Source of the DNA: Malacoraja senta
Taxonomy: Eukaryota
Assembly (NCBI GenBank): GCA_038087875.1
Contig: CM075977.1
Span: 265,670,001-265,734,000, forward strand
Reading direction: 5' to 3'
DNA: 64,000 nucleotides
Shown: one piece after another, positions 1-64,000 of the stretch
How positions within the stretch are numbered: position 1 is the first letter of the stretch
Layout of the letters: each line of letters starts with the position of its first letter
Notes under the pieces: generated by a model
The model's input: only the letters and a program-made list of their open reading frames with translations
Databases searched by the model: none
What the model was told of the DNA's origin: nothing
Made by a program: the position numbers and the translations under genes

Positions 1-954
1 TGCAATTGCACAAATGTGCCTTTATATTAAGAGGTGTTGACATTGTGATTTACATAAGGTACTTGTATCAATAAAATGAACTTGACAATTATAGGTTTGT
101 GAATATTTACAATACCTGGGCAAATCTATTCCTGTTTAAGAACAAAAACATTGTTTCAAGAAATCTACTCCTTCTCTAATTTAACCGTCTGCAAATCTGT
201 TTTTTGAACGGGAGTGATTTAATTATTTAAACAAGCAGTAATACAGTGTTTGTGAGATGTTAATTGATACTTTATTTCTTCTCAATGCTAATCACATAAT
301 TGCTCATCTCAATTGATTGCTGTAACACCTCATTATTCACTAACTATAGTAATGGCAGCTGGGACTTGACGTTCCTTGTAATGAGACCAGAATTGTTTGT
401 GTTGGAGTAAGGAAGGCTTAGGTTTTTTGTAGTATCTCTGAAAGTGAGACTACCTCTAAGAACCGTGTATATCATGTGTATTGTTATTTGAGTTCTGACT
501 TCCTTCCTCTTTTCTCTGGAGTTTAGATGAATGGGAAGTGAGTTCATTAAAACATACACATTTTTAAGCAGTTTGACATTGTGGATACAGGGTTGATGTT
601 TCCTCTGGCTGGGCTGCAAATCTTGTGGTGTAATAGCCGGGAGGCGTTGGATGTTATGGAAACCACCTGGCTTCATAATGCCCATACAAGATAGTTCTAT
701 TATTGTGACAGAGCAGGCCACATTTCATGTGGGTACGAATCCCATAGAAAGAAACTGCTGGCAAAGACAGTAATATTCACTTGCCTTGGAAACAATGTGG
801 CAAAGTTATGAAGCAGCACCACTGGGGTATTACCTACGTGTTGAAACGGAACCACAGACAACCCTGGGTAATAAACAGGTTCCGTTCTTACAGACATTCA
901 TTCATCTATTCCATCTGTAAGTTGTAACCAAACCTCCAGAGTTGTAATTTTTTC

Positions 955-1207
955 ATTTAGTTTAGAGATACAGCGCGGAAACAGGCCCTTTGGCCTACTG
1001 AGTCTGCATCGACCAGCAATCGCTGCAAAGTAACACTACCCTACGCACACAAGGGACAATTTTTACATTTATACATTCTTACCAAGCCAATTAACCTACA
1101 AACCTGTACGTCTTTGGAGTGTGGGAGGAAACCGAAGGTCACTGAGAAAACCCACGTAGGTCACAGGGAGAACGTACAAACTCCGCACAGACAAGCACCC
1201 GTAGTCA
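955..1207 (-). mobile_element. HE1-like SINE (5' part missing)
   Basis: Reverse complement of the SINE body and (CTAAA)n tail. Confidence 0.8.
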
Positions 1208-1445
1208 GATGCTGGAATCTTGAATAACACACACAGTGCTGGAGTAACTCAAAAGGTCAAGCAGCATCTCTGAAAGGAATGATTAGATGGCGTTTCAGAT
1301 CAGGGCAGACAACATGTCCTCCAGTCTGAAGCCCGAAACAACACCCATCCTTTTTCTCCAGAGATGTTGCCCGACTCTAACATCTTGTGTCTATCTCCAG
1401 AGATGCTACCTGACCTGCAGAGTTAGTCCAGCATTTTGTGTTTGA
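1207..1445. repeat. Inverted pair of Penelope-like terminal repeats
   Basis: TGCTGGAGTAACTC...GCAGCATCTCT followed by its reverse complement AGAGATGCT...TCCAGCATTTTGTG. Confidence 0.65.
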
Positions 1446-2874
1446 AACTAGTTCTGCCACTCATAGGAACTAACTCATGTATTTATATTGGACTTGTGAA
1501 TTAAATAAAATGATGGAAGCCTGTTTATACGTAGAGGTGTCTATACGTCAAGCGTTTGTAACCCAGAGACAGAGTGAGCTGGTATTGCACACTTGAGAAG
1601 CGGGCTAGTGACAGTACATTCAAGGCCACCATATCAATTGAGAATAGTAAAACTGACAATCTCTATCTTATTTGTTGGGAAAATCTGATAATTCAGCATC
1701 TGGTTTACAGGTTCCCCTTTTCCACATATCTTTCTAAATTCATCAGGGCCCTATATCCAGCACTACTCCCAGATGCTGGAATCAGGAGCAAAAAGATACA
1801 ATCTGCTGGAGGAACAGTGCATTGAGCAAGGGGAAAGGGCTAGTCACCATTTTATGTTGAGACCCTACATTAGTATGAGAAAGGAGATAATAATAGAGGG
1901 AAGAGAATGTGGGTAAGAGAATGAGTGATGAATTGGGGAAAGATAAAAGGCAATGCTAGATTATCAAGAAGGGAGAGGGTGTGAAGAGTGATGGAGGGTG
2001 GACAGGCTACAGGAAAGAGTGGAAGAAGATCAAGAGTGATAGAGGCACAAAGTAAGAAATTGTAGTTTAGTTTGTTGTCACAGTGAAAAGTGAACAGCAA
2101 GAAGCGTGAGATTGGGCTGTACAGGGGCAGGGTCTATATTGAACCGAGGTATTACCTGTGTTGGGTAACAGGCCATCTGGGGTCTCAATCCACTGCCAGC
2201 ATGTGGGTGGGTGCTTGTTGACTGAAAGTACTGGCAATTGGCTGCCTGACTCATCAGTCCTTGAGGTAGTAGGTCAGTAATGGTGGTACAATATCAACAG
2301 TATCCTGCACTTTCCCCTCTAATGAGATAGAGCACAAATAAACAGGATTGAAGTTGCATTGTAGGCATCACTACAGCTCACACCATGCCTTAAAATGTTT
2401 AGGTTGCCTTATAGATTTCTGACCATGTCCCACAGACTCCCTATTGTACAGATGGAATATCCTATACCAGGCAGCCAGCTTTCTTCACAGATTTTCCCAA
2501 CTCAACGAGGGAACGTTGGCAATCCTCATTAGGGAGAGACGAGGAGGCGAAGGAGGGTGAGGGAAACAGTAAGATGGAGAATGTGGAGGAACGTAGAGGG
2601 ATGGATGGATGGGAGTGGGAGCAAAGCATCTATGAATTAGTGCTCTGAACAAAGGGAATTCCTGCATCTCCCATAAATAAAGAGATAGAGAGGTCAGTAA
2701 CATGGAGTCTACGGGACAATATTTCTCTCAATATCAGTAGATGAAGGAGTTAGCTATTGATGGGGTACTGATTGTGGATGATCAGCCATGCTCACAGTGA
2801 ATGGCAGTGCTGGCTCGAAGGGCCACAAGGCCTACTCCTGCACCTATTGTCTATTGACCAAGAAACATGCTGGT

Positions 2875-3650
2875 GACCCGTGTCAGCATCAATGGTGCTG
2901 AGGCTTCAAATTCCTAAGCATAAATATCACCAACAATTTGTCCTTGACCAACCAACCACTTTGAGGCTACAGCCAGAAAACACAGCAGTGCCTCTAATTC
3001 CTCAGATGATTAACAAGTTTGTCACGTCTCCAAGGACTCCTGCCAACATCTGTTGATGCACCGTGGAAAGCATCCTACTGGGATGCGTCATAGCTCAATT
3101 AGGCAATAGCTCTGCCCAAGACCACATGAAATTGCAGAGAGTTGTGGACCTGGACAAGCCCATTGCACAAACCAGCTTCATCCCTCCCCCACCACCTCCC
3201 CCTCCCAAAATCAACTCCATCCACACTTCACTGCCTGGAGAAAATAGTCCACATAATTATTTACACCCCCGTCATTCCTGCTTTTCTCCTCTCCAGTCGG
3301 GCAGAAGATGCAAAAGCTTGGAAGCACGTACCAACAGATTCAGGAACAGCTTCTTTCCCACTGCTATTAGACAAATGAACTGTCCTTTCATAAGCTAAAG
3401 ATGCAGACCCATTCTTCCAACCTCTCTTTCCACCCCTTGTACATTATTTTATCTGCACTTTCTCTATAACTGCAAAGCTATAAGGGCGTAACACTATATT
3501 CTGCACTTTGATTTGTTTTTCCTCTTTGCACAACCTGTTGTACTTGTGTGTGGCTTTATTGTGCTCAATGTACAGTATGATGTGACTGGATAGCACGCAA
3601 AGAAAGTTTTTCACTGTATTTTGACACACATGACCTTAAACCGATACCAA
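2875..3650 (+). mobile_element. Rex1/Babar-like LINE 3' fragment
   Basis: ESILLGCVIAQLGN and ARTNRFRNSFFPTAIR motifs. Confidence 0.75.
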
Positions 3651-4504
3651 TAATATGTCAACCCAGATTTAAATTAACGGTTAATATTCTATAACTAAGT
3701 TTAACTATTAAAATATGCATGGTAGACATTTGATAGTGTAGGAATGGGAGGCATTACAACATATTGATATATATCAGGGCATTATCAGGCAGCAAATACA
3801 TGCTAAAGGGGCATTGGGAGAGTTGTGTGAGTGTGGCCCCACACAACACATTGAGAATTGTTCTAAGTCATGGAGAACTACTGCTCTACAATATCGATCG
3901 TCAGTAAATTTATGCCAGATAACAAATCACTGAATAATACTCTAAAGGACAATTTACATTTCCCAATATATTTTGTGCATCATTTTACCAAAACCTTTTC
4001 CTTCTCTCCGGATCTGATTATCAAGCCAGTGCTTTTATCCGCCTCTCAAAACAAATCCCTTCCTTTTCTCCCACATAACTTGCCAGAGTTAATTGAAGAA
4101 AGTGAAAGTACATAATCTCTCTGACTGATCCTCTGCAGTAAGTACTTCTACAGAATGATCACTCTCTGTGAAGTGGCAAACTAACCATGACTCATGGTGT
4201 TTTACTGAGCAGCGTAGGAGAAGGAGGCACCTGTGTGCGATGCTTTGTAGTTTACAGCTGTATTTAATAATATGAGTCAAAATTAGTTATCTGTGAAATT
4301 ACCCAATTGACTAGCGGTACAATTAGAATGAGATACTGTTATACACAACCAGATTTGGATTGATTACATAAAGCTTCTGCACTAATATATTGCCTATGTG
4401 GTCAATGCCAAAGAGCTTTAGAATCATGCAGCCAAGCACAAAGAAACTCATGTTTCCAGCACCTGTATTTTGTTTAAGATTCCAGTATCTGAAGTTTCTT
4501 GTGT

Positions 4505-4795
4505 CTAGTTTAGTTTAGAGATACAGCGTGGAAAGAGGCCCTTCGGGACCACACCGACCATTAACACCATCCTACACACACTAGGGACATTTTACACTTA
4601 TACCAAGTCAATTAACCTACAAACCTGTACGTCTTTGGAGCGTGGGAGGAAACCGAAGATCTCGGAGAAACCCACGCTGTCACGGGGAGAACGTACACAC
4701 TCCGTACAGACAGCACCCGTAGTCAGGATCGAACCCGGGTCTCTGGCGCTCCAAGCGCTGTCAGGCATCAACTCTACTGCTGCACAACCGTGCTG
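4505..4795 (-). mobile_element. HE1-like SINE
   Basis: GGATCGAACCC (B-box complement) and TTTAG tail. Confidence 0.85.
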
Positions 4796-4964
4796 CTCTA
4801 CAAAGAAACCCCAGTTTTGAAATCGCAGACATCAAAACCTGCAGCAGGTATCTAACCTCCGAATAGATCAATGATAGCTACTTGGTGTAAGTGAGTATTT
4901 CGTTCTCTGTAATGCTTCGCAAATGGTTTTTGGTTTTAACCACCAATCCAGCCACACGGTATTG

Positions 4965-5422
4965 TTTGGCACAAGGAACTGCAGTTGGTGGTTTACAAAA
5001 AAAGACACAAAGTGCTGGGGTAACTTAATGGGTCAGGCAGCATTTTTGGAGGACACAGATGGCTGACGTTTTGGATCAGGATAATTCTTCAGACTGATTG
5101 TAGTCGTGATGAGAAAGCTAGAACTGAAGTGAGGGTAGGGCAAAGCCAGGCAAGTGATAGGTGGATATAGGTGAGGGGCGGTTCCATTGGCAGATGGGTG
5201 GGCAAAGGCCTGAGATGACAAGAAGACAAAAGGTTGTGAGATAGGGTGAGAAGTGTGATATGTGCATCCAGGTGGGGCACAGGGAACAGAGGGGGATAAA
5301 GGAGGCAGGGTGTGACCTAAAATTGGAGAATTCAGTGTTTATACTGTTTGGTTGTAACCTACCCACATTGAACATGAGGCGCTGTTTTTGCTACTTTGTG
5401 TGTGGCCTCACTCTGACAATGG
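4965..5422 (-). mobile_element. Degenerate Penelope-like 3' end
   Basis: Terminal repeat plus an INTEFSNFR-type C-terminal remnant. Confidence 0.65.
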
Positions 5423-5734
5423 AGCTTGAAATTGTGCAATATGGTGCATACTGTAGCGAGTCTTTTAACTTACACTTGAATGCAATATATATGCTTTAAA
5501 TTGGATTGGAGCATTTTTGAAAGGGGGAGGCTGAGCGATCACTGATCACTGACCTTGGGGGTACCCGTTGAGGGAGTGGAGCATCCGAGTGGGCAGAGGG
5601 TGTGGAAGAAGGGTGTCCCCCCCTCTCTGGGTAGGACATTTTTGAAATTTGATGTATTAAAATCATGTTTTAGTGCATTGTAGAAGTATGATTTCAATGT
5701 TTTTTGTATGAAGTATTTTTAAGAGGTAACTTTT

Positions 5735-5962
5735 TAAGGGGTAACTTTATCCACACAAAGGGTGAAGGGTGTATGGAACAAGCTGCCAGAGGAGGTAGTT
5801 GAGGCAGGGACCATCCCAACATTTAAGAAAAAGAGACTGATACATGGATAGGACAGGTTTGGATGTATGGACCAAAAGCAGGTAGTGTAGCTGGGACATG
5901 TTGGCGGGTGTGGGCAAGTTGCGCCGAAGGGCCTGTTTTCACACTGTATCACTCTATGACTA
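5735..5962 (+). mobile_element. CR1 3' end
   Basis: Near-identical to 51185-51420. Confidence 0.8.
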
Positions 5963-6029
5963 CATTATACCTCCACCATGCATGAATGCTTCAAAATAAA
6001 GTGATCGAGTTTTATTGCCATATACTCAA

Positions 6030-6378
6030 GCATAGAAACATAGAAAATAGGTGCAGGAATAGGCCATCGGCCCTTCGAGCCCGCACTGCCATTCAATATG
6101 ATCATGGCTATTCATCTAAAATCAGTACCTCTTTCCTGTTTTTCCCCCATATCCCTTGATGTCGTCAGCCCCAAGAACTAAATGTAACTCTCTCTTGAAA
6201 ACATCCAGTGAATTGGCCTCCACTGCCTTCTGTGGCAGAGAATTCCACAGATTCACAACTCTCTGTGTGAAGAAAGTTTGTCCTCATCTCAGTCCTAACT
6301 GCCCCCCCCCCCCCGCTTTATTCTTAAACTGTGACCCCTGGTTCTGAACTCCCCCAACATCGGGAACATTTTTCCTGC
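6030..6378 (-). mobile_element. CR1 3' end
   Basis: Reverse complement of the CR1 tail (CATAGAAA repeats, GGCAGAGAATTCCACAGATTCAC). Confidence 0.8.
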
Positions 6379-6559
6379 AGTTACAGTAAATGAAAATCTA
6401 GCAGGCAAGCACGATGCTTTCTCCAACCACCCCCATTTGAAGTCCACTATCTTCCACCGTTTCTACCCAGTGCTTGGTACTTACTTCCAGCAGCCACTGG
6501 TTGTCCTCCTGGATGCACCGAGCCACAGCCTGATCCATGTCGGTCACCTGGGCGAATTT

Positions 6560-7223
6560 GGCACAGAGACTCTCACGGCAGCGGCGCAACGCTTCCGACG
6601 CCTTGCACTGAGGCTGCTCCATGGCCGGAGCTGCAGTGAGCGACTCGCCAGTCCAGCAAACACTCGCCAGCCCCGCTCCCCGTCCGCATCTGTCCCCGCC
6701 GCTGCTTCTGCTTCCAACACCCATGGCCCATGCAGTTGATATGAGTTTTGAAATTTTCGTTGATCACAGTATTTCACACAACAGAGAGAAATGTGTGATC
6801 AGCGTGAGAATTTGGCGAAATGCGTGATTCTCACGCTCAATGCATGGGAGTTAGCAGCCCTGCCTCTCTATCCCCCTCTCTCCCTCCCCCTCTCTCTCCT
6901 CCTCTCTTTCCTCTCTCCCACTCTCTCCCTCCCCTCTCTCTGCCTCTTTTTCTCTCCCCTCTCTCTCCCTCCCACCTCACTCTCATCCCTCTCACTCCTC
7001 TCAACCCCCTCTCTCTCCCCTCCCCTCTTTCCCCTCTCTCTCTCCCTCTCTCTCTCCTCTCCTCACCCCTCACTCTCTCCCCCTCTCTCTCTCCTCTCTT
7101 CCCCTCTATCTCCCCCTCTCTCTTCCCCCTCTCCCTCCCCTCTCTCCCCTCTTTCCCCTAACTCTCTCTCCCCTTTCCCCTAACTCTCTCCCCTCTTTCC
7201 CCTAACTCTCTCTCCCCCCTCTT

Positions 7224-7260
<37 letters not shown>

Positions 7261-7970
7261 CCTCGCTTCCCCCCCTCTCGCTTTCTCTCCCTCTCTCTCC
7301 CCCTCTCCACACACTCTCCCCCTCTCCTCTCATCTCTCTCTCCTCTCTCTCCCCATTTCTCCCTCCCACCTCACTCTCCCCTTGCTCTCTCCCCTCTGTC
7401 TCTGTCCTCCTTCTCTTTGCCCCCCCATCTCTTTTCCCCATTTCTCTCCCTCTTCCCCCTCTTTTACCACCCCTCTCTCCCCCTCCCACCACTCTCCCCC
7501 TCCCACCACACTCTCCCCTCTCTCTCCATTCACTCCCCCTCAGTCTCTCCCCTCTCTCTCTCTCTCCCCACTGTCTCCCTGTCTCCTTCCCCTCTCTCTC
7601 TCCACCTCCCTTTGAGAGTCTGTCCCTTCGGCACAGAGACTCTCGCGGCAGCGGCGCAACGCTTCCGACGGCCCGGGACTCTTGCACTGGGGCTGCTCCA
7701 TGGCCGGAGTTGCAGCGAGCGACTCGCCAGCCCCGCAAACACTCGCCAGCCCCGACTCCTCGCATCTGTATCCACCCGCTGCTTCCATCCCTCCCTCAGC
7801 CCCGGCTCTCCAACACCCGCGGACCATGCAGTTTATCTGAGTTTTGAAATGTTCGTTGATCACAGAATTTCTCACCACAGAGCGTGAGAAGTTTCTGATC
7901 AGCGTGAGGGCGTGAGAGTTTATTCAAATACGTGATTCTCACGCACAAAGCGTGAGAGTTGGCAGCCCTG
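6560..7970. repeat. Two direct copies of about 300-340 bp (6560-6862, 7630-7970) of a probable hAT-type element end, separated by a polypyrimidine tract of about 750 bp
   Basis: Both copies begin GGCACAGAGACTCTC.CGGCAGCGGCGCAACGCTTCCGACG and end GAGTT.GCAGCCCTG; multiple CGTGAGA/TCTCACG subterminal motifs. Confidence 0.7.
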
Positions 7971-10087
7971 AAGTTAACGGCAAGTTCTGTCAAACAGAGG
8001 AGGAGCATTGGTTGAGAGGAAATTGTTGGAGTCTCTTTTTGAGGAAGGAATGGCCAACCCCGAGGCCTTCCTGATAAGGAATGGAAATTTGCAGGTTTCA
8101 GTTTGGTGTCTAAAAGAAACAATTAAGAAAATACTGCGTATTTTTTTCAACTGAAATGGGGCTGGAGCATCTTGGTTAACATCATCCAATTCAGCCCTTC
8201 AGGAATGTAACTTAAATTAATTTGTTTACCTGTTGCTGTATCACACAAGGCGGTCCATTTTTCATTCCACTTGAAATCATTTTCCATTAATGATTAACAT
8301 TGGTCCAAAGTATTGGAACATTGAGTTCAGTCAATAATATCATGCATAAAGTGCGTTGCATTTGCTGCAATTATATTCGTTCCTCGTTTGGAATTTGGGG
8401 CTGCACACCAGAAACACTACACATGTGCTGTAAAATATGCTGCTGAAATCACCAATACTCTGAATTTAATTCATTTTTATTGAACGCCACTATCATTGTC
8501 ATAGCTTACACTGATCGGTTAATGGGGGGATATTATGAGGCTCTGTTATTCCATATAAACAATACCTCAATAGCTATTTTTAGAAAAAGTTCAGCACTTG
8601 ATGGATTCTCATTTTAATCTTCTTAATTTAATTACTTTCAATTCATAAAATAAATAAAAATGCAAACATCTCAATTTAGTTTTATGATGACATTTTAAAA
8701 TATTGTACTTGGCCAATACCTGAAATGGAGATAGGCACAAAATGCTGGAGTAACTCAGCGGGACGGGCAGCATCTCTGGAGAGAAGGAATGGGTGATGTT
8801 TCGGGTCGAGACCCTACTTCAGTGGAGTCTCAGTGATCATCAATAAAATAACATTAAACCAAAAATGTTAATCTTTGTTCTTTCCCTGGTTTAGTAGCAC
8901 CAGAAAATAGTGCCTTGCAACTTGTTACGTACATTTCTGGTTATTCCCTTCACTTTGAATAGTTATTTTTAGACTTATTACCAAGTATTTAATGAGAAGC
9001 ATATTTGAACTCAATACTAATCTACCCTTTTTTTTCAGTTTCTTGTCAATTGTTTCCACTTATGTGCTCGGAATTAATATATTTAACAGAACAAAATTAA
9101 ATCCATTGATTATGAAGTGATGATATAAAGAAGCAATTTTTACACAAAACATTTAATAATACTTTGTATAACTATTTGCAGCAATGCCTCACCAAACCAC
9201 ATATTAACTCAGTTTTTCTCATATTCTGTACTCAAGTTCACAGTTAAATTGCTGTATTTACGTGCTGAATATACAAGGTAAAGTCCAAAACATACTGTAT
9301 ATTAGGATGGAATACTGCATGAATACAAGTCTGGCAAAGTGGATCTGTCAATTAAATTAATACAAGGGAAAGGAAAATATTTCTTAACAGGATATCCTTT
9401 TATTTATGTGAAAATGCTGGGGGTTTGCTGCGTATAAATGGATAAGGGTTGGGAGAAAGCAATTCCTTGCCTAGATACTAGATCTATTATTTCTCATTTT
9501 ATGCACAAATGCTGCTTCTTTTGGTTAACTTGCTTTAGTGATCATTTTTGGATGACCTTCCACCCCTTGGGAATTTGCTTTGGGGAGTTCTGTGCACTGT
9601 TCACCTCAGTGGGATTGACATTTGTCCAGCGCGGCCCTGTATTTAATGATACCAGGGGTCACGCAAACGCATTTGTTCCACTTCTGGTTTAAATGGAAAC
9701 TCTTGGTGTGATCAAAGACCTTGACTGACTGCTCACAGAAAATCAAGGAATACATCATGCTAGATATGGAAATGAAAAAAAAAGCCCAACTAATATCACA
9801 AAATATCTGCCAGCCTCAGTTTCCATTGATCAGCATTATGGGCAATGATTAAATGGCTCTCACTTCCCTGACCACAGGCTCTTTATTCAAATCAGTTCTG
9901 AGCTGCAAGCTTAGCCTAGCCTGCACCTCATAGCAGCATTGGTCTAGACCAGGTTAGATCATTAACTGCCGGATGCCCAATTTAACAAGAATATTTAGCG
10001 ACCTGTGTTTTGCCTCACCTCCACAGCAGTGTTTTTGGTGGTGTTTTCGGCAGCTGTTGGAGGAAGGGTTCACAAAGTACCTGCACT

Positions 10088-10168
10088 GATGTAAAGCACT
10101 TTGGTCAACGAGGGTTGTTTTTAAATGTGCTATAGAAATAAAATTGACTTGACCTGACTTGACTTGAA
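10088..10168 (+). mobile_element. L2-type LINE/SINE 3' tail
   Basis: TGTAAAGCACTTTGGTCAAC...TGTGCTATAGAAATAAAATTGACTTGAC tandem tail. Confidence 0.6.
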
Positions 10169-10299
10169 AGCAACAACTCACTTCCCAGTGGTCAATGCGT
10201 AAACAGCAGAGAGGCTTATGAACTCCATATTTAGCTTCTGATAACATTTGGAGAGATCCTGTTTTAGTGAGTGATTCTGTGTGCAAAACTCATTGCACT

Positions 10300-11143
10300 G
10301 CTTTTAGAAACATTTTCTGGAGATCTGAGTGGGTGTTAATGCCATATGCAATGCATGTTTAGAGCAACAACAAAAAAGTGACACACATTTTCTAGGCATT
10401 TTATCTTTCCAGCAGCATTATGAGATCTCACCTCCAAACATTTAAAGACTTGATGATAATAGTCCTTGACAAACATGGTATTTGACATCAATGGTTTCTT
10501 CGCTAAAATTGCCATTGATCAATAACTCCCTCCCCTAACCTTTTCACCATTAGGTTACAGTTTAATGATCATTAAGATATGGGCCCACAAAGAGAGCCGT
10601 TGAAGTTTAGGAGAACTACCAGTGGTCAATTACTTTTGTAGCTACTGTAATAAAAATATACTTTAGCATATCTGCTGCAGCTTACATATAGTATAATAAC
10701 AGATGCAATACAGTATGTAACAGGTAATGTTTAAAAATACAATTTATCAGCTCAATGGTCACAGTATAATACTGTATTCTTGAGGACATTAAGCATGCAT
10801 TTACATAAACAATATATTAAATTTTAAAAAGAAATTATACATTTAAATGTCTTTGTTTTAAATCTACGTACACCAATTAGAATCTGGTGATGGCCGACCA
10901 GTAATGAGCTTATACAATTTGACCATTTTTTTCAGATGTCACGGTTTCTAAAATTTCACTTTAGATATTACACATTATTTTAAAATAAATTTAAGGTTAG
11001 ATAATAAAAACCTGAAGTAACCTGTTTTCCCATTTCTGAATTTTAAAATCTTTTAGTCCCATGTAAAATATACATCAAAAGTATGAAATGTATTTGTTTT
11101 TTCGGTCATTATGGAAGAAACTAAAAGATGTCTGGTCAAGAGT
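10300..11143 (-). other. Putative AU-rich 3' UTR downstream of the Kunitz exon stop
   Basis: Repeat-free, very AT-rich sequence directly after the stop. AATAAA overlaps the stop (11143-11148); further minus-strand AATAAA near 9882-9887 and about 9400. The true end cannot be determined. Confidence 0.45.
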
Positions 11144-11352
11144 TTATTTATCCATCCTCTGTATCAGTTCTGTGCCTTGATAGTTTCCTGGTAAGCAGGT
11201 TTTCTCGCACTCTTCTTGAGTGTTGAATCTATTTTTGTTTCCTTGGCAACCACCAAAAACAAACTGTTCACACTGCCTGGTGTCCACACTAAAGAACCAT
11301 CGCCATGTTGGAGTGTGGCACTTCCCAATCTTCCGGGGCTGCTGGCAAACTG
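11144..11352 (-). CDS. HHIP: BPTI/Kunitz domain terminal exon, predicted spliced to HHIP exon 13: AVCQQPRKIGKCHTPTWRWFFSVDTRQCEQFVFGGCQGNKNRFNTQEECEKTCLPGNYQGTELIQRMDK*
   Basis: Six Cys with exact Kunitz spacing C-8-C-15-C-7-C-12-C-3-C and the FxFGGCxGNxNRF motif. Polypyrimidine acceptor TTTTTCATTGTTTTCTTCCACAG, phase 1. No Met or signal peptide of its own. Same strand as HHIP and in frame with the exon 13 donor. The domain call is near certain; linkage to HHIP is inferred. Confidence 0.85.
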
Positions 11353-11454
11353 CTGTGGAAGAAAACAATGAAAAATAATTCTGAATAAAAAGCCAAATGA
11401 ATTGTTTTACAAATCCAAATTATTGGATGAATGAAATTACAGAATTATTTACTG

Positions 11455-12738
11455 TTTAAGAAGGAACTGCAGATGCTGGAAAATCGAAGGTAGACAAAAA
11501 TGCTGGAGAAACTCAGCAGGTGAGGCAGCATCTATGGAGCGAAGGAAATAGGCAACGTTTCGGGTCGAGACCCTTCTTCAGACTGATGTGAGGGTGGGGG
11601 GGGGGGAGAAGAAAGGAAGAGGTGGAGCCAGTGGGCTGAGGGAGAGCTGAGAAGGGGAGGAGAAAGCAGGGACTACCTGAAATTAGAGAAGTCAATGTTC
11701 ATACTGCTGTGGTGTAAACTGCCCAAGTGAAATATGAGGTGCTGCTCCTCCAATTTACAGTGGTCCTCACTCTGGCCATGGAGGAGGCCCAGGACAGAAA
11801 GGTCAGATTCGGAATGGGAGGGGGAGTTGAAGTGCTGAGCCACCGGGAGTTCAGGTTGGTTATTGCGAACCGACGAGCGGAGGTGTTGGGCGAAGCGATC
11901 ACAAAGCCTACACTTGGTAGAGCAGCTGACATCTAGAGCAGCGATGCAATAGATGAGGTTGGAGGAGGAGCAGGTGAACCTCTCCCGCACTTGGAAAGAC
12001 TGCTTGGGTCCTTGAATAGAGTCAAGGGGGGAGGTAAAGCGATAAGTGTAGCATTTCCTGCGGTTGCAAAGGAAAGTTCCCAGAGAGGGCGTGGTTCGGG
12101 TGGGAAGGGACGAATTGACCAGGAGTTATGGAGGGAGCGGTCTCTGCGGAAAGCAGACAGAGGAGGAGATGGCAAGTGGTCGGATCACATTGGAGGTGGC
12201 GAAAATGTCGGCGGATTATTTGTTGTATGTGATGGCTGATAGGGTGGAAGGTGAGGACAAGGGGGACTCTACCCTTGTTACGAGTGGGGGGGATGCGGAG
12301 TGAGAGCAGAGTCATGGGGTATAGAAGAGACCCTGGTGAGAGCCTCATCTATAGTAGAAGAGGGGAACCCCCGTTCCCTGAAGAATGAGGACATCTCCGA
12401 TGCCTTGGTGTGGAACACCTCATCCTGGATGCAGATGTGGCGTAAACGGAGGAATTGGGAGTAGGGGATGGAGTCCTTAAAGGAAGCAGGGTGGGATGAA
12501 GTGTAGTCCGGATAGCCATGGAAGTCAGTGGGTTTATAGTGGATGTCGGTCAGTAGTCTATCATCTGCGATGGAGATAGTGAGGTCAGGAAATGGTAGGG
12601 AAATGGTCCAGGTGTATTTGAGTGCCGGATGGAAGTTAGTGGTGAAATGGATGAAGTCAGTGAGTTGTGTGTGGGTGCAGGAGGTAGCATCAATGCAGTT
12701 GTCGATGTAGCGGAGGTAGAGTTTGGGGATAGTGCCCG
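11455..12738 (-). mobile_element. Penelope-like retroelement fragment (RT C-terminus, GIY-YIG endonuclease, terminal repeat)
   Basis: LYLRYIDNC, HPALKYTW, SIPYSQFLRLR, FTCSSSNLIYCI and VAQHFNS motifs; frameshifted. Confidence 0.9.
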
Positions 12739-13774
12739 AATTATTACTGTCATTATTTACTGTGATGGATTCTGATTGCACTTTTTTTGAATATATAATA
12801 ACTTTATTTGTATAGCACTTTTCATACAATTGAATGCAACCCAAAGTGCTTATCATTCCCGGCTTCCTCTAAAATGGTTCAACTCTGAAATATTCAGATG
12901 AAAGGTTGTTGGTCTGAAACATTAAGGATGTCCTCTGTAGGTACTGTCTGTCTAGCCAGCTATTTAAAGCATTTATATGTATGTATGTACGTACGTATGT
13001 ATGTATGTGTGTATTTATTTATTCATTTCAAATTTCTGGCATCTGTAGCATTTTCTTTTTGCTAACTTCGAGATTAATTATTTAACAACACTCTAATGGA
13101 ACTAATTTATTGTATTCAATGTAAATAAACAAATGAAATGAATAATGATAGTTAGAATAGATACATCTCCAAGACAAAGCGATGTCTACTCCGAGGCATT
13201 GCAATGGGTAAGCAAGGAAACTGAACTTTTCTTGTTTCAAGAATTGTGGCAGTAGATTGTAATTTGGCAGGATGAACGTTTTGTGGGCAAGGCCAGCATA
13301 TATTGACCATGCCAAATGGTAATTGGGGGGTGTGAGCTGTTGCCTTCTACCAATGCAGTGTTTTTCATGAAATTGCCCTCACAGTGCTGTTGGGAAGGGG
13401 CGATTAGTGATTAGGCGTAGTGGCGAGAATAAAATGGCAATATAATTTCAATTATGGATGGTGTATAACTTGGAGAGGAATCTACACAGCGCAGCGTTCC
13501 AATGCAACTGGAATCTCAGCTTTCTGGGTGGTAGACAATGCGGTTTGGGAGGTGCAGTTGGAAGAGCGAGTAACAGTCATGCCTTTGGTATTTGCTGCAC
13601 ACCGTTCTTGCTGTGAACTGGCACAGTGGAAGGAAGGAATATTTAGCATGATGGACAGGGGTACCAATCAAGCAGGATGATTTGTCTTGGGGATGAGCTT
13701 GACAATTACTGAATCAATATGCATCCAGGCAAATGGAAATGTTCCAGTACACTCCTGCCTTGTAACTTTTGAAT

Positions 13775-14192
13775 GGTCATAGAGAATTATAGTCACAGAG
13801 TCAAACAGGCCCTTTGACCAAACTTGTCCATGCCAACCAACATACACAATCTACAATAGTCTCACCTGCTTTAGTTTGGCCCATATCCCTCTAAACCTAT
13901 CCTATCCATTTACCTGTCCAAATATTTTACAAACAGTGACAGTACCTGCCTCAACTACTTCCTCTGAAGGTCTGAAGAAGGGTCTCGACCCGAAACATCG
14001 CCAATTCCTTTTCTCCATAGATGCTGCCTCACCCGCTGAGTTTCTCCAGCATTTTGTGCCTACTTCCTCTGTCAGCTCGTTCCATATACTTACCATCCTT
14101 TGTGTAAAAAAGTTCCTCTTCAGGTTCCTATTAAATCTTCCCACCCTTATCTTAAACATATGTCCTATGGTTCCTGATTCTCCTACTCTGGG
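13775..14192 (-). mobile_element. CR1 3' end interrupted by a Penelope-like terminal repeat (about 13965-14058)
   Basis: RFNRNLKRNFFTQRMV..WN remnant, split by an insert flanked by CTACTTCCTCTG duplicates. Confidence 0.75.
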
Positions 14193-14637
14193 ATGGTGGA
14201 AAGGCTTTGGCAGATGAAGAGGGTGTCACTCACTACAGGATACCCAGCTTCTGACTACATGTGTACCAAAGCATTAAAAAAAAAAGATGGATGGCCGAAA
14301 TTGCCTTTTTCCGTTTTAAACCTACTTCACTCTCATATATTTATCATGGAATTCTTTACATTAGCTCCAGATCTATTAATTTAACGAACACCAATCAGGA
14401 ATCCTGACATAACTATAGGTTTTATAAGAGGTTTTGACAAGCTTACTTTCCAGATATAGCATCTCCTCCATGTTGCAATAAAATATTCTGTAAGGTTGGT
14501 CAAGTGTTTTCAGTTTTTACTTCATTGATTCAAGAAATTTAATAACAAATGATGAACCACAAAACATCTATAGATTTTAAGCACATTGTGATAGTTATTT
14601 TTAAAAATAATGACACTATGGTACCATGGATCTGATT

Positions 14638-14960
14638 GGGTGGCACAGTGGTGCAGCATTAGAGTTGCTGCCTTACAGCATCGGAGACCAGTATTCAATC
14701 CTGACCATGGGTGTTGTCTGTACGGAGTTTGTACATTTCCCTGTGACCGTGTGAGTTTTCTCTGGGTGATCCCGTTTCCCTCCCACATTCCAAAGATGTG
14801 CAGGTTAGCCGGTTAATTGACTGCTGTAAATTGCCCCTAGTGTGTAGAATTCAAAACTGGGATAACAGAACTGGTGTATGGGTGATTGTTGGTTGGTTCA
14901 GATGCGGTGGGCCGAAGGGCCTGTTTCCATGCTGTATCTCTAAACCTAAATTTAAACTGA
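14638..14960 (+). mobile_element. tRNA-derived SINE (HE1-like)
   Basis: Same head, body and tail as 24493-24810. Confidence 0.85.
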
Positions 14961-15034
14961 ATCTATGTACAGTATATCACAATGACTGCATACCATACTT
15001 TAAAATAACCCATGAATAAATACTACTTTTATGA

Positions 15035-15870
15035 GAGCACAAAATGCTAGAGTAACTCATCGGGTCAGGTCGCATTTCTGGAGGACATTGATAGATGAAG
15101 TTAGACAAAAATGCTGGAGAAACTCAGCAGGTGAGGAAGCATCTATGGAGCGAAGGAAATAGGCAACGTTTCGGGTTAAACCCTTCTTCAGACTGATGTG
15201 GGGGTGGGGGGGCGGGAGGAAGAAAGGAAGAGGTGGAGTCAGAGGGTTGAGGGAGAGCTGAGAAGGGGAGGAGAAAGCAGGGACTACTTGAAATTAGAGA
15301 AGTTAATGTTCATACCGCTGGGGTGCAAACAGCCCAAGCAAAATATGAGGTGCTGCTCCAATTTACAGTGGTCCTCACTCTGGCCATGGAGGAGGCCCAG
15401 GACTGAAAGGTCGGATGCGGAATGGGAGGGGGAGTTGAAGTGCTGTGTCACCGGGAGATCAGGTTGGTTATTGCGAACCGAGCGGAGGTTTTGTGCGAAG
15501 CGATCGCCAAGCCTACGCTTGGTCTCACCGATGTAGAGCAACTGACATCTAGAGCAGCGGATGCAATAGATGAGGTTGGAGGAGGTGCAGGTGAACCTCT
15601 GCCGCACCTGGAAAGACTGCTTGGGTCCTTGAATGGAGTCAAGGGGGGAGTTAAAGCGACAAGTGTAGCATTTATTGCAGTTGCAAAGGAAAGTGCCCGG
15701 AGAGGGGGTGGTTCGGGTGGGAAGGGACGAATTGCCCAGGGAGTTACGGAGGGAGCAGTCTCTGCGGAAAGTTACGGGTCAGGACCCATGTTCAGACTGA
15801 AGATGGGTCCTGACGTGAGTTACTACAGCACTTTGTGGTCCACACAAGATTCTAGCATCTATAGTTCCTT
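15035..15870 (-). mobile_element. Penelope-like element 3' fragment with GIY-YIG domain
   Basis: ORF 15284-15607 reads NLIYCIRCSRCQLLYIGETKRRLGDRF; tandem and inverted terminal-repeat pieces at the ends. Confidence 0.88.
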
Positions 15871-15951
15871 GTGTTTAATACTTTTACTCAATCTGTGAAA
15901 TAGATAATTTTTAAAATATTTTACGAAAGTCTCATTAACTACTAGAGCAAG

Positions 15952-16013
15952 TTAGTACGTTATTATTCCAAAGGTATATATATATATACATGAATCTGCC
16001 AGTTGAATAATAC
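15952..16013 (-). CDS. HHIP: Read-through tail of exon 13 (GIIQLADSCIYIYTFGIITY*), positional equivalent of the hydrophobic C-terminal helix of bony-vertebrate HHIP
   Basis: The frame stays open past the internal donor to TAA at 15952-15954. Similar length and hydrophobicity to the recalled human GILDQIIDMTSYLLDLTSYIV*, but weak identity and it contains a (TA)7 run. Confidence 0.5.
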
Positions 16014-16142
16014 CTGCCCTTGCCACTCTTTCAATGTTTCTATCCACTTGTTCGCACTGTGGTCCAGTGTAGCTCTCCTTACACAAGCATTTATTTGGTC
16101 GCACACACACACCACCATGCTGACAAACTGGGTCGCACTTTG
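16014..16142 (-). CDS. HHIP: HHIP exon 13 core (EGF2): AKCDPVCQHGGVCVRPNKCLCKESYTGPQCEQVDRNIERVARA, ending at an internal donor AG|GTATTA
   Basis: Manual translation closely matches HHIP EGF2. Acceptor TTTTTTTAACAG; 129 bp to the internal GT; phase 1 at both ends. Confidence 0.93.
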
Positions 16143-16539
16143 CTGTTAAAAAAATTAGAAATATTTAATACATCAGAAAATTAACATTAGCTTAAAGATT
16201 AGAATATGTAGATAAAGACAAAAATATAATACCCTGTTTAGAAAACAAAAGCATATCTTAATGTTGAAATGTCAACTTTTTCTGCATTTGTTGGAAACAG
16301 GTCATAATTCCATATTTGTGGTCAAACTTGGGAATGAGGAACAATGCTCAGTATTGCTGAAATCCCGGTGCACCATGTTCTGGGACTTGCATCATTCTCA
16401 GGTCAATCAATTTTTTATGTTTTGGGAAAAATCGATCCCAGTCTATTTTAATGGCACTGTATTTTACACTCCTTCTGAAGTTAGACTAAAATTGAAGACA
16501 ATTGAACTAAATTTCAGAAGTGGAGTAGAGGAAAGTAGA

Positions 16540-16765
16540 AGGTGGTGAATCTGTGGAATTCGCTGCCACAGAAGGCTGTGGAGGCCAATGGATATTTTTA
16601 AGGTAGAGAAAGATAAGATTCTTGATTAGTGCAGGTGTTAGGGGTTATGGGAAGAAGGTAGGAGAATGGGGTTAGGAGGGAGAGGTAGATCAGCCATGAT
16701 TGAATGATGGGGTAGACTCGATGGGCCGAATGGCCTAATTCTGCTCCTATCACTTATGACTTTCT
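16540..16765 (+). mobile_element. CR1 3' end
   Basis: GTGGTGAATCTGTGGAATTC...GGGCCGAATGGCCTAATTCTGCTCCT. Confidence 0.75.
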
Positions 16766-17584
16766 GAAACCTTATGATGTTTGCTCCATTGTGTGCTTAG
16801 CCCTGCTGCCTTTGGTGATTATCTGGGCAGGATTTCTCAAATGACCAGTTGCCATTGCCTTCTTCCTGGTGTTCTTTCAGCTGCCTCTGACAGAAATGCT
16901 GTCTAGAAATGAAGTACTTGCCCGCTTGCTGTGGAGGATGAGAAGGGAGAGTTGTGAGAAAGCATAAAAAAGGAAGATCAAGGGAGTTCTGTCCTTGGTG
17001 GTGTGAAGAATATTTCTGAAAACTACTGTGTGAATTTTCACCATTCCACAACAAAATGTTTATGCTACTTTCAATGTTACAATTCCAGAAACATGGCTAT
17101 TTCAGTATTTTAATATATTTGATCATTAATTGAAAAACCACGCTTAAAAATATTTGTTTTATTCCATGAAGCAGAAAAGCTAATAGAAATGTTGTTTCAT
17201 AATTAATCACCCAGCACAAGATTACACATTGGCTTTGGACATCACGACCCACCAACCAGAAAATGGAAGCAAATAGTCAACAAATTAAAATTCCACATTA
17301 TTTATTTTGTAAGAAATTATCAGTAAGATAACCAGCAAAATATGAGGAATTTAAAATCCAATCAAACATTTACATAAATGTTGCAACCTAAATCTGCAAA
17401 TCTGTTAAACCTTGGTCAAGTTGTAAAGGGTGCAGAAGAAAATAACCTTTAGCTTTGAAGAAGGCGCATACTACAAAGTAAACTGATGTTCTTGTATAAT
17501 TTGTTTTTAATTGATTCGTCTTTTATTAATATATCTTTTGAATGCAGGAGGATAAATCTGTTTTCAATTCAATGTGGTCACTCA

Positions 17585-17892
17585 CGATAGACACAAAATG
17601 CGGGAGTAGCTCAGCGGGACAGGCAGCATCTCTGTAGAGAAGGAATGGGTGACATTTCGGGTCAAGAGCCTTCTTCAGACTGAACGTCATGGGGAAGGGA
17701 AACGTGAGATATAAACAATGATGCAGAGAGATATAGAATGAAAGATATTCAAAAGAGAAACAATGATAAAGGAAACTGGCCATTGTTAGCTGTAGCTAGT
17801 TGAGAATGAAAGCAGGTGTGACTTGGGTGGGAGAGGAATGGAGAGAGAGGGAATGCTGGGGTTACTTGAAGTTGGAGAAATAGTTACTCATG
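17585..17892 (-). mobile_element. Penelope-like terminal repeat / 3' UTR
   Basis: Same terminal repeat (ACACAAAATGC.GGAGTA.CTCAGCGGG...CTTCTTCAGACT). Confidence 0.7.
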
Positions 17893-18194
17893 ATTGTCTT
17901 TAAGCTAAAAGTCACATTGGTATCTAAATCCCAATGATAGAGCTTGTGAAATGTGAGAGGCATGTTCCATAAAATACCCTGCAAATGCAATAAGTACTAT
18001 GTAGGCAGCGTCACAGTCAATCTTGAAATGGTGGCATAGTTTTCACTCCAAACACAAATTTGCTTAATGCCTAGCTTACTCACAATGTAATATGTGAACT
18101 GGGAATGAATAACTCTTACTTTGTCAGCACAATATCATTAGACTTAATAATTGGGTAAGTGAAATAGAAAGGACTGGTGCTGACGACTCGTTGG

Positions 18195-18665
18195 TGCTTC
18201 CATTCTTCTTACTGGGCAGTCCCTTGGGATCGAGGATAACTTGCTTCCACTCCACTTTTGTATACTGACATGGCTAATGATTCAAAATGGGAACTATGGA
18301 CTCTTACATTGGAGGTTCAGGAGGAGGCTGATGGCATGGGTGGGTGGGTGGGTAGTTTGTGAGGTGAATACCTCTTCCAATATTTATGCAGGGCTTCTGT
18401 GTTGCACTAACACGAGGTTCACAACACTATCTCGAATGGACCTTTTCTACTTTGAGTGGTCATGGGACAGAGGTTACTGAGTTACCCTGTAACTCAGAGG
18501 TTTTGAGCATATACCTGTGTTTGCCTAGTAACTTCCTTCCACGACAGAGCCCAGAGTATCTGCTTGGGGAGTCTGGTGTCAGGCATGCAAATGGCGTAGC
18601 CTATGCAACATAGGCTGCTGACTAACTCGGGTCACCAATGCTACAGATGTTAGCCTGGCTATCGG
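18195..18665 (-). mobile_element. Degenerate RTE-like LINE 3' fragment
   Basis: GGGCAGTCCCTTGGGATCGAGGATAACTTGCTTCCAC resembles the reverse complement of RTE 3' ends. Confidence 0.5.
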
Positions 18666-19367
18666 CTAGCTGCACGCTGTACGTATGAGTGTGAATGTAT
18701 ATTTAAGAACTCTTGGAGGGTTGACCTTAAATGGAGATGGGTTTTTTTCTGCTCTGTCGTTTTTATTTGCCTCAAGGAACAGAAACACAAAATGACCTCA
18801 GGACATCACGCAACAATGCAGCTGTCAACATGCACTGAACCTGCCTGTCTGCAACACTGCAGTGCAATCCACTTCCTGCTCTGCCCTCAACTTTAAACCA
18901 GCCAAAACCTCTTCCAAAATGTTCACTTTCAACAGATGAACAGATTTGATTTTCATTGTTGTGTACTAAATAAGGTGAGTTTCAAATTATTCAACTTAAT
19001 TATACTTCAGTGTGTGCAATTTTATTTTATTTTAAGATTTTATGCAGAAGTCCAAAGTAAAAAAAATAGAAAAAAGTGGCCTGGACCTGAAGAGACGTCC
19101 ATGCCAATTTGGAGAGGTCATCAGCCAATTTCCCAAACCAACAGCATTTAGAATTATTGGCACAGAGGATTTCTTCTTGGATCATAAACCACTATAAACA
19201 GCTATACACGGAAAAATGACACAAAATGCTGGGGTAACTCAGCGGGTCATGCAACATCTCTGGAGAACGTGATTAGGTGATGTTCTGGGTTGGGACCTTT
19301 CTTCATTGATTGTGGTGGGGGAGAAAGCTGGAAGAGAAGAGAAGCAGAACAAAGCCAAGTGAGTGAT

Positions 19368-20015
19368 AGAAAATGGCATGTTGACCTTCATAGCGAGAGG
19401 ATTTGAATATAGGAGCAAGGAGGTCCTAATGCAGTTTACAGGGCCCTGGTGAGACCACACCTGGAGTATTGTGTGTAGTTTTGGTCTCCTAATTTGAGGA
19501 AGGACATATTTGCTATTGAGGGAGTGCAGTGTAGGTTCACCAGGTTAATTCCCAGGATGGCGGGACTGACATACGATGAAATAATTGATTGACTGGGCTT
19601 ATATTCACTGAAATTTAGAAGGATGAGAGGGTATCTTATAGAAACATATGCAATTCTTAAGGGATTGGACAGGCTAGATGCAGGAAAAAAATTCCCGATG
19701 TTGGGGGAGTCCAGAACCAGGAGTCACAGTTTAAGAAAAAGGGTTAGGCCATTTTGGACTGAGATGAGGAAATACATTTTCACCCAGACAGTTGTGAATC
19801 TGTGGAATTCTCTGCCACAGAAGGCAGTGGAGGCAATTCACTGGATGTTTTCAAGAGAGAGTTAGATATAGGTCTTTGGGCTAAAGGAATCAAGGGATAT
19901 GAGGATAAAGCAGCAACGGGGTACAGATTTAGGATGATCAGCCATGATCATATTGAATGGCAGTGCTAGCTCGAAGGGCCGAATGGCCTCCTTCTGCACC
20001 TAGTTTCTATGTTTC
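19368..20015 (+). mobile_element. CR1 (HER1-like) LINE 3' fragment
   Basis: LVRPHLEYCV.FWSP, RGYLIETY and VNLWNSLP motifs; TTTCTATG tail. Confidence 0.9.
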
Positions 20016-20994
20016 TATGATAGGTAGATACAGGTGGGCGGCGAGTCGTTTGCTAGGCAGATGGATGAACCAGAGATGAAAAGACAAAAGGTGTGAGATA
20101 ATAAAATAAATGGAAATTGTGAAGCCAAAAAAAGGAATAAAAGTGGAAAGGAGAGGGGAGAAATGGGTGCACATCTAGGTGCACCACAATGAAGGTGAGG
20201 AAGGGGAGTTGAGGAAAGGGAGGGGATAAGGATGGGGTCGGTTTGTAGGTAATAGAAACATAGAAACATAGAAAATAGGTGCAGGAGGCCATTCGGCCCT
20301 TCGAGCCAGCACCGCTATTCATTGTAATGATGGCTGATCGTCCCCCATCAATAACCCGTGCCTGCCTTCTCCCCATATCCCTTGACTCCACTAGCCCCTA
20401 GAGGTAGTTACCTAAAGATTGGCAACTTGAATATTCATAGGTTCGAAGCTACCTGTGAATTATGAGATGCTGTTCCTCCAGTTTGCGCATGACCTCATTC
20501 TGGCAGTGGAGGAGGCCGAGGACAGAAAGGTCAGTACGGGAATGAGAAGGGGAGTTAAAATGATTAGCAAGGGGGATATCCAGAAGGCCTTGGCGGGCTG
20601 AGCGCAAGTGTTAAGCGAAACAGTTGTAGGGAGTAAACAGGTACATGTATTGGATAGATTTAGAGGGATATGGGCTAAACGAGGGCAGGTGGGACTAATA
20701 TAGATGGGGCATGTTGGTCAGCATAGGTAAGTTGGGCCGAAGCTATATAACTCTATGGGTACAACAGACAGCCTATGGAGGGTGCCATTTTCTATCAGGA
20801 GTGTCAGACGGTTTATGGGTTGGAGGGTAAGGTGGCTCGTTGGACCAAATGTCCATTTTAAAAACATTTAAAAAAAATAGAATGCACAATGTAGATTCGC
20901 ATTGGCTGTTTTCAACAAATTGAATGTTGACTATCATTCCTTCAGTGCTAAAATTCAGGGTGAGAACAGCAAATTTGTTACTTTAGACAATAGA

Positions 20995-21543
20995 CATCTT
21001 GTCCGGAATATTACAATCTGGTTTGGGAATTGCTCTGCCCAGGACAAGAAGGCTCTGCAGAGTAGTGCGTTCGGCCGAACGCACAATGGAAACTACACTC
21101 GCCCCTCTGCAGGAACTATACATCAGGAGGTGAAACTCCAGAGCCAATAAGATCATGGGAGACCCCTTCCACCCCTGCAACGAACTGTTCCAGCTGCTAC
21201 GGTCAGGCAAACACCTCCGAAGCCATGCTGTGAGAACAGAGAGGTTGAGAAGGAGTTTCTTCCCAGAGGCCATTAGGACTGTAAACTCCTATCTCACCAG
21301 GGACTAACTTTACTGTACCACTCTACTGTTTTTTGTTTTTCCCGTTTCCCCCCCCCCCCCTTTTTCCTTCTGCCCACAATATTTAATATGTAAAAGAATA
21401 TGTGATTCTATTCTTCCATTCTGTTGTAGTTTGTTTGTTTGTTTGTTTTTTTTGCACAAAGTCTGCGAGCATTGCCACTTTTCATTTCACTGCACATCTC
21501 GTATGTGTATGTGACAAATAAACTTGACTTGACTTGACTTGAC
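20995..21543 (+). mobile_element. Rex1/Babar-like LINE 3' end with (GACTT)n tail
   Basis: NITIWFGNCSAQDKKALQ and RSFFPEAIR remnants; AATAAA followed by CTTGA repeats. Confidence 0.75.
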
Positions 21544-21544
21544 T

Positions 21545-21862
21545 AGACAATAGGTGCAGAAGTAGGCCATTTGGCCCTTCGAGCTAGCACCGCCATTCAA
21601 TGTGATCATGGCTGATCATCCACAATCAGTACCCCGTTCCTGTCTTTTCCCCATATCCCTTGACTCCGCAATCTTTAAGAGCTCTATCTAACTCCCTTGA
21701 AAGCATCCAGAGAACCGGCCTCTTACCCCCCTCTGAGGCAGAGAATTCCACAGACTCGCAACTCTCTGTGTAAAAAGGTATTTCCTCATCTCCATTCTAA
21801 ATGGTTTACTCCTTATTCTTAAACTGTGGCCCCTGGTTCTGGACTCCCCCAACATCGAGAAC
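21545..21862 (-). mobile_element. CR1 3' end
   Basis: Homologous to the other CR1 tails in the window. Confidence 0.8.
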
Positions 21863-22196
21863 AAGTAGTCAAGAATTCACTTTACAAGCTGCAGCTCAAA
21901 TGGCAAAAACATTAAGGTGAAAAGCCACATTTAAATGCCATGCTGGCACCAGGAGATTAGGCAGAGATGTTATGTTTCAGGTTTGCTGTTATAGAACTGA
22001 ATGTTAAAATTGTTTTCCGAAATTCTTTTCCCAGAACGAACGGAATTCTGATCAGATTTATGAGCCGAAACAGAACTGTTTAAAATTCCTACATAAGCAC
22101 ACTGTACCTAGAATTAGATTCTTTGCTTTTTACAACCAGGAACATCTATTCTAAAATTGGCAGTTTATGAGAAATAGGAAAATAAGACAATCAAAA

Positions 22197-23075
22197 ATAG
22201 ATACAAAATGCTGAAGTAACTCAGCGGGTCAGGCAGCAACCCTGGAAAAAAGAAATAGGTGACGTTTCGGGTAGAAACTCTTCATCAGACTGAGAGTCAG
22301 GGAGGAGGAAAAATAGAGGAATGAAAAGGTTCAGAACAAGTCAGAGTCAGCAGAAATGACCAAGGAAAGGTGGAGCCCACAATGGTCCATTGCTGGCTGT
22401 GGAAGTTGTGATAATGAAGGGATGTATGGATGTGAACAACAAAACTGGCAGGACCACTAGGATGGGGAGGAGCAGAGAGGGAATGCAGGGGTTACTTAAA
22501 ATTAAAGAAATCAATATTTATACCACTAGGTTGAAAGCTGCCCAAGTGAAATATGAGGTGCTGTTCCTCCAATCTGACAGTGGAGGAGGCCCAGGACAGA
22601 AAGGTCGGTAAAGAAATGGGAAGGGGAGTTAAAATGTTTGGCAACTGGGAGGTTGCTGGGCCAAGGCGGACTGAACGGAGGTGTTCAGTGAAATGATCGC
22701 CCAGACTACGCTTGGTCTCGACAATATATAGGAGCCCACACCTGGACCAGCGATACAATAGATGACGTTGGAGGAGGTACAAGTGAATCTCTGCGTCATC
22801 TGAAAGGACTGTCAGGGTCCCCGGATGGAGAGAGGAGGTATAGGAACAGGAGTTGCAGGGGTAGTACCTGGGGAGGGTGGTTTGGATGAGAAGGGATGAG
22901 TGAAAAGGGGAGATGCGGAGCAAACGGTCTCTGCAGTAGGGGTGGAGATGGGAAGATGTGACTAGTGGTGGGATTCCGTTGGGGGTGGTCTGAAGAAGGG
23001 TCACTATCCCCTATCCGTTTTTTCCAGAGAAAATGCCTGACCCGCTGACTTACTCCAGCATTTTGTGTCTATCTG
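22197..23075 (-). mobile_element. Degenerate Penelope-like fragment bounded by inverted terminal repeats
   Basis: CGLLYIVETKRSLGDHF and LEEQHLIFHLG remnants; terminal repeat present in opposite orientations at the two ends. Confidence 0.75.
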
Positions 23076-23465
23076 CGGACTTTACATCGAGAGCTCGCAG
23101 TCTCGAGAGAGGCCCCGACGCGGGGTCCGATCGTCGGAGCGGGGAGCTGACATCCCCCGATGCAGGAGCTGATCACCCCGATGCGGAGGGCCAAAACACC
23201 GCCGGCTATGGGTCAAGATTGTCCCGTCAACGGAGGGTTCAAGGCCCCCGACCGCGGGAGAGCAAAGAAGGGAAGAGATTTGAATGCTTTTTCGCCTTCC
23301 ATCACAGTGAGGAATGTGGAGGAGTCACTGTGGTGGATGGTTATGTTCAAATGTATTTTGTGTGTTCCGTTGCTTTTTATTTGTATGACTGACATGGCAA
23401 ATGAAATTCCTCGTAAGTTGCAAAACATACTTGGCTAATAAAGTATTATTGTGATTGTGACTGTA
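23076..23465 (+). mobile_element. GC-rich retroposon 3' portion with AATAAA and (TTGTGA)n tail
   Basis: CpG-rich body followed by AATAAAGTATTATTGTGATTGTGA. Confidence 0.55.
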
Positions 23466-24006
23466 ATGAATACCTCATTAAGATGGAATGTGATGTAGCT
23501 AATTCTGGGACTAGAAGTGAAGTAATTTGCCACTTCTACTTTGTATTAAGCTATTTATGCTTGGAACTTGGAACACTAAAAGGAAGCCTCACTTTTGACC
23601 ATCAATTTCAGAGGTATATGATATTAATTGAAAGCTGTTGCTTAAAATCAGACATACACATAATTTGTTGCTGCTTTGAGGAGAAGTGACATTATTGTGT
23701 TGTTATCAGTACTGAAACTATATGGAAGTGTCAGGATGCAGTGTGACTTAAGTTTTCTTCCCATTGCATACGTTATGCATAGACAGACACGATCGAGTGT
23801 GCAATTTAATTTTGTTTTAGAACTGATATAAAAATATAAATAATTTGGTGTGAAATGAATGATATATAATATTGTAGAATAGGAAGATTTGGCATTTAAT
23901 TCTGCAAAGGAATAAATTGCACTTTCCAATATTGTTCAATGTCACTTATATTATTTGTTCTATATTCATTGCTGATTTGCTTACAAATAAAAGAAAATCT
24001 ACCTAC

Positions 24007-24155
24007 CCTCTCTGCAGAATTCTCCTTCCCAGCCTGGATTACAGCAGCATATTCCTGTAGGCGTGCAAAGTCCATTTCTACACAGATGCGAGCACTCTGC
24101 TGCCAATGGTTGTGGAGGCAACACTAATTTCTTACATTCTTCTGGAACCAAGGGT
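24007..24155 (-). CDS. HHIP: HHIP exon 12 equivalent (EGF1): PLVPEECKKLVLPPQPLAAECSHLCRNGLCTPTGICCCNPGWEGEFCRE
   Basis: Manual translation gives the characteristic CRNGxCTPTGxCCCxPGWEGxFC. Acceptor TTTTAAACCAG, donor GTAGGT, 149 bp. Confidence 0.96.
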
Positions 24156-24492
24156 CTGGTTTAAAATAAAAATAATAACAAATGTTTATTCTGTTTGGTG
24201 AAAAAGTATATTATGTCAAATCTCTGCTGGTTTATGGTCATAGAGAGATACATCACAGAAACAGGCCCTTCAGCCCATGAGTCCACACCCACCGTCCTTA
24301 CACACTAATCCTATACTAATCCCATTTTTTATTCTCCCTACATTCTCTTCATAGATTCTACCTTTCACCTACAGAATGAGGCCATTTTACAGTGTCTAAT
24401 TAACCTACCAACTCACTTGTCTTTGTTATGTGGGTGGAAACTGAAGCACCCAGAGGAAATCAATGTGGTCCCAGGGCAAATGTGCAAACTCA

Positions 24493-24810
24493 AGGGTGGC
24501 ACAGTGGCGCAGCGATAGAGTTGCTGCCTTACAGCACCAGAGACCCAGGTTCGATCCTGACTATGGGTGTTGTCTCTACAAAGTTTGTACGTTCTCCCGG
24601 TGACCCGTGTGGGTTTTCTCCAGGTGCTCCGATTTCCTCCCACACTCCAAAGACATGCAGGTTTGTAGGTTAAATGGCTTCGGTAAAATTGTAAATTGTC
24701 CTTAGTGTGTAAGATAGTGTTAGTGTATAGTGTGATTGCTGGTCGGCGTGTACCAAACCGAAGGGCCTGTTTCCGCGCTGTATCTCTAAAGTCTAAAGTA
24801 AAGTCCAAAG
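24493..24810 (+). mobile_element. tRNA-derived SINE (HE1-like), full length, nested in an older opposite-strand SINE (about 24240-24850)
   Basis: A-box TGGCGCAGCGATAG, B-box GGTTCGATCC, CR1-type tail GAAGGGCCTGTTTCCGCGCTGTATCTCTAAA. Confidence 0.85.
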
Positions 24811-27800
24811 CCAACACAGGTCATGATTGAACCTGGGTCTCTGGCACTTTTTATCGACGTAACCAATTCAATCATTCAGATCAATCACTATCTTTTGAAA
24901 CACTATTTATTTTAAGGATGAAACAATCACAAATAGACACACTGTGCCTGTATGACAATGTCCAGAATTTGCAGGCATTGTTGAACCATTTTTGGGCTTG
25001 ACGCTGACCTATGAACCCTTACATTATGTCGTAACCCAGCCAGAACCTGCCAAAAGAAGCTCACCTGATCCTCTATGATGAATAGTTATTTTTGGTAAAA
25101 ATAGGAAGAGATGAGATGCTAACAACTAGTCCCACCACAAAACAGCTGAATGAAACTTAAAACAGTCATACCTTCCAATTTTGACAACTGTTCAAATTAT
25201 TCAAATTATTAAATTTTGAAATATGATTATAATTGTAAAAAATAATAATTGCCAATAAATTCAAGCAATTACTAATAACTAAAGTTACATATTCATATCA
25301 TGGTCCCTTGCAGTAATTTCCTTTGGAACGAATAGAAAATAACTACCTATGCCAATTCTACCCTGGCACAGGACTTCAAATGTTTTTCCTTCTGTATGTG
25401 ATGGGTAATCTCTGCAATTCTGAACTATATGAGGACTTCAGTGTCAAAATATAATTGGAAAAACACAAGTGAACAGCTGAATGTAAGTTCAGGACAAAAA
25501 AGAGTTAAAGTATGCATATGCAAACATTTCAAACTTGGGTTTCTGTAGTAATCTGAGATGTTATTTTGCGTGCTATTTTAACAGAAGGTTATTCAGTTTA
25601 TTTCAAATGCAACAGTGGCTTCTCAAGTGTAATTTTCTATGTTATTGCTTGGAAGTTATATTACAATATGAATGTAATTAGACTCAGTATTAAATAAATC
25701 TCAGACAGGCTGAATAGACTTCACATAATGGATTGATGATCAAAAATAATGACGTTACACGACAATAAACGAACATGCATTCTGGAATGGAAACGTACAA
25801 AACAATATATTTTAATGTAAACCTGAACATGTTCTCGAAATGGAAGCTGAATAAAACTGATGGACTCCTGGAGTATGTGGACTGGCACTAACCTTGCTTA
25901 GTGATATAATGCTCAGAGATTCATGGCTAAGTTATGCAAAAAAGATAAATCTGGTTGCGTGATTAAATGGAAATCATGTCAGATGACTGACATTTGTATG
26001 AAGAGTTTACATAGATGTATAAAACAGACTAAACAGTTTGCATACATGATAAAAGCATCACACCATATTTTTTTAAGTTACACAGAGTCGCTTCTATTGT
26101 AAATCATACAGGATCAAGTTACTTTTTATCTTCCGTGCAAGCTTTGTACTTTCCTGTCTACCAATACCAACTACTGGAAGTGACCAAATGGTTTAGTTTA
26201 AACAGTCACTGCAATCCCTTGTATTAACACTTAGAGTAATGCAAATTACTTTACTTAACTTGGCATGGTCGTGCTTTGGAGCCACCAAACAGTAACCTCA
26301 TTCACGATCATTTGTTTTGATATATTTTAATATTATTAAGTTGACTTTATCTTAAATGGGTTTACAGAATATTCAGGATAGGCCGTTCAATCCAACCCAT
26401 ATGAGTATCTCACTAAATCCATCATCACAATCAGCCTCAATTACCTACTTTACATGAGAGCCAGTTTCATATTCTCATCATTCTAAAATCTCTCCTAAAC
26501 AGATAGGGGCATGGGGACAGATGAGTTATGAAACAATGAGGAAAACAGGGGTAATGCAGCCGGCCTCTACAATAATTAACAAGCATGTTCAGGGGTTATG
26601 GGGAGAAGGCAGGAAAATGGGGTTAGGAGGGAGAGATAGATCAGCCATGATTGAATGGCAGAATAGACTTGATGGGCTGAATGGCCTAATTCTGCTCTTA
26701 TGACCTTATGTTATGAACCTGCATTTACATTCATAACTGTTCACCATGCCCTCCAGAAGAGGTTAAAATGAAATTCTTGCAGAACCTTCTGCTTCTAAAT
26801 TACTCGATGGACATAGAACAACAGAACAGTAAAGCGCAGGAATGAGCCCTTCGGCCCACAATGTTTGTGCTGAACATGATGCCAAGTTAAACTGATCTCA
26901 TCTGCCTGCAGACAAAAAATGCTGGAAACTCATCGAAGGAATAGGTGACGTTTCGTCTACTCATCTGCCTGTACATTATCCATATCGCTCTGTCCCCTGC
27001 ACTTCCATGCATATATTCAAACACCTCTTAAATGTATTTGAATTTAGTATTGATATCCTCTCTTTTGCACTTCTACAAAATTTGGTTTCTTGCCTTCAGG
27101 AAATAAAAAGCCTTCCTATTGCTCATGTTTAATTATATTATTCTTCAGATGTTATTTGTCTGTCCACGCAGTAAGTTTCTTTATTCCTCATTGAACTTTA
27201 AGGAAGATCTCCCTGTTATAAGTTATACTCCTCAATTTCCTATCCTTTGCAAAGTTTAACATTCTATCATGACCCAGTCCCATTATTTAGGTCAAAGAAA
27301 GAGGCGGCAATGTGTCAGAGGCAAAATATAAAAGAGAATGGAATGGTAATGATTGCAAGCTTGAAGATGTGGCATAGGTGGGGAGGACGGAGGGACAAAG
27401 TCTATCCTGTAAAACACTGGCGTAACAAAGGATGGGCATGTCAGAATCATGGATTTGAGGAGGAAATGGAATGAAGATGCAGCAAAAGAGGCTGATAATA
27501 TGAAAATGGATCTAAATATCTTCCTAAGGTGTGGAGTTGGAATATCAATCGGAGGTAAACAGTCAGTGGTGAAAGACTTGACTTTGTTGTGGAAACCGAA
27601 GATTGTGTATTTGGTTTTCAATGTTTATCTAAAGCAAATTAACAAATATCCCACATGGGTGCTGGACATACAGTCTGACAAAAAAAAAGAGACAGATATA
27701 TGGTGTTGTTTCAAGCAATATAAAGGATCTAGAATAGAAGAATGTTAAATAAAGTTTCAGCAGACACAAAAATACAGTTTTATGGCAACTACACATGCAA

Positions 27801-28654
27801 GGAATTTAGGTCAAGTTGGAAAAGAGATCTAGAACGTTAATTTTTATTTCATAAAATGGGTGAAAATTATAGTTTTTAAAATTGAATGGACTCCTATGGA
27901 TCTCGTACTTTCTTGTGAATTCCAATGGGGACTAAAATGATGAACTATCCTGTGAGTTGATCCAGAAGCTCCAATCCCAGGAATGGGATGTTGCAAACTA
28001 GCTAGAAGATGATGCAAAAAAAGTTGAAATAAACAGAAAATGCTAGGGAAAGGGTAATTAAAAAAATATCCCTTTTTGAGGTGCTAAATATATGCTCCAT
28101 TTGATGCTGTCATCTATTCTGACCATTGGAATTATTCAGCAAATATGGTATTGGTTTATTATTGCCACGTGTACCAAGATAGAGCAAAAATCCTTGCTGC
28201 TATGCAGTCAATACATACCACACATGGGTACCATCAAGCCATGCACAAGTACAGCAGGCAGTGCAAAGATAAAAAACACTAGAGTACAGAATATAATGTT
28301 ACAGCGTTATAGTTTCAAAGAAGGTGCAGATTAAAAGTGGGGGGGCTACAAATGAGGTAGGCTGCAGAAATCAGGACCACACCCGTAGTTTATGAAATAA
28401 AAGCAGAGCTAAGGTGATGTGCATGCAAGATTGCAGGATCATGTTTTACATCTGAACCTGTTGGGAATTGCATGAAAAAGCGTGATCAACGTGGAGAACA
28501 TCAAACCTTACAGGTTCTCCCTCCCGGGCAGCCACGGAGCAGCTGCAAACACTACAGAAGAAAACACAGGGGAAGGATACCTTTTTATCTCCTGTGGGTT
28601 TGAAACGTCTCTGCGATGATCTGCTCCAATTGAGCTCTGCCACAAATTACCCCA

Positions 28655-29082
28655 GAGTCACACAGCATGGAACAAAAAACCCTTTGGTTCAACTTGTCCA
28701 TGCCGACCAAGATGCCCCATCGAAACGTCCCATTTGCTCACATTTTGCCTATATCCCTTTGAACTTTCCTATCCATGTACCTCTCCAGATGTCTTTTAAA
28801 TGTTGTTATTGTATCTGCCTCAACTACTTCCTCTGGCAGCTCATTCCATAGTCCCCACCTTCTGTGTGAAAATTTGCCTTCAAGTTCCTATTAAATCTTT
28901 CTCCTTTCGCATGAAACCTATGCCCTCTAGTTCTTGATTCCCCAACTCTGCAATAAAGACTCCGTGCATTCAGCATTTCTATTCTCCCCATGATTTTATA
29001 CACCTCTACAATATCATCCCTCAGTCTCCTGCATTCCAAGGAATAAAGTCCTGGCTGATCCAACCACTCCCTATAGCTCAGG
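28655..29082 (-). mobile_element. CR1 3' fragment
   Basis: GLYSLECRRLRDDIVEVYKIM remnant. Confidence 0.8.
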
Positions 29083-30031
29083 TCGAGTACCCAATGGCCT
29101 CACAGCACTCTGGGGTGTGATGTGTTCAAGAGAGCAGAGATCACAGCATGCAGCTCTCATGTGATTGTACAAAAGGCTGGGAACAGTGAGGAGAATTGAC
29201 TAATGCAGTTTCTACCTTTGCATTTACTAGCTTACTAGCAAGATGCTAACGACACAGTGCTGACCTTTTAACTGATGCCTCATTGTTGGCCATACTGTGT
29301 ACGGTGCTCTACCTTCTTCTGTAACTGATTGTAGGTTTCACCCAAAACTCCAATTCATGTCAGAAGGGCAGAAATCGTGCAGCACACAGGTTGTGGGGTC
29401 AATAAGTGCACAAATCCATTGAGTGAAACATCAGTCAGGGTCAGGTAAATCACGCTTGAAATTGCCCACTCTAATTTCCTGATGGGTGTGATTTCACCCA
29501 GAAAATATCACTCATGTGATCTAACCCTGGTAAAATTGCTTTTTTGTATGATCTGCATATGAAAATGTTCACAACATTATCTGATTTCAAAACAATAGTT
29601 TCTATCTCGATAGATGCTCTCTGACGCACTAAATATTTCAGCATGTTCTGTAATACCACAGATTTAGTTTGTTTAAAAAATAGATTTATATATGTTTTTA
29701 TAAATAAGAAGCATGCTATGAATTACAATTTTTAAAGATAATTGGTGTGATAATGTACATGCCCACCTGCCAAATTAATTCATTCAGTTTACATTATTTC
29801 TAACAAGTATTTATTTATCTTCTGCAAAGAATGTTTCAGTGAGGGGCAGACAGTTTGTGTTAAAAAATAAGCAAAGACATGTGTAACATAATCATAGAAA
29901 TCTTGTGTTTTTCCCCACCTAATTAGCCATGATTTTCTTTCACAATAGAAATTAATTTGATCCCGTAAACTTACATCAGAAACCACTCTATGAATCTGTG
30001 TCATGTTCTAAACTAAAATATATTCACCTAC

Positions 30032-30519
30032 TGTAGTGGCCATTTGGTTTGTTTTGTGTGTCATTAATTATAGCATGTGTCTTTAAATTTTAGACTGCCC
30101 GTTATATTGTGGGTGGGATTCATGACGTATTTTAGGGCGTATTTGGAGCTACGTTTCTTGCACAGATGTTTAGTTTTTAGTTTAGTTTTGGACCAGCATG
30201 AGGAAGGCATACCCTTTGACCATGCGAAGTGTAACGGAGACACGAGGAGTTTTCTAACCTTTAAAGAGATATGCTGGAGTTTGAAGAAGATTATAGTGTA
30301 CGAGTCGGAAGAAGGTTGGATGTGTGCCTTATTGTTTTTCATCAACAATAAAGAATCTATTAATCAAAAGACTGTGTTATGAAGATTTATCTGTGAAGAA
30401 GCTCTGAAGGTCTCTGACGGAGAGCTCGCATGCGTATAACGACATTCTCCTTAATCATGTAGTACACTTAGTGGCTTGAGGGAGTAATCTCTTGAACGAT
30501 ATAGAAATCTGTCGCTACA
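30032..30519 (+). mobile_element. Solo LTR (488 bp) with 5-bp TSD
   Basis: Begins TGTAGTG and ends CGCTACA (TG...CA, imperfect terminal inverted repeat). Flanked by CCTAC at 30027-30031 and 30520-30524. AATAAA at 30347-30352; CpGs retained. Confidence 0.85.
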
Positions 30520-30759
30520 CCTACGTCTGAATAAATATCCACAAACAGCAGGTATTATGGTCAGTCCAGCCAGTTGGTGGAACCTGAGAATCTATTTCAA
30601 ACAATTACAATGGAAGCTGATTGTGCCATCTCATTTAAAATGCACTATGTTCTGATTTCATATTGACATTAGGAATAGTTTATTCAATTCCACACCCCAA
30701 TCAAAGCTAGATTGAAATTTTATCTCTTTAAAAAAAAATCTTGCTTTATAACAATTCAA

Positions 30760-31012
30760 CATTTAGTTTAGTTTAGAGATACAGCATGGAAACAAGCCTT
30801 TCAGCTCACCGAGTCCGCACCCATTCATTTGTTCTATGTGAACCCAGTTTTGCATCCTACACACTAGGAGCAATTTACAGAAACCAATTAACCTACAAAC
30901 CTACGTGGTTCCAGGGAGAACGTATAAACTCTGTACAGACCGCACCCATAGCCAGGAACAAATCCGAGTCTCTAGCGCAGTAAACAGCAATTCTACTGCT
31001 GCGCCACTGCCA
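30760..31012 (-). mobile_element. HE1-like SINE, internally deleted
   Basis: Same tail and head motifs. Confidence 0.7.
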
Positions 31013-34000
31013 TCCCATTCGTACATGGTCATTTCTCATAGTTTCAGTAGGCAGTCTGTAAAATGGGGCAAAGATATGGGGCAGACATAAAGACACTGAC
31101 CCAATTTTTGCAGGAAATTGTTGATAAAATTACTTTGGTATTTCCATGCACGGGCAAGGGTAATTTGTTGCTGGATTGCATCTAATGTTCGTTTCTAATG
31201 GGGTAGTAACTTCGGCAAAATGCCTTCTGCTTAAATCCTGGCAGAAATGAGTCTTTGGCTGGGAGCCCCTACTCTGAATTGCAAATAAAAATGTGCCTCC
31301 TGAGAATTGAGAGTAAGGCTATATTCAGATGGCCATCAGTCAGACCCATGCTGCAGTTTTGGGGGGGGGGGGGGGTGGGTGTCGGTGCATGGGATTAGTG
31401 CTCGAATATATAAGGATTGGACCTGTGTGGTGGTTTGCGAAACTCGGTTAACATAGAACTAATGAACGGGTGCGGACTTGGTGAGCCGAAAGGCCAGTGG
31501 TGGTTTGAAGAGTGGTTTTCCAGGAGCAGTCTGAAGATTAGGATTGGTGAGGAGAACTCAGTTTCATTGCAATAAAGATTATGGCAGAGACTGAGAGGTT
31601 TGAATGTCAAGGCTTCCATTGAAGACCTTGGATTATTGGGGCTTGGTGCTTCATCAGTAACACAGGAGGCCAGATGTATGAGAGGTAGGTAAGGATAACA
31701 TTATCATGTGCAGTGCAATATGGAAATTGTGTCAAATCAGAAAGGTGTTTCAAATGAAGGTGTTTCATAAAATAGCCTAGAAATGGCCATTGTCTCCTTT
31801 TGCTCAAGGTAAGATTGATTTCCTCCTCTGAAACACACAGAATAATGGAAATGAAATCCTTGTCAACTTTAAAAACTTTCAAATGTATTCTTTATCAAAT
31901 GCCTAATGAATTTTCATTCTTCAAGGTTTTTAAAAACATTTAGATTTTTGTAAAAGAACGTTTTAGATTTTTGGCTCTTCTTTGAAATTTTAAACTATGA
32001 AAAAGATCGTGTTTTAATCTTGGCTGTATTGGTTAAGAGATGTGGCTTCACTGACTATCAAAGTACTATGCTATGTTATGTGGGTGAGCCTTGGTTTGCC
32101 CTCTATCTGTCCCTTTCATTCTCTCCAACAACCTCAACTATTGTTACAACCCTAGGTTGTAATATTGTATAATTTGATATTGTTCAATGCACGTTCCTAA
32201 ATGCAAAATGCTTGGCTAGTTTAATGGAATGACCGATACTCTTGTACTTAAGATTGCCTCGAGCACACTCAGAAACTGAAAGTACATGGCAGTGTAAGCA
32301 GTGAAAAAATTCCCATTAGTGGCAAATTAGTGAACCTTTGTTCTGCAAGTCCACCGATGAAGAATTCACTCTGTAAACTTAACTTACAAATGATGTTCTC
32401 CAATCAGTTAAGGATGGATATGGACCTAGAGTTGAAAGGTTAATATCCAACCCACTGTGCCACCCAGTTTGCACAACCCACCAACATTGTTGTCCATTTG
32501 TACAACTATGGGAACTACATCAATCATTAAATATTTGTAGAGAAAATATTGAACCAATGCCCAGGATTAGCAGAGGAAAATCATTGCAAGTAATATGAAG
32601 AATTACACTAACATTCATCTTGTTTAGGTAAGGCAGTGGAAAAGATTTCTCCTTTGTAAAAATAACTGAGGATATTTTACTCTGTATCTGTAGCAAAAGG
32701 AAATTAAAATCGTAATGCATAAATGCATGATTTCTGGTGTCAGAACACTATAATTAAAACTTGCAGGAGATTAATACTGTACTGGCATCTTCTAGTCTAC
32801 AGCCTTTAACAGCTATGACACTTTTGAAAAATGATACCCACTCTGCCTTGCATTGATGGCAATAGCTCAAAGGTCAGCACAAATACTAAACAGTTTGTAT
32901 TACTATCAGGGTGGCCATGAAAACAACACCTGCTGTACAAGCCACTTGACCAAACAGCTGGGTCAACAGTCGCTGTGGGAATTTATCAATGTAACATCTA
33001 TCACAGGAGAGGGCAAGAATCTACTACCGTTCTCTGAAGTTAGTTTAAGTGTTTGGAAAGTTGAAATACACACACATTATTATTAAAGCTCTTAAGGGAA
33101 TGGTTTCTGCGTGTGGCTGAGTAATTGAGATAAGCAATCTGGGGCAATGTTATGCTCACTGACTAAATTCATAACATAATGCTAATTTTAGTACGTCACC
33201 CTTTACGAAGAATGATATTAATTCACAAGGAAAAATGAATAGCCAAACATTATATAAAGCTGAAAACGTTAAAAAACACTACTGGCAAAAAATATTGTTA
33301 ATTAATAGCTTAAAGGCAAAAATAATTGGGAATACTCCAACTAGTCATCTATGGGGCCGGGGGGTGCGGAGAGTGCGGGTAGGAATGGGGAGGATTGAGT
33401 AAGCTGCCAAAATACAGGAGCCACTCTTTCAGCCACTGTAGCACATTATGCTCATCACATCACCACTGTAACCCATTACCATGGATCAGCACAGTGCAAT
33501 GTGAGGTCCCAGTGTAACCCTCCAGATACTTCAATTTCCAGACCACCCCGCTAGCCTGGGCAAAGTGAGCACAAAACCAAGGTCAGGCAAGCTAGTCTCT
33601 TGAAATCAGATACAGGACTGTATTAGGCATAATGCACAACCTATTCATACAGCCAAACTCAAATCACGTAATCCAATTTGGGAAGAATTGTTTGTTATCT
33701 GACATTGTAGCATGTCCAGCTCGTTGCAATCCTGTTCTGGTGTGCATAATAATTGTTCCTTTGGATCATAAGACTGACTTCTTCACCACTGATTTCTTAA
33801 TTAGCATGATTTAATGCAAATAATTTACTTATGGCATCTCACCATGAACGAACAAATTTATAAAATACCCTTAACGTAGCAAAATGGCCCAAGGAAATTC
33901 ATAGGTGTAGCAGCAAACATCATTCAACAATGAACAAGCTCAGAAGACCAAAAGGTTGCTCAGGGTGGCTCCTAAGACTGTTTTAAGGGAGGGAAGAGAA

Positions 34001-34804
34001 GGCAGAGTCGTTTCAGGAGGGAATAGCAGAGTTTAAGCACGAGTGCCAGTAATTCAAAGTGTGGATCCAGAAATTACAGCTGGTTACAAACCTTGGGAGG
34101 GGTACAATCAAGAAGGCATTTGAAAGCATGAATGTGTATTTTACAACTGAGACATTGTTGGATTGAAGCAATAGCGAGAACGGGGGTGAAGGGTGTAAGA
34201 TAGGATTACAATGTTCACAATTAATTAAAATTTATAGGGAATCGTTTGCTTTTGAGTGCCTTATAAATCCAAGCTATACGTGGTTCTGCATCACTTGGAT
34301 GTACATGGTGGAGATTTTTCCAGAATTTTGCTACCAAACACTAATTATTTTGTGTAATATTTTGATGAAGGGTCTCCAACCTGAAACATGAACTATTTTT
34401 CTTCCCTCAGATGCGGCCTAACTTGGAATGGAATAGAATACTTTATTGTCACATGTGACAAGGCACAGTGAAATGCTTTGCTTGCCTATCCAAGGTATGT
34501 AAATAGTCGCCACATAAGGGCGCTAACAAAGTTACAAACTAGCTGTGCCAGACTCCCCTTTGTTTTCCCCCCATGCCGGGTCCTCCATTGTTCTTCCCCC
34601 CTCCCCCTCCCTCATGGTGATGTCCCCATGCCGGGTCCTCCATTGATTGTGTAGTATTTTCCAGCAATTTTAGTTTATGCGTTAGATTTCCAGCATCTGC
34701 AGTTTCCCCTCTGGTGTATCTTGTGCTGTCATGGTGCCATACTGCCAGAAATGTGGATGACTACTCCCACATCTGCCTCACCACCTCTGCTTTAGCAATT
34801 CCAA

Positions 34805-35355
34805 TTGATTCTAGTGAGACCACACCTGGAGTATTGTGTGCAGTTTTGGTCCCCTAATTTGAGGAAGGACATTCTTGCTATTGAGGGAGTGCAGTGTAGG
34901 CTTACAAGGTTAATTCCCGGGATGGTGGGACTGTCATATGCTGAGAGAATGGAGCAGCTGGGCTTGTACACTCTGGAGTTTAGAAAGATGAGAGGGAATC
35001 TCATTGAAACATATAAGATTGTTAAGGGTTTGGACACGCTAGAGGCAGAAACATGTTCCCGATGTTGGGGGAGTCCAGAACCAGGGGCCACAGTTTAAGA
35101 ATAAGGAGTAAGCCATTTAGAACGGAGACGAGGAAACACTTTTTCTCACAGAGAGTGGTGAGTCTGTGGAATTCTCTGCCTCAGAGGGTGGTGGAGGCAG
35201 GTTCTCTGGATGCCTTCAAGTGAGAGCTAGATAGGGCTCTTAAAAATAGTGGAGTGAGGGGATATGGGGAGAAGGCAGGAACGGGGTACTGATTGGGGAT
35301 GATCAGCCATGATCACATTGAATGGCTGGCTCGAAGGGCCGAATGGCCTACTCCT
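34805..35355 (+). mobile_element. CR1 LINE 3' fragment (tail continues at 37492-37517 beyond the L1 insertion)
   Basis: ORF LVRPHLEYCVQFWSPNLRKDILAIEGVQ. Confidence 0.9.
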
Positions 35356-37491
35356 TTCTTTCTTTTTAAATCTTTTTATTCGTTTTTTTCCAAAAAACAA
35401 AAACAAAACAAAAAACAAAACAAAAAGAATAATGATAAACATAACAATGATATTGATACATAGGGATCAGGATTACATTAATAACAGGTATAACCTAAAT
35501 ATGAGTCCAGTGTCAAAATACACATTGAATATAGACCTCCCGGTCTCTATGTAAATATAGTTAAATGTTTAAAAGAAAACTTATATATGTAGAAAAAAAA
35601 CAAAAAACTAAAAAGAAAAAAAAAGAAAGAAAAGAGAAAAAAGGAAGAAACAAACCCCCCTTAAACTAGAAAAAAAAGTAAAACAGAATCTGAGCTGAGA
35701 ATTTCAACAATTTAAGTCCCTGTTTGTCATCGTCCGTTCAACCATATAAAGGTAAAATAATTTCTATAACGGTTGGAGAGGGAGCAATATATGTTGTGTG
35801 AAAGTGTTGAATAAAATTTCCCCAAGTCTTATCAAATTTAACCAAGGGTTCAACAATGTCACTCCTGATTTTTTCTAAATTTAAACATGATATCGTTTCA
35901 GAGTACCAATGGAGTGTGGTCAGAGGGTTAGAGTCTTTTCACTTAAATAAAATAGATCTTCTGCCGATTAATGTGGTAAAAGCAATCAGCTGATGGGCGG
36001 AACGGGACAAATGAATAGAATCCAACATTGGTAGCCCAAAAATTGCAGTAATAGGATGAGGTTGTAAATCAATACCTAAAACTACAGAAATAGTATCAAA
36101 AATGTCTTTCCAATATGTTTCCAAAAGTGGGCAGGACCAAAACATATGGGTCAGTGGGGCCACTTCAGAGTTACATCTGTCACAGGTAGGATTTATAAGA
36201 CCATAAAAACGAGCTAACTTATATTTTGACATATGAGCTCTGTGAACCACCTTGCATTGTATCAGAGCGTGTCTTGCACACATTGAGGAAGTATTAACTA
36301 ATTGAAGAATCCTCTCCCATTTCTCTATAGATAAAGAAATTTGGAGTTCTCTTTCCCAGTCATTCTTAATTTTATCAAATATATCTATTTGTAATTTCAA
36401 AATCAACTCATAAATAGTCGTTATTAATTCTTTCTGATAAGGGTTCAAATGTAATTTTTTTCCCCAAGATTTCGGTTTGATGTGGTAGCGGAAAAAAGGG
36501 CAGAGTAGCCTTCAAAAAAATGTCTAATTTGTAAATATCTAAAAAAGTGTGAATTAGGTAAATTATATTTATTGGAAAGTTGTTCAAAAGACATAAAACA
36601 ACCATCCAAAAACAAATCACGAAAAGCTACTAATCCCTTCCTCTTCCATAACAGAAAGGTTTGATCAGTACTAGAAGGTTGGAAGAGAGTTAGATAAAAT
36701 AGGACTCGATAAGATAAAATCATTCAGTCCAAAAAACTTACGAAATTGAAACCATATTCGAAATGTATGTCTTATTATTGGGTTAGTCGTATATTTATTA
36801 AATCTCGTAAATTGTAAAAGGTAACGAGGCCCCTAGAATAGAAGCCAATGATAGCCCTTGTATAGAATCACGTTCAAGATTTATCCATCCTGGGCATTGG
36901 GTATCTTCTAAATCTTTTGTCCAAAACGTTAAATAACGAACATTAACTGCCCAATAGTAGAATCTAAGGTTCGGCAGTGCCAAACCACCGTCATTTTTTA
37001 ATTTCTGTAAGTATTTTTTACTTAGTCTGGAATTTTTATTCTGCCATATATATGAAGACATTTTGGAATCAATAATATCAAAGAAAGATTTGGCAATAAA
37101 TCGTCTGAAATAAATACAAACATTTAGGTAAGATAAACATTTTAACAGCATTGATTCGGTCGATTAAAGATAAGGACATTGGTGACCATTTAGTAAACTG
37201 TTGTTTGATATGGTCAATTAAAGGCATAAAATTAGCTTTAAATAAATCCTTGTGTTTCTTGGTAATCTTAATACCTAAATAAGTAAAACTTTTGGTAGTC
37301 AATCTAAGTGGAAACTGTCCATAATTCAAAACTAGATTGTTTAATGGTAAAAGCTCACTCTTGCTAAGATTTAGTTTATAACCAGAGAAACTAAAGTTAT
37401 GCTACTATTGCCGGAATAGATTTCTCAGGGTTAGAAATGAATAATAACAGATCATCTGCATAGAGATAGCTTGCTGCCACTAGGAGAGTCA
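35356..37491 (-). mobile_element. 5'-truncated L1/Tx1-clade LINE (RT C-terminal part, zinc knuckle, 3' UTR) inserted into a CR1 3' tail
   Basis: Fragments SLYADDLLLFISNP, FTYLGI, DGGLALPNLRFYYWA and CDRC...HMFWSC. A-rich tail. 10-bp TSD GCCTACTCCT at 35346-35355 and 37492-37501. Confidence 0.92.
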
Positions 37492-37560
37492 GCCTACTCC
37501 TACACCTATTGTCTATTCCATGAATTAAAATGGTGCCCCTCCCCCTTAAGAATTTCTGCC

Positions 37561-38346
37561 CTAATGCTTAGGCGATTTTTCAGCGGACTGCCGGCGACTG
37601 TCAAGTTGCTGGCAGTCGCCTGAAAAACCAGGAACTGGAAAGGCGACTGTCAGAGTGGAAAACACACACACTCACAAACACATCGCAAAGGCAGGAGCCA
37701 GAGCAAGCGGGGGAGCGCTGCCTAAAAAATTCCTACGGTACAAAGCCAAGGTGATACAGACACACACCACGATGAACAGGAAGGTTGGCGCTGTAATTAA
37801 GATGGCTAACGCACAGTGTACGGTAAGTCCTTTAAAAGAGGGGGGGAGAGGAGGGGAGAAGTGGGGGAGGGGGGGAGAAGGAGGGAGAAGGAGTGGAGAC
37901 AACTTTTAAGAAGCCAGAGATATATGGCTGTGAAGTTCGGCGGATATTTAACATTACCGGTCGGTTCCTTGGGTTCTGAAAACTACTGCTTTCCTTTTTT
38001 TTCCCTCCAATGAGCCAATGAAATTCATCGGTCAGCACTGGCTCCAACCTCCGAGAACCTCCGAGAACCTTCGACCTCCTGGCAACCTACTGGAACCTCC
38101 TTGCGACCCACCTACAGCTCGAGAATTCTCGCTAATCTCCATGGCGACTTCATTCTAGTCGCCGTTAATTTTTCAACATGTTGAAAAACTCTCGCCGACC
38201 ATAATGAGGCCGCAACAAGGTCCCAAAATGTGGGAACACCTCACGACCATGAAGGCGACTCTCCGACAACCACCCGCGAACATGTGGCGACTGCAAAGTG
38301 TCCTGCAGTCGCCTAAAAATTTGCCTAAGTGGGACAGGCTCATTAG
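37561..38346. mobile_element. Longer Harbinger-type non-autonomous element (same TIR family)
   Basis: Right end CCTAAGTGGGACAGGC; left end CTTAGGCGATTTTT with partly deleted TIR; GGCGACT/AGTCGCC subterminal repeats shared with 49743-49978. Confidence 0.65.
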
Positions 38347-39736
38347 AGCTCTAATGCAACAGATTACAAAATTAAGTATGGACTTCTGCTTGAAATTGTA
38401 TGCATTTTGTATGATGGTGTACAATGATGGTGAGGGATTTAAGATTTTTCCAGATGGTAAATATTAACTGCTACGCTTTTGCGAGAGTTACTTCTTTTTT
38501 TGGAAAGATGCAAAATCCACATTACAACTATTTTTGAAACTGCACATGTAATATGGTGTTAATTATTTATGGTTGCCCCACAACAAGAGAAACCATGTAA
38601 CATGTTCACTTGTGGGTTCAAACAAATTCCTGTATGTGGCATTTTGCAGAAACTATATATTTTTTTAACATAGCTTGCATTCACATAGCATGCCCCTTGG
38701 ATGCAGCAAAACATTTGTTCCCCTGTAGCCCAGCATTCATCTGACATGAGTCATTTGTGCAGCTTCATTTTGCTGTGTGTTGCCACCCATTTCATGCATT
38801 CTTGTTTTAATGGCGTTAATTCAGACTCCTCCTGAATATAGGCTATTTTTACCAAATGAGATTTGTTGGCCAGTGGCAGTTTCCGCACGCCACTTCCCCT
38901 ATCCACAATCAAGGTCCTGCCCCAATGATCTTATACAAGTAGGTACAGAGATTTCCTAAGAAAAGGAAACATCTAACTATAAATACAGAGGATCATATAA
39001 AGATAAGAATTAATCTCAACTACTGAGGCTTCTCCATCTTTATGACCTAGTAGTGCAGTTTCAAGAACTAGAGCAACATGGCATATGCAGTTATAGACTC
39101 TGATTGAACACGTCTTATAACCTCCTTCCCACAACTATGATATCACAAATTGCTTATACAAAAAAATGTAATCAACGTTTTACTTCACTAGTTCGGAGTC
39201 TAAATGTAAGCCGTGTCACACAAGGAAAATACGCGAAAGAAAAAGGTTTGCAATTCGATCTCAATAGATCTTAAAATAACTCTGCGACAGCAGCTGATCT
39301 TTGACTGCTCCAATCTGATAGTCGTGGTGAGCGTAGCTTACTATAGTGTGAGCAGAAGCACTGGGATTGAAACAGCCCAATTACTGACACATCCCAGATC
39401 TTGCAAGTTTTCAGAATCATAATAGATACTTAATTTTTTTCCCAAATTTCCCAATCATTTTCTTATATTAAAGACTGCTACAAGCTAATTATTTTTTACA
39501 GGCATCTGCATCATATGGTATCCTATAGAAGTAGATTTTCTATGTGCGTGTCCAGAGAATGGATTACCAGGCTCCCTATGTGAACGTTGGGCCTCTAGTT
39601 TGACAGAATCTTTTTTCACTGCCCCTAATCCTGTTCCTGCTCATTCTACGCAAGTGAATGTTCCAGTCGAGGTTACTAAACAGAGTGTAGGGAAGATAAA
39701 TTTAGCTTCTAGCTAATTTTTAATATGTGATTACTT

Positions 39737-40159
39737 CTCCGTGGATTGTCACCTTGTCGTGGTAGAGAAGCTTGTGTGGACCTGAGATCCTGAGGGTGAT
39801 GCCGTCTGGAGCTATGCTCCCGGTAGGGCCACCCATGGTGGTAAGGTCGATGGGGAGGTCTCTGACAAAGAGCAATCCAACCAAGACCTCAATGGTGGAA
39901 CAGGTGGAGGATGATGACTGACCTTAGTGGTGCGTCACAACGGCTGGGAAGGCTGATGAAGGCTGCAGCAGAAAAGGGTCCCCGGTCGTCTTGGACTCCA
40001 TGCCACTGGATCCCGACACAGATCTGTCAAGGACCGTGGGTGGCTGTCTGTGCACCAGTCTCCCCACGTTAAACAAAGTCATGCACAGGCGTCCTCCATA
40101 TAGGGAATAACACCCTGGAGACACCCATTGTCAGCCATAACCGAGGGGGGGGGGTCTAA
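39737..40159 (+). mobile_element. RTE-derived short element (RTE 5'-UTR-like head)
   Basis: Starts with an RTE-type head (TTGTCACCTTGTCGTGGT.GAG.AGCTTG); flanked by GATTACTT (39729-39736, 40160-40167). Confidence 0.55.
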
Positions 40160-40578
40160 GATTACTTTCCACAAATTGATGAAAATCTATTGTTTCTGCA
40201 AAATGTCCAGTGGCTGCATGAAGAATACTGCTTCCAGTTCTATGGTTGCTTGCAAATAGAGGAGTTCTGTTACCACACTTACAATCCAATTTTCATTAAA
40301 GGTGGCAAAAACAAAATAATAGGTAAAGGTTAAGGTTACAAATACAAACTCTTCGCATTTTAATGATTCAGGTTTAAGACAACCTTGAAACAAATTCTAT
40401 GGCATTTATTGGAATTTTAGTAAGAAGAGTCAAGTTGATAATGTATCTGATAGCTGGCAACTACAGCCCAAGTTTATACAGCCAGCCATAAACTCCAATG
40501 TTATACTCCTCAAACCATAAGATTGAGGAGTAGCCTTGTCAGGTAGCAGAGAAGAAAACCCAGGCCATTGTAAAGTAA

Positions 40579-40888
40579 AGGGCCCGTCCCACTTTCCTGA
40601 GTCCTTTGCCGAGTTGATAGGACCTTAAAAAAAAATCAAGATTTTTGTGATCTACGACCTCCTCCTCCCGACTATCTTTTTACTCGTGGACTTTTTTGTC
40701 ATGCTGAAAAAAACGTCCCAGACTTACCTGACCCCCCCGAGTACCTACGGCTGGCATAATGAGCTACTACGATATATCTATGGACTCCTACGGCCTCCTA
40801 CGGACTCGCTACGGACATTCTCCGAGTTTGAATCAAGGGGAAAACTCAGGAGAATTTGTGAGTAACTTGGGAAAGTGGGACAGGCCCT
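40579..40888. mobile_element. PIF/Harbinger-type MITE
   Basis: TIRs AGGGCCCGTCCCACTTTCC / GGAAAGTGGGACAGGCCCT with TAA TSD on both sides. Confidence 0.85.
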
Positions 40889-41485
40889 TAAGGAGTGAAG
40901 AACTTGAATTAGTGGGTAATAGGACAGACTGCAAGTTAACAAAAAGGCATAAGTGGGAAACTGCAAGGCAGATGCATAAAAAGTAAATTAGTATGACAAG
41001 ACAAAGAATACAATATCACAGGCATAGGGGAAGGCCAGTCAGCGCCTCCTGCCTTTTCCACTGTTCACTAGATCATTGTTGATTCATACCACAAACTCCA
41101 ATTTAATCACCGTTGATTCAAATCTTATCTATTCAAATTTAAATTTCAGAATGGAAATTTTAAGAGCCTCCACACAGAATTTCATATTTCTACCACTTTT
41201 CATTGTTTAAAAAATAATGCTACATCGACTCAAAACAGGGGTAAAAGCTACTAGGTATTTACTCTACAACATATTTAAAGTAATCTCTTTCATCCCAAGT
41301 TCCGCTTAATCACATAGTTATGGTTTAGGGAGAGATTGAAAATAATAATATCATGATAGGCTGATCCAGAAGATTAAGATGCATGGGATCCATGGTGACT
41401 TGGTTTTTTGGATATAAAACTAGCTTACTCATACAAGACAGGCTTGTGGTGTAACGGTGAGTTCTACAGGGATTTGTGCTGGACC

Positions 41486-41685
41486 NNNNNNNNNNNNNNN
41501 NNNNNNNNNNNNNNNNNNNNNNNNNNNNNNNNNNNNNNNNNNNNNNNNNNNNNNNNNNNNNNNNNNNNNNNNNNNNNNNNNNNNNNNNNNNNNNNNNNNN
41601 NNNNNNNNNNNNNNNNNNNNNNNNNNNNNNNNNNNNNNNNNNNNNNNNNNNNNNNNNNNNNNNNNNNNNNNNNNNNNNNNNNNNN
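41486..41685. other. Assembly gap (200 N)
   Basis: N run. Confidence 1.
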
Positions 41686-43133
41686 TTCATACCCCTTGAA
41701 CTTTTCCACATTTTGTCACGTTACAACCACAAACGTAAATGTATTTTATTGGGATTTTATGTGATAGACCAACACAAAGTGGTGCATAATTGTGAAGTGG
41801 AAGGAAAATGATACATGGTTTTCAATTTTTTTTACAAATAATAAAACTGAAAAGTGTCACGTGCAAACGTATTCAGCCCCCCTGAGTCAATACTTTGTAG
41901 AACCACCTTTCCCTGCAATTACAGCTGCAAGTCTTTTGGGGTATGTCTCTACCAGCTTTGCACATCTAGAGACTGAAATTTTTGCCCATTCTTCTTTGCA
42001 AAATAGCTCAAGCTCAGTCAGATTGGATGGAGAGCGTCTGTGAACAGCAATTTTCAAGTCTTGCCAGAGATTCTCAATTGGATTTAGGTCTGGACTTTGA
42101 CTGGGTCATTCTAACACATGAATATGCTTTGATCTAAACCATTCCATTGTAGCTCTGGCTGTATGTTTAGGGTCGTTGTCCTGCTGGAAGGTGAACCTCC
42201 GCCCCAGTCTCAAGTCTTTTGCAGAATCTAACAGGTTTTCTTCCAAGATTGCCCTGTATTTGGCTCCATCCATCTTCCCATCAACTCTGACCAGCTTCCC
42301 TGTCCCTGCTGAAGAAAAGCATCCCCACAGCATGATTCTGCCACCACCATGTTTCACAGTGGGGATGGTGTGTTCAGGGTGATGTGCAGTGTTAGGTTTC
42401 CGCCACACATAGCGTTTTGCATTTAGGCCAAAAACTTCAATTTTGGTCTCATCTGACCAGAGCACCTTCCTCCACATGTTTGCTGTGTCCCCCACATGGC
42501 TTGTGGCAAACTGCAAACGGGACTTCTTATGGCTTTTTTTCAACAATGGCTTTCTTCTTGCCACTCTTCCATAAAGGCCCGATTTGTGGAGTGCACGACT
42601 AATAGTTGTCCTGTGGACAGATTCTCCCACCTGAGCTGTGGATCTCTGCAGCTCCTCCAGAGTTACCATGGGCCTCTTGGCTGCTTCTCTGATCAATGCT
42701 CTCCTTGCCCGGCCTGTCAGTTTAGGTGGACGACCATGTCTTGGTAGGTTTGCAGTTGTGCCATACTCTTTCCATTTTCAGATGATGGATTGAATAGTGC
42801 TCCGTGAGATGTTCAAAGCTTGGGATATTTTTTTATAACCTAACCCTGCTTTAAAATTCTCCACAACTTTATCCCTGACCTGTCTGGTGTGTTCCTTGGG
42901 CATCATGATGCTGTTTGTTCACTAATGCTCTCTAACAAACCTCTGAGGCCTTCACAGAACAGCTGTATTTATACTGAGATTAGATTACACACAAGTGGAC
43001 TCTATTTAATAATTAGGTGACTTCTGAAGGCAATTGGTTGCACTGGATTTTATTTAGGGGTATCAGAGTAAAGGGGGCTGAATACTTTTGCACGCGACAC
43101 TTTTCAGTTTTTTATTTGTAAAAAAATTTGAAA
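41686..43133 (-). mobile_element. Tc1/mariner IR-DR transposon, Passport (PPTN)-like, termini truncated by assembly gaps
   Basis: Long inverted repeats (about 41820-41884 vs 43070-43133, with the direct-repeat core GTATTCAGCCCCC) enclose a DD34E transposase frame. Confidence 0.93.
41887..42906 (-). pseudogene. Full-length (339 codons plus stop) DD34E Tc1 transposase with two nonsense codons
   Basis: Reads MMPKEHTRQVRDKVV...WSDETK...FQQDNDPKH...[15 protein letters not shown]...KGGSTKY* with no frameshift. TGA at 42778-42780 (codon 43) and 42106-42108 (codon 267). 34 residues between the second D and the E. Confidence 0.92.
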
Positions 43134-43390
43134 NNNNNNNNNNNNNNNNNNNNNNNNNNNNNNNNNNNNNNNNNNNNNNNNNNNNNNNNNNNNNNNNNNN
43201 NNNNNNNNNNNNNNNNNNNNNNNNNNNNNNNNNNNNNNNNNNNNNNNNNNNNNNNNNNNNNNNNNNNNNNNNNNNNNNNNNNNNNNNNNNNNNNNNNNNN
43301 NNNNNNNNNNNNNNNNNNNNNNNNNNNNNNNNNNNNNNNNNNNNNNNNNNNNNNNNNNNNNNNNNNNNNNNNNNNNNNNNNNNNNNNNNN
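43134..43390. other. Assembly gap (257 N)
   Basis: N run. Confidence 1.
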
Positions 43391-44090
43391 AGAGAGCGAG
43401 GGGGGAGGGAGAGAGAGAGGGGGAGGGAGAGAGAGAGAGGGGGGAGAGAGAGAGGGGGGGAGAGGGGGCTAGAGAGTGAGGGCAGAGAGAGAATGGGGAG
43501 AGAAAGTGAAAGTGGCAGAGACAGAAGAGCAAGAGACAGAAGGAGAGGGGGTGGAGGAGGAGAGGGAGGGTGACGGAGAGTGGGTGAGAGTGGGGTGAGA
43601 GAGATGGGAGGAGAGAGAGAGGGGAAGAGAGGGGGAGAGAGAGGGAGAGAGGGGGCTGAGAGGGGGGAGGGGGAAGGGAAGGGAGGAAGGGGAGGGGGTG
43701 AGGGAGGGGGAGGGACGGTGGGGAGGGGATGAGGTGGAGGGAAGGGGGTGGAGGGGAGAAGGGAGGGCAGGAGGTAGATGGGGTTGGGGAGAGAGGGGGA
43801 AGAGTGTGGAGGGAGGGGAGAGGGGTACGGGGGGGAGAGGGGGAAGAGTGGGGAGGGAGGAGGAGATGGGGTAGGGGAGAGAGGGGAGGGAGGGTGAGAG
43901 GGGTAGGGGGAGAGAGGGGGACAAGTGGGGAGGGAGGGGGAGAGGGGTGGGGGCAGTCCATCTATTCCCCACTCCCTATCACCCCCACTCCTCTCCCTCT
44001 ATTCCAACACTCTCCCTCCTCACCTCCCCCATTCCCCCCTCTCCCTCCTCTCCCTCAATCCCCCCACTACCCCTCTTCACCTCCCCAGGA
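43391..44090. repeat. Low-complexity polypurine (GA/G-rich) tract that switches to a polypyrimidine tract
   Basis: G/A-dominated to about 43955, then C/T-dominated to about 44088. Confidence 0.9.
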
Positions 44091-45244
44091 TCTTGCTCGT
44101 TCAGAGAGAGGAACACAGAACAGGGAGGAGTCAGAGAGCCAAAGACTTATCTCTTCTCACGATCTGCAGAGTATTTTGAGAACGGGGGGGGGGGGGTTGG
44201 AGCGGGCGGGCGGGCGAGTGGAGCTAAGGGAGGCGCGGCGCGAGCGTAGTTGTGGGGGGGGGGGGGTTGGAGCGGGCGGGCGAGTCGAGCTGCGGGAGGC
44301 GCGGCGCGAGCGTAGTTGGAGGGAAGGGGGAGGAGAGCCGGGTTGCCAAATGAAGAGAGAGAGAGAAGCCGCTTGATTGGTCGGCATGTATGCATTGTGA
44401 CGTCACAGCTCGTGAGTTCCGTTTAGATTTTAAAATGAGTGGGGGGGGTTTGGCTGACCAAAGAATCAAAGGCCAAAAAATCTAATCTGAAAAAAAAATC
44501 TGAAAATGGAACATGACATACACCCACAAACACAGAGTTTTAATAATATAATATATATATATATAAAATATATGTAATTTGTAGGAGTTACAAAGTATAC
44601 AGTGAAATATAGATCAGCTACAAAGATGGGCAGAGAAATGGAAGATGGAGTTAAATATGAACAAGTATGAACTGCTATACTTTGGGAGATTGATTGGAAA
44701 TGGAAATGGCTGCCTGGGGTGGTGGTTGAGGCAGATACGATAGTGGCATTTAAGAGACTTTTAGATATGCAGGGGGGATATGGATCACGTACAGGCAGAG
44801 GAGATTAGTTTGATGTGGCATCATGTTTGGCAGGGGTACTGTGGGTTGAAGGGCCTGTTCCTGGGTTGTACTGCTCCATGTTAATATGTGAGACAGGCAG
44901 TATCACTGGGATATGTCAATCAAGAGAGGACATCTGCCATGTTTACCTGGCCATGCCTAAATGCGCCACTGCGGTGTATTTAACTGTTCACTGTCTTTTC
45001 AGTTCATGAGCAGTTAGGGATGGACAGTAAATCTAAGGATTGTCTGTGGTGTCCACTGTTAGGATGAATGATTGACATACATGGCATGTGGTGTGATAGT
45101 AGGTTCTATTTGTTCCAGTGGTGACCAGTCTCCGGCATCTCAGGCCAACTTGTCCAAGTTCACCTGCAATACTCCAGAAGAAACACTAAATGGAGTATAA
45201 CATCATCACTTGCATCTCCACATAGAATGTGCATCAGATATGTG

Positions 45245-46050
45245 ACTTGGATAGGTTGGGTGAGTGGGCAGATGCATGGCAGATGCAGTATAATGTGAGG
45301 TTATCCACTTTGGTGGCAAAAACAAGAAGGCAGATTATTATCTGAATGGTGTCAGATTAGAAAAGGGGAGTACAACAAGACCTGGGTGTCCTTGTACATC
45401 AGTCACTGAAAGCATGCAGGTACTGCAGGGAGTGAAGAAAGCAAATGGCATGGCTGTTCATAACGAGAGGATTTGAGTATAGGAGCAAGGAGGTCCTGCT
45501 GCAGTTGTACAGGGCCCTGGTGAGACCTCACCTGGAGTATTGTGTGCAGTTTTGGTCTCCTAATTCGTGGAAGGACATTTTTGCTATAGAGGGAGTGCAG
45601 AGTAGGTTCACCAAGTTAATTCCCAAGATGGTGGGACTGGCATATGATGAAAGAATGGATTGACTGGGCTTATATTCACTGGAATTTAGAAGGATGAGAC
45701 GGGATCTTATAGAAACATATAATAAGGGATTGGACAGGCTGGATGTAAGAAAAATGTTCCCGCTGAAGTGGGGGAACACAGAGCCAGGGGTCACAGTATA
45801 AGAATAGGAGGTAGTCCATTTAGGACTGAGATGAAGAAAAATCTTTTCACCCTGAGATTTGTGAATCTGTGGAATTCTCTGCCACAAAAGGCAGTGGAGG
45901 CCAATTCACTGGATGTTTTCAAGAGACAGTTAGATTTAGCTCTTGGGGCTAACGTAATCAAGGGATATGGAGACAGCAGCAACAGGGTACAGATTCTGGA
46001 TGATCAGCCATGGGCCGAATGGCCTACTCCTGCACCTATTTTGTGTTTCT
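45245..46050 (+). mobile_element. CR1 LINE 3' fragment
   Basis: LYRALVRPHLEYCVQFWSP and FVNLWNSLPQKAVEA. Confidence 0.9.
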
Positions 46051-47084
46051 AGAGCACAAGAGTAACAAAGCTCTGAAGCGTTTGGTTGTATTTCAGAATG
46101 ATGCTAACTGATCTGGAAGTGGCGATTATCAAGCTCCCGTTTGGAAAAATCACAAATGTTTGCACAAACAATGTGATACGAAATGAATTTCTAGATTCCC
46201 TCCAACTTTAGCGTAAACTGTGAACTAGATATGCAACTTTATCTAAATCATTGGTACAAAGAATGAAAAGCACAGCACAGAATTTAAGAGAGCAAATTAT
46301 ACCCTTTTTTAAACCTCAATTCTGCATTACCTCCAAATAGCAATCCAGAAAACAGTAAAAAATCATACAAAATAAAATCCATATCATTAAAATCCACTTC
46401 ATTAAAATTACTCCCAAAATGCAATAGCCAGCTAAAGGATGTATTGCTTTTCTTGGCCATATTTTCTCATATTGCTTTGTTCAATGGTTCTATCAAAATT
46501 CCCCAAATGTAATTTGACAGACTTGAAGTGATTTGGAGAATTTAAAAAATGCACAAACCACAAAATATTCTATTGAATTTTCAAAAATTGACAAAAAAAC
46601 TCCCCAAGGAAGAGTTGGATCTTCTAGTTCATTACAGATGTCTAAGCTGATGATTTTAGCTGATGTTAGCACCTATGCCCTTAAGGAACATAAATCATCT
46701 GAATTGGGTTTACATTTTTCACCTTCTCAAGCAGCTCATTCAGCTCCAGACTAAAACTGCTTTAATGATATTTGCCTCTTGAGTAGATCCTGTGAACCAG
46801 CTGAATGAGTTTATGTTACATTTCATTTTCTATGGCTGGGGAATAGAGTCACACTCATGATCCAAATGTCTACTGTTGGCTGGATAAAACTGGGTTTCAA
46901 CAGCATGAAAGCTGAGTGCCATGTCAATGATGCTTAACATTAATAATCAAAATTAAAAGAATAACATTTAAAGGAAAGCTCAATGTGAAGAGCTAGGATA
47001 CTAAGATATAAACATGATCACAACTGATAATTTGGTGTAAATGGAAGCAGTAAAATAGCATCTATTGGTATCTGTACCAAGGTA

Positions 47085-49065
47085 CAGTGAACTGTAGATG
47101 GAGTCAATGGAAGGGAGGTTGGTCTGGGCTGCATCTGCAATTCTCTGCAATTTTGCGGTCTTGGTTAGAGCTGTTCCCAAACTATGCTGCGATGCATCCT
47201 GATAAAATGCTTTCTAAGGCACATCTGGAGAAGCTGGTGAGAGTTGTTGGGGACTTACCAAAGGTCATAAGCCTTGTAAGGAAGTAGAGGGCCAGTGCTT
47301 CAATATGGCTAGTCCAGCACAAGTCGCTGGTGATATTTAATCCAAGGAACTTGAAGCTTTCAACCATCTCTACTTTGATGCCATCAACGTATACCGGGGT
47401 CTGTGTACTATTTCGCTTCTTGAAGTCGATCACTATCTCTTTTGTCTTGCTGACATTGAAAGGTTGTTGTCTTGACATCAGGTCACAAGGTTCTCCATCT
47501 CCTTCCTGTATTCCGTCTCATCGTTATTTGATATCCGGCCCACAATGGTGTTGTCCTCGAATTTGTGAATTGGATATATACTTGGCTGCACAGTCGCGGG
47601 TGTATAAGCAATAAAGAAGGAGGCTGAGAATGCGCCCTTGTGGAGCACGAGTGTTGAGGATTATCGTAGAGTATGATTTGTCCCCTTTCCTCACTGATTC
47701 AAAGGTTCATTTATTGTCACATACACCAATTGGTGTAGTGAAATTCGAGTTGCCATTGCAGCACATTAATAAGAATACAACACAACATTATAAAGAAATT
47801 TAACATAAAACATAAAAACATCCCCCCACAATGGTTCCTACTGTGAGGGAAGGCACAAAGTCCAGTCCCCATCCCCTTGTCCACCCATAGTTGGGCCTAT
47901 TGAGGCCTCTGCAGTCGCCGCTACGGGGCCCAATGTTTCAGGCCCTTCTCGCCGGGTGATGGTGCTCCGGCGTCGGGAGAATCCTCTCAGCGGCTTGGGA
48001 TGCCTGGAATGGCCGCTTCCTTACCGGAGACCACGACTTCCGAAGTCGATAGGCTGTGCTGGACGGAGCTCCACCACTGGTGATCTCGGCGAGAAATCCC
48101 AGGCTCCCGATGTCAAAGTCAGCGCCGCCGCCCGCGGCTGGCCGCTCCACAGAACCGCAGCTTCGTGATGTTCATCGGCGGTCTCTAGCGCGGCGACCCG
48201 GGCAAGGCATCGCCCGCTCTGCTCTGCGATAGCGCACCAATGCTGTGCCACCGCCGAAGCCGTGGTTCTGGCCGGTTCCCTCAGGAAAGGCCGCTCCAGA
48301 CCCGCTGGTAGGCAGCGAGGACGGGTCGAAGACGCTGCTTGGAGGAAAGCCGCCTCTCCGACCAGGTAGGGACTAGGAAAAGCAGTTTCCCCCTTCCCCC
48401 CCCTACATAAAAAGATTAGTCCTCCAAAAACAAAACACTATTCAACATACAATTTTTTTTTTAAAGAAGCAAAAAGACAGACAGCTGCAGGCAAGGCAGC
48501 CATACCCAACTGGACGGCGCCCCCTAAGGAGTGGGGTCTGTTGGGCAGGAATTCGAGGATCCAGTTGCAGAGATGAGTGCTGACTCCAAGTTCCACAAGT
48601 TTGGTGTTGAACTTGGCTGTGATAATGGTATTAAAAGCAGAGATCTGGTTTATGAATAGAGGTCTGACATAGTTGTTTATCTTATCCAGGTGCTCCAGGG
48701 ATTAGTGCAAGGCCAGGGGGATGGCATCAGCCATGGACCTGTTGTGGTGGTAGGCAAACAGCAGTGGGTCAAGTCTGCTTGGTAGACTGGATTTAATGTG
48801 TTTCATAACCAGCCTCACAAAGCACGCCTTGATGGTGGATGTCAAGGCCACTGGATGGTAGTCATTAAGGCATGAGATCTTGCTTTTCTTCAGCACCGGG
48901 ATGATGGTGGTCTTCTTGAAGCAGGTGGGTACCTCATCTGGAGAAACTAAAGATGTCCGCGAATACTCCCGCTAGTTGGTCCACGCAGTCTCTAAGGACA
49001 CATCCAAGGATTCTATCCAGGCCACTTGATTTCCATGGGCTCACCCTCAGGAAGGCTGATCTAAC
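47085..49065 (-). mobile_element. Rex1/Babar-like LINE RT fragment interrupted by a GC-rich insertion (about 47700-48530)
   Basis: [37 protein letters not shown] and ESILSGCI motifs. Confidence 0.82.
47700..48530 (-). mobile_element. CpG-rich non-autonomous retroposon nested in Rex1
   Basis: Interrupts contiguous Rex1 sequence; minus-strand 3' end TGTGACAATAAATGAACCTTTG is LINE-tail-like; no RT coding. Confidence 0.6.
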
Positions 49066-49742
49066 TTCTGCAACACTGAAGAGGCACACTTGAAATTGAT
49101 GAAACGGATGTTATCTCCCTATTGGCCTTCTGGTCAAAGGGAGCATAGAAAGCATAGTTCATCAGGTAGGGCCGTACTGTCGCCAGTGATGTTTCCTGAC
49201 TTCACTTTGCAGCCAGTTATAGTATTCTGCAGGTATCCAAATGATTATACTGCGAGTCAAGTTTGTCCCGGTATTGTCTCTTGGCATCCTTGATGGTTTT
49301 GCAAAGATCATACCAAGCTTCCTCATACTACTCAGGATTGTTTGACTTGTACAGAATGTACCTGCCCTATGAATATACATTACGGTTTTTGGATAGCGGC
49401 CTGCTTTCTACCATAAGAGAGCATGAGGGTGATGTCCCACTTCAGGAAATCGATATTCCCACCCCACCAAGAGTCAAGAGTGTTTTATTGTCATATGTCC
49501 CAGATAGAGCAATGAAATACTTACTTGCAGCAGCACAACAGAATATGTAAACATAGTACACTGTCTCTTGTAGTAACAGCACAATCAACTTTCCCAGACT
49601 ATGGCCATGCCTGGCAGCTGCAGCAGGTGAAGAGTGGTCCTTCTGGGGTAAGAGTTTATCATGGGATTCCTCAAGGCAGCAACTTTCATAGGCCTATAGG
49701 CGTTGCATTATCATAGGCCTATTCATCACTTTAAGGGGCTAA

Positions 49743-49978
49743 AGGGCCTGTCCCACGGCGATTTTTTCGGCGACTGTCGGCTTCATTGACTGACCTATCA
49801 GGTCACCGAAAAAGTCACGGCCTGATGCGGCATGATGACGTATTGACGCGCGGTGTCACAAGTGTCGCAACATTTTTTTTGTCGCCACTGGATTTTGAAA
49901 TGTTCAAAATCTTTTGGCGACCTGATACATCAGTCAATGACGCCGGCAGTCACCGAAAAAATTGGCAAGTGGGGACCT
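49743..49978. mobile_element. PIF/Harbinger-type MITE (same TIR family)
   Basis: Left TIR AGGGCCTGTCCCAC, degenerate right end AAGTGGGGACCT, TAA flanks, internal GGCGAC/GTCGCC repeats. Confidence 0.7.
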
Positions 49979-50907
49979 TAACAGAGGACTGTGGTCATTC
50001 CTGAAGGAGGCTACATAAGGTTAGTCCCTCTACGTACCTTTGCATCGAGGCCCAACTTGTACAGAACCGACTTCCCCAACTCTCAACCATATATTTGACC
50101 CCCGAAACTCGTGAAAGCACACCAATTTTCAATACCTGAACCCCCTCCCCACTCAGCTCTTGATCATATCCTCCTTCTGCCCCCTCTTTCCTCCCAATAA
50201 TGAAGGAATGCCACTCCAATCTTGTCTGACCTATACTCTATCCCTGAGATGGCAACCACTCATTCAAATCAACTCACCTGATTTCCACACAGACCAAGAA
50301 TAACTTCACCATGACTACCTAATTTTTAACTACAAGACTGTGCAATGACTTTTGGATCACAGTGATGCTTTCAGCATTACCAAATATTGCAATGTTGATT
50401 TCATTATCTTGACAGTTATGAACTTATGCTACTGTGTTTGTAAGCGATTATAATGATGTTCTCTAATATCCAAGCCAAAGTTTCATTTTGAAACAATCAC
50501 ATTTAAAATGGGGGTCATTATTTTCGTTTATACTTTATTTTGCCCAAAATTTGCTTCAAATTAGTTATGCATCGGTTATGAGAAAAATAATTAGTGCATT
50601 GTAACGTTCATACCACTGATTGTGCCCTTTTTTGTTCATTTAGATGTTTGTTAATGAAAGATCCTGAGAAAGCAGGACTTCCTCAGACTGTGAATAGGAA
50701 TCAGATTATGCAAACAGATATGAAAGGGCAAAATATCTTCCTGCCAATTTCCAAGAAAGTGAAAGGCAGTAAAGTTACTGACAATCCAATTCTTTCTTCA
50801 TTGCTTTATGGACACAAGATAATTAGCAGTAAAACGGACATTTAGATATGACGCAAGCACGATTGATGTAATGTTATAATGCATCGATAGAACTTTAACA
50901 CAATTAA

Positions 50908-51420
50908 ATAGGAAAGATATTGTCAAGCTTGAAAGGGTTCAGAAAAGATTTACGAGGATGTTGCCAGGACTAGAGGGTGAGAACTATAGGGAGAGGTTGA
51001 GTAGGCTGGGTCTCTATTCCATGGAGCGCAGGAGGATGAGGGGAGATCTTATAGAGGTATACAAAATCATGAGAGGAATAGATTGGGTAGATGTACAGAG
51101 TCTTTTGCCCAGAATAGGGGAATCGAGAACCAGAGCACATAGGTTTAAGGTGAAGGGGAAAAGATTTCATAGGAATCCGAGAGGTAACTTTTTCACACAA
51201 AGGATGGTGGGTGTATGGAACAAGCTGCCAGAGGAGGTAGTTGAGGCTGGGACTATCCCATTGTTTAAGAAACAGTTAGAAAGGGTACATGGATAGGACA
51301 GGTTTGGAGGAATATGGTCCATGCGCAGGCAAGTGAGACTAGTGTAGCTGGGACATTGTTGGCCGGTATGGGCGAATTGGGCCGAAGGGCTTGTTTCCAT
51401 ACTGTATGACTCTATGACTA
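50908..51420 (+). mobile_element. CR1 LINE 3' fragment (second subfamily, CTATGACT tail)
   Basis: LERVQKRFTRMLPGL...RGDLIEVYKIM...WNKLPEEVVEA. Confidence 0.9.
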
Positions 51421-52186
51421 AACAGAGACTCACATTAGTCTTCGCTGAAGGTTGTCAAATTAAATAGTTGAAATTAAATGTATACAAAATGTTAAACATT
51501 TTAAATGTTTTTTCAAATCTAACCCTTGTTTTGCAATTCTGAGGTTTTGTTACGTTATTCTGGGAGCTAGGACATCTGTTTTACCTATGTCTAATGTTGT
51601 TAACAAAACACAGATGTGAGATGATCTTTTTCCCCATAACTGAAGAGTTTGATGGTGCTGTCAGCATTGTTTTCACTCATTCTTTATTTGAGCTGGCAAG
51701 CAGATATAATGAAATAGATTAATAACATGTGGCACATAAACTGAACACTACGGGCTGGGAATTTTATCACGAAGCACAAGCTTTTTATGTGCCGTGCGAT
51801 AGATTTGAAGTGTAAAGTTGATATGAGATACTACTTGCACTCTTTACAAATGCCATATGAAATTGTATCATGGGCATCCTTGCTTGTCCTGCGTTAATGC
51901 ACTGGGCATGCAGCAGTGACAACAGTTAACATGCAGTGAATTTAAACACACATACTTGCCAAAGTAAGTCAGGGATCAACAGAAGGATTCAAGCCAGATC
52001 AATAATAAAGACCTTGCGTGAGCCACTAAAGATAACCATGGAAACTTTTGCCCTTGATGAGATTTCTCCAATATTGCACTTAAAAAATTCTGCATTCCTT
52101 GAGGTGGGTGAAGTTCCAATTATGCTGATGAATTCCCCCGGGTATCTGTCTTAGGTGTCATGGTAACGGATTATTATACGATAGGA

Positions 52187-53262
52187 GGTAGACAAAAATG
52201 CTGGAGAAACTCAGCGGGTGCAGCAGCATCTATGGATTGAAGGAAATAGGCAACGTTTCGGGCCGAAACACTTTATTCAGACTGATGCAGGGGGGGGGGG
52301 GGGGGGGCGGGAAGAAGAAAGGAAGAGGAGGAGCCAGAGGGCTGAGGGAGAGCTGAGAAGGGGAGGAGACAGCAAGGGCTACCGGAAATTGGAGAAATCA
52401 ATGTTCAGGCCACTGGGGTGCAGACTGCCCAAGAGGAATTTGAGGTGCTGCTCCTCCAATTTCCGGTGGTGCTCACTCTGGCAATGGAGGAGGCCCAGGA
52501 CAGAAAGGTCAGATTTGGAATGGGAGGGGGAGTTGAAGTGCTGAGCCACAGGGAGATCAGGTTGGTTAATGCGGAGGTGTTCGGCGAAACGATCGGCAAG
52601 CCTACGCTTGGTCTCACCGATGTAGATCAGCTGACATCTAGAGCAGCGGATGCAATAGATGAGGTTGGAGGAGGTGCAGGTGAACCTCTGTCGCACCTGG
52701 AACGACTGCTTGGGTCCTTGAATGGAGTCGAGGGGGGAGATAAAGCGACACGTGCAGCATCTCTTGCAGTTGCAAGGGAAAGTGCCCGGGGAGGGGGTGG
52801 TGCGGGTGGGAAGGGAAGAATTGACCAGGGGGTTACGGAGGGAGCAGTCTTTGCGGAAAGCAGACAGGGGGGGAGATGGGAAGATGTGGCGAGTGGTGGG
52901 GTCACGTTGGAGGTGGCGAAAATGACGGAGGACTATTTGTTGTATGTGATGGCTAGTGGGGTGGAAGGCGAGGACTAGGGGGACTCTGCCCTTATTCTGA
53001 GTTGGGGGATGGGGAGAGAGAGCAGTGTTGCGGGGTATTGAAGAGCCCCTGGTGAGAGCCTCATCTATGGTAGGGGAGGGGAACCCCCCTTCCCTGAAGA
53101 ATGAGGACATTTCCGATGCCCTGGTGTGGAACACCTCATCCTGGGGGCAGATGCGGCGTAGACGGAGGAATTGGGAGTAGGGGATGGAGTCTTTACAGGA
53201 AGCAGGGTGGGAAGAAGTGTAGTCTAGATAGCCATGGGAGTCAGTGGGTTTATAGTGGATAG
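52187..53262 (-). mobile_element. Penelope-like element 3' fragment, relatively young
   Basis: Uninterrupted 251-aa ORF 52379-53134 with the GIY-YIG motif (LIYCIRCSRCQLIYIGETKRRL). Confidence 0.9.
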
Positions 53263-53502
53263 TCTGTGCCTGCCTGATTCTCCATCCTGCCGCCCTCAGT
53301 GAAAAGTAAGCTGAGACTTAAAGTTTCAGTTTCCAATGAGAACTGCTGCATTAATAGCAAATACTGTAAGACTTCTACTTGCTGTTTTTGCATGAAAATT
53401 ATGTTCAAAAGGGATTCGTGAAGTGCATTTGCATGACCTCTGCTACCCAGAGGGTAGAATATCTAAGTGCAAATGTTTCACAAATATTTGTTGCAGCCTT
53501 AC

Positions 53503-53584
53503 CTTTTTGGATCCATTAATTTGTAGATCTTCCCACTGTGTACTTGCATCACACTTTTACTGCTCGCTACAACATAGATCTCAC
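53503..53584 (-). CDS. HHIP: HHIP exon 11 equivalent: GEIYVVASSKSVMQVHSGKIYKLMDPKR
   Basis: Manual translation resembles recalled human GEVYILSSSKSMTQTHNGKLYKIVDPKR. Acceptor GTGTTTGCAG, donor GTAAGG, 82 bp. Confidence 0.95.
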
Positions 53585-53718
53585 CTGCAAACACAAATTG
53601 GAAAATGCTCAATTATTAGTCCTGCGCAGTCTGATATTATTATCTTTAAATGCATCATTTGTACCACTTTGAAAATATTTCAGTGTTTCTGTTCCCTCAA
53701 AAACTAACTTAATTTTAT

Positions 53719-54446
53719 TTATTTTAATTTTATTAGAAGTATTTTACATTACAGTAATCTGCAATAACGTAAGTTTATACTTTTCTTGTACCACTTCTTA
53801 TTTTAAACTTTAATAGGAAAAGAGGATAGAAAGAGTTAGTAAAGATAGTCAGTGAGTGATTGAAAGAGTGGTCCAGGAACACCCATATGGACCTAAACCA
53901 CAAGAAATAGTTAAAAAAGAAGAAAGAAAAGAAAAAAACCAAAAGGAGGAAAAAGAAAAAAGAAAAAAGAAAGTAAGATTGGACAATATGAAAGGGATGT
54001 ACCTACTTCTTATCTTTACTCACCCCTCGCCAGGTCCTAAAACCATTTATTATCAACATTTTGTTGCACCCTATGTTTGTAATAAGTCGATATATGGAGA
54101 CCAAATCTTTTGGAATTGGTCTTGTTTACCTGCTAGGAGGAATCTCATATCTTCTAGGTGTAACAATTCCGACATATTAGAAGTCCACATTTTTGTTGTT
54201 GGTGTCGGAGCATTTTTCCAAAATTTCAGTGTCAGTTTTTTTGCCGTTATTAAGCCATAATTAAGAAAATTCCTTTGAAATGAAGTCAGCTCCAAACTTG
54301 CTTCTATTGTTCCAAAAATAATCAATTCTGCTTTCGGTTTCAGTTTTATTTTAAATAATTTAGTGAAAATTTCAAAAATTTCATTCCAAAATTTTTGGAT
54401 TTTTATACAAAAAACAAAAGAATGTGCTATAGTTGATTCTTGGATT
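53719..54446 (-). mobile_element. 5'-truncated L1/Tx1-clade 3' fragment with 15-bp TSD
   Basis: ORF2 C-terminus (AKKLTLKFWK...QFQKIWSPY). TSD CTAACTTAATTTTAT at 53704-53718 and 54447-54461. Confidence 0.85.
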
Positions 54447-55364
54447 CTAACTTAATTTTATGTAGACTAAAATGTCAACACTGCTATTACTAACATGAAC
54501 ATTTATTAAAGGGCTAAAAAGCAACCAAATTAAGATCTGTTTTTAAAAGGTTTCATTTGTGATAACAGTATTGAAATAAAGTATATACACCAATGGAAGG
54601 AAAATGGGACAAAAAAGTGTGAACAGCAATATCTGGAAAGTTTTATAAAGAAGAAACAATAAGAAGAAAGCAAAGGTTCTGTAATGTTCTGATAAAGACA
54701 CACTTTGTTAATATATATGATTTAGACCAGAGCCTGAAAATATGTTGTTTTAGGTACATGGGTGAATGTGAAAAAAAATGTACATTACATAAATGCAATT
54801 TGTTAATAAAAAGAAGCTGACATGCCCATAATTATTCAGTGAGGTCATCATGCTAAAGACCAATTCACAGCTGCTTCAAGCGGACTAATCTGTGAAATCA
54901 AAACGCAGTGGCCAATTATTTTCAGCAGATACATATGTGATGATTCACCACATCATAAAACTTGTAAAAACCTGCCAAGCACTGACATGGTCCATTAATT
55001 CTTGATCTCATTCCAGAATAAAATATTCTGCAATATGATCTCACTATACTTTCACAAATTATGTGTAAACTGATGAAGGTTGCAAAATACAACAATCACA
55101 ATGCCTGAAAACAAGTTTGCAATGCATAAAACATGTTGCAAGGATGTTCATGTCACCCATAAAAGTAGGATTCTCTTGTTTGACAGGATTCTGGCACAGC
55201 TTGGCCATGGTGGAAGTTTCCCTTGTTTCAAAGCAACACCCTTATCTGAGATGAATTGATTTTCCATTGATGAAATTGAATCCCCAGCCTCTACATATGG
55301 GCCAGATAGCAGGCATGATGAATGGTTGAAGCAAATCCAAAATTGCAGAGTGTATATCAATAAG

Positions 55365-55588
55365 GACATAAGGAATAGGAGTAGAATTAGGCCATTCAGC
55401 CCATCAAGTCTACGTCATTCAATCATGGCTGATCTATCTCTCCCTCCTAGCCCCATGCTCCTGCCTTCTCTCCATAACCTCTGACACCCGTACTAATCAA
55501 GAATCTATCTATCTCTGCCTTAAACATATCCACTGACTTGGCCTCTACAGCCTTCTGTTGCAAAGAATTCCACAGATTCACCACCCAC
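55365..55588 (-). mobile_element. CR1 3' end
   Basis: VVNLWNSLQQKAVEA remnant. Confidence 0.75.
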
Positions 55589-55917
55589 CTGATTAAAAAA
55601 CCATATGGAATATGTGGCATTTTGGGAGGCAAGTAGTCTTATAAGGCTATATTTTAACAAATACATAATTAGAGGTATCAAAATATTTTGCTGCTGTTAG
55701 CATTTTTTTCTGATTGATGGTTAGATCATAATGTAAAACTCTAAGAATTTCATTTTTGAACTTTGAATTATGGAAACTTTTTTTTCCATTTAATGTGCGC
55801 ACCAAAAAAAGAAATTGCCAAGCAGCAATTCTGTTTATTTGATTAAGTTAATTTCCAGTAAACGAGAACAGATATTTCACAGCATTAATTGTTACAAACA
55901 TTAGGGTCATTCATTAC

Positions 55918-56060
55918 CTGACTCATCTTCTCCAAATCCCAAAACCATTCCTGAGATCTGACCGCTATGTGAGTTTTTGCACGTAGTGCCACTGCCAAGG
56001 CACAAAGCTCGTTCTTGCCACTGTTTGTTCAAAGAACTTTGTTGAAGGCTCATCAGTTGC
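55918..56060 (-). CDS. HHIP: HHIP exon 10 equivalent: QLMSLQQSSLNKQWQERALCLGSGTTCKNSHSGQISGMVLGFGEDES
   Basis: Manual translation (not in the ORF track); KQWQE..LCLG and LGFGEDE motifs. Acceptor CTGATTTCAG, donor GTAATG, 143 bp. Confidence 0.95.
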
Positions 56061-57356
56061 CTGAAATCAGATGTAAAAAATATGGGTCATTACAGATAAA
56101 CTTTTCAAATATTTTGAGTGCAGCCCCCTCAATCTTACATGGACTTCTGAAACGACTCTGAAAATTTTCTAAGATGTCTTTAAACTTTTACTCTTTGGCA
56201 CAAGGAAATTTGAACGATGTTAAATCACTCAACAGCTATAAATTCATATTAGTTAGGAATTAAACTTAATCACAGCAATGTCAAACAGATCATGTTAATA
56301 ACTGCACTAACAAAACGTAAATGATTCCCAATCCAATCCCAAAGAGTCATGTCAACAAATGAGGCACAAATAAGTCTGATTACATTACAACATAGTGCTA
56401 ATTCATCTGTGCAACTGGGTATTAATTTGCACGGGCACCTCTTTCAGCTGTGTTTACACCAATTGTTTCTATACACCAATGTGCACATGAGTTGTCATCC
56501 CTTGAAACTTAAATCATGAATTCCTCTGGTAATTACAAAATGCATTGGAAATCCGTATCTTTAATTGCAAGAATAAACACAATAATTTTAATCAGATGTA
56601 TTTAATTGTATTCTAAATTTCATTGGCGCTCTGCAAATATTAAAGACCATTACAATCATTTTTTGTTTAACTTCCAACTGCATCAATACATGGTTGCAAG
56701 GGCTGCTGAGTGTCATGAAAACTTTGAAGCCGATTTCAATTCCACAGGTGTTCTCACCTACACAGTATTGGGTTGAAGCCATCCAAAAGCCAGATCTTGG
56801 GTGGTAAGTTTTTCTGAACACATTCAGAGCAGTTTTTATGGTTCCTTCGTGTTTATATTGGCAGCATTATATAGTTATGAGATCAATACTACTATTATAC
56901 TGGCACAGAGCTGCAAGTATAAACAAAGACGCCCAGATCCTTTGAATAACTGCTACAACTTGAAGAACACATGCTTGGAAAACGGAATGGTTGTGAAAGC
57001 AAAAAGCATAACATTTCCACCCAAATAATCCAAAAGACGTACAATGGAACATTAAGCAAACATTATTTTATCCAATGGACTCAAACTGAGGAAAAATCTA
57101 AGCCTGGATCAAGTGTAACTACACTCTATAATTGTTACAAACAAGGTTGCAGTTATTGACAGAGAGTTAAATCATTGGCATAATTTACACTTTCTCCACT
57201 TGGCGATAATCCAGTGGTGCTAACTGTTAAAGAACCCCCCTGTGTCCAGCTGCTCTGACCCAGATTACTGACCTTCCTCCCAAATCATGGCTCCTCCCTC
57301 GTATCCCCAATCATTAAACTTCACTTTCTCTTATCTCAATCTTGATCACCAGAACC

Positions 57357-57642
57357 ACTTAGTTTCGTTTAGAGATGCACCGCGGAAACAGGCCCTTTGG
57401 CCGCATCGACCGGCGATCCCCGCACATTGACACTAACCTACACACACTAGGGACAATTTACATTTATATATTTATACCAAGCCAATTAACCTACAAACCT
57501 GTACGTCTTTGGAGTGTGGGAAGAAACCAAAGATCTCAGAGAAAATCCATGCAGGTCACGGGGTGAACGTACAAACTCCGTGCAGACAGCCCCGTAGTCA
57601 GGATCTAACCCGGGTCTCTGGTACTGTAACCACTGTGCAGCC
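57357..57642 (-). mobile_element. HE1-like SINE
   Basis: Same family motifs. Confidence 0.8.
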
Positions 57643-58099
57643 CTAAAGATTCCACTTCCAAAGGTCCTACTATATCAGCTTTTCTAACCTCCTGCCTATT
57701 GTCAGACCCTGGACAGGAAATAGAAAAGCAAAGGATATTCCAGACCTGCATGTTTGTGGCCTTTGGCTTATTGCTTTTCCCTGCTTGGACCATATTGTTT
57801 GCAATTCCATTCATCTACCATCCTTGTTAATGTCCCCTCACAACACATGGCAGGAGAGACAAAAGCTTATGGCAGGCACTGAGCCTGTAGTAGAAAATAT
57901 GGACATCAATTGTGGCAAAAAACACCCTCTTCATTGTTAGATTTACCATGGAGGAATTTTCTGCAGTGAGATGAGATCTTATCTGAGCAGATGACATGAA
58001 CCCTGCAAAGCCTACCTCACAAACATCTGGGGACAAGCAACTACATTGGGAGAACTGTCCCACAGACCAGTCAGCCTGACAAAACCATGCTTACAGAAT

Positions 58100-58495
58100 A
58101 ATGTAGGAAGGAACTGCAGATGCTGGTTTAAAGCAAAGATAGACGCAAAATGCTGGAGTAACTCAGCGGGACTGGCAGCACCTTTGGATAGAACAGTGGT
58201 TCTTAACCTGGGGGTCGGGACCCCCATGGGGGGTTGTTTGGGACTTTACCGGGGGACTTGGTCATAAATATCATATCCATTTGTTGAGCCCATTTTTAGG
58301 AACCTAACAAAGGTACATACCACATACATTATTTTGTTCGTGTATGCGCGTACATATGCCAAAAAGGTTAAGAACCACTGGGATAGAAGGAATGAGTGAC
58401 GTTTTGGGTCTGAAGAAGTCTGAAGAAGGGTCTCGACCTGAAATGTCACCCATTCTTTCTATCCAGAGATGCTGTGTGGCCCGCTGAGTTGCTCA
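58100..58495. repeat. Head-to-head inverted pair of Penelope-like terminal repeats
   Basis: The left arm (interrupted by the hAT MITE) is reverse-complementary to the right arm 58410-58495. Confidence 0.75.
58194..58380. mobile_element. hAT (Charlie-like) MITE, 187 bp, nested in a Penelope-like terminal repeat
   Basis: Perfect 16-bp TIR CAGTGGTTCTTAACCT and perfect 8-bp TSD GGATAGAA (58186-58193, 58381-58388). Confidence 0.92.
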
Positions 58496-59559
58496 CAGAA
58501 TAATATCTGATAATTGTGCCCAACTCCTCAGTCACAATCCTTAGGTACGTCTGTCACGCCAGCAGTGGCAGCGTATTGAGATAGTTAGGAGAGTGTGGTA
58601 TTGAGAGTCTTTTACATTGCTATCGGACCCTACCATGTAACACGGCTACAGGTCAAATATGGGCAACAAAACCTCCTCCAGATTACTTTTTTAATGTTCT
58701 CCATCTGCTACTGAATCAGTGTTCTTTGCCAACACATGGAAAGAGCACTGAAGGTACCAAGTGCAGTACCAAGAACAAAGTACCAACTGAAGGTACCTTT
58801 GCCAGGACCATGGTTCCAGATCTCATCACTAACTTCATTCAGATATGGAACAAAGAATGGGATTGGATAGGTGAGATGAGAGTGACAATTCACCAATGCA
58901 GTGTGGAATTAAGAAGTCCTAGTGAAATAAAAGTGAATGTGCTTCAAGAAGGAAACACTACAGTGATTGCTGTTCTATCAACACCCTGTTATTCATTTCC
59001 CCATTACTGCCTCACAAACTGAGTGCCACCTACAAATACAATACAGTTATTCAGCTACATACGGCAGCACAGTGACGCAGCAGTGGAATTGCTGTCTTAC
59101 AGCGGCAGAGATCCGGTTTCGATCCTGACTACGGGTGATATCTGTACGGAGTTGGTACATTCTCCCTGTGACTGCATGGGTTACAAAATCACTCACTTCA
59201 CAGAGATAGTCAAAATCATAATATGTAGCTCAACATCAAAGAGTGAATAATTGCCACTACATTCCAGAAAGCAGCGTGAAAGCCAGGTGCAAAAAGATAT
59301 GAGAAAGTATTACCAGACCTACAGTAATCTTAAAGAGCTATTTGGCTTATCAATTTTTCTATGGTGAAAAGTAAATAGCTAGGCTGTGAAGGCAGACTTT
59401 AGAGATGCTTAAAAGTATTAATTAGCTTGCTATTTACGTTCCATAAAGTTTGTTAAAAATGTTATGGGACTGGAATTATTTATAGGGCAAATAAATGCCA
59501 CATTACTGAATTGGGTTTTTACGACAAACTGATAATTTCATGATAATTATTATATATAT

Positions 59560-59897
59560 TTTTTTTAATTTATTTTAATTTTTTTATTAGAAGTATTTTA
59601 CATTACAGTAATCTGCAATAACGTAAGTTTATACAGTTCTTATACCACTTCTTATTTTAAACTTTAATATGAAAAATGGATAGAAAGAGTTAGTAAAGAT
59701 AGTCAGTGAGTGAATGAAAGAGTGGTCCAGGAACACCCGTATGAACCTAAACCACAAGAAATAGTAAAAAAAGAAAAGAAAGGCAGAAAAAGAAAAAAGA
59801 AAAAAGAAAGTAAGATTGGACATTATGAGAGGGATGTATCTACTTCTTATCTTTACTCACCCCTCGCCAGGTCCTAAAACCATTTATTATCAACATT
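59560..59897 (-). mobile_element. Second, shorter copy of the same L1/Tx1 3' UTR
   Basis: Near-identical by eye to about 53715-54060. Confidence 0.85.
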
Positions 59898-62748
59898 TAT
59901 TATATTGATGCTAACATTTCCATCAACGCTATTTAGTTAATTAATTTTCTGAATTTAAATTCATCAACTGCTGTAGTGGGATTTTGAATTTATGCACCAG
60001 ATCACTAGTCCAGGCATCCAGATTACCACTTCAATATTACCTTGTGCTAAATTCCATTTATTTAAAACTATTACATTCTCAAACTACAACAGTGGGATTT
60101 GAACTCACATTCTCTGAATTATTCAGGCAGAAAAATGGTCCCCTGATAATTACCCCACAACCTATGATACATTCAGCCAACTGATATAGATATTATGGCA
60201 TGTGAAATTAACACTTCATCCAAGCTCTTAAAAAAACCAGCTGAATATTGGAACAAGCTGTCAGTGGAAGTGGTAAAGACGGGTACAATTACGATACTTA
60301 AAAGATGGGTACACGAATTGGAAGGGTTTAGAGGGATATGGGCAAAGCTCAAGCAAATGAGGCTAGCAACTCTGTCAGCGTGGATATGACTCCAACACAT
60401 TCAACCTTTCTTATCAATGCTGGACAAACGTAGATCTATTTGGGTAACTCCCACTTCACAGCTCCCCTAGGTTACTGCTTTTCAAATAATCATCTGGGCA
60501 TCTTTTCAATATGAAGGTCTTCACCTTTACTAGCCTTTCAGACAATGGGTTTCACACCACTCACAGATATTTGCATGTACATTTTTTAACAACTCAACTC
60601 TAAACTTTGTAACATGAAATTATATCTGCTAGTTATTAATCTCTTGGTCAGGGGAGCTAGGTCCTTCCTGTTCTTTTTCTCCAAGCCTCTTATAAGTTTT
60701 GTAGAGTTCAATTTCAGCTCTTCTGAGATCTCTACATTTTGAAGAAAACTAATTCAGTCTCTGCATCACTGCGTGGGGATCTCGGAGGAACGTTGGCCCC
60801 CAGGGATGCAACATGTAGGCCCACAGGCATGTGGACACGCCCTAGCGAATATCAACCAGCTCTCAGAAATGGGTCAAATAGCACGACATTGTTTTGTGGA
60901 TAAGGTTCAGGAGAACCAAGCACTGGAGCTGGAGTCCGTACAGGTGGTCAGCTGATCCCTCGTGCATTCACCTTCTGGCAACTCCTGCGACCAAGCAGGC
61001 CCCAGATATAGCAGCCATGCTGTCCTCTGGAATCAGTCTATCGGGTCGAGAAGGGAATGCAGATGCTGGGCAAGTCTGTGTTTTCAATTATCTGCCCAGT
61101 CTTGCGGCCAATCAAATGGAGATGATGCTTCATCCTTGCTGATCACAGTGAGGAAAGAAAATCATGGGGGGTTGCAGTTACAGGTCTAAATGGAATGGCA
61201 CAGGGAGTCCGACAGTGGGAAGGATCATCAGGTCCTACTGGTTAGTTATTGCCCGCCTCAACCTGGGCAGCTCCCAGTCAATAAGGTATGTCTGAGGTCC
61301 GGGGGAGGTGGAGAAAGGACCTCCAGTGGGTATGAAGCACCTGGACAGCATGGGGTTCAAGACCCATGCAGGCCAGGCACCAATGCCACAAAATGGTCAA
61401 CAGCAACATGCTCCTCAATCCAACAACCAGAGACAACTTCACCTGTGGATGCTGTGGGAGGGTCAGCCTGGCAAAGATAGACCTAGTCAGCCACAGCAGG
61501 AAATGCAACCACAGATGAAACATTTCCCGCTCCGAGCAGGACAACATCAAAGCCACCATCATCTCTCGCAGTTGGACAGATGGCAACTACAACAAGATTA
61601 CTATGGTTAAAATTGGTTAAAATTTGGTTAAGATAGCTTGATAAATAGTAATTATGGCAAAGTTTACCATGAATAATTTGTTAACTTCATACAACTAAAC
61701 ATTACCTTTTCAATAGCTGAAAATTAACAAAATGCACTTGCTGGAAAATTGAAATTGTAGCAGAAAATGCTGTAAAGACACAGGCAAAAAGACACGTTAT
61801 TGGCAAAGGTAACTCCTCATCCTCCTGGACTCCAAGGAATAAGCTAGCCTACCTTATCTCTCCCTATAGCTTAGGCCCTCAAGTTCTGGCAACATCCTCA
61901 AAAATCTTCTCTGCATCTTTCTTGACAGATTTACGGCCTGTCACAATGGTGCTTTCCTAAGCTAAGCCATGCCCCTTGATTCCACTAATGACCAAATATC
62001 TTAATGTGTCTTGAAAATACTCAGTTACTAAGCCTTGGGAAGAGAGTTCCAAAGATCCATTACCCTCTAATTGAACAATTATTTTTAATACATAAATGCT
62101 TTTGTGATCTTCTAATTATAAAGAGAATCAAGGGACATGGTAGTGGTGCGGGGAACTGGTGTCGAGGGAAATGTTCAGTCATGGTCTTATTGAGCAAAAG
62201 AGCAATCATGAGGGTCCAAAAGACCTACTACTGCATTGATTCCTTATGTTCTTAGTTTGAAATAGTGACACTGGTTCTAAACATCTCAGGCAGGGAAAAT
62301 AGTCCATTTTATGTTCCCCCTGTTAAGTGGGTGATAGAATTTGGCGGAGATGATGGGAATATGAGGAAAATAAAGTGGGATCAGTGTAGAATTAATGTAA
62401 ATAGGTTCTTGGTAGTAAGTGCGATGTAGTAGCTTCCTATATCAACTTGCTTTGGACATCAGGTAATAGTTTTGCTTCAACTACTGTATCAATTTCTTTA
62501 ATCTTGGAAAACAGTTCCATCAGATCATTGTACAAATGAGAGCACAAGCCGAGTCAGTGTAGTCTATTCTCATAGTTTAATTATTTTAGCCCTGGTATAA
62601 TTCAGATGAACATACTTTTCTTTACCCAATGAACCTAGAAGATTTTTCATCACTGAAGTGATTTTTATTTGCTTGCAGCATTTAGTTCAGTGGCAAACAA
62701 ATACCAGATAACTGTGTGGATGACTTAATAGAAAATTATTAGACATAC

Positions 62749-62872
62749 CCATTTCGATCTCCGAAAATGTAGTTTCCAAATAGTCTTCTCGACTGGCATC
62801 CTCTGTAGATGAAGCCGCCCACTAAAGGGCTGTGGCTAGACGACTTGAATTCAACTGCTGGAGGCTCTATTT
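62749..62872 (-). CDS. HHIP: HHIP exon 9 equivalent: EIEPPAVEFKSSSHSPLVGGFIYRGCQSRRLFGNYIFGDRNG
   Basis: Hallmark LVGGFxYRGCQSxRLxGxYxFGDRNG motif. Acceptor TCTTCCAG, donor GTATGT, 124 bp, in phase with both neighbours. Confidence 0.97.
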
Positions 62873-63118
62873 CTGGAAGACAAAAACTAGCATTTAAAAT
62901 GACAAGAAATGTTAGCCAAATGATACATATCAGAAATACAATTGCTTTTCCTGGATTCTCCATGTAATGTTTGAGGGTAGAATCATTTTTTAATGTACTG
63001 TTTGTAATTTTAACAATAACAAAGAAGTTATAATCTTTTTTAACATTTCCAGTACATCAATGTCAAATTTACGAGCAGCTGTTCAAAAATATAATTATGC
63101 TTTGAGATTTGCAATTAC

Positions 63119-63240
63119 CATAATCTTTTCCCCTTGTTATCTTGATTATTCTTCCTGATGACTTATTCCAAGTATTTGACTCTGAACAAAGTATGGTCAG
63201 ATTGCCAGTGGAGTCCCTAAGATGGTGATCCACTGCGCAC
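63119..63240 (-). CDS. HHIP: HHIP exon equivalent to human exon 8 (beta-propeller): CAVDHHLRDSTGNLTILCSESNTWNKSSGRIIKITRGKDY
   Basis: Translation resembles recalled human CAVDRHPTDININLTILCSDSNGKNRSSARILQIIKGKDY. Acceptor TTTTACTTAG, donor GTAATT, 122 bp, phase 2 in and phase 1 out. Confidence 0.95.
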
Positions 63241-64000
63241 CTAAGTAAAATCAAGGAGTGATTAAAGAGCACGACTGACAAAAAATAATCATTCAAGACA
63301 TCTTTACTGTGAGTAATATAATCCATTAAAAATCAAGAAACTGGTGCAAACAATATATTGAACAATTCAACATTTTTCTCTTTTAGCTTTTGAGTTATTA
63401 TTTTTTACATGTGGTGCTACTTTTCAAGGATTTCTTAAGAAAAGGTTTCAAATATGTTTGCCATTAGGAAATGGAGATTAGCAATTTCAATTTGTTCGAA
63501 TGACATCCTGGCATTGCATGGCATACTTTACAATTGAACTGAAGTGTGGAACCAGAAGGATCTTTTTGGAGCATTATATAATTTAGCAAGACCCTTCTCT
63601 ATTCCTGATATTATACTAAAACCTGTCGATACTGGTTGTGGCTCAGAAGAATAGGGAAATTGAAACTCTCTCAATCTAAAATAATAAAAGGTAGTTAGGC
63701 TTTCACAAAATTCCCATTCCCGTTAATGAATCTAAAACACTCCAACCTTTTGGCGTACGGGGATTGCTGGTCGGTGTGGACTCAGTGGGCCAAAGGTCCT
63801 GTTTCCGCACAGTATCTCTAAACTAAACAATACTAAATTTCCTTTCCTAATGAAAAATCTTTTTATTTCCTGGACTTCAGGGATTTTAAAAAAGCATTTC
63901 ATTGGTGGCAATCTTGTGAGCTTCTTATTCCCACCAGCTGTTGTGATCGGAAGATCCAACAGGGAATTTGTTGTTCTTCTGAGCTCTCCATTGAGCTCAT

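What the first reader, a model, noticed from the sequence alone, without database searches (positions are those of the whole stretch)
15952..16016. One splice donor switches between a membrane-tail and a Kunitz C-terminus, and may explain the origin of the HHIP tail
Seen: skipping the donor gives a 20-aa hydrophobic tail (GIIQLADSCIYIYTFGIITY*) and 191 coding nt for the exon. As I recall, the human exon has 194 coding nt and ends RAGILDQIIDMTSYLLDLTSYIV*. Similarity to human falls sharply right after RAGI, at the donor. Inference: donor use could toggle cell-tethered (short-range) versus diffusible (long-range) Hedgehog inhibition. The conserved R-A-G-I in bony vertebrates may be a relic AG|GTAT donor, so the familiar tail could be fixed intron read-through after loss of an ancestral Kunitz exon. 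The reverse, Kunitz gain in chondrichthyans, is also possible.
Basis: partly seen in the sequence, partly recalled or inferred. Interest (0 to 1): 0.8.

Follow-up and report, generated by a model that had tools for sequence, protein, structure and literature searches.

The report
HHIP exon end: Kunitz splice or tail
In a probable skate genome, the last conserved exon of the Hedgehog antagonist HHIP can splice in frame to an intact protease-inhibitor-type (Kunitz) exon 4.7 kb downstream, but nothing shows that this splice site acts as a switch or that the alternative hydrophobic tail is more than intron read-through.

Summary
The sequence facts hold. On the minus strand the HHIP EGF2 exon (from 16142) contains CAG|GTATTA (exon would end at 16014). 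Reading through gives 191 nt, the stated 20-residue tail and TAA at 15954-15952. Splicing there joins in frame (phase 1 to phase 1) to a canonical terminal Kunitz exon (11352-11144, Pfam E=5e-20).

I recovered one real comparator, a bony-vertebrate HHIP last exon in a metagenome contig (L003). Identity is 36/43 residues up to the GT and 5/20 after it. The codons AGG GCA GGT ATT are identical, and synonymous sites just upstream are unusually conserved (13/15 against about 48% elsewhere).

The tail itself is weak evidence:
- An open frame of 20 or more codons follows 39% of AGGT sites in this window.
- It carries a (TA)7 microsatellite.
- It lacks the amphipathic pattern of the bony-vertebrate helix.
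- Its similarity to that helix is compositional only.

The donor is also weak. Published work shows the mammalian tail is an amphipathic helix on a secreted protein, not a membrane anchor.

Best reading: HHIP-Kunitz is the main product and the tail is intron or a minor isoform. The switch and the "relic donor" origin remain untested, because no transcripts and no other cartilaginous-fish sequences were reachable.

The parts
16014..16142 (-). HHIP EGF2 exon as an internal exon (129 nt, phase 1 at both ends): (A)KCDPVCQHGG...CEQVDRNIERVARA(G/A)
   Evidence: sequence. (Pfam EGF_2). (best solved relatives are human HHIP chains 2WG3/2WFT/7PGM). (36/43 residues identical to the L003 exon).
16008..16016 (-). 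Candidate 5' splice site CAG|GTATTA (exon ends at G 16014; GT = 16013-16012), phase 1
   Evidence: An approximate PWM scores it -0.24, against 1.9-3.8 for the donors of exons A, B and D, which puts it in the top 12% of all GTs on this strand. The same CAG|GTATT is present in L003 at 10125-10132.
15952..16013 (-). Read-through continuation: (G)IIQLADSCIYIYTFGIITY plus TAA (15954-15952). Probably the start of the intron, possibly a minor isoform's C-terminus.
   Evidence: The open frame is not beyond chance and the helical moment is 0.57, against 1.5 for the bony-vertebrate tail. Similarity to the bony tail reaches p=0.16 against shuffles, and 0.32 without the first two residues. No displaced bony-type tail exists elsewhere in the window.
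15975..15988 (.). (TA)7 microsatellite lying inside the tail codons C-I-Y-I-Y-T
   Evidence: Read directly. It is too short for TRF.
15874..15879 (-). Candidate proximal poly(A) hexamer ATTAAA, 73 nt past the read-through stop, with a GU-rich stretch (tcttgtgtgg) at 15849-15840
   Evidence: hexamer list; sequence. Its use is inferred and not shown.
11353..16013 (-). Proposed 4.66-kb intron, largely Penelope-like (GIY-YIG) retroelement debris in the gene's orientation. No signal-peptide-like first exon was found in it.
   Evidence: ORFs resembling 52379-53134, which has a GIY-YIG match. (0 candidates for an independent first exon, by a crude heuristic).
11353..11382 (-). Acceptor: a pyrimidine-rich tract ending ...cattgttttcttccacag|CA, phase 1
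11144..11352 (-). Terminal Kunitz/BPTI exon: (A)VCQQPRKIGKCHTPTW...EECEKTC plus a 16-residue end and TAA 11146-11144. There is no GT between the last Cys and the stop.
   Evidence: PF00014, 71.8 bits, E=5e-20. (TFPI K1, SmCI and COL6A3 C5 are the nearest solved domains). (the only Kunitz exon in the window, Cys spacing 8-15-7-12-3).
11143..11148 (-). AATAAA overlapping the Kunitz exon's stop codon, followed by CA and a U-rich stretch. Candidate distal poly(A) site giving a very short 3' UTR.
   Evidence: Its use is inferred.
24007..24155 (-). HHIP EGF1 exon: (R)PLVPEECKK...GWEGEFCRE, donor AGG|GTAGGT, ending in phase 1
   Evidence: aligned to L003 7311-7459.
55918..56060 (-). HHIP propeller exon B: QLMSLQQSSLNKQWQERALCLG...GFGEDES
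   Evidence: (best solved relatives are human HHIP). (55-62% identical to genomic ORFs of other vertebrates).
62749..62872 (-). HHIP propeller exon A: IEPPAVEFKSS...NYIFGDRN

Best explanation
This is the 3' end of HHIP in a probable skate. The EGF2 exon is an internal exon. It ends at CAG|GTATTA (16014|16013) and is spliced across a 4.66-kb, transposon-filled intron to a terminal Kunitz exon (11352-11144). The main protein then ends ...EGF2-DRNIERVARA-A-Kunitz instead of the amphipathic helix of bony vertebrates.

The 19 residues after Gly43 are most likely the start of that intron. They would be translated only when the weak donor is missed and the transcript is cut at a nearby poly(A) site. 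The layout is that of a composite terminal exon, as in the IgM secreted/membrane choice, but a regulated, functional switch is not shown.

Shown: the sequence, phases, domain identity and homology break. Inferred: that the splice is used, which poly(A) sites are used, and any effect on Hedgehog signalling.
For: - The in-frame phase 1/phase 1 junction gives a clean Kunitz N-terminus.
- The Kunitz exon is intact and canonical, with a strong pyrimidine tract, no internal GT before its stop, and AATAAA at the stop.
- It is the only Kunitz exon in 64 kb. No candidate first exon for an independent gene lies between it and HHIP.
- Homology with a bony-vertebrate HHIP exon is 84% in protein up to the GT and collapses within 8 nt after it.
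- That collapse occurs although the bony tail matches the recalled human tail at all but one residue (the human sequence is recalled, not checked with a tool).
- The bony-type helix is encoded nowhere else in the window.
- The tail contains (TA)7, has a low amphipathic moment, and its open frame is within chance.
- Synonymous sites in the 17 codons before the GT are conserved 13/15, against 27/56 in the rest of EGF2 plus EGF1. The Fisher p=0.009 is post hoc. This pattern is expected near a used exon end.
Against: - There is no transcript, EST or annotated protein evidence. Protein database searches with either exon were blank, and no paper links HHIP and Kunitz.
- The donor is weak: about 2-4 bits below the three confirmed HHIP donors, by an approximate PWM recalled from memory.
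- The identical CAG|GTATT motif occurs in a bony vertebrate where it lies inside coding sequence. The motif alone therefore does not prove splicing.
- The read-through frame is open, and its stop lies one codon from the bony-vertebrate stop. About 10% of chance sites do the same, so this could still reflect a retained coding tail.
- There is only one comparator sequence.
Confidence: 0.5

Rival explanations
1. A genuine regulated switch. Both mRNAs are made in meaningful amounts. Competition between the weak internal donor and a proximal poly(A) site yields either a tail-bearing, more cell-associated HHIP or a Kunitz-ending HHIP, and the two differ in range of action.
For: - The donor is weak and the distal acceptor is strong.
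- Candidate ATTAAA with a GU-rich element lies 73 nt past the read-through stop.
- The read-through frame is open, and its stop sits one codon from the bony-vertebrate stop.
- The tail's composition is hydrophobic with no basic residues, which is unusual among read-through peptides of this window (1 of 92 score as high).
- Deleting the mammalian tail raises release from COS-7 cells (PMC4460154).
Against: - The tail shows no positional similarity to the conserved bony helix (p=0.16-0.32 against shuffles).
- It has no amphipathic pattern and carries a frameshift-prone (TA)7.
- An open frame of this length is common by chance (39%).
- The mammalian tail is not a membrane anchor, and full-length HHIP1 is secreted. 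The tethered-versus-diffusible contrast is therefore overstated.
- No expression data exist.
Confidence: 0.2
2. The Kunitz exon is not part of HHIP mRNA. It is either an orphan, recently duplicated or dying exon, or the last exon of another transcript. HHIP in this species would then end in the divergent 19-residue tail.
For: - The donor scores low.
- The same GT motif is unspliced coding sequence in a bony vertebrate.
- No database protein or paper shows an HHIP-Kunitz architecture.
- The interval is full of mobile-element debris, so DNA has moved in this region.
Against: - An exon with a perfect Kunitz pattern, a strong acceptor, a stop and a poly(A) signal, but no partner, would be expected to decay.
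- No alternative upstream exon was found in the 4.66-kb interval.
- The phase matches the only AGGT in the HHIP exon.
- A very strongly conserved bony-vertebrate helix would have to be replaced by unrelated sequence starting exactly at that GT.
Confidence: 0.25

Closest known systems
HHIP (Hedgehog-interacting protein) of bony vertebrates: human/mouse, PDB 2WFX, 3HO3, 7PGM; and the L003 exon recovered here
   Same: - The propeller exons and both EGF repeats match.
- The last conserved exon starts at the same acceptor in the same phase.
- The protein is 84% identical through ...RV(A/T)RAG, and the codons AGG GCA GGT ATT are identical.
   Different: Bony vertebrates continue for 20 residues as a conserved amphipathic helix (human residues 671-700, PMC8660895) and stop, giving a 194-nt exon. 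Here that helix is not encoded anywhere, and an in-frame Kunitz exon lies downstream. No Kunitz exon lies within 3.1 kb downstream in L003.
Composite terminal exons and intronic polyadenylation switches, e.g. immunoglobulin mu secreted/membrane forms and calcitonin/CGRP (established knowledge)
   Same: A 5' splice site lies inside an exon that can also be terminal. Using it swaps the C-terminus for downstream exon(s). Skipping it, with proximal polyadenylation, gives a short read-through tail.
   Different: Here neither mRNA has been observed. The polarity is reversed, because the read-through end is the hydrophobic one. The read-through tail shows no sign of selection.
Kunitz (KPI) exon of APP/APLP2 (established knowledge; APP appears among the solved relatives)
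   Same: A single phase-1 Kunitz module is added to a non-protease-inhibitor protein by splicing.
   Different: In APP it is an internal cassette exon with P1 Arg and is a potent inhibitor. Here it is a terminal exon with P1 His and P1' Thr.
C-terminal Kunitz domain C5 of collagen VI alpha-3, and TFPI Kunitz 1 (nearest solved single domains, about 54-55 bits)
   Same: Canonical six-cysteine Kunitz fold signature. COL6A3 C5 is also a C-terminal appendage of an extracellular protein and is not a trypsin inhibitor (established knowledge).
   Different: There is no orthology. The similarity is generic for the family. The reactive-loop residues differ.

Membership tests
Kunitz/BPTI domain (PF00014) | Match to the family profile above the curated threshold | tested here: met
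   71.8 bits against a cutoff of 21, E=5.1e-20, covering profile positions 1-52 of 53.
Kunitz/BPTI domain (PF00014) | Six cysteines with spacing C-8-C-15-C-7-C-12-C-3-C | tested here: met
   Counted on the translation. The pattern scan finds it once in the window.
Kunitz/BPTI domain (PF00014) | Canonical inhibitory loop: Lys/Arg (or a large hydrophobic residue) at P1, directly after the second Cys, and a small residue (Ala/Gly) at P1' | tested here: not met
   The loop reads G-K-C-H-T-P-T-W, so P1 = His, P1' = Thr and P2' = Pro. In one search the same position in TFPI K1 and SmCI is aligned. Protease inhibition is therefore uncertain, and the domain may be a binding module.
Kunitz/BPTI domain (PF00014) | Kunitz three-dimensional fold | tested here: inconclusive
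   the single-sequence AlphaFold2 model has mean pLDDT 55. It shows a hairpin plus a C-terminal helix in the expected order, but confidence is too low to search with.
HHIP | Beta-propeller exons most similar to HHIP | tested here: met
   the only solved relatives of exon B are human HHIP chains (E=4.5e-9). Only two propeller exons lie in the window.
HHIP | Two EGF repeats after the propeller | tested here: met
   EGF1 at 24155-24007 and EGF2 at 16142-16014.
HHIP | C-terminal amphipathic helix (human 671-700) | tested here: not met
   The basic start (DRNIERVAR) is present. After RAG(I) the sequence is unrelated: helical moment 0.57 against 1.5, 5/20 identities, and not above shuffles. No copy lies elsewhere in the window.
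HHIP | N-terminal cysteine-rich domain and complete six-bladed propeller | not testable with these tools
   These lie upstream of the window. One expected small exon between 55918 and 24155 was also not located.
Composite terminal exon / splice-versus-polyadenylation switch | Internal 5' splice site in frame with a downstream terminal exon | tested here: met
   phase 1 on both sides, and the joined frame is open to the Kunitz stop.
Composite terminal exon / splice-versus-polyadenylation switch | Functional proximal poly(A) site after the read-through stop | tested here: inconclusive
   ATTAAA at 15879 with a GU-rich element about 25 nt beyond it. Such hexamers are common in AT-rich DNA.
Composite terminal exon / splice-versus-polyadenylation switch | Both mRNA forms observed | not testable with these tools
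   No transcript data for this species are reachable. Searches were blank, and the database holds only genomic ORF fragments of vertebrate HHIP.

The most novel reading that the evidence does not exclude
The jawed-vertebrate ancestor's HHIP had EGF2 as an internal exon spliced at this CAG|GTATT site to a Kunitz exon. Bony vertebrates lost the Kunitz exon and turned the first 60 nt of the intron into today's conserved amphipathic helix. The unusually conserved synonymous sites before the GT in both lineages would mark splicing control sequences that are still active. This would imply an unrecognised use of this donor in bony vertebrates too.
Probability: 0.15. Interest if true: 0.75.

Novelty: new variant of a known kind. 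Interest (0 to 1): 0.45.

Why it matters
HHIP is the one secreted, dedicated antagonist of Hedgehog ligands. How far it acts depends on its surface-retention elements, the C-terminal helix among them. A cartilaginous-fish HHIP that swaps this helix for a Kunitz module would be a new domain architecture for a core developmental regulator. It would offer a natural experiment on what the helix does. It would also give a possible link between Hedgehog antagonism and extracellular proteolysis or a new binding partner.

The conserved nucleotides around the GT in a bony vertebrate also raise a testable question: is there an unnoticed RNA-level function at the end of the HHIP coding region? No paper I could search describes any of this. 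Automatic annotations of shark and ray genomes, which I could not consult, may already show the fusion.

Tried and rejected
- **Protein word-index searches** with the Kunitz exon and the EGF2+tail exon found no candidates.
- **Exhaustive representative search** with propeller exon B returned only bacterial-style ORF calls on short vertebrate genomic contigs.
- **Fetching those contigs** gave 1.4-4.5 kb pieces, too short to reach the last exon or to walk along.
- **Scans of viral and prokaryotic genome collections**, by protein patterns and by a conserved 20-mer, found nothing.
- **ESM Atlas look-alikes** of the Kunitz exon gave generic Kunitz clusters and no HHIP-Kunitz cluster, which is not informative.
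- **Decayed Kunitz exon** downstream of HHIP in the bony-vertebrate contig: none, but only 3.1 kb was available.
- **Conserved 3' UTR** shared with L003: none.
- **A displaced or frameshifted bony-type tail** in the window: none.
- **An independent signal-peptide first exon** between HHIP and the Kunitz exon: none, by a crude heuristic.
- **Kunitz structure prediction** without an alignment had low confidence, so I ran no fold search.
- **The joined EGF2-Kunitz protein** was not submitted to any search. It has no reference, and I did not type long sequences.
- **The small propeller exon** expected between 55918 and 24155 was not found. I did not try to fill the two N stretches (41486-41685, 43134-43390).

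Full report
**What is there**

The gene runs on the minus strand.

- Exons at 62872-62749 and 56060-55918 encode propeller segments. Their only solved relatives are human Hedgehog-interacting protein chains.
- 24155-24007 encodes EGF1.
- The exon starting at 16142 encodes EGF2.
- One small propeller exon expected between 55918 and 24155 was not located.
- Two N stretches lie in that interval, and I left them alone.
- Another follow-up note of this scan calls the genome a skate (s1-140171). I did not test that.

**The observation**

From 16142 the frame reads KCDPVCQHGG...CEQVDRNIERVARAG, then IIQLADSCIYIYTFGIITY, then TAA at 15954-15952. Codon 43 (GGT) carries the only AGGT of the exon: CAG|GTATTA, with G at 16014 and GT at 16013-16012.

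**The Kunitz exon**

The Kunitz exon lies 4.66 kb downstream on the same strand. A pyrimidine-rich tract ending ttccacag precedes an exon at 11352-11144.

- Its translation matches Kunitz_BPTI at E=5e-20.
- It has the canonical cysteine spacing 8-15-7-12-3.
- It has no GT between the last cysteine and its stop.
- AATAAA overlaps the stop, followed by CA and a U-rich run.
- It is the only Kunitz exon in the 64 kb.

Both the GT and this acceptor are in phase 1. The join gives ...RVARA-A-VCQQPRK..., a normal Kunitz N-terminus.

The interval between the two exons is mostly Penelope-like (GIY-YIG) element debris. A crude scan found no signal-peptide-like first exon that could start an independent gene there.

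The reactive loop reads G-K-C-H-T-P, so P1 is His and P1' is Thr. By established knowledge of Kunitz inhibitors, this is atypical for a trypsin-type inhibitor. The nearest solved single domains are TFPI Kunitz 1 and collagen VI alpha-3 C5, at generic family-level similarity.

**A real comparator**

Protein databases were blank for both exons. A scan of JGI metagenome contigs, however, found one vertebrate contig, L003, carrying the homologous last exon.

- The exon is 194 nt (L003:9999-10192).
- It ends ...RVTRAGILDQILDMTSYLLDLTSYIV.
- Its length agrees with the mouse A679-V700 tail of Holtz et al. 2015 (PMC4460154).

So L003 is a bony vertebrate of unknown species.

**Shark versus L003**

| Measure | Result |
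|---|---|
| Protein identity up to Gly43 | 36/43 |
| Protein identity after Gly43 (one gap) | 5/20 |
| End of the blastn match | window 16006, 8 nt past the GT |
| Codons at R-A-G-I | AGG GCA GGT ATT, identical in both |

The window encodes no bony-type helix in any frame or place.

**Synonymous sites**

I counted codons that encode the same amino acid in both sequences and asked how many are identical in nucleotide sequence.

| Region | Identical codons |
|---|---|
| First 27 codons of EGF2 | 10/22 |
| EGF1 | 17/34 |
| The 17 codons up to and including GGT ATT | 13/15 |

Fisher's exact test gives p=0.016 within the exon and p=0.009 against both controls. The partition was chosen after seeing the data, and there is only one species pair, so this is suggestive only.

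The logic matters. A donor that died more than 400 million years ago would not hold synonymous sites. Conservation of this kind points to a constraint still acting in both lineages. That could be splicing signals at a used exon end, or some other RNA-level element. It does not point to a relic.

**Is the tail meaningful?**

Probably not.

- On this strand, 39% of AGGT sites read open for 20 or more codons in the same phase.
- 10-12% of them stop within one codon of the bony-vertebrate stop.
- The tail codons C-I-Y-I-Y-T are a (TA)7 microsatellite (15975-15988), which is frameshift-prone.
- Mean hydropathy is 1.23 (best 19-mer 1.46), and the helical moment is 0.57. The L003 tail has a moment of 1.5.
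- Its alignment score to the L003 tail is matched by 16% of shuffles of its own residues, and by 32% without the first two residues.
- Only 1 of 92 other read-through peptides scores as high. The resemblance is therefore in composition, not in position.

**Is the donor good?**

It is weak. I scored it with an approximate position weight matrix whose frequencies I recalled from memory. It scores -0.24, against 1.9, 3.2 and 3.8 for the three confirmed HHIP donors here, and ranks in the top 12% of all GTs on the strand. It does offer six consecutive U1 pairs (CAGGUA).

The same motif sits unspliced, as far as is known, in bony-vertebrate coding sequence. The motif alone therefore proves nothing. 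The argument rests on three things together:

- the phase match;
- the intact terminal exon with no other partner;
- the homology break at exactly that GT.

**Function and literature**

- Mammalian HHIP1 is secreted with its tail.
- The tail is modelled as an amphipathic helix unlikely to span a membrane.
- Retention at the cell surface is through heparan sulfate bound by the N-terminal domain.
- Deleting the last 22 residues does raise release from COS-7 cells (PMC4460154).
- Griffiths et al. 2021 describe residues 671-700 as a helix that contributes to surface binding (PMC8660895).

'Membrane-tethered versus diffusible' therefore overstates what a tail/Kunitz swap would do. No paper I could search links HHIP with a Kunitz domain or describes HHIP architecture in sharks or skates.

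**Verdict**

I put about 0.7 on the Kunitz exon being spliced to EGF2 at all. That splits into 0.5 for Kunitz as the main product with the tail as intron or noise, and 0.2 for a real two-isoform switch. I put 0.25 on the exon being an orphan or belonging to something else.

The direction of evolution is open: Kunitz lost in bony vertebrates, or gained in cartilaginous fishes through a pre-existing cryptic GT. There is no outgroup and only 3.1 kb of downstream sequence in the one comparator, with no Kunitz remnant in it.

The layout works like a composite terminal exon, as in the IgM secreted/membrane choice. Membership of that class needs both mRNAs to be seen, which these tools cannot show.

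Noticed in passing
window 32801-32994 and 33089-33140 (matching L003 2404-2591 and 1959-2010): A block of about 190 nt and a second of about 50 nt inside an HHIP intron are 83% identical between this genome and the bony-vertebrate contig. Stop codons occur in every frame and there is no Rfam match. This is a deeply conserved non-coding element, plausibly a developmental enhancer.
   Followed up: partly
window 16014-16064 (minus strand), L003 10077-10132: Synonymous sites in the last 17 codons before the GT are conserved 13/15 between the skate-like genome and the bony vertebrate, against about 48% in EGF1 and the rest of EGF2. A possible RNA-level element sits at the end of the HHIP coding region.
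   Followed up: partly
window 11143-11148: The Kunitz exon's stop codon TAA is embedded in an AATAAA hexamer, followed by CA and a U-rich stretch. If used, the 3' UTR would be only about 20 nt long.
   Followed up: no
window 52379-53134, 22492-23004, 15284-15800, 11513-12856 (all minus strand): Several decayed copies of one retroelement family with a GIY-YIG nuclease motif (Penelope-like) lie in the same orientation as HHIP. Two of them fill the proposed EGF2-Kunitz intron.
   Followed up: partly
window 42106-42696 (minus) and 35939-37329 (minus): A Tc1/mariner-type transposase fragment (HTH_Tnp_Tc3_2, E=3e-24) and a LINE-type fragment (weak zf-RVT match) lie in HHIP introns.
   Followed up: partly
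window 24156-55917: The small propeller exon expected between exon B and EGF1 (bony vertebrates have one there, by my own knowledge) was not found by pattern search or tblastx. The interval holds two N stretches (41486-41685, 43134-43390), the second flanked by long CT/GA-rich low-complexity sequence.
   Followed up: partly
window 24142-24157: EGF1 has two possible acceptors 14 nt apart (aaaccag|A at 24156/24155 and ttccag|AA at 24142/24141). Alignment to L003 shows the upstream one is the conserved boundary (PLVPEEC).
   Followed up: yes
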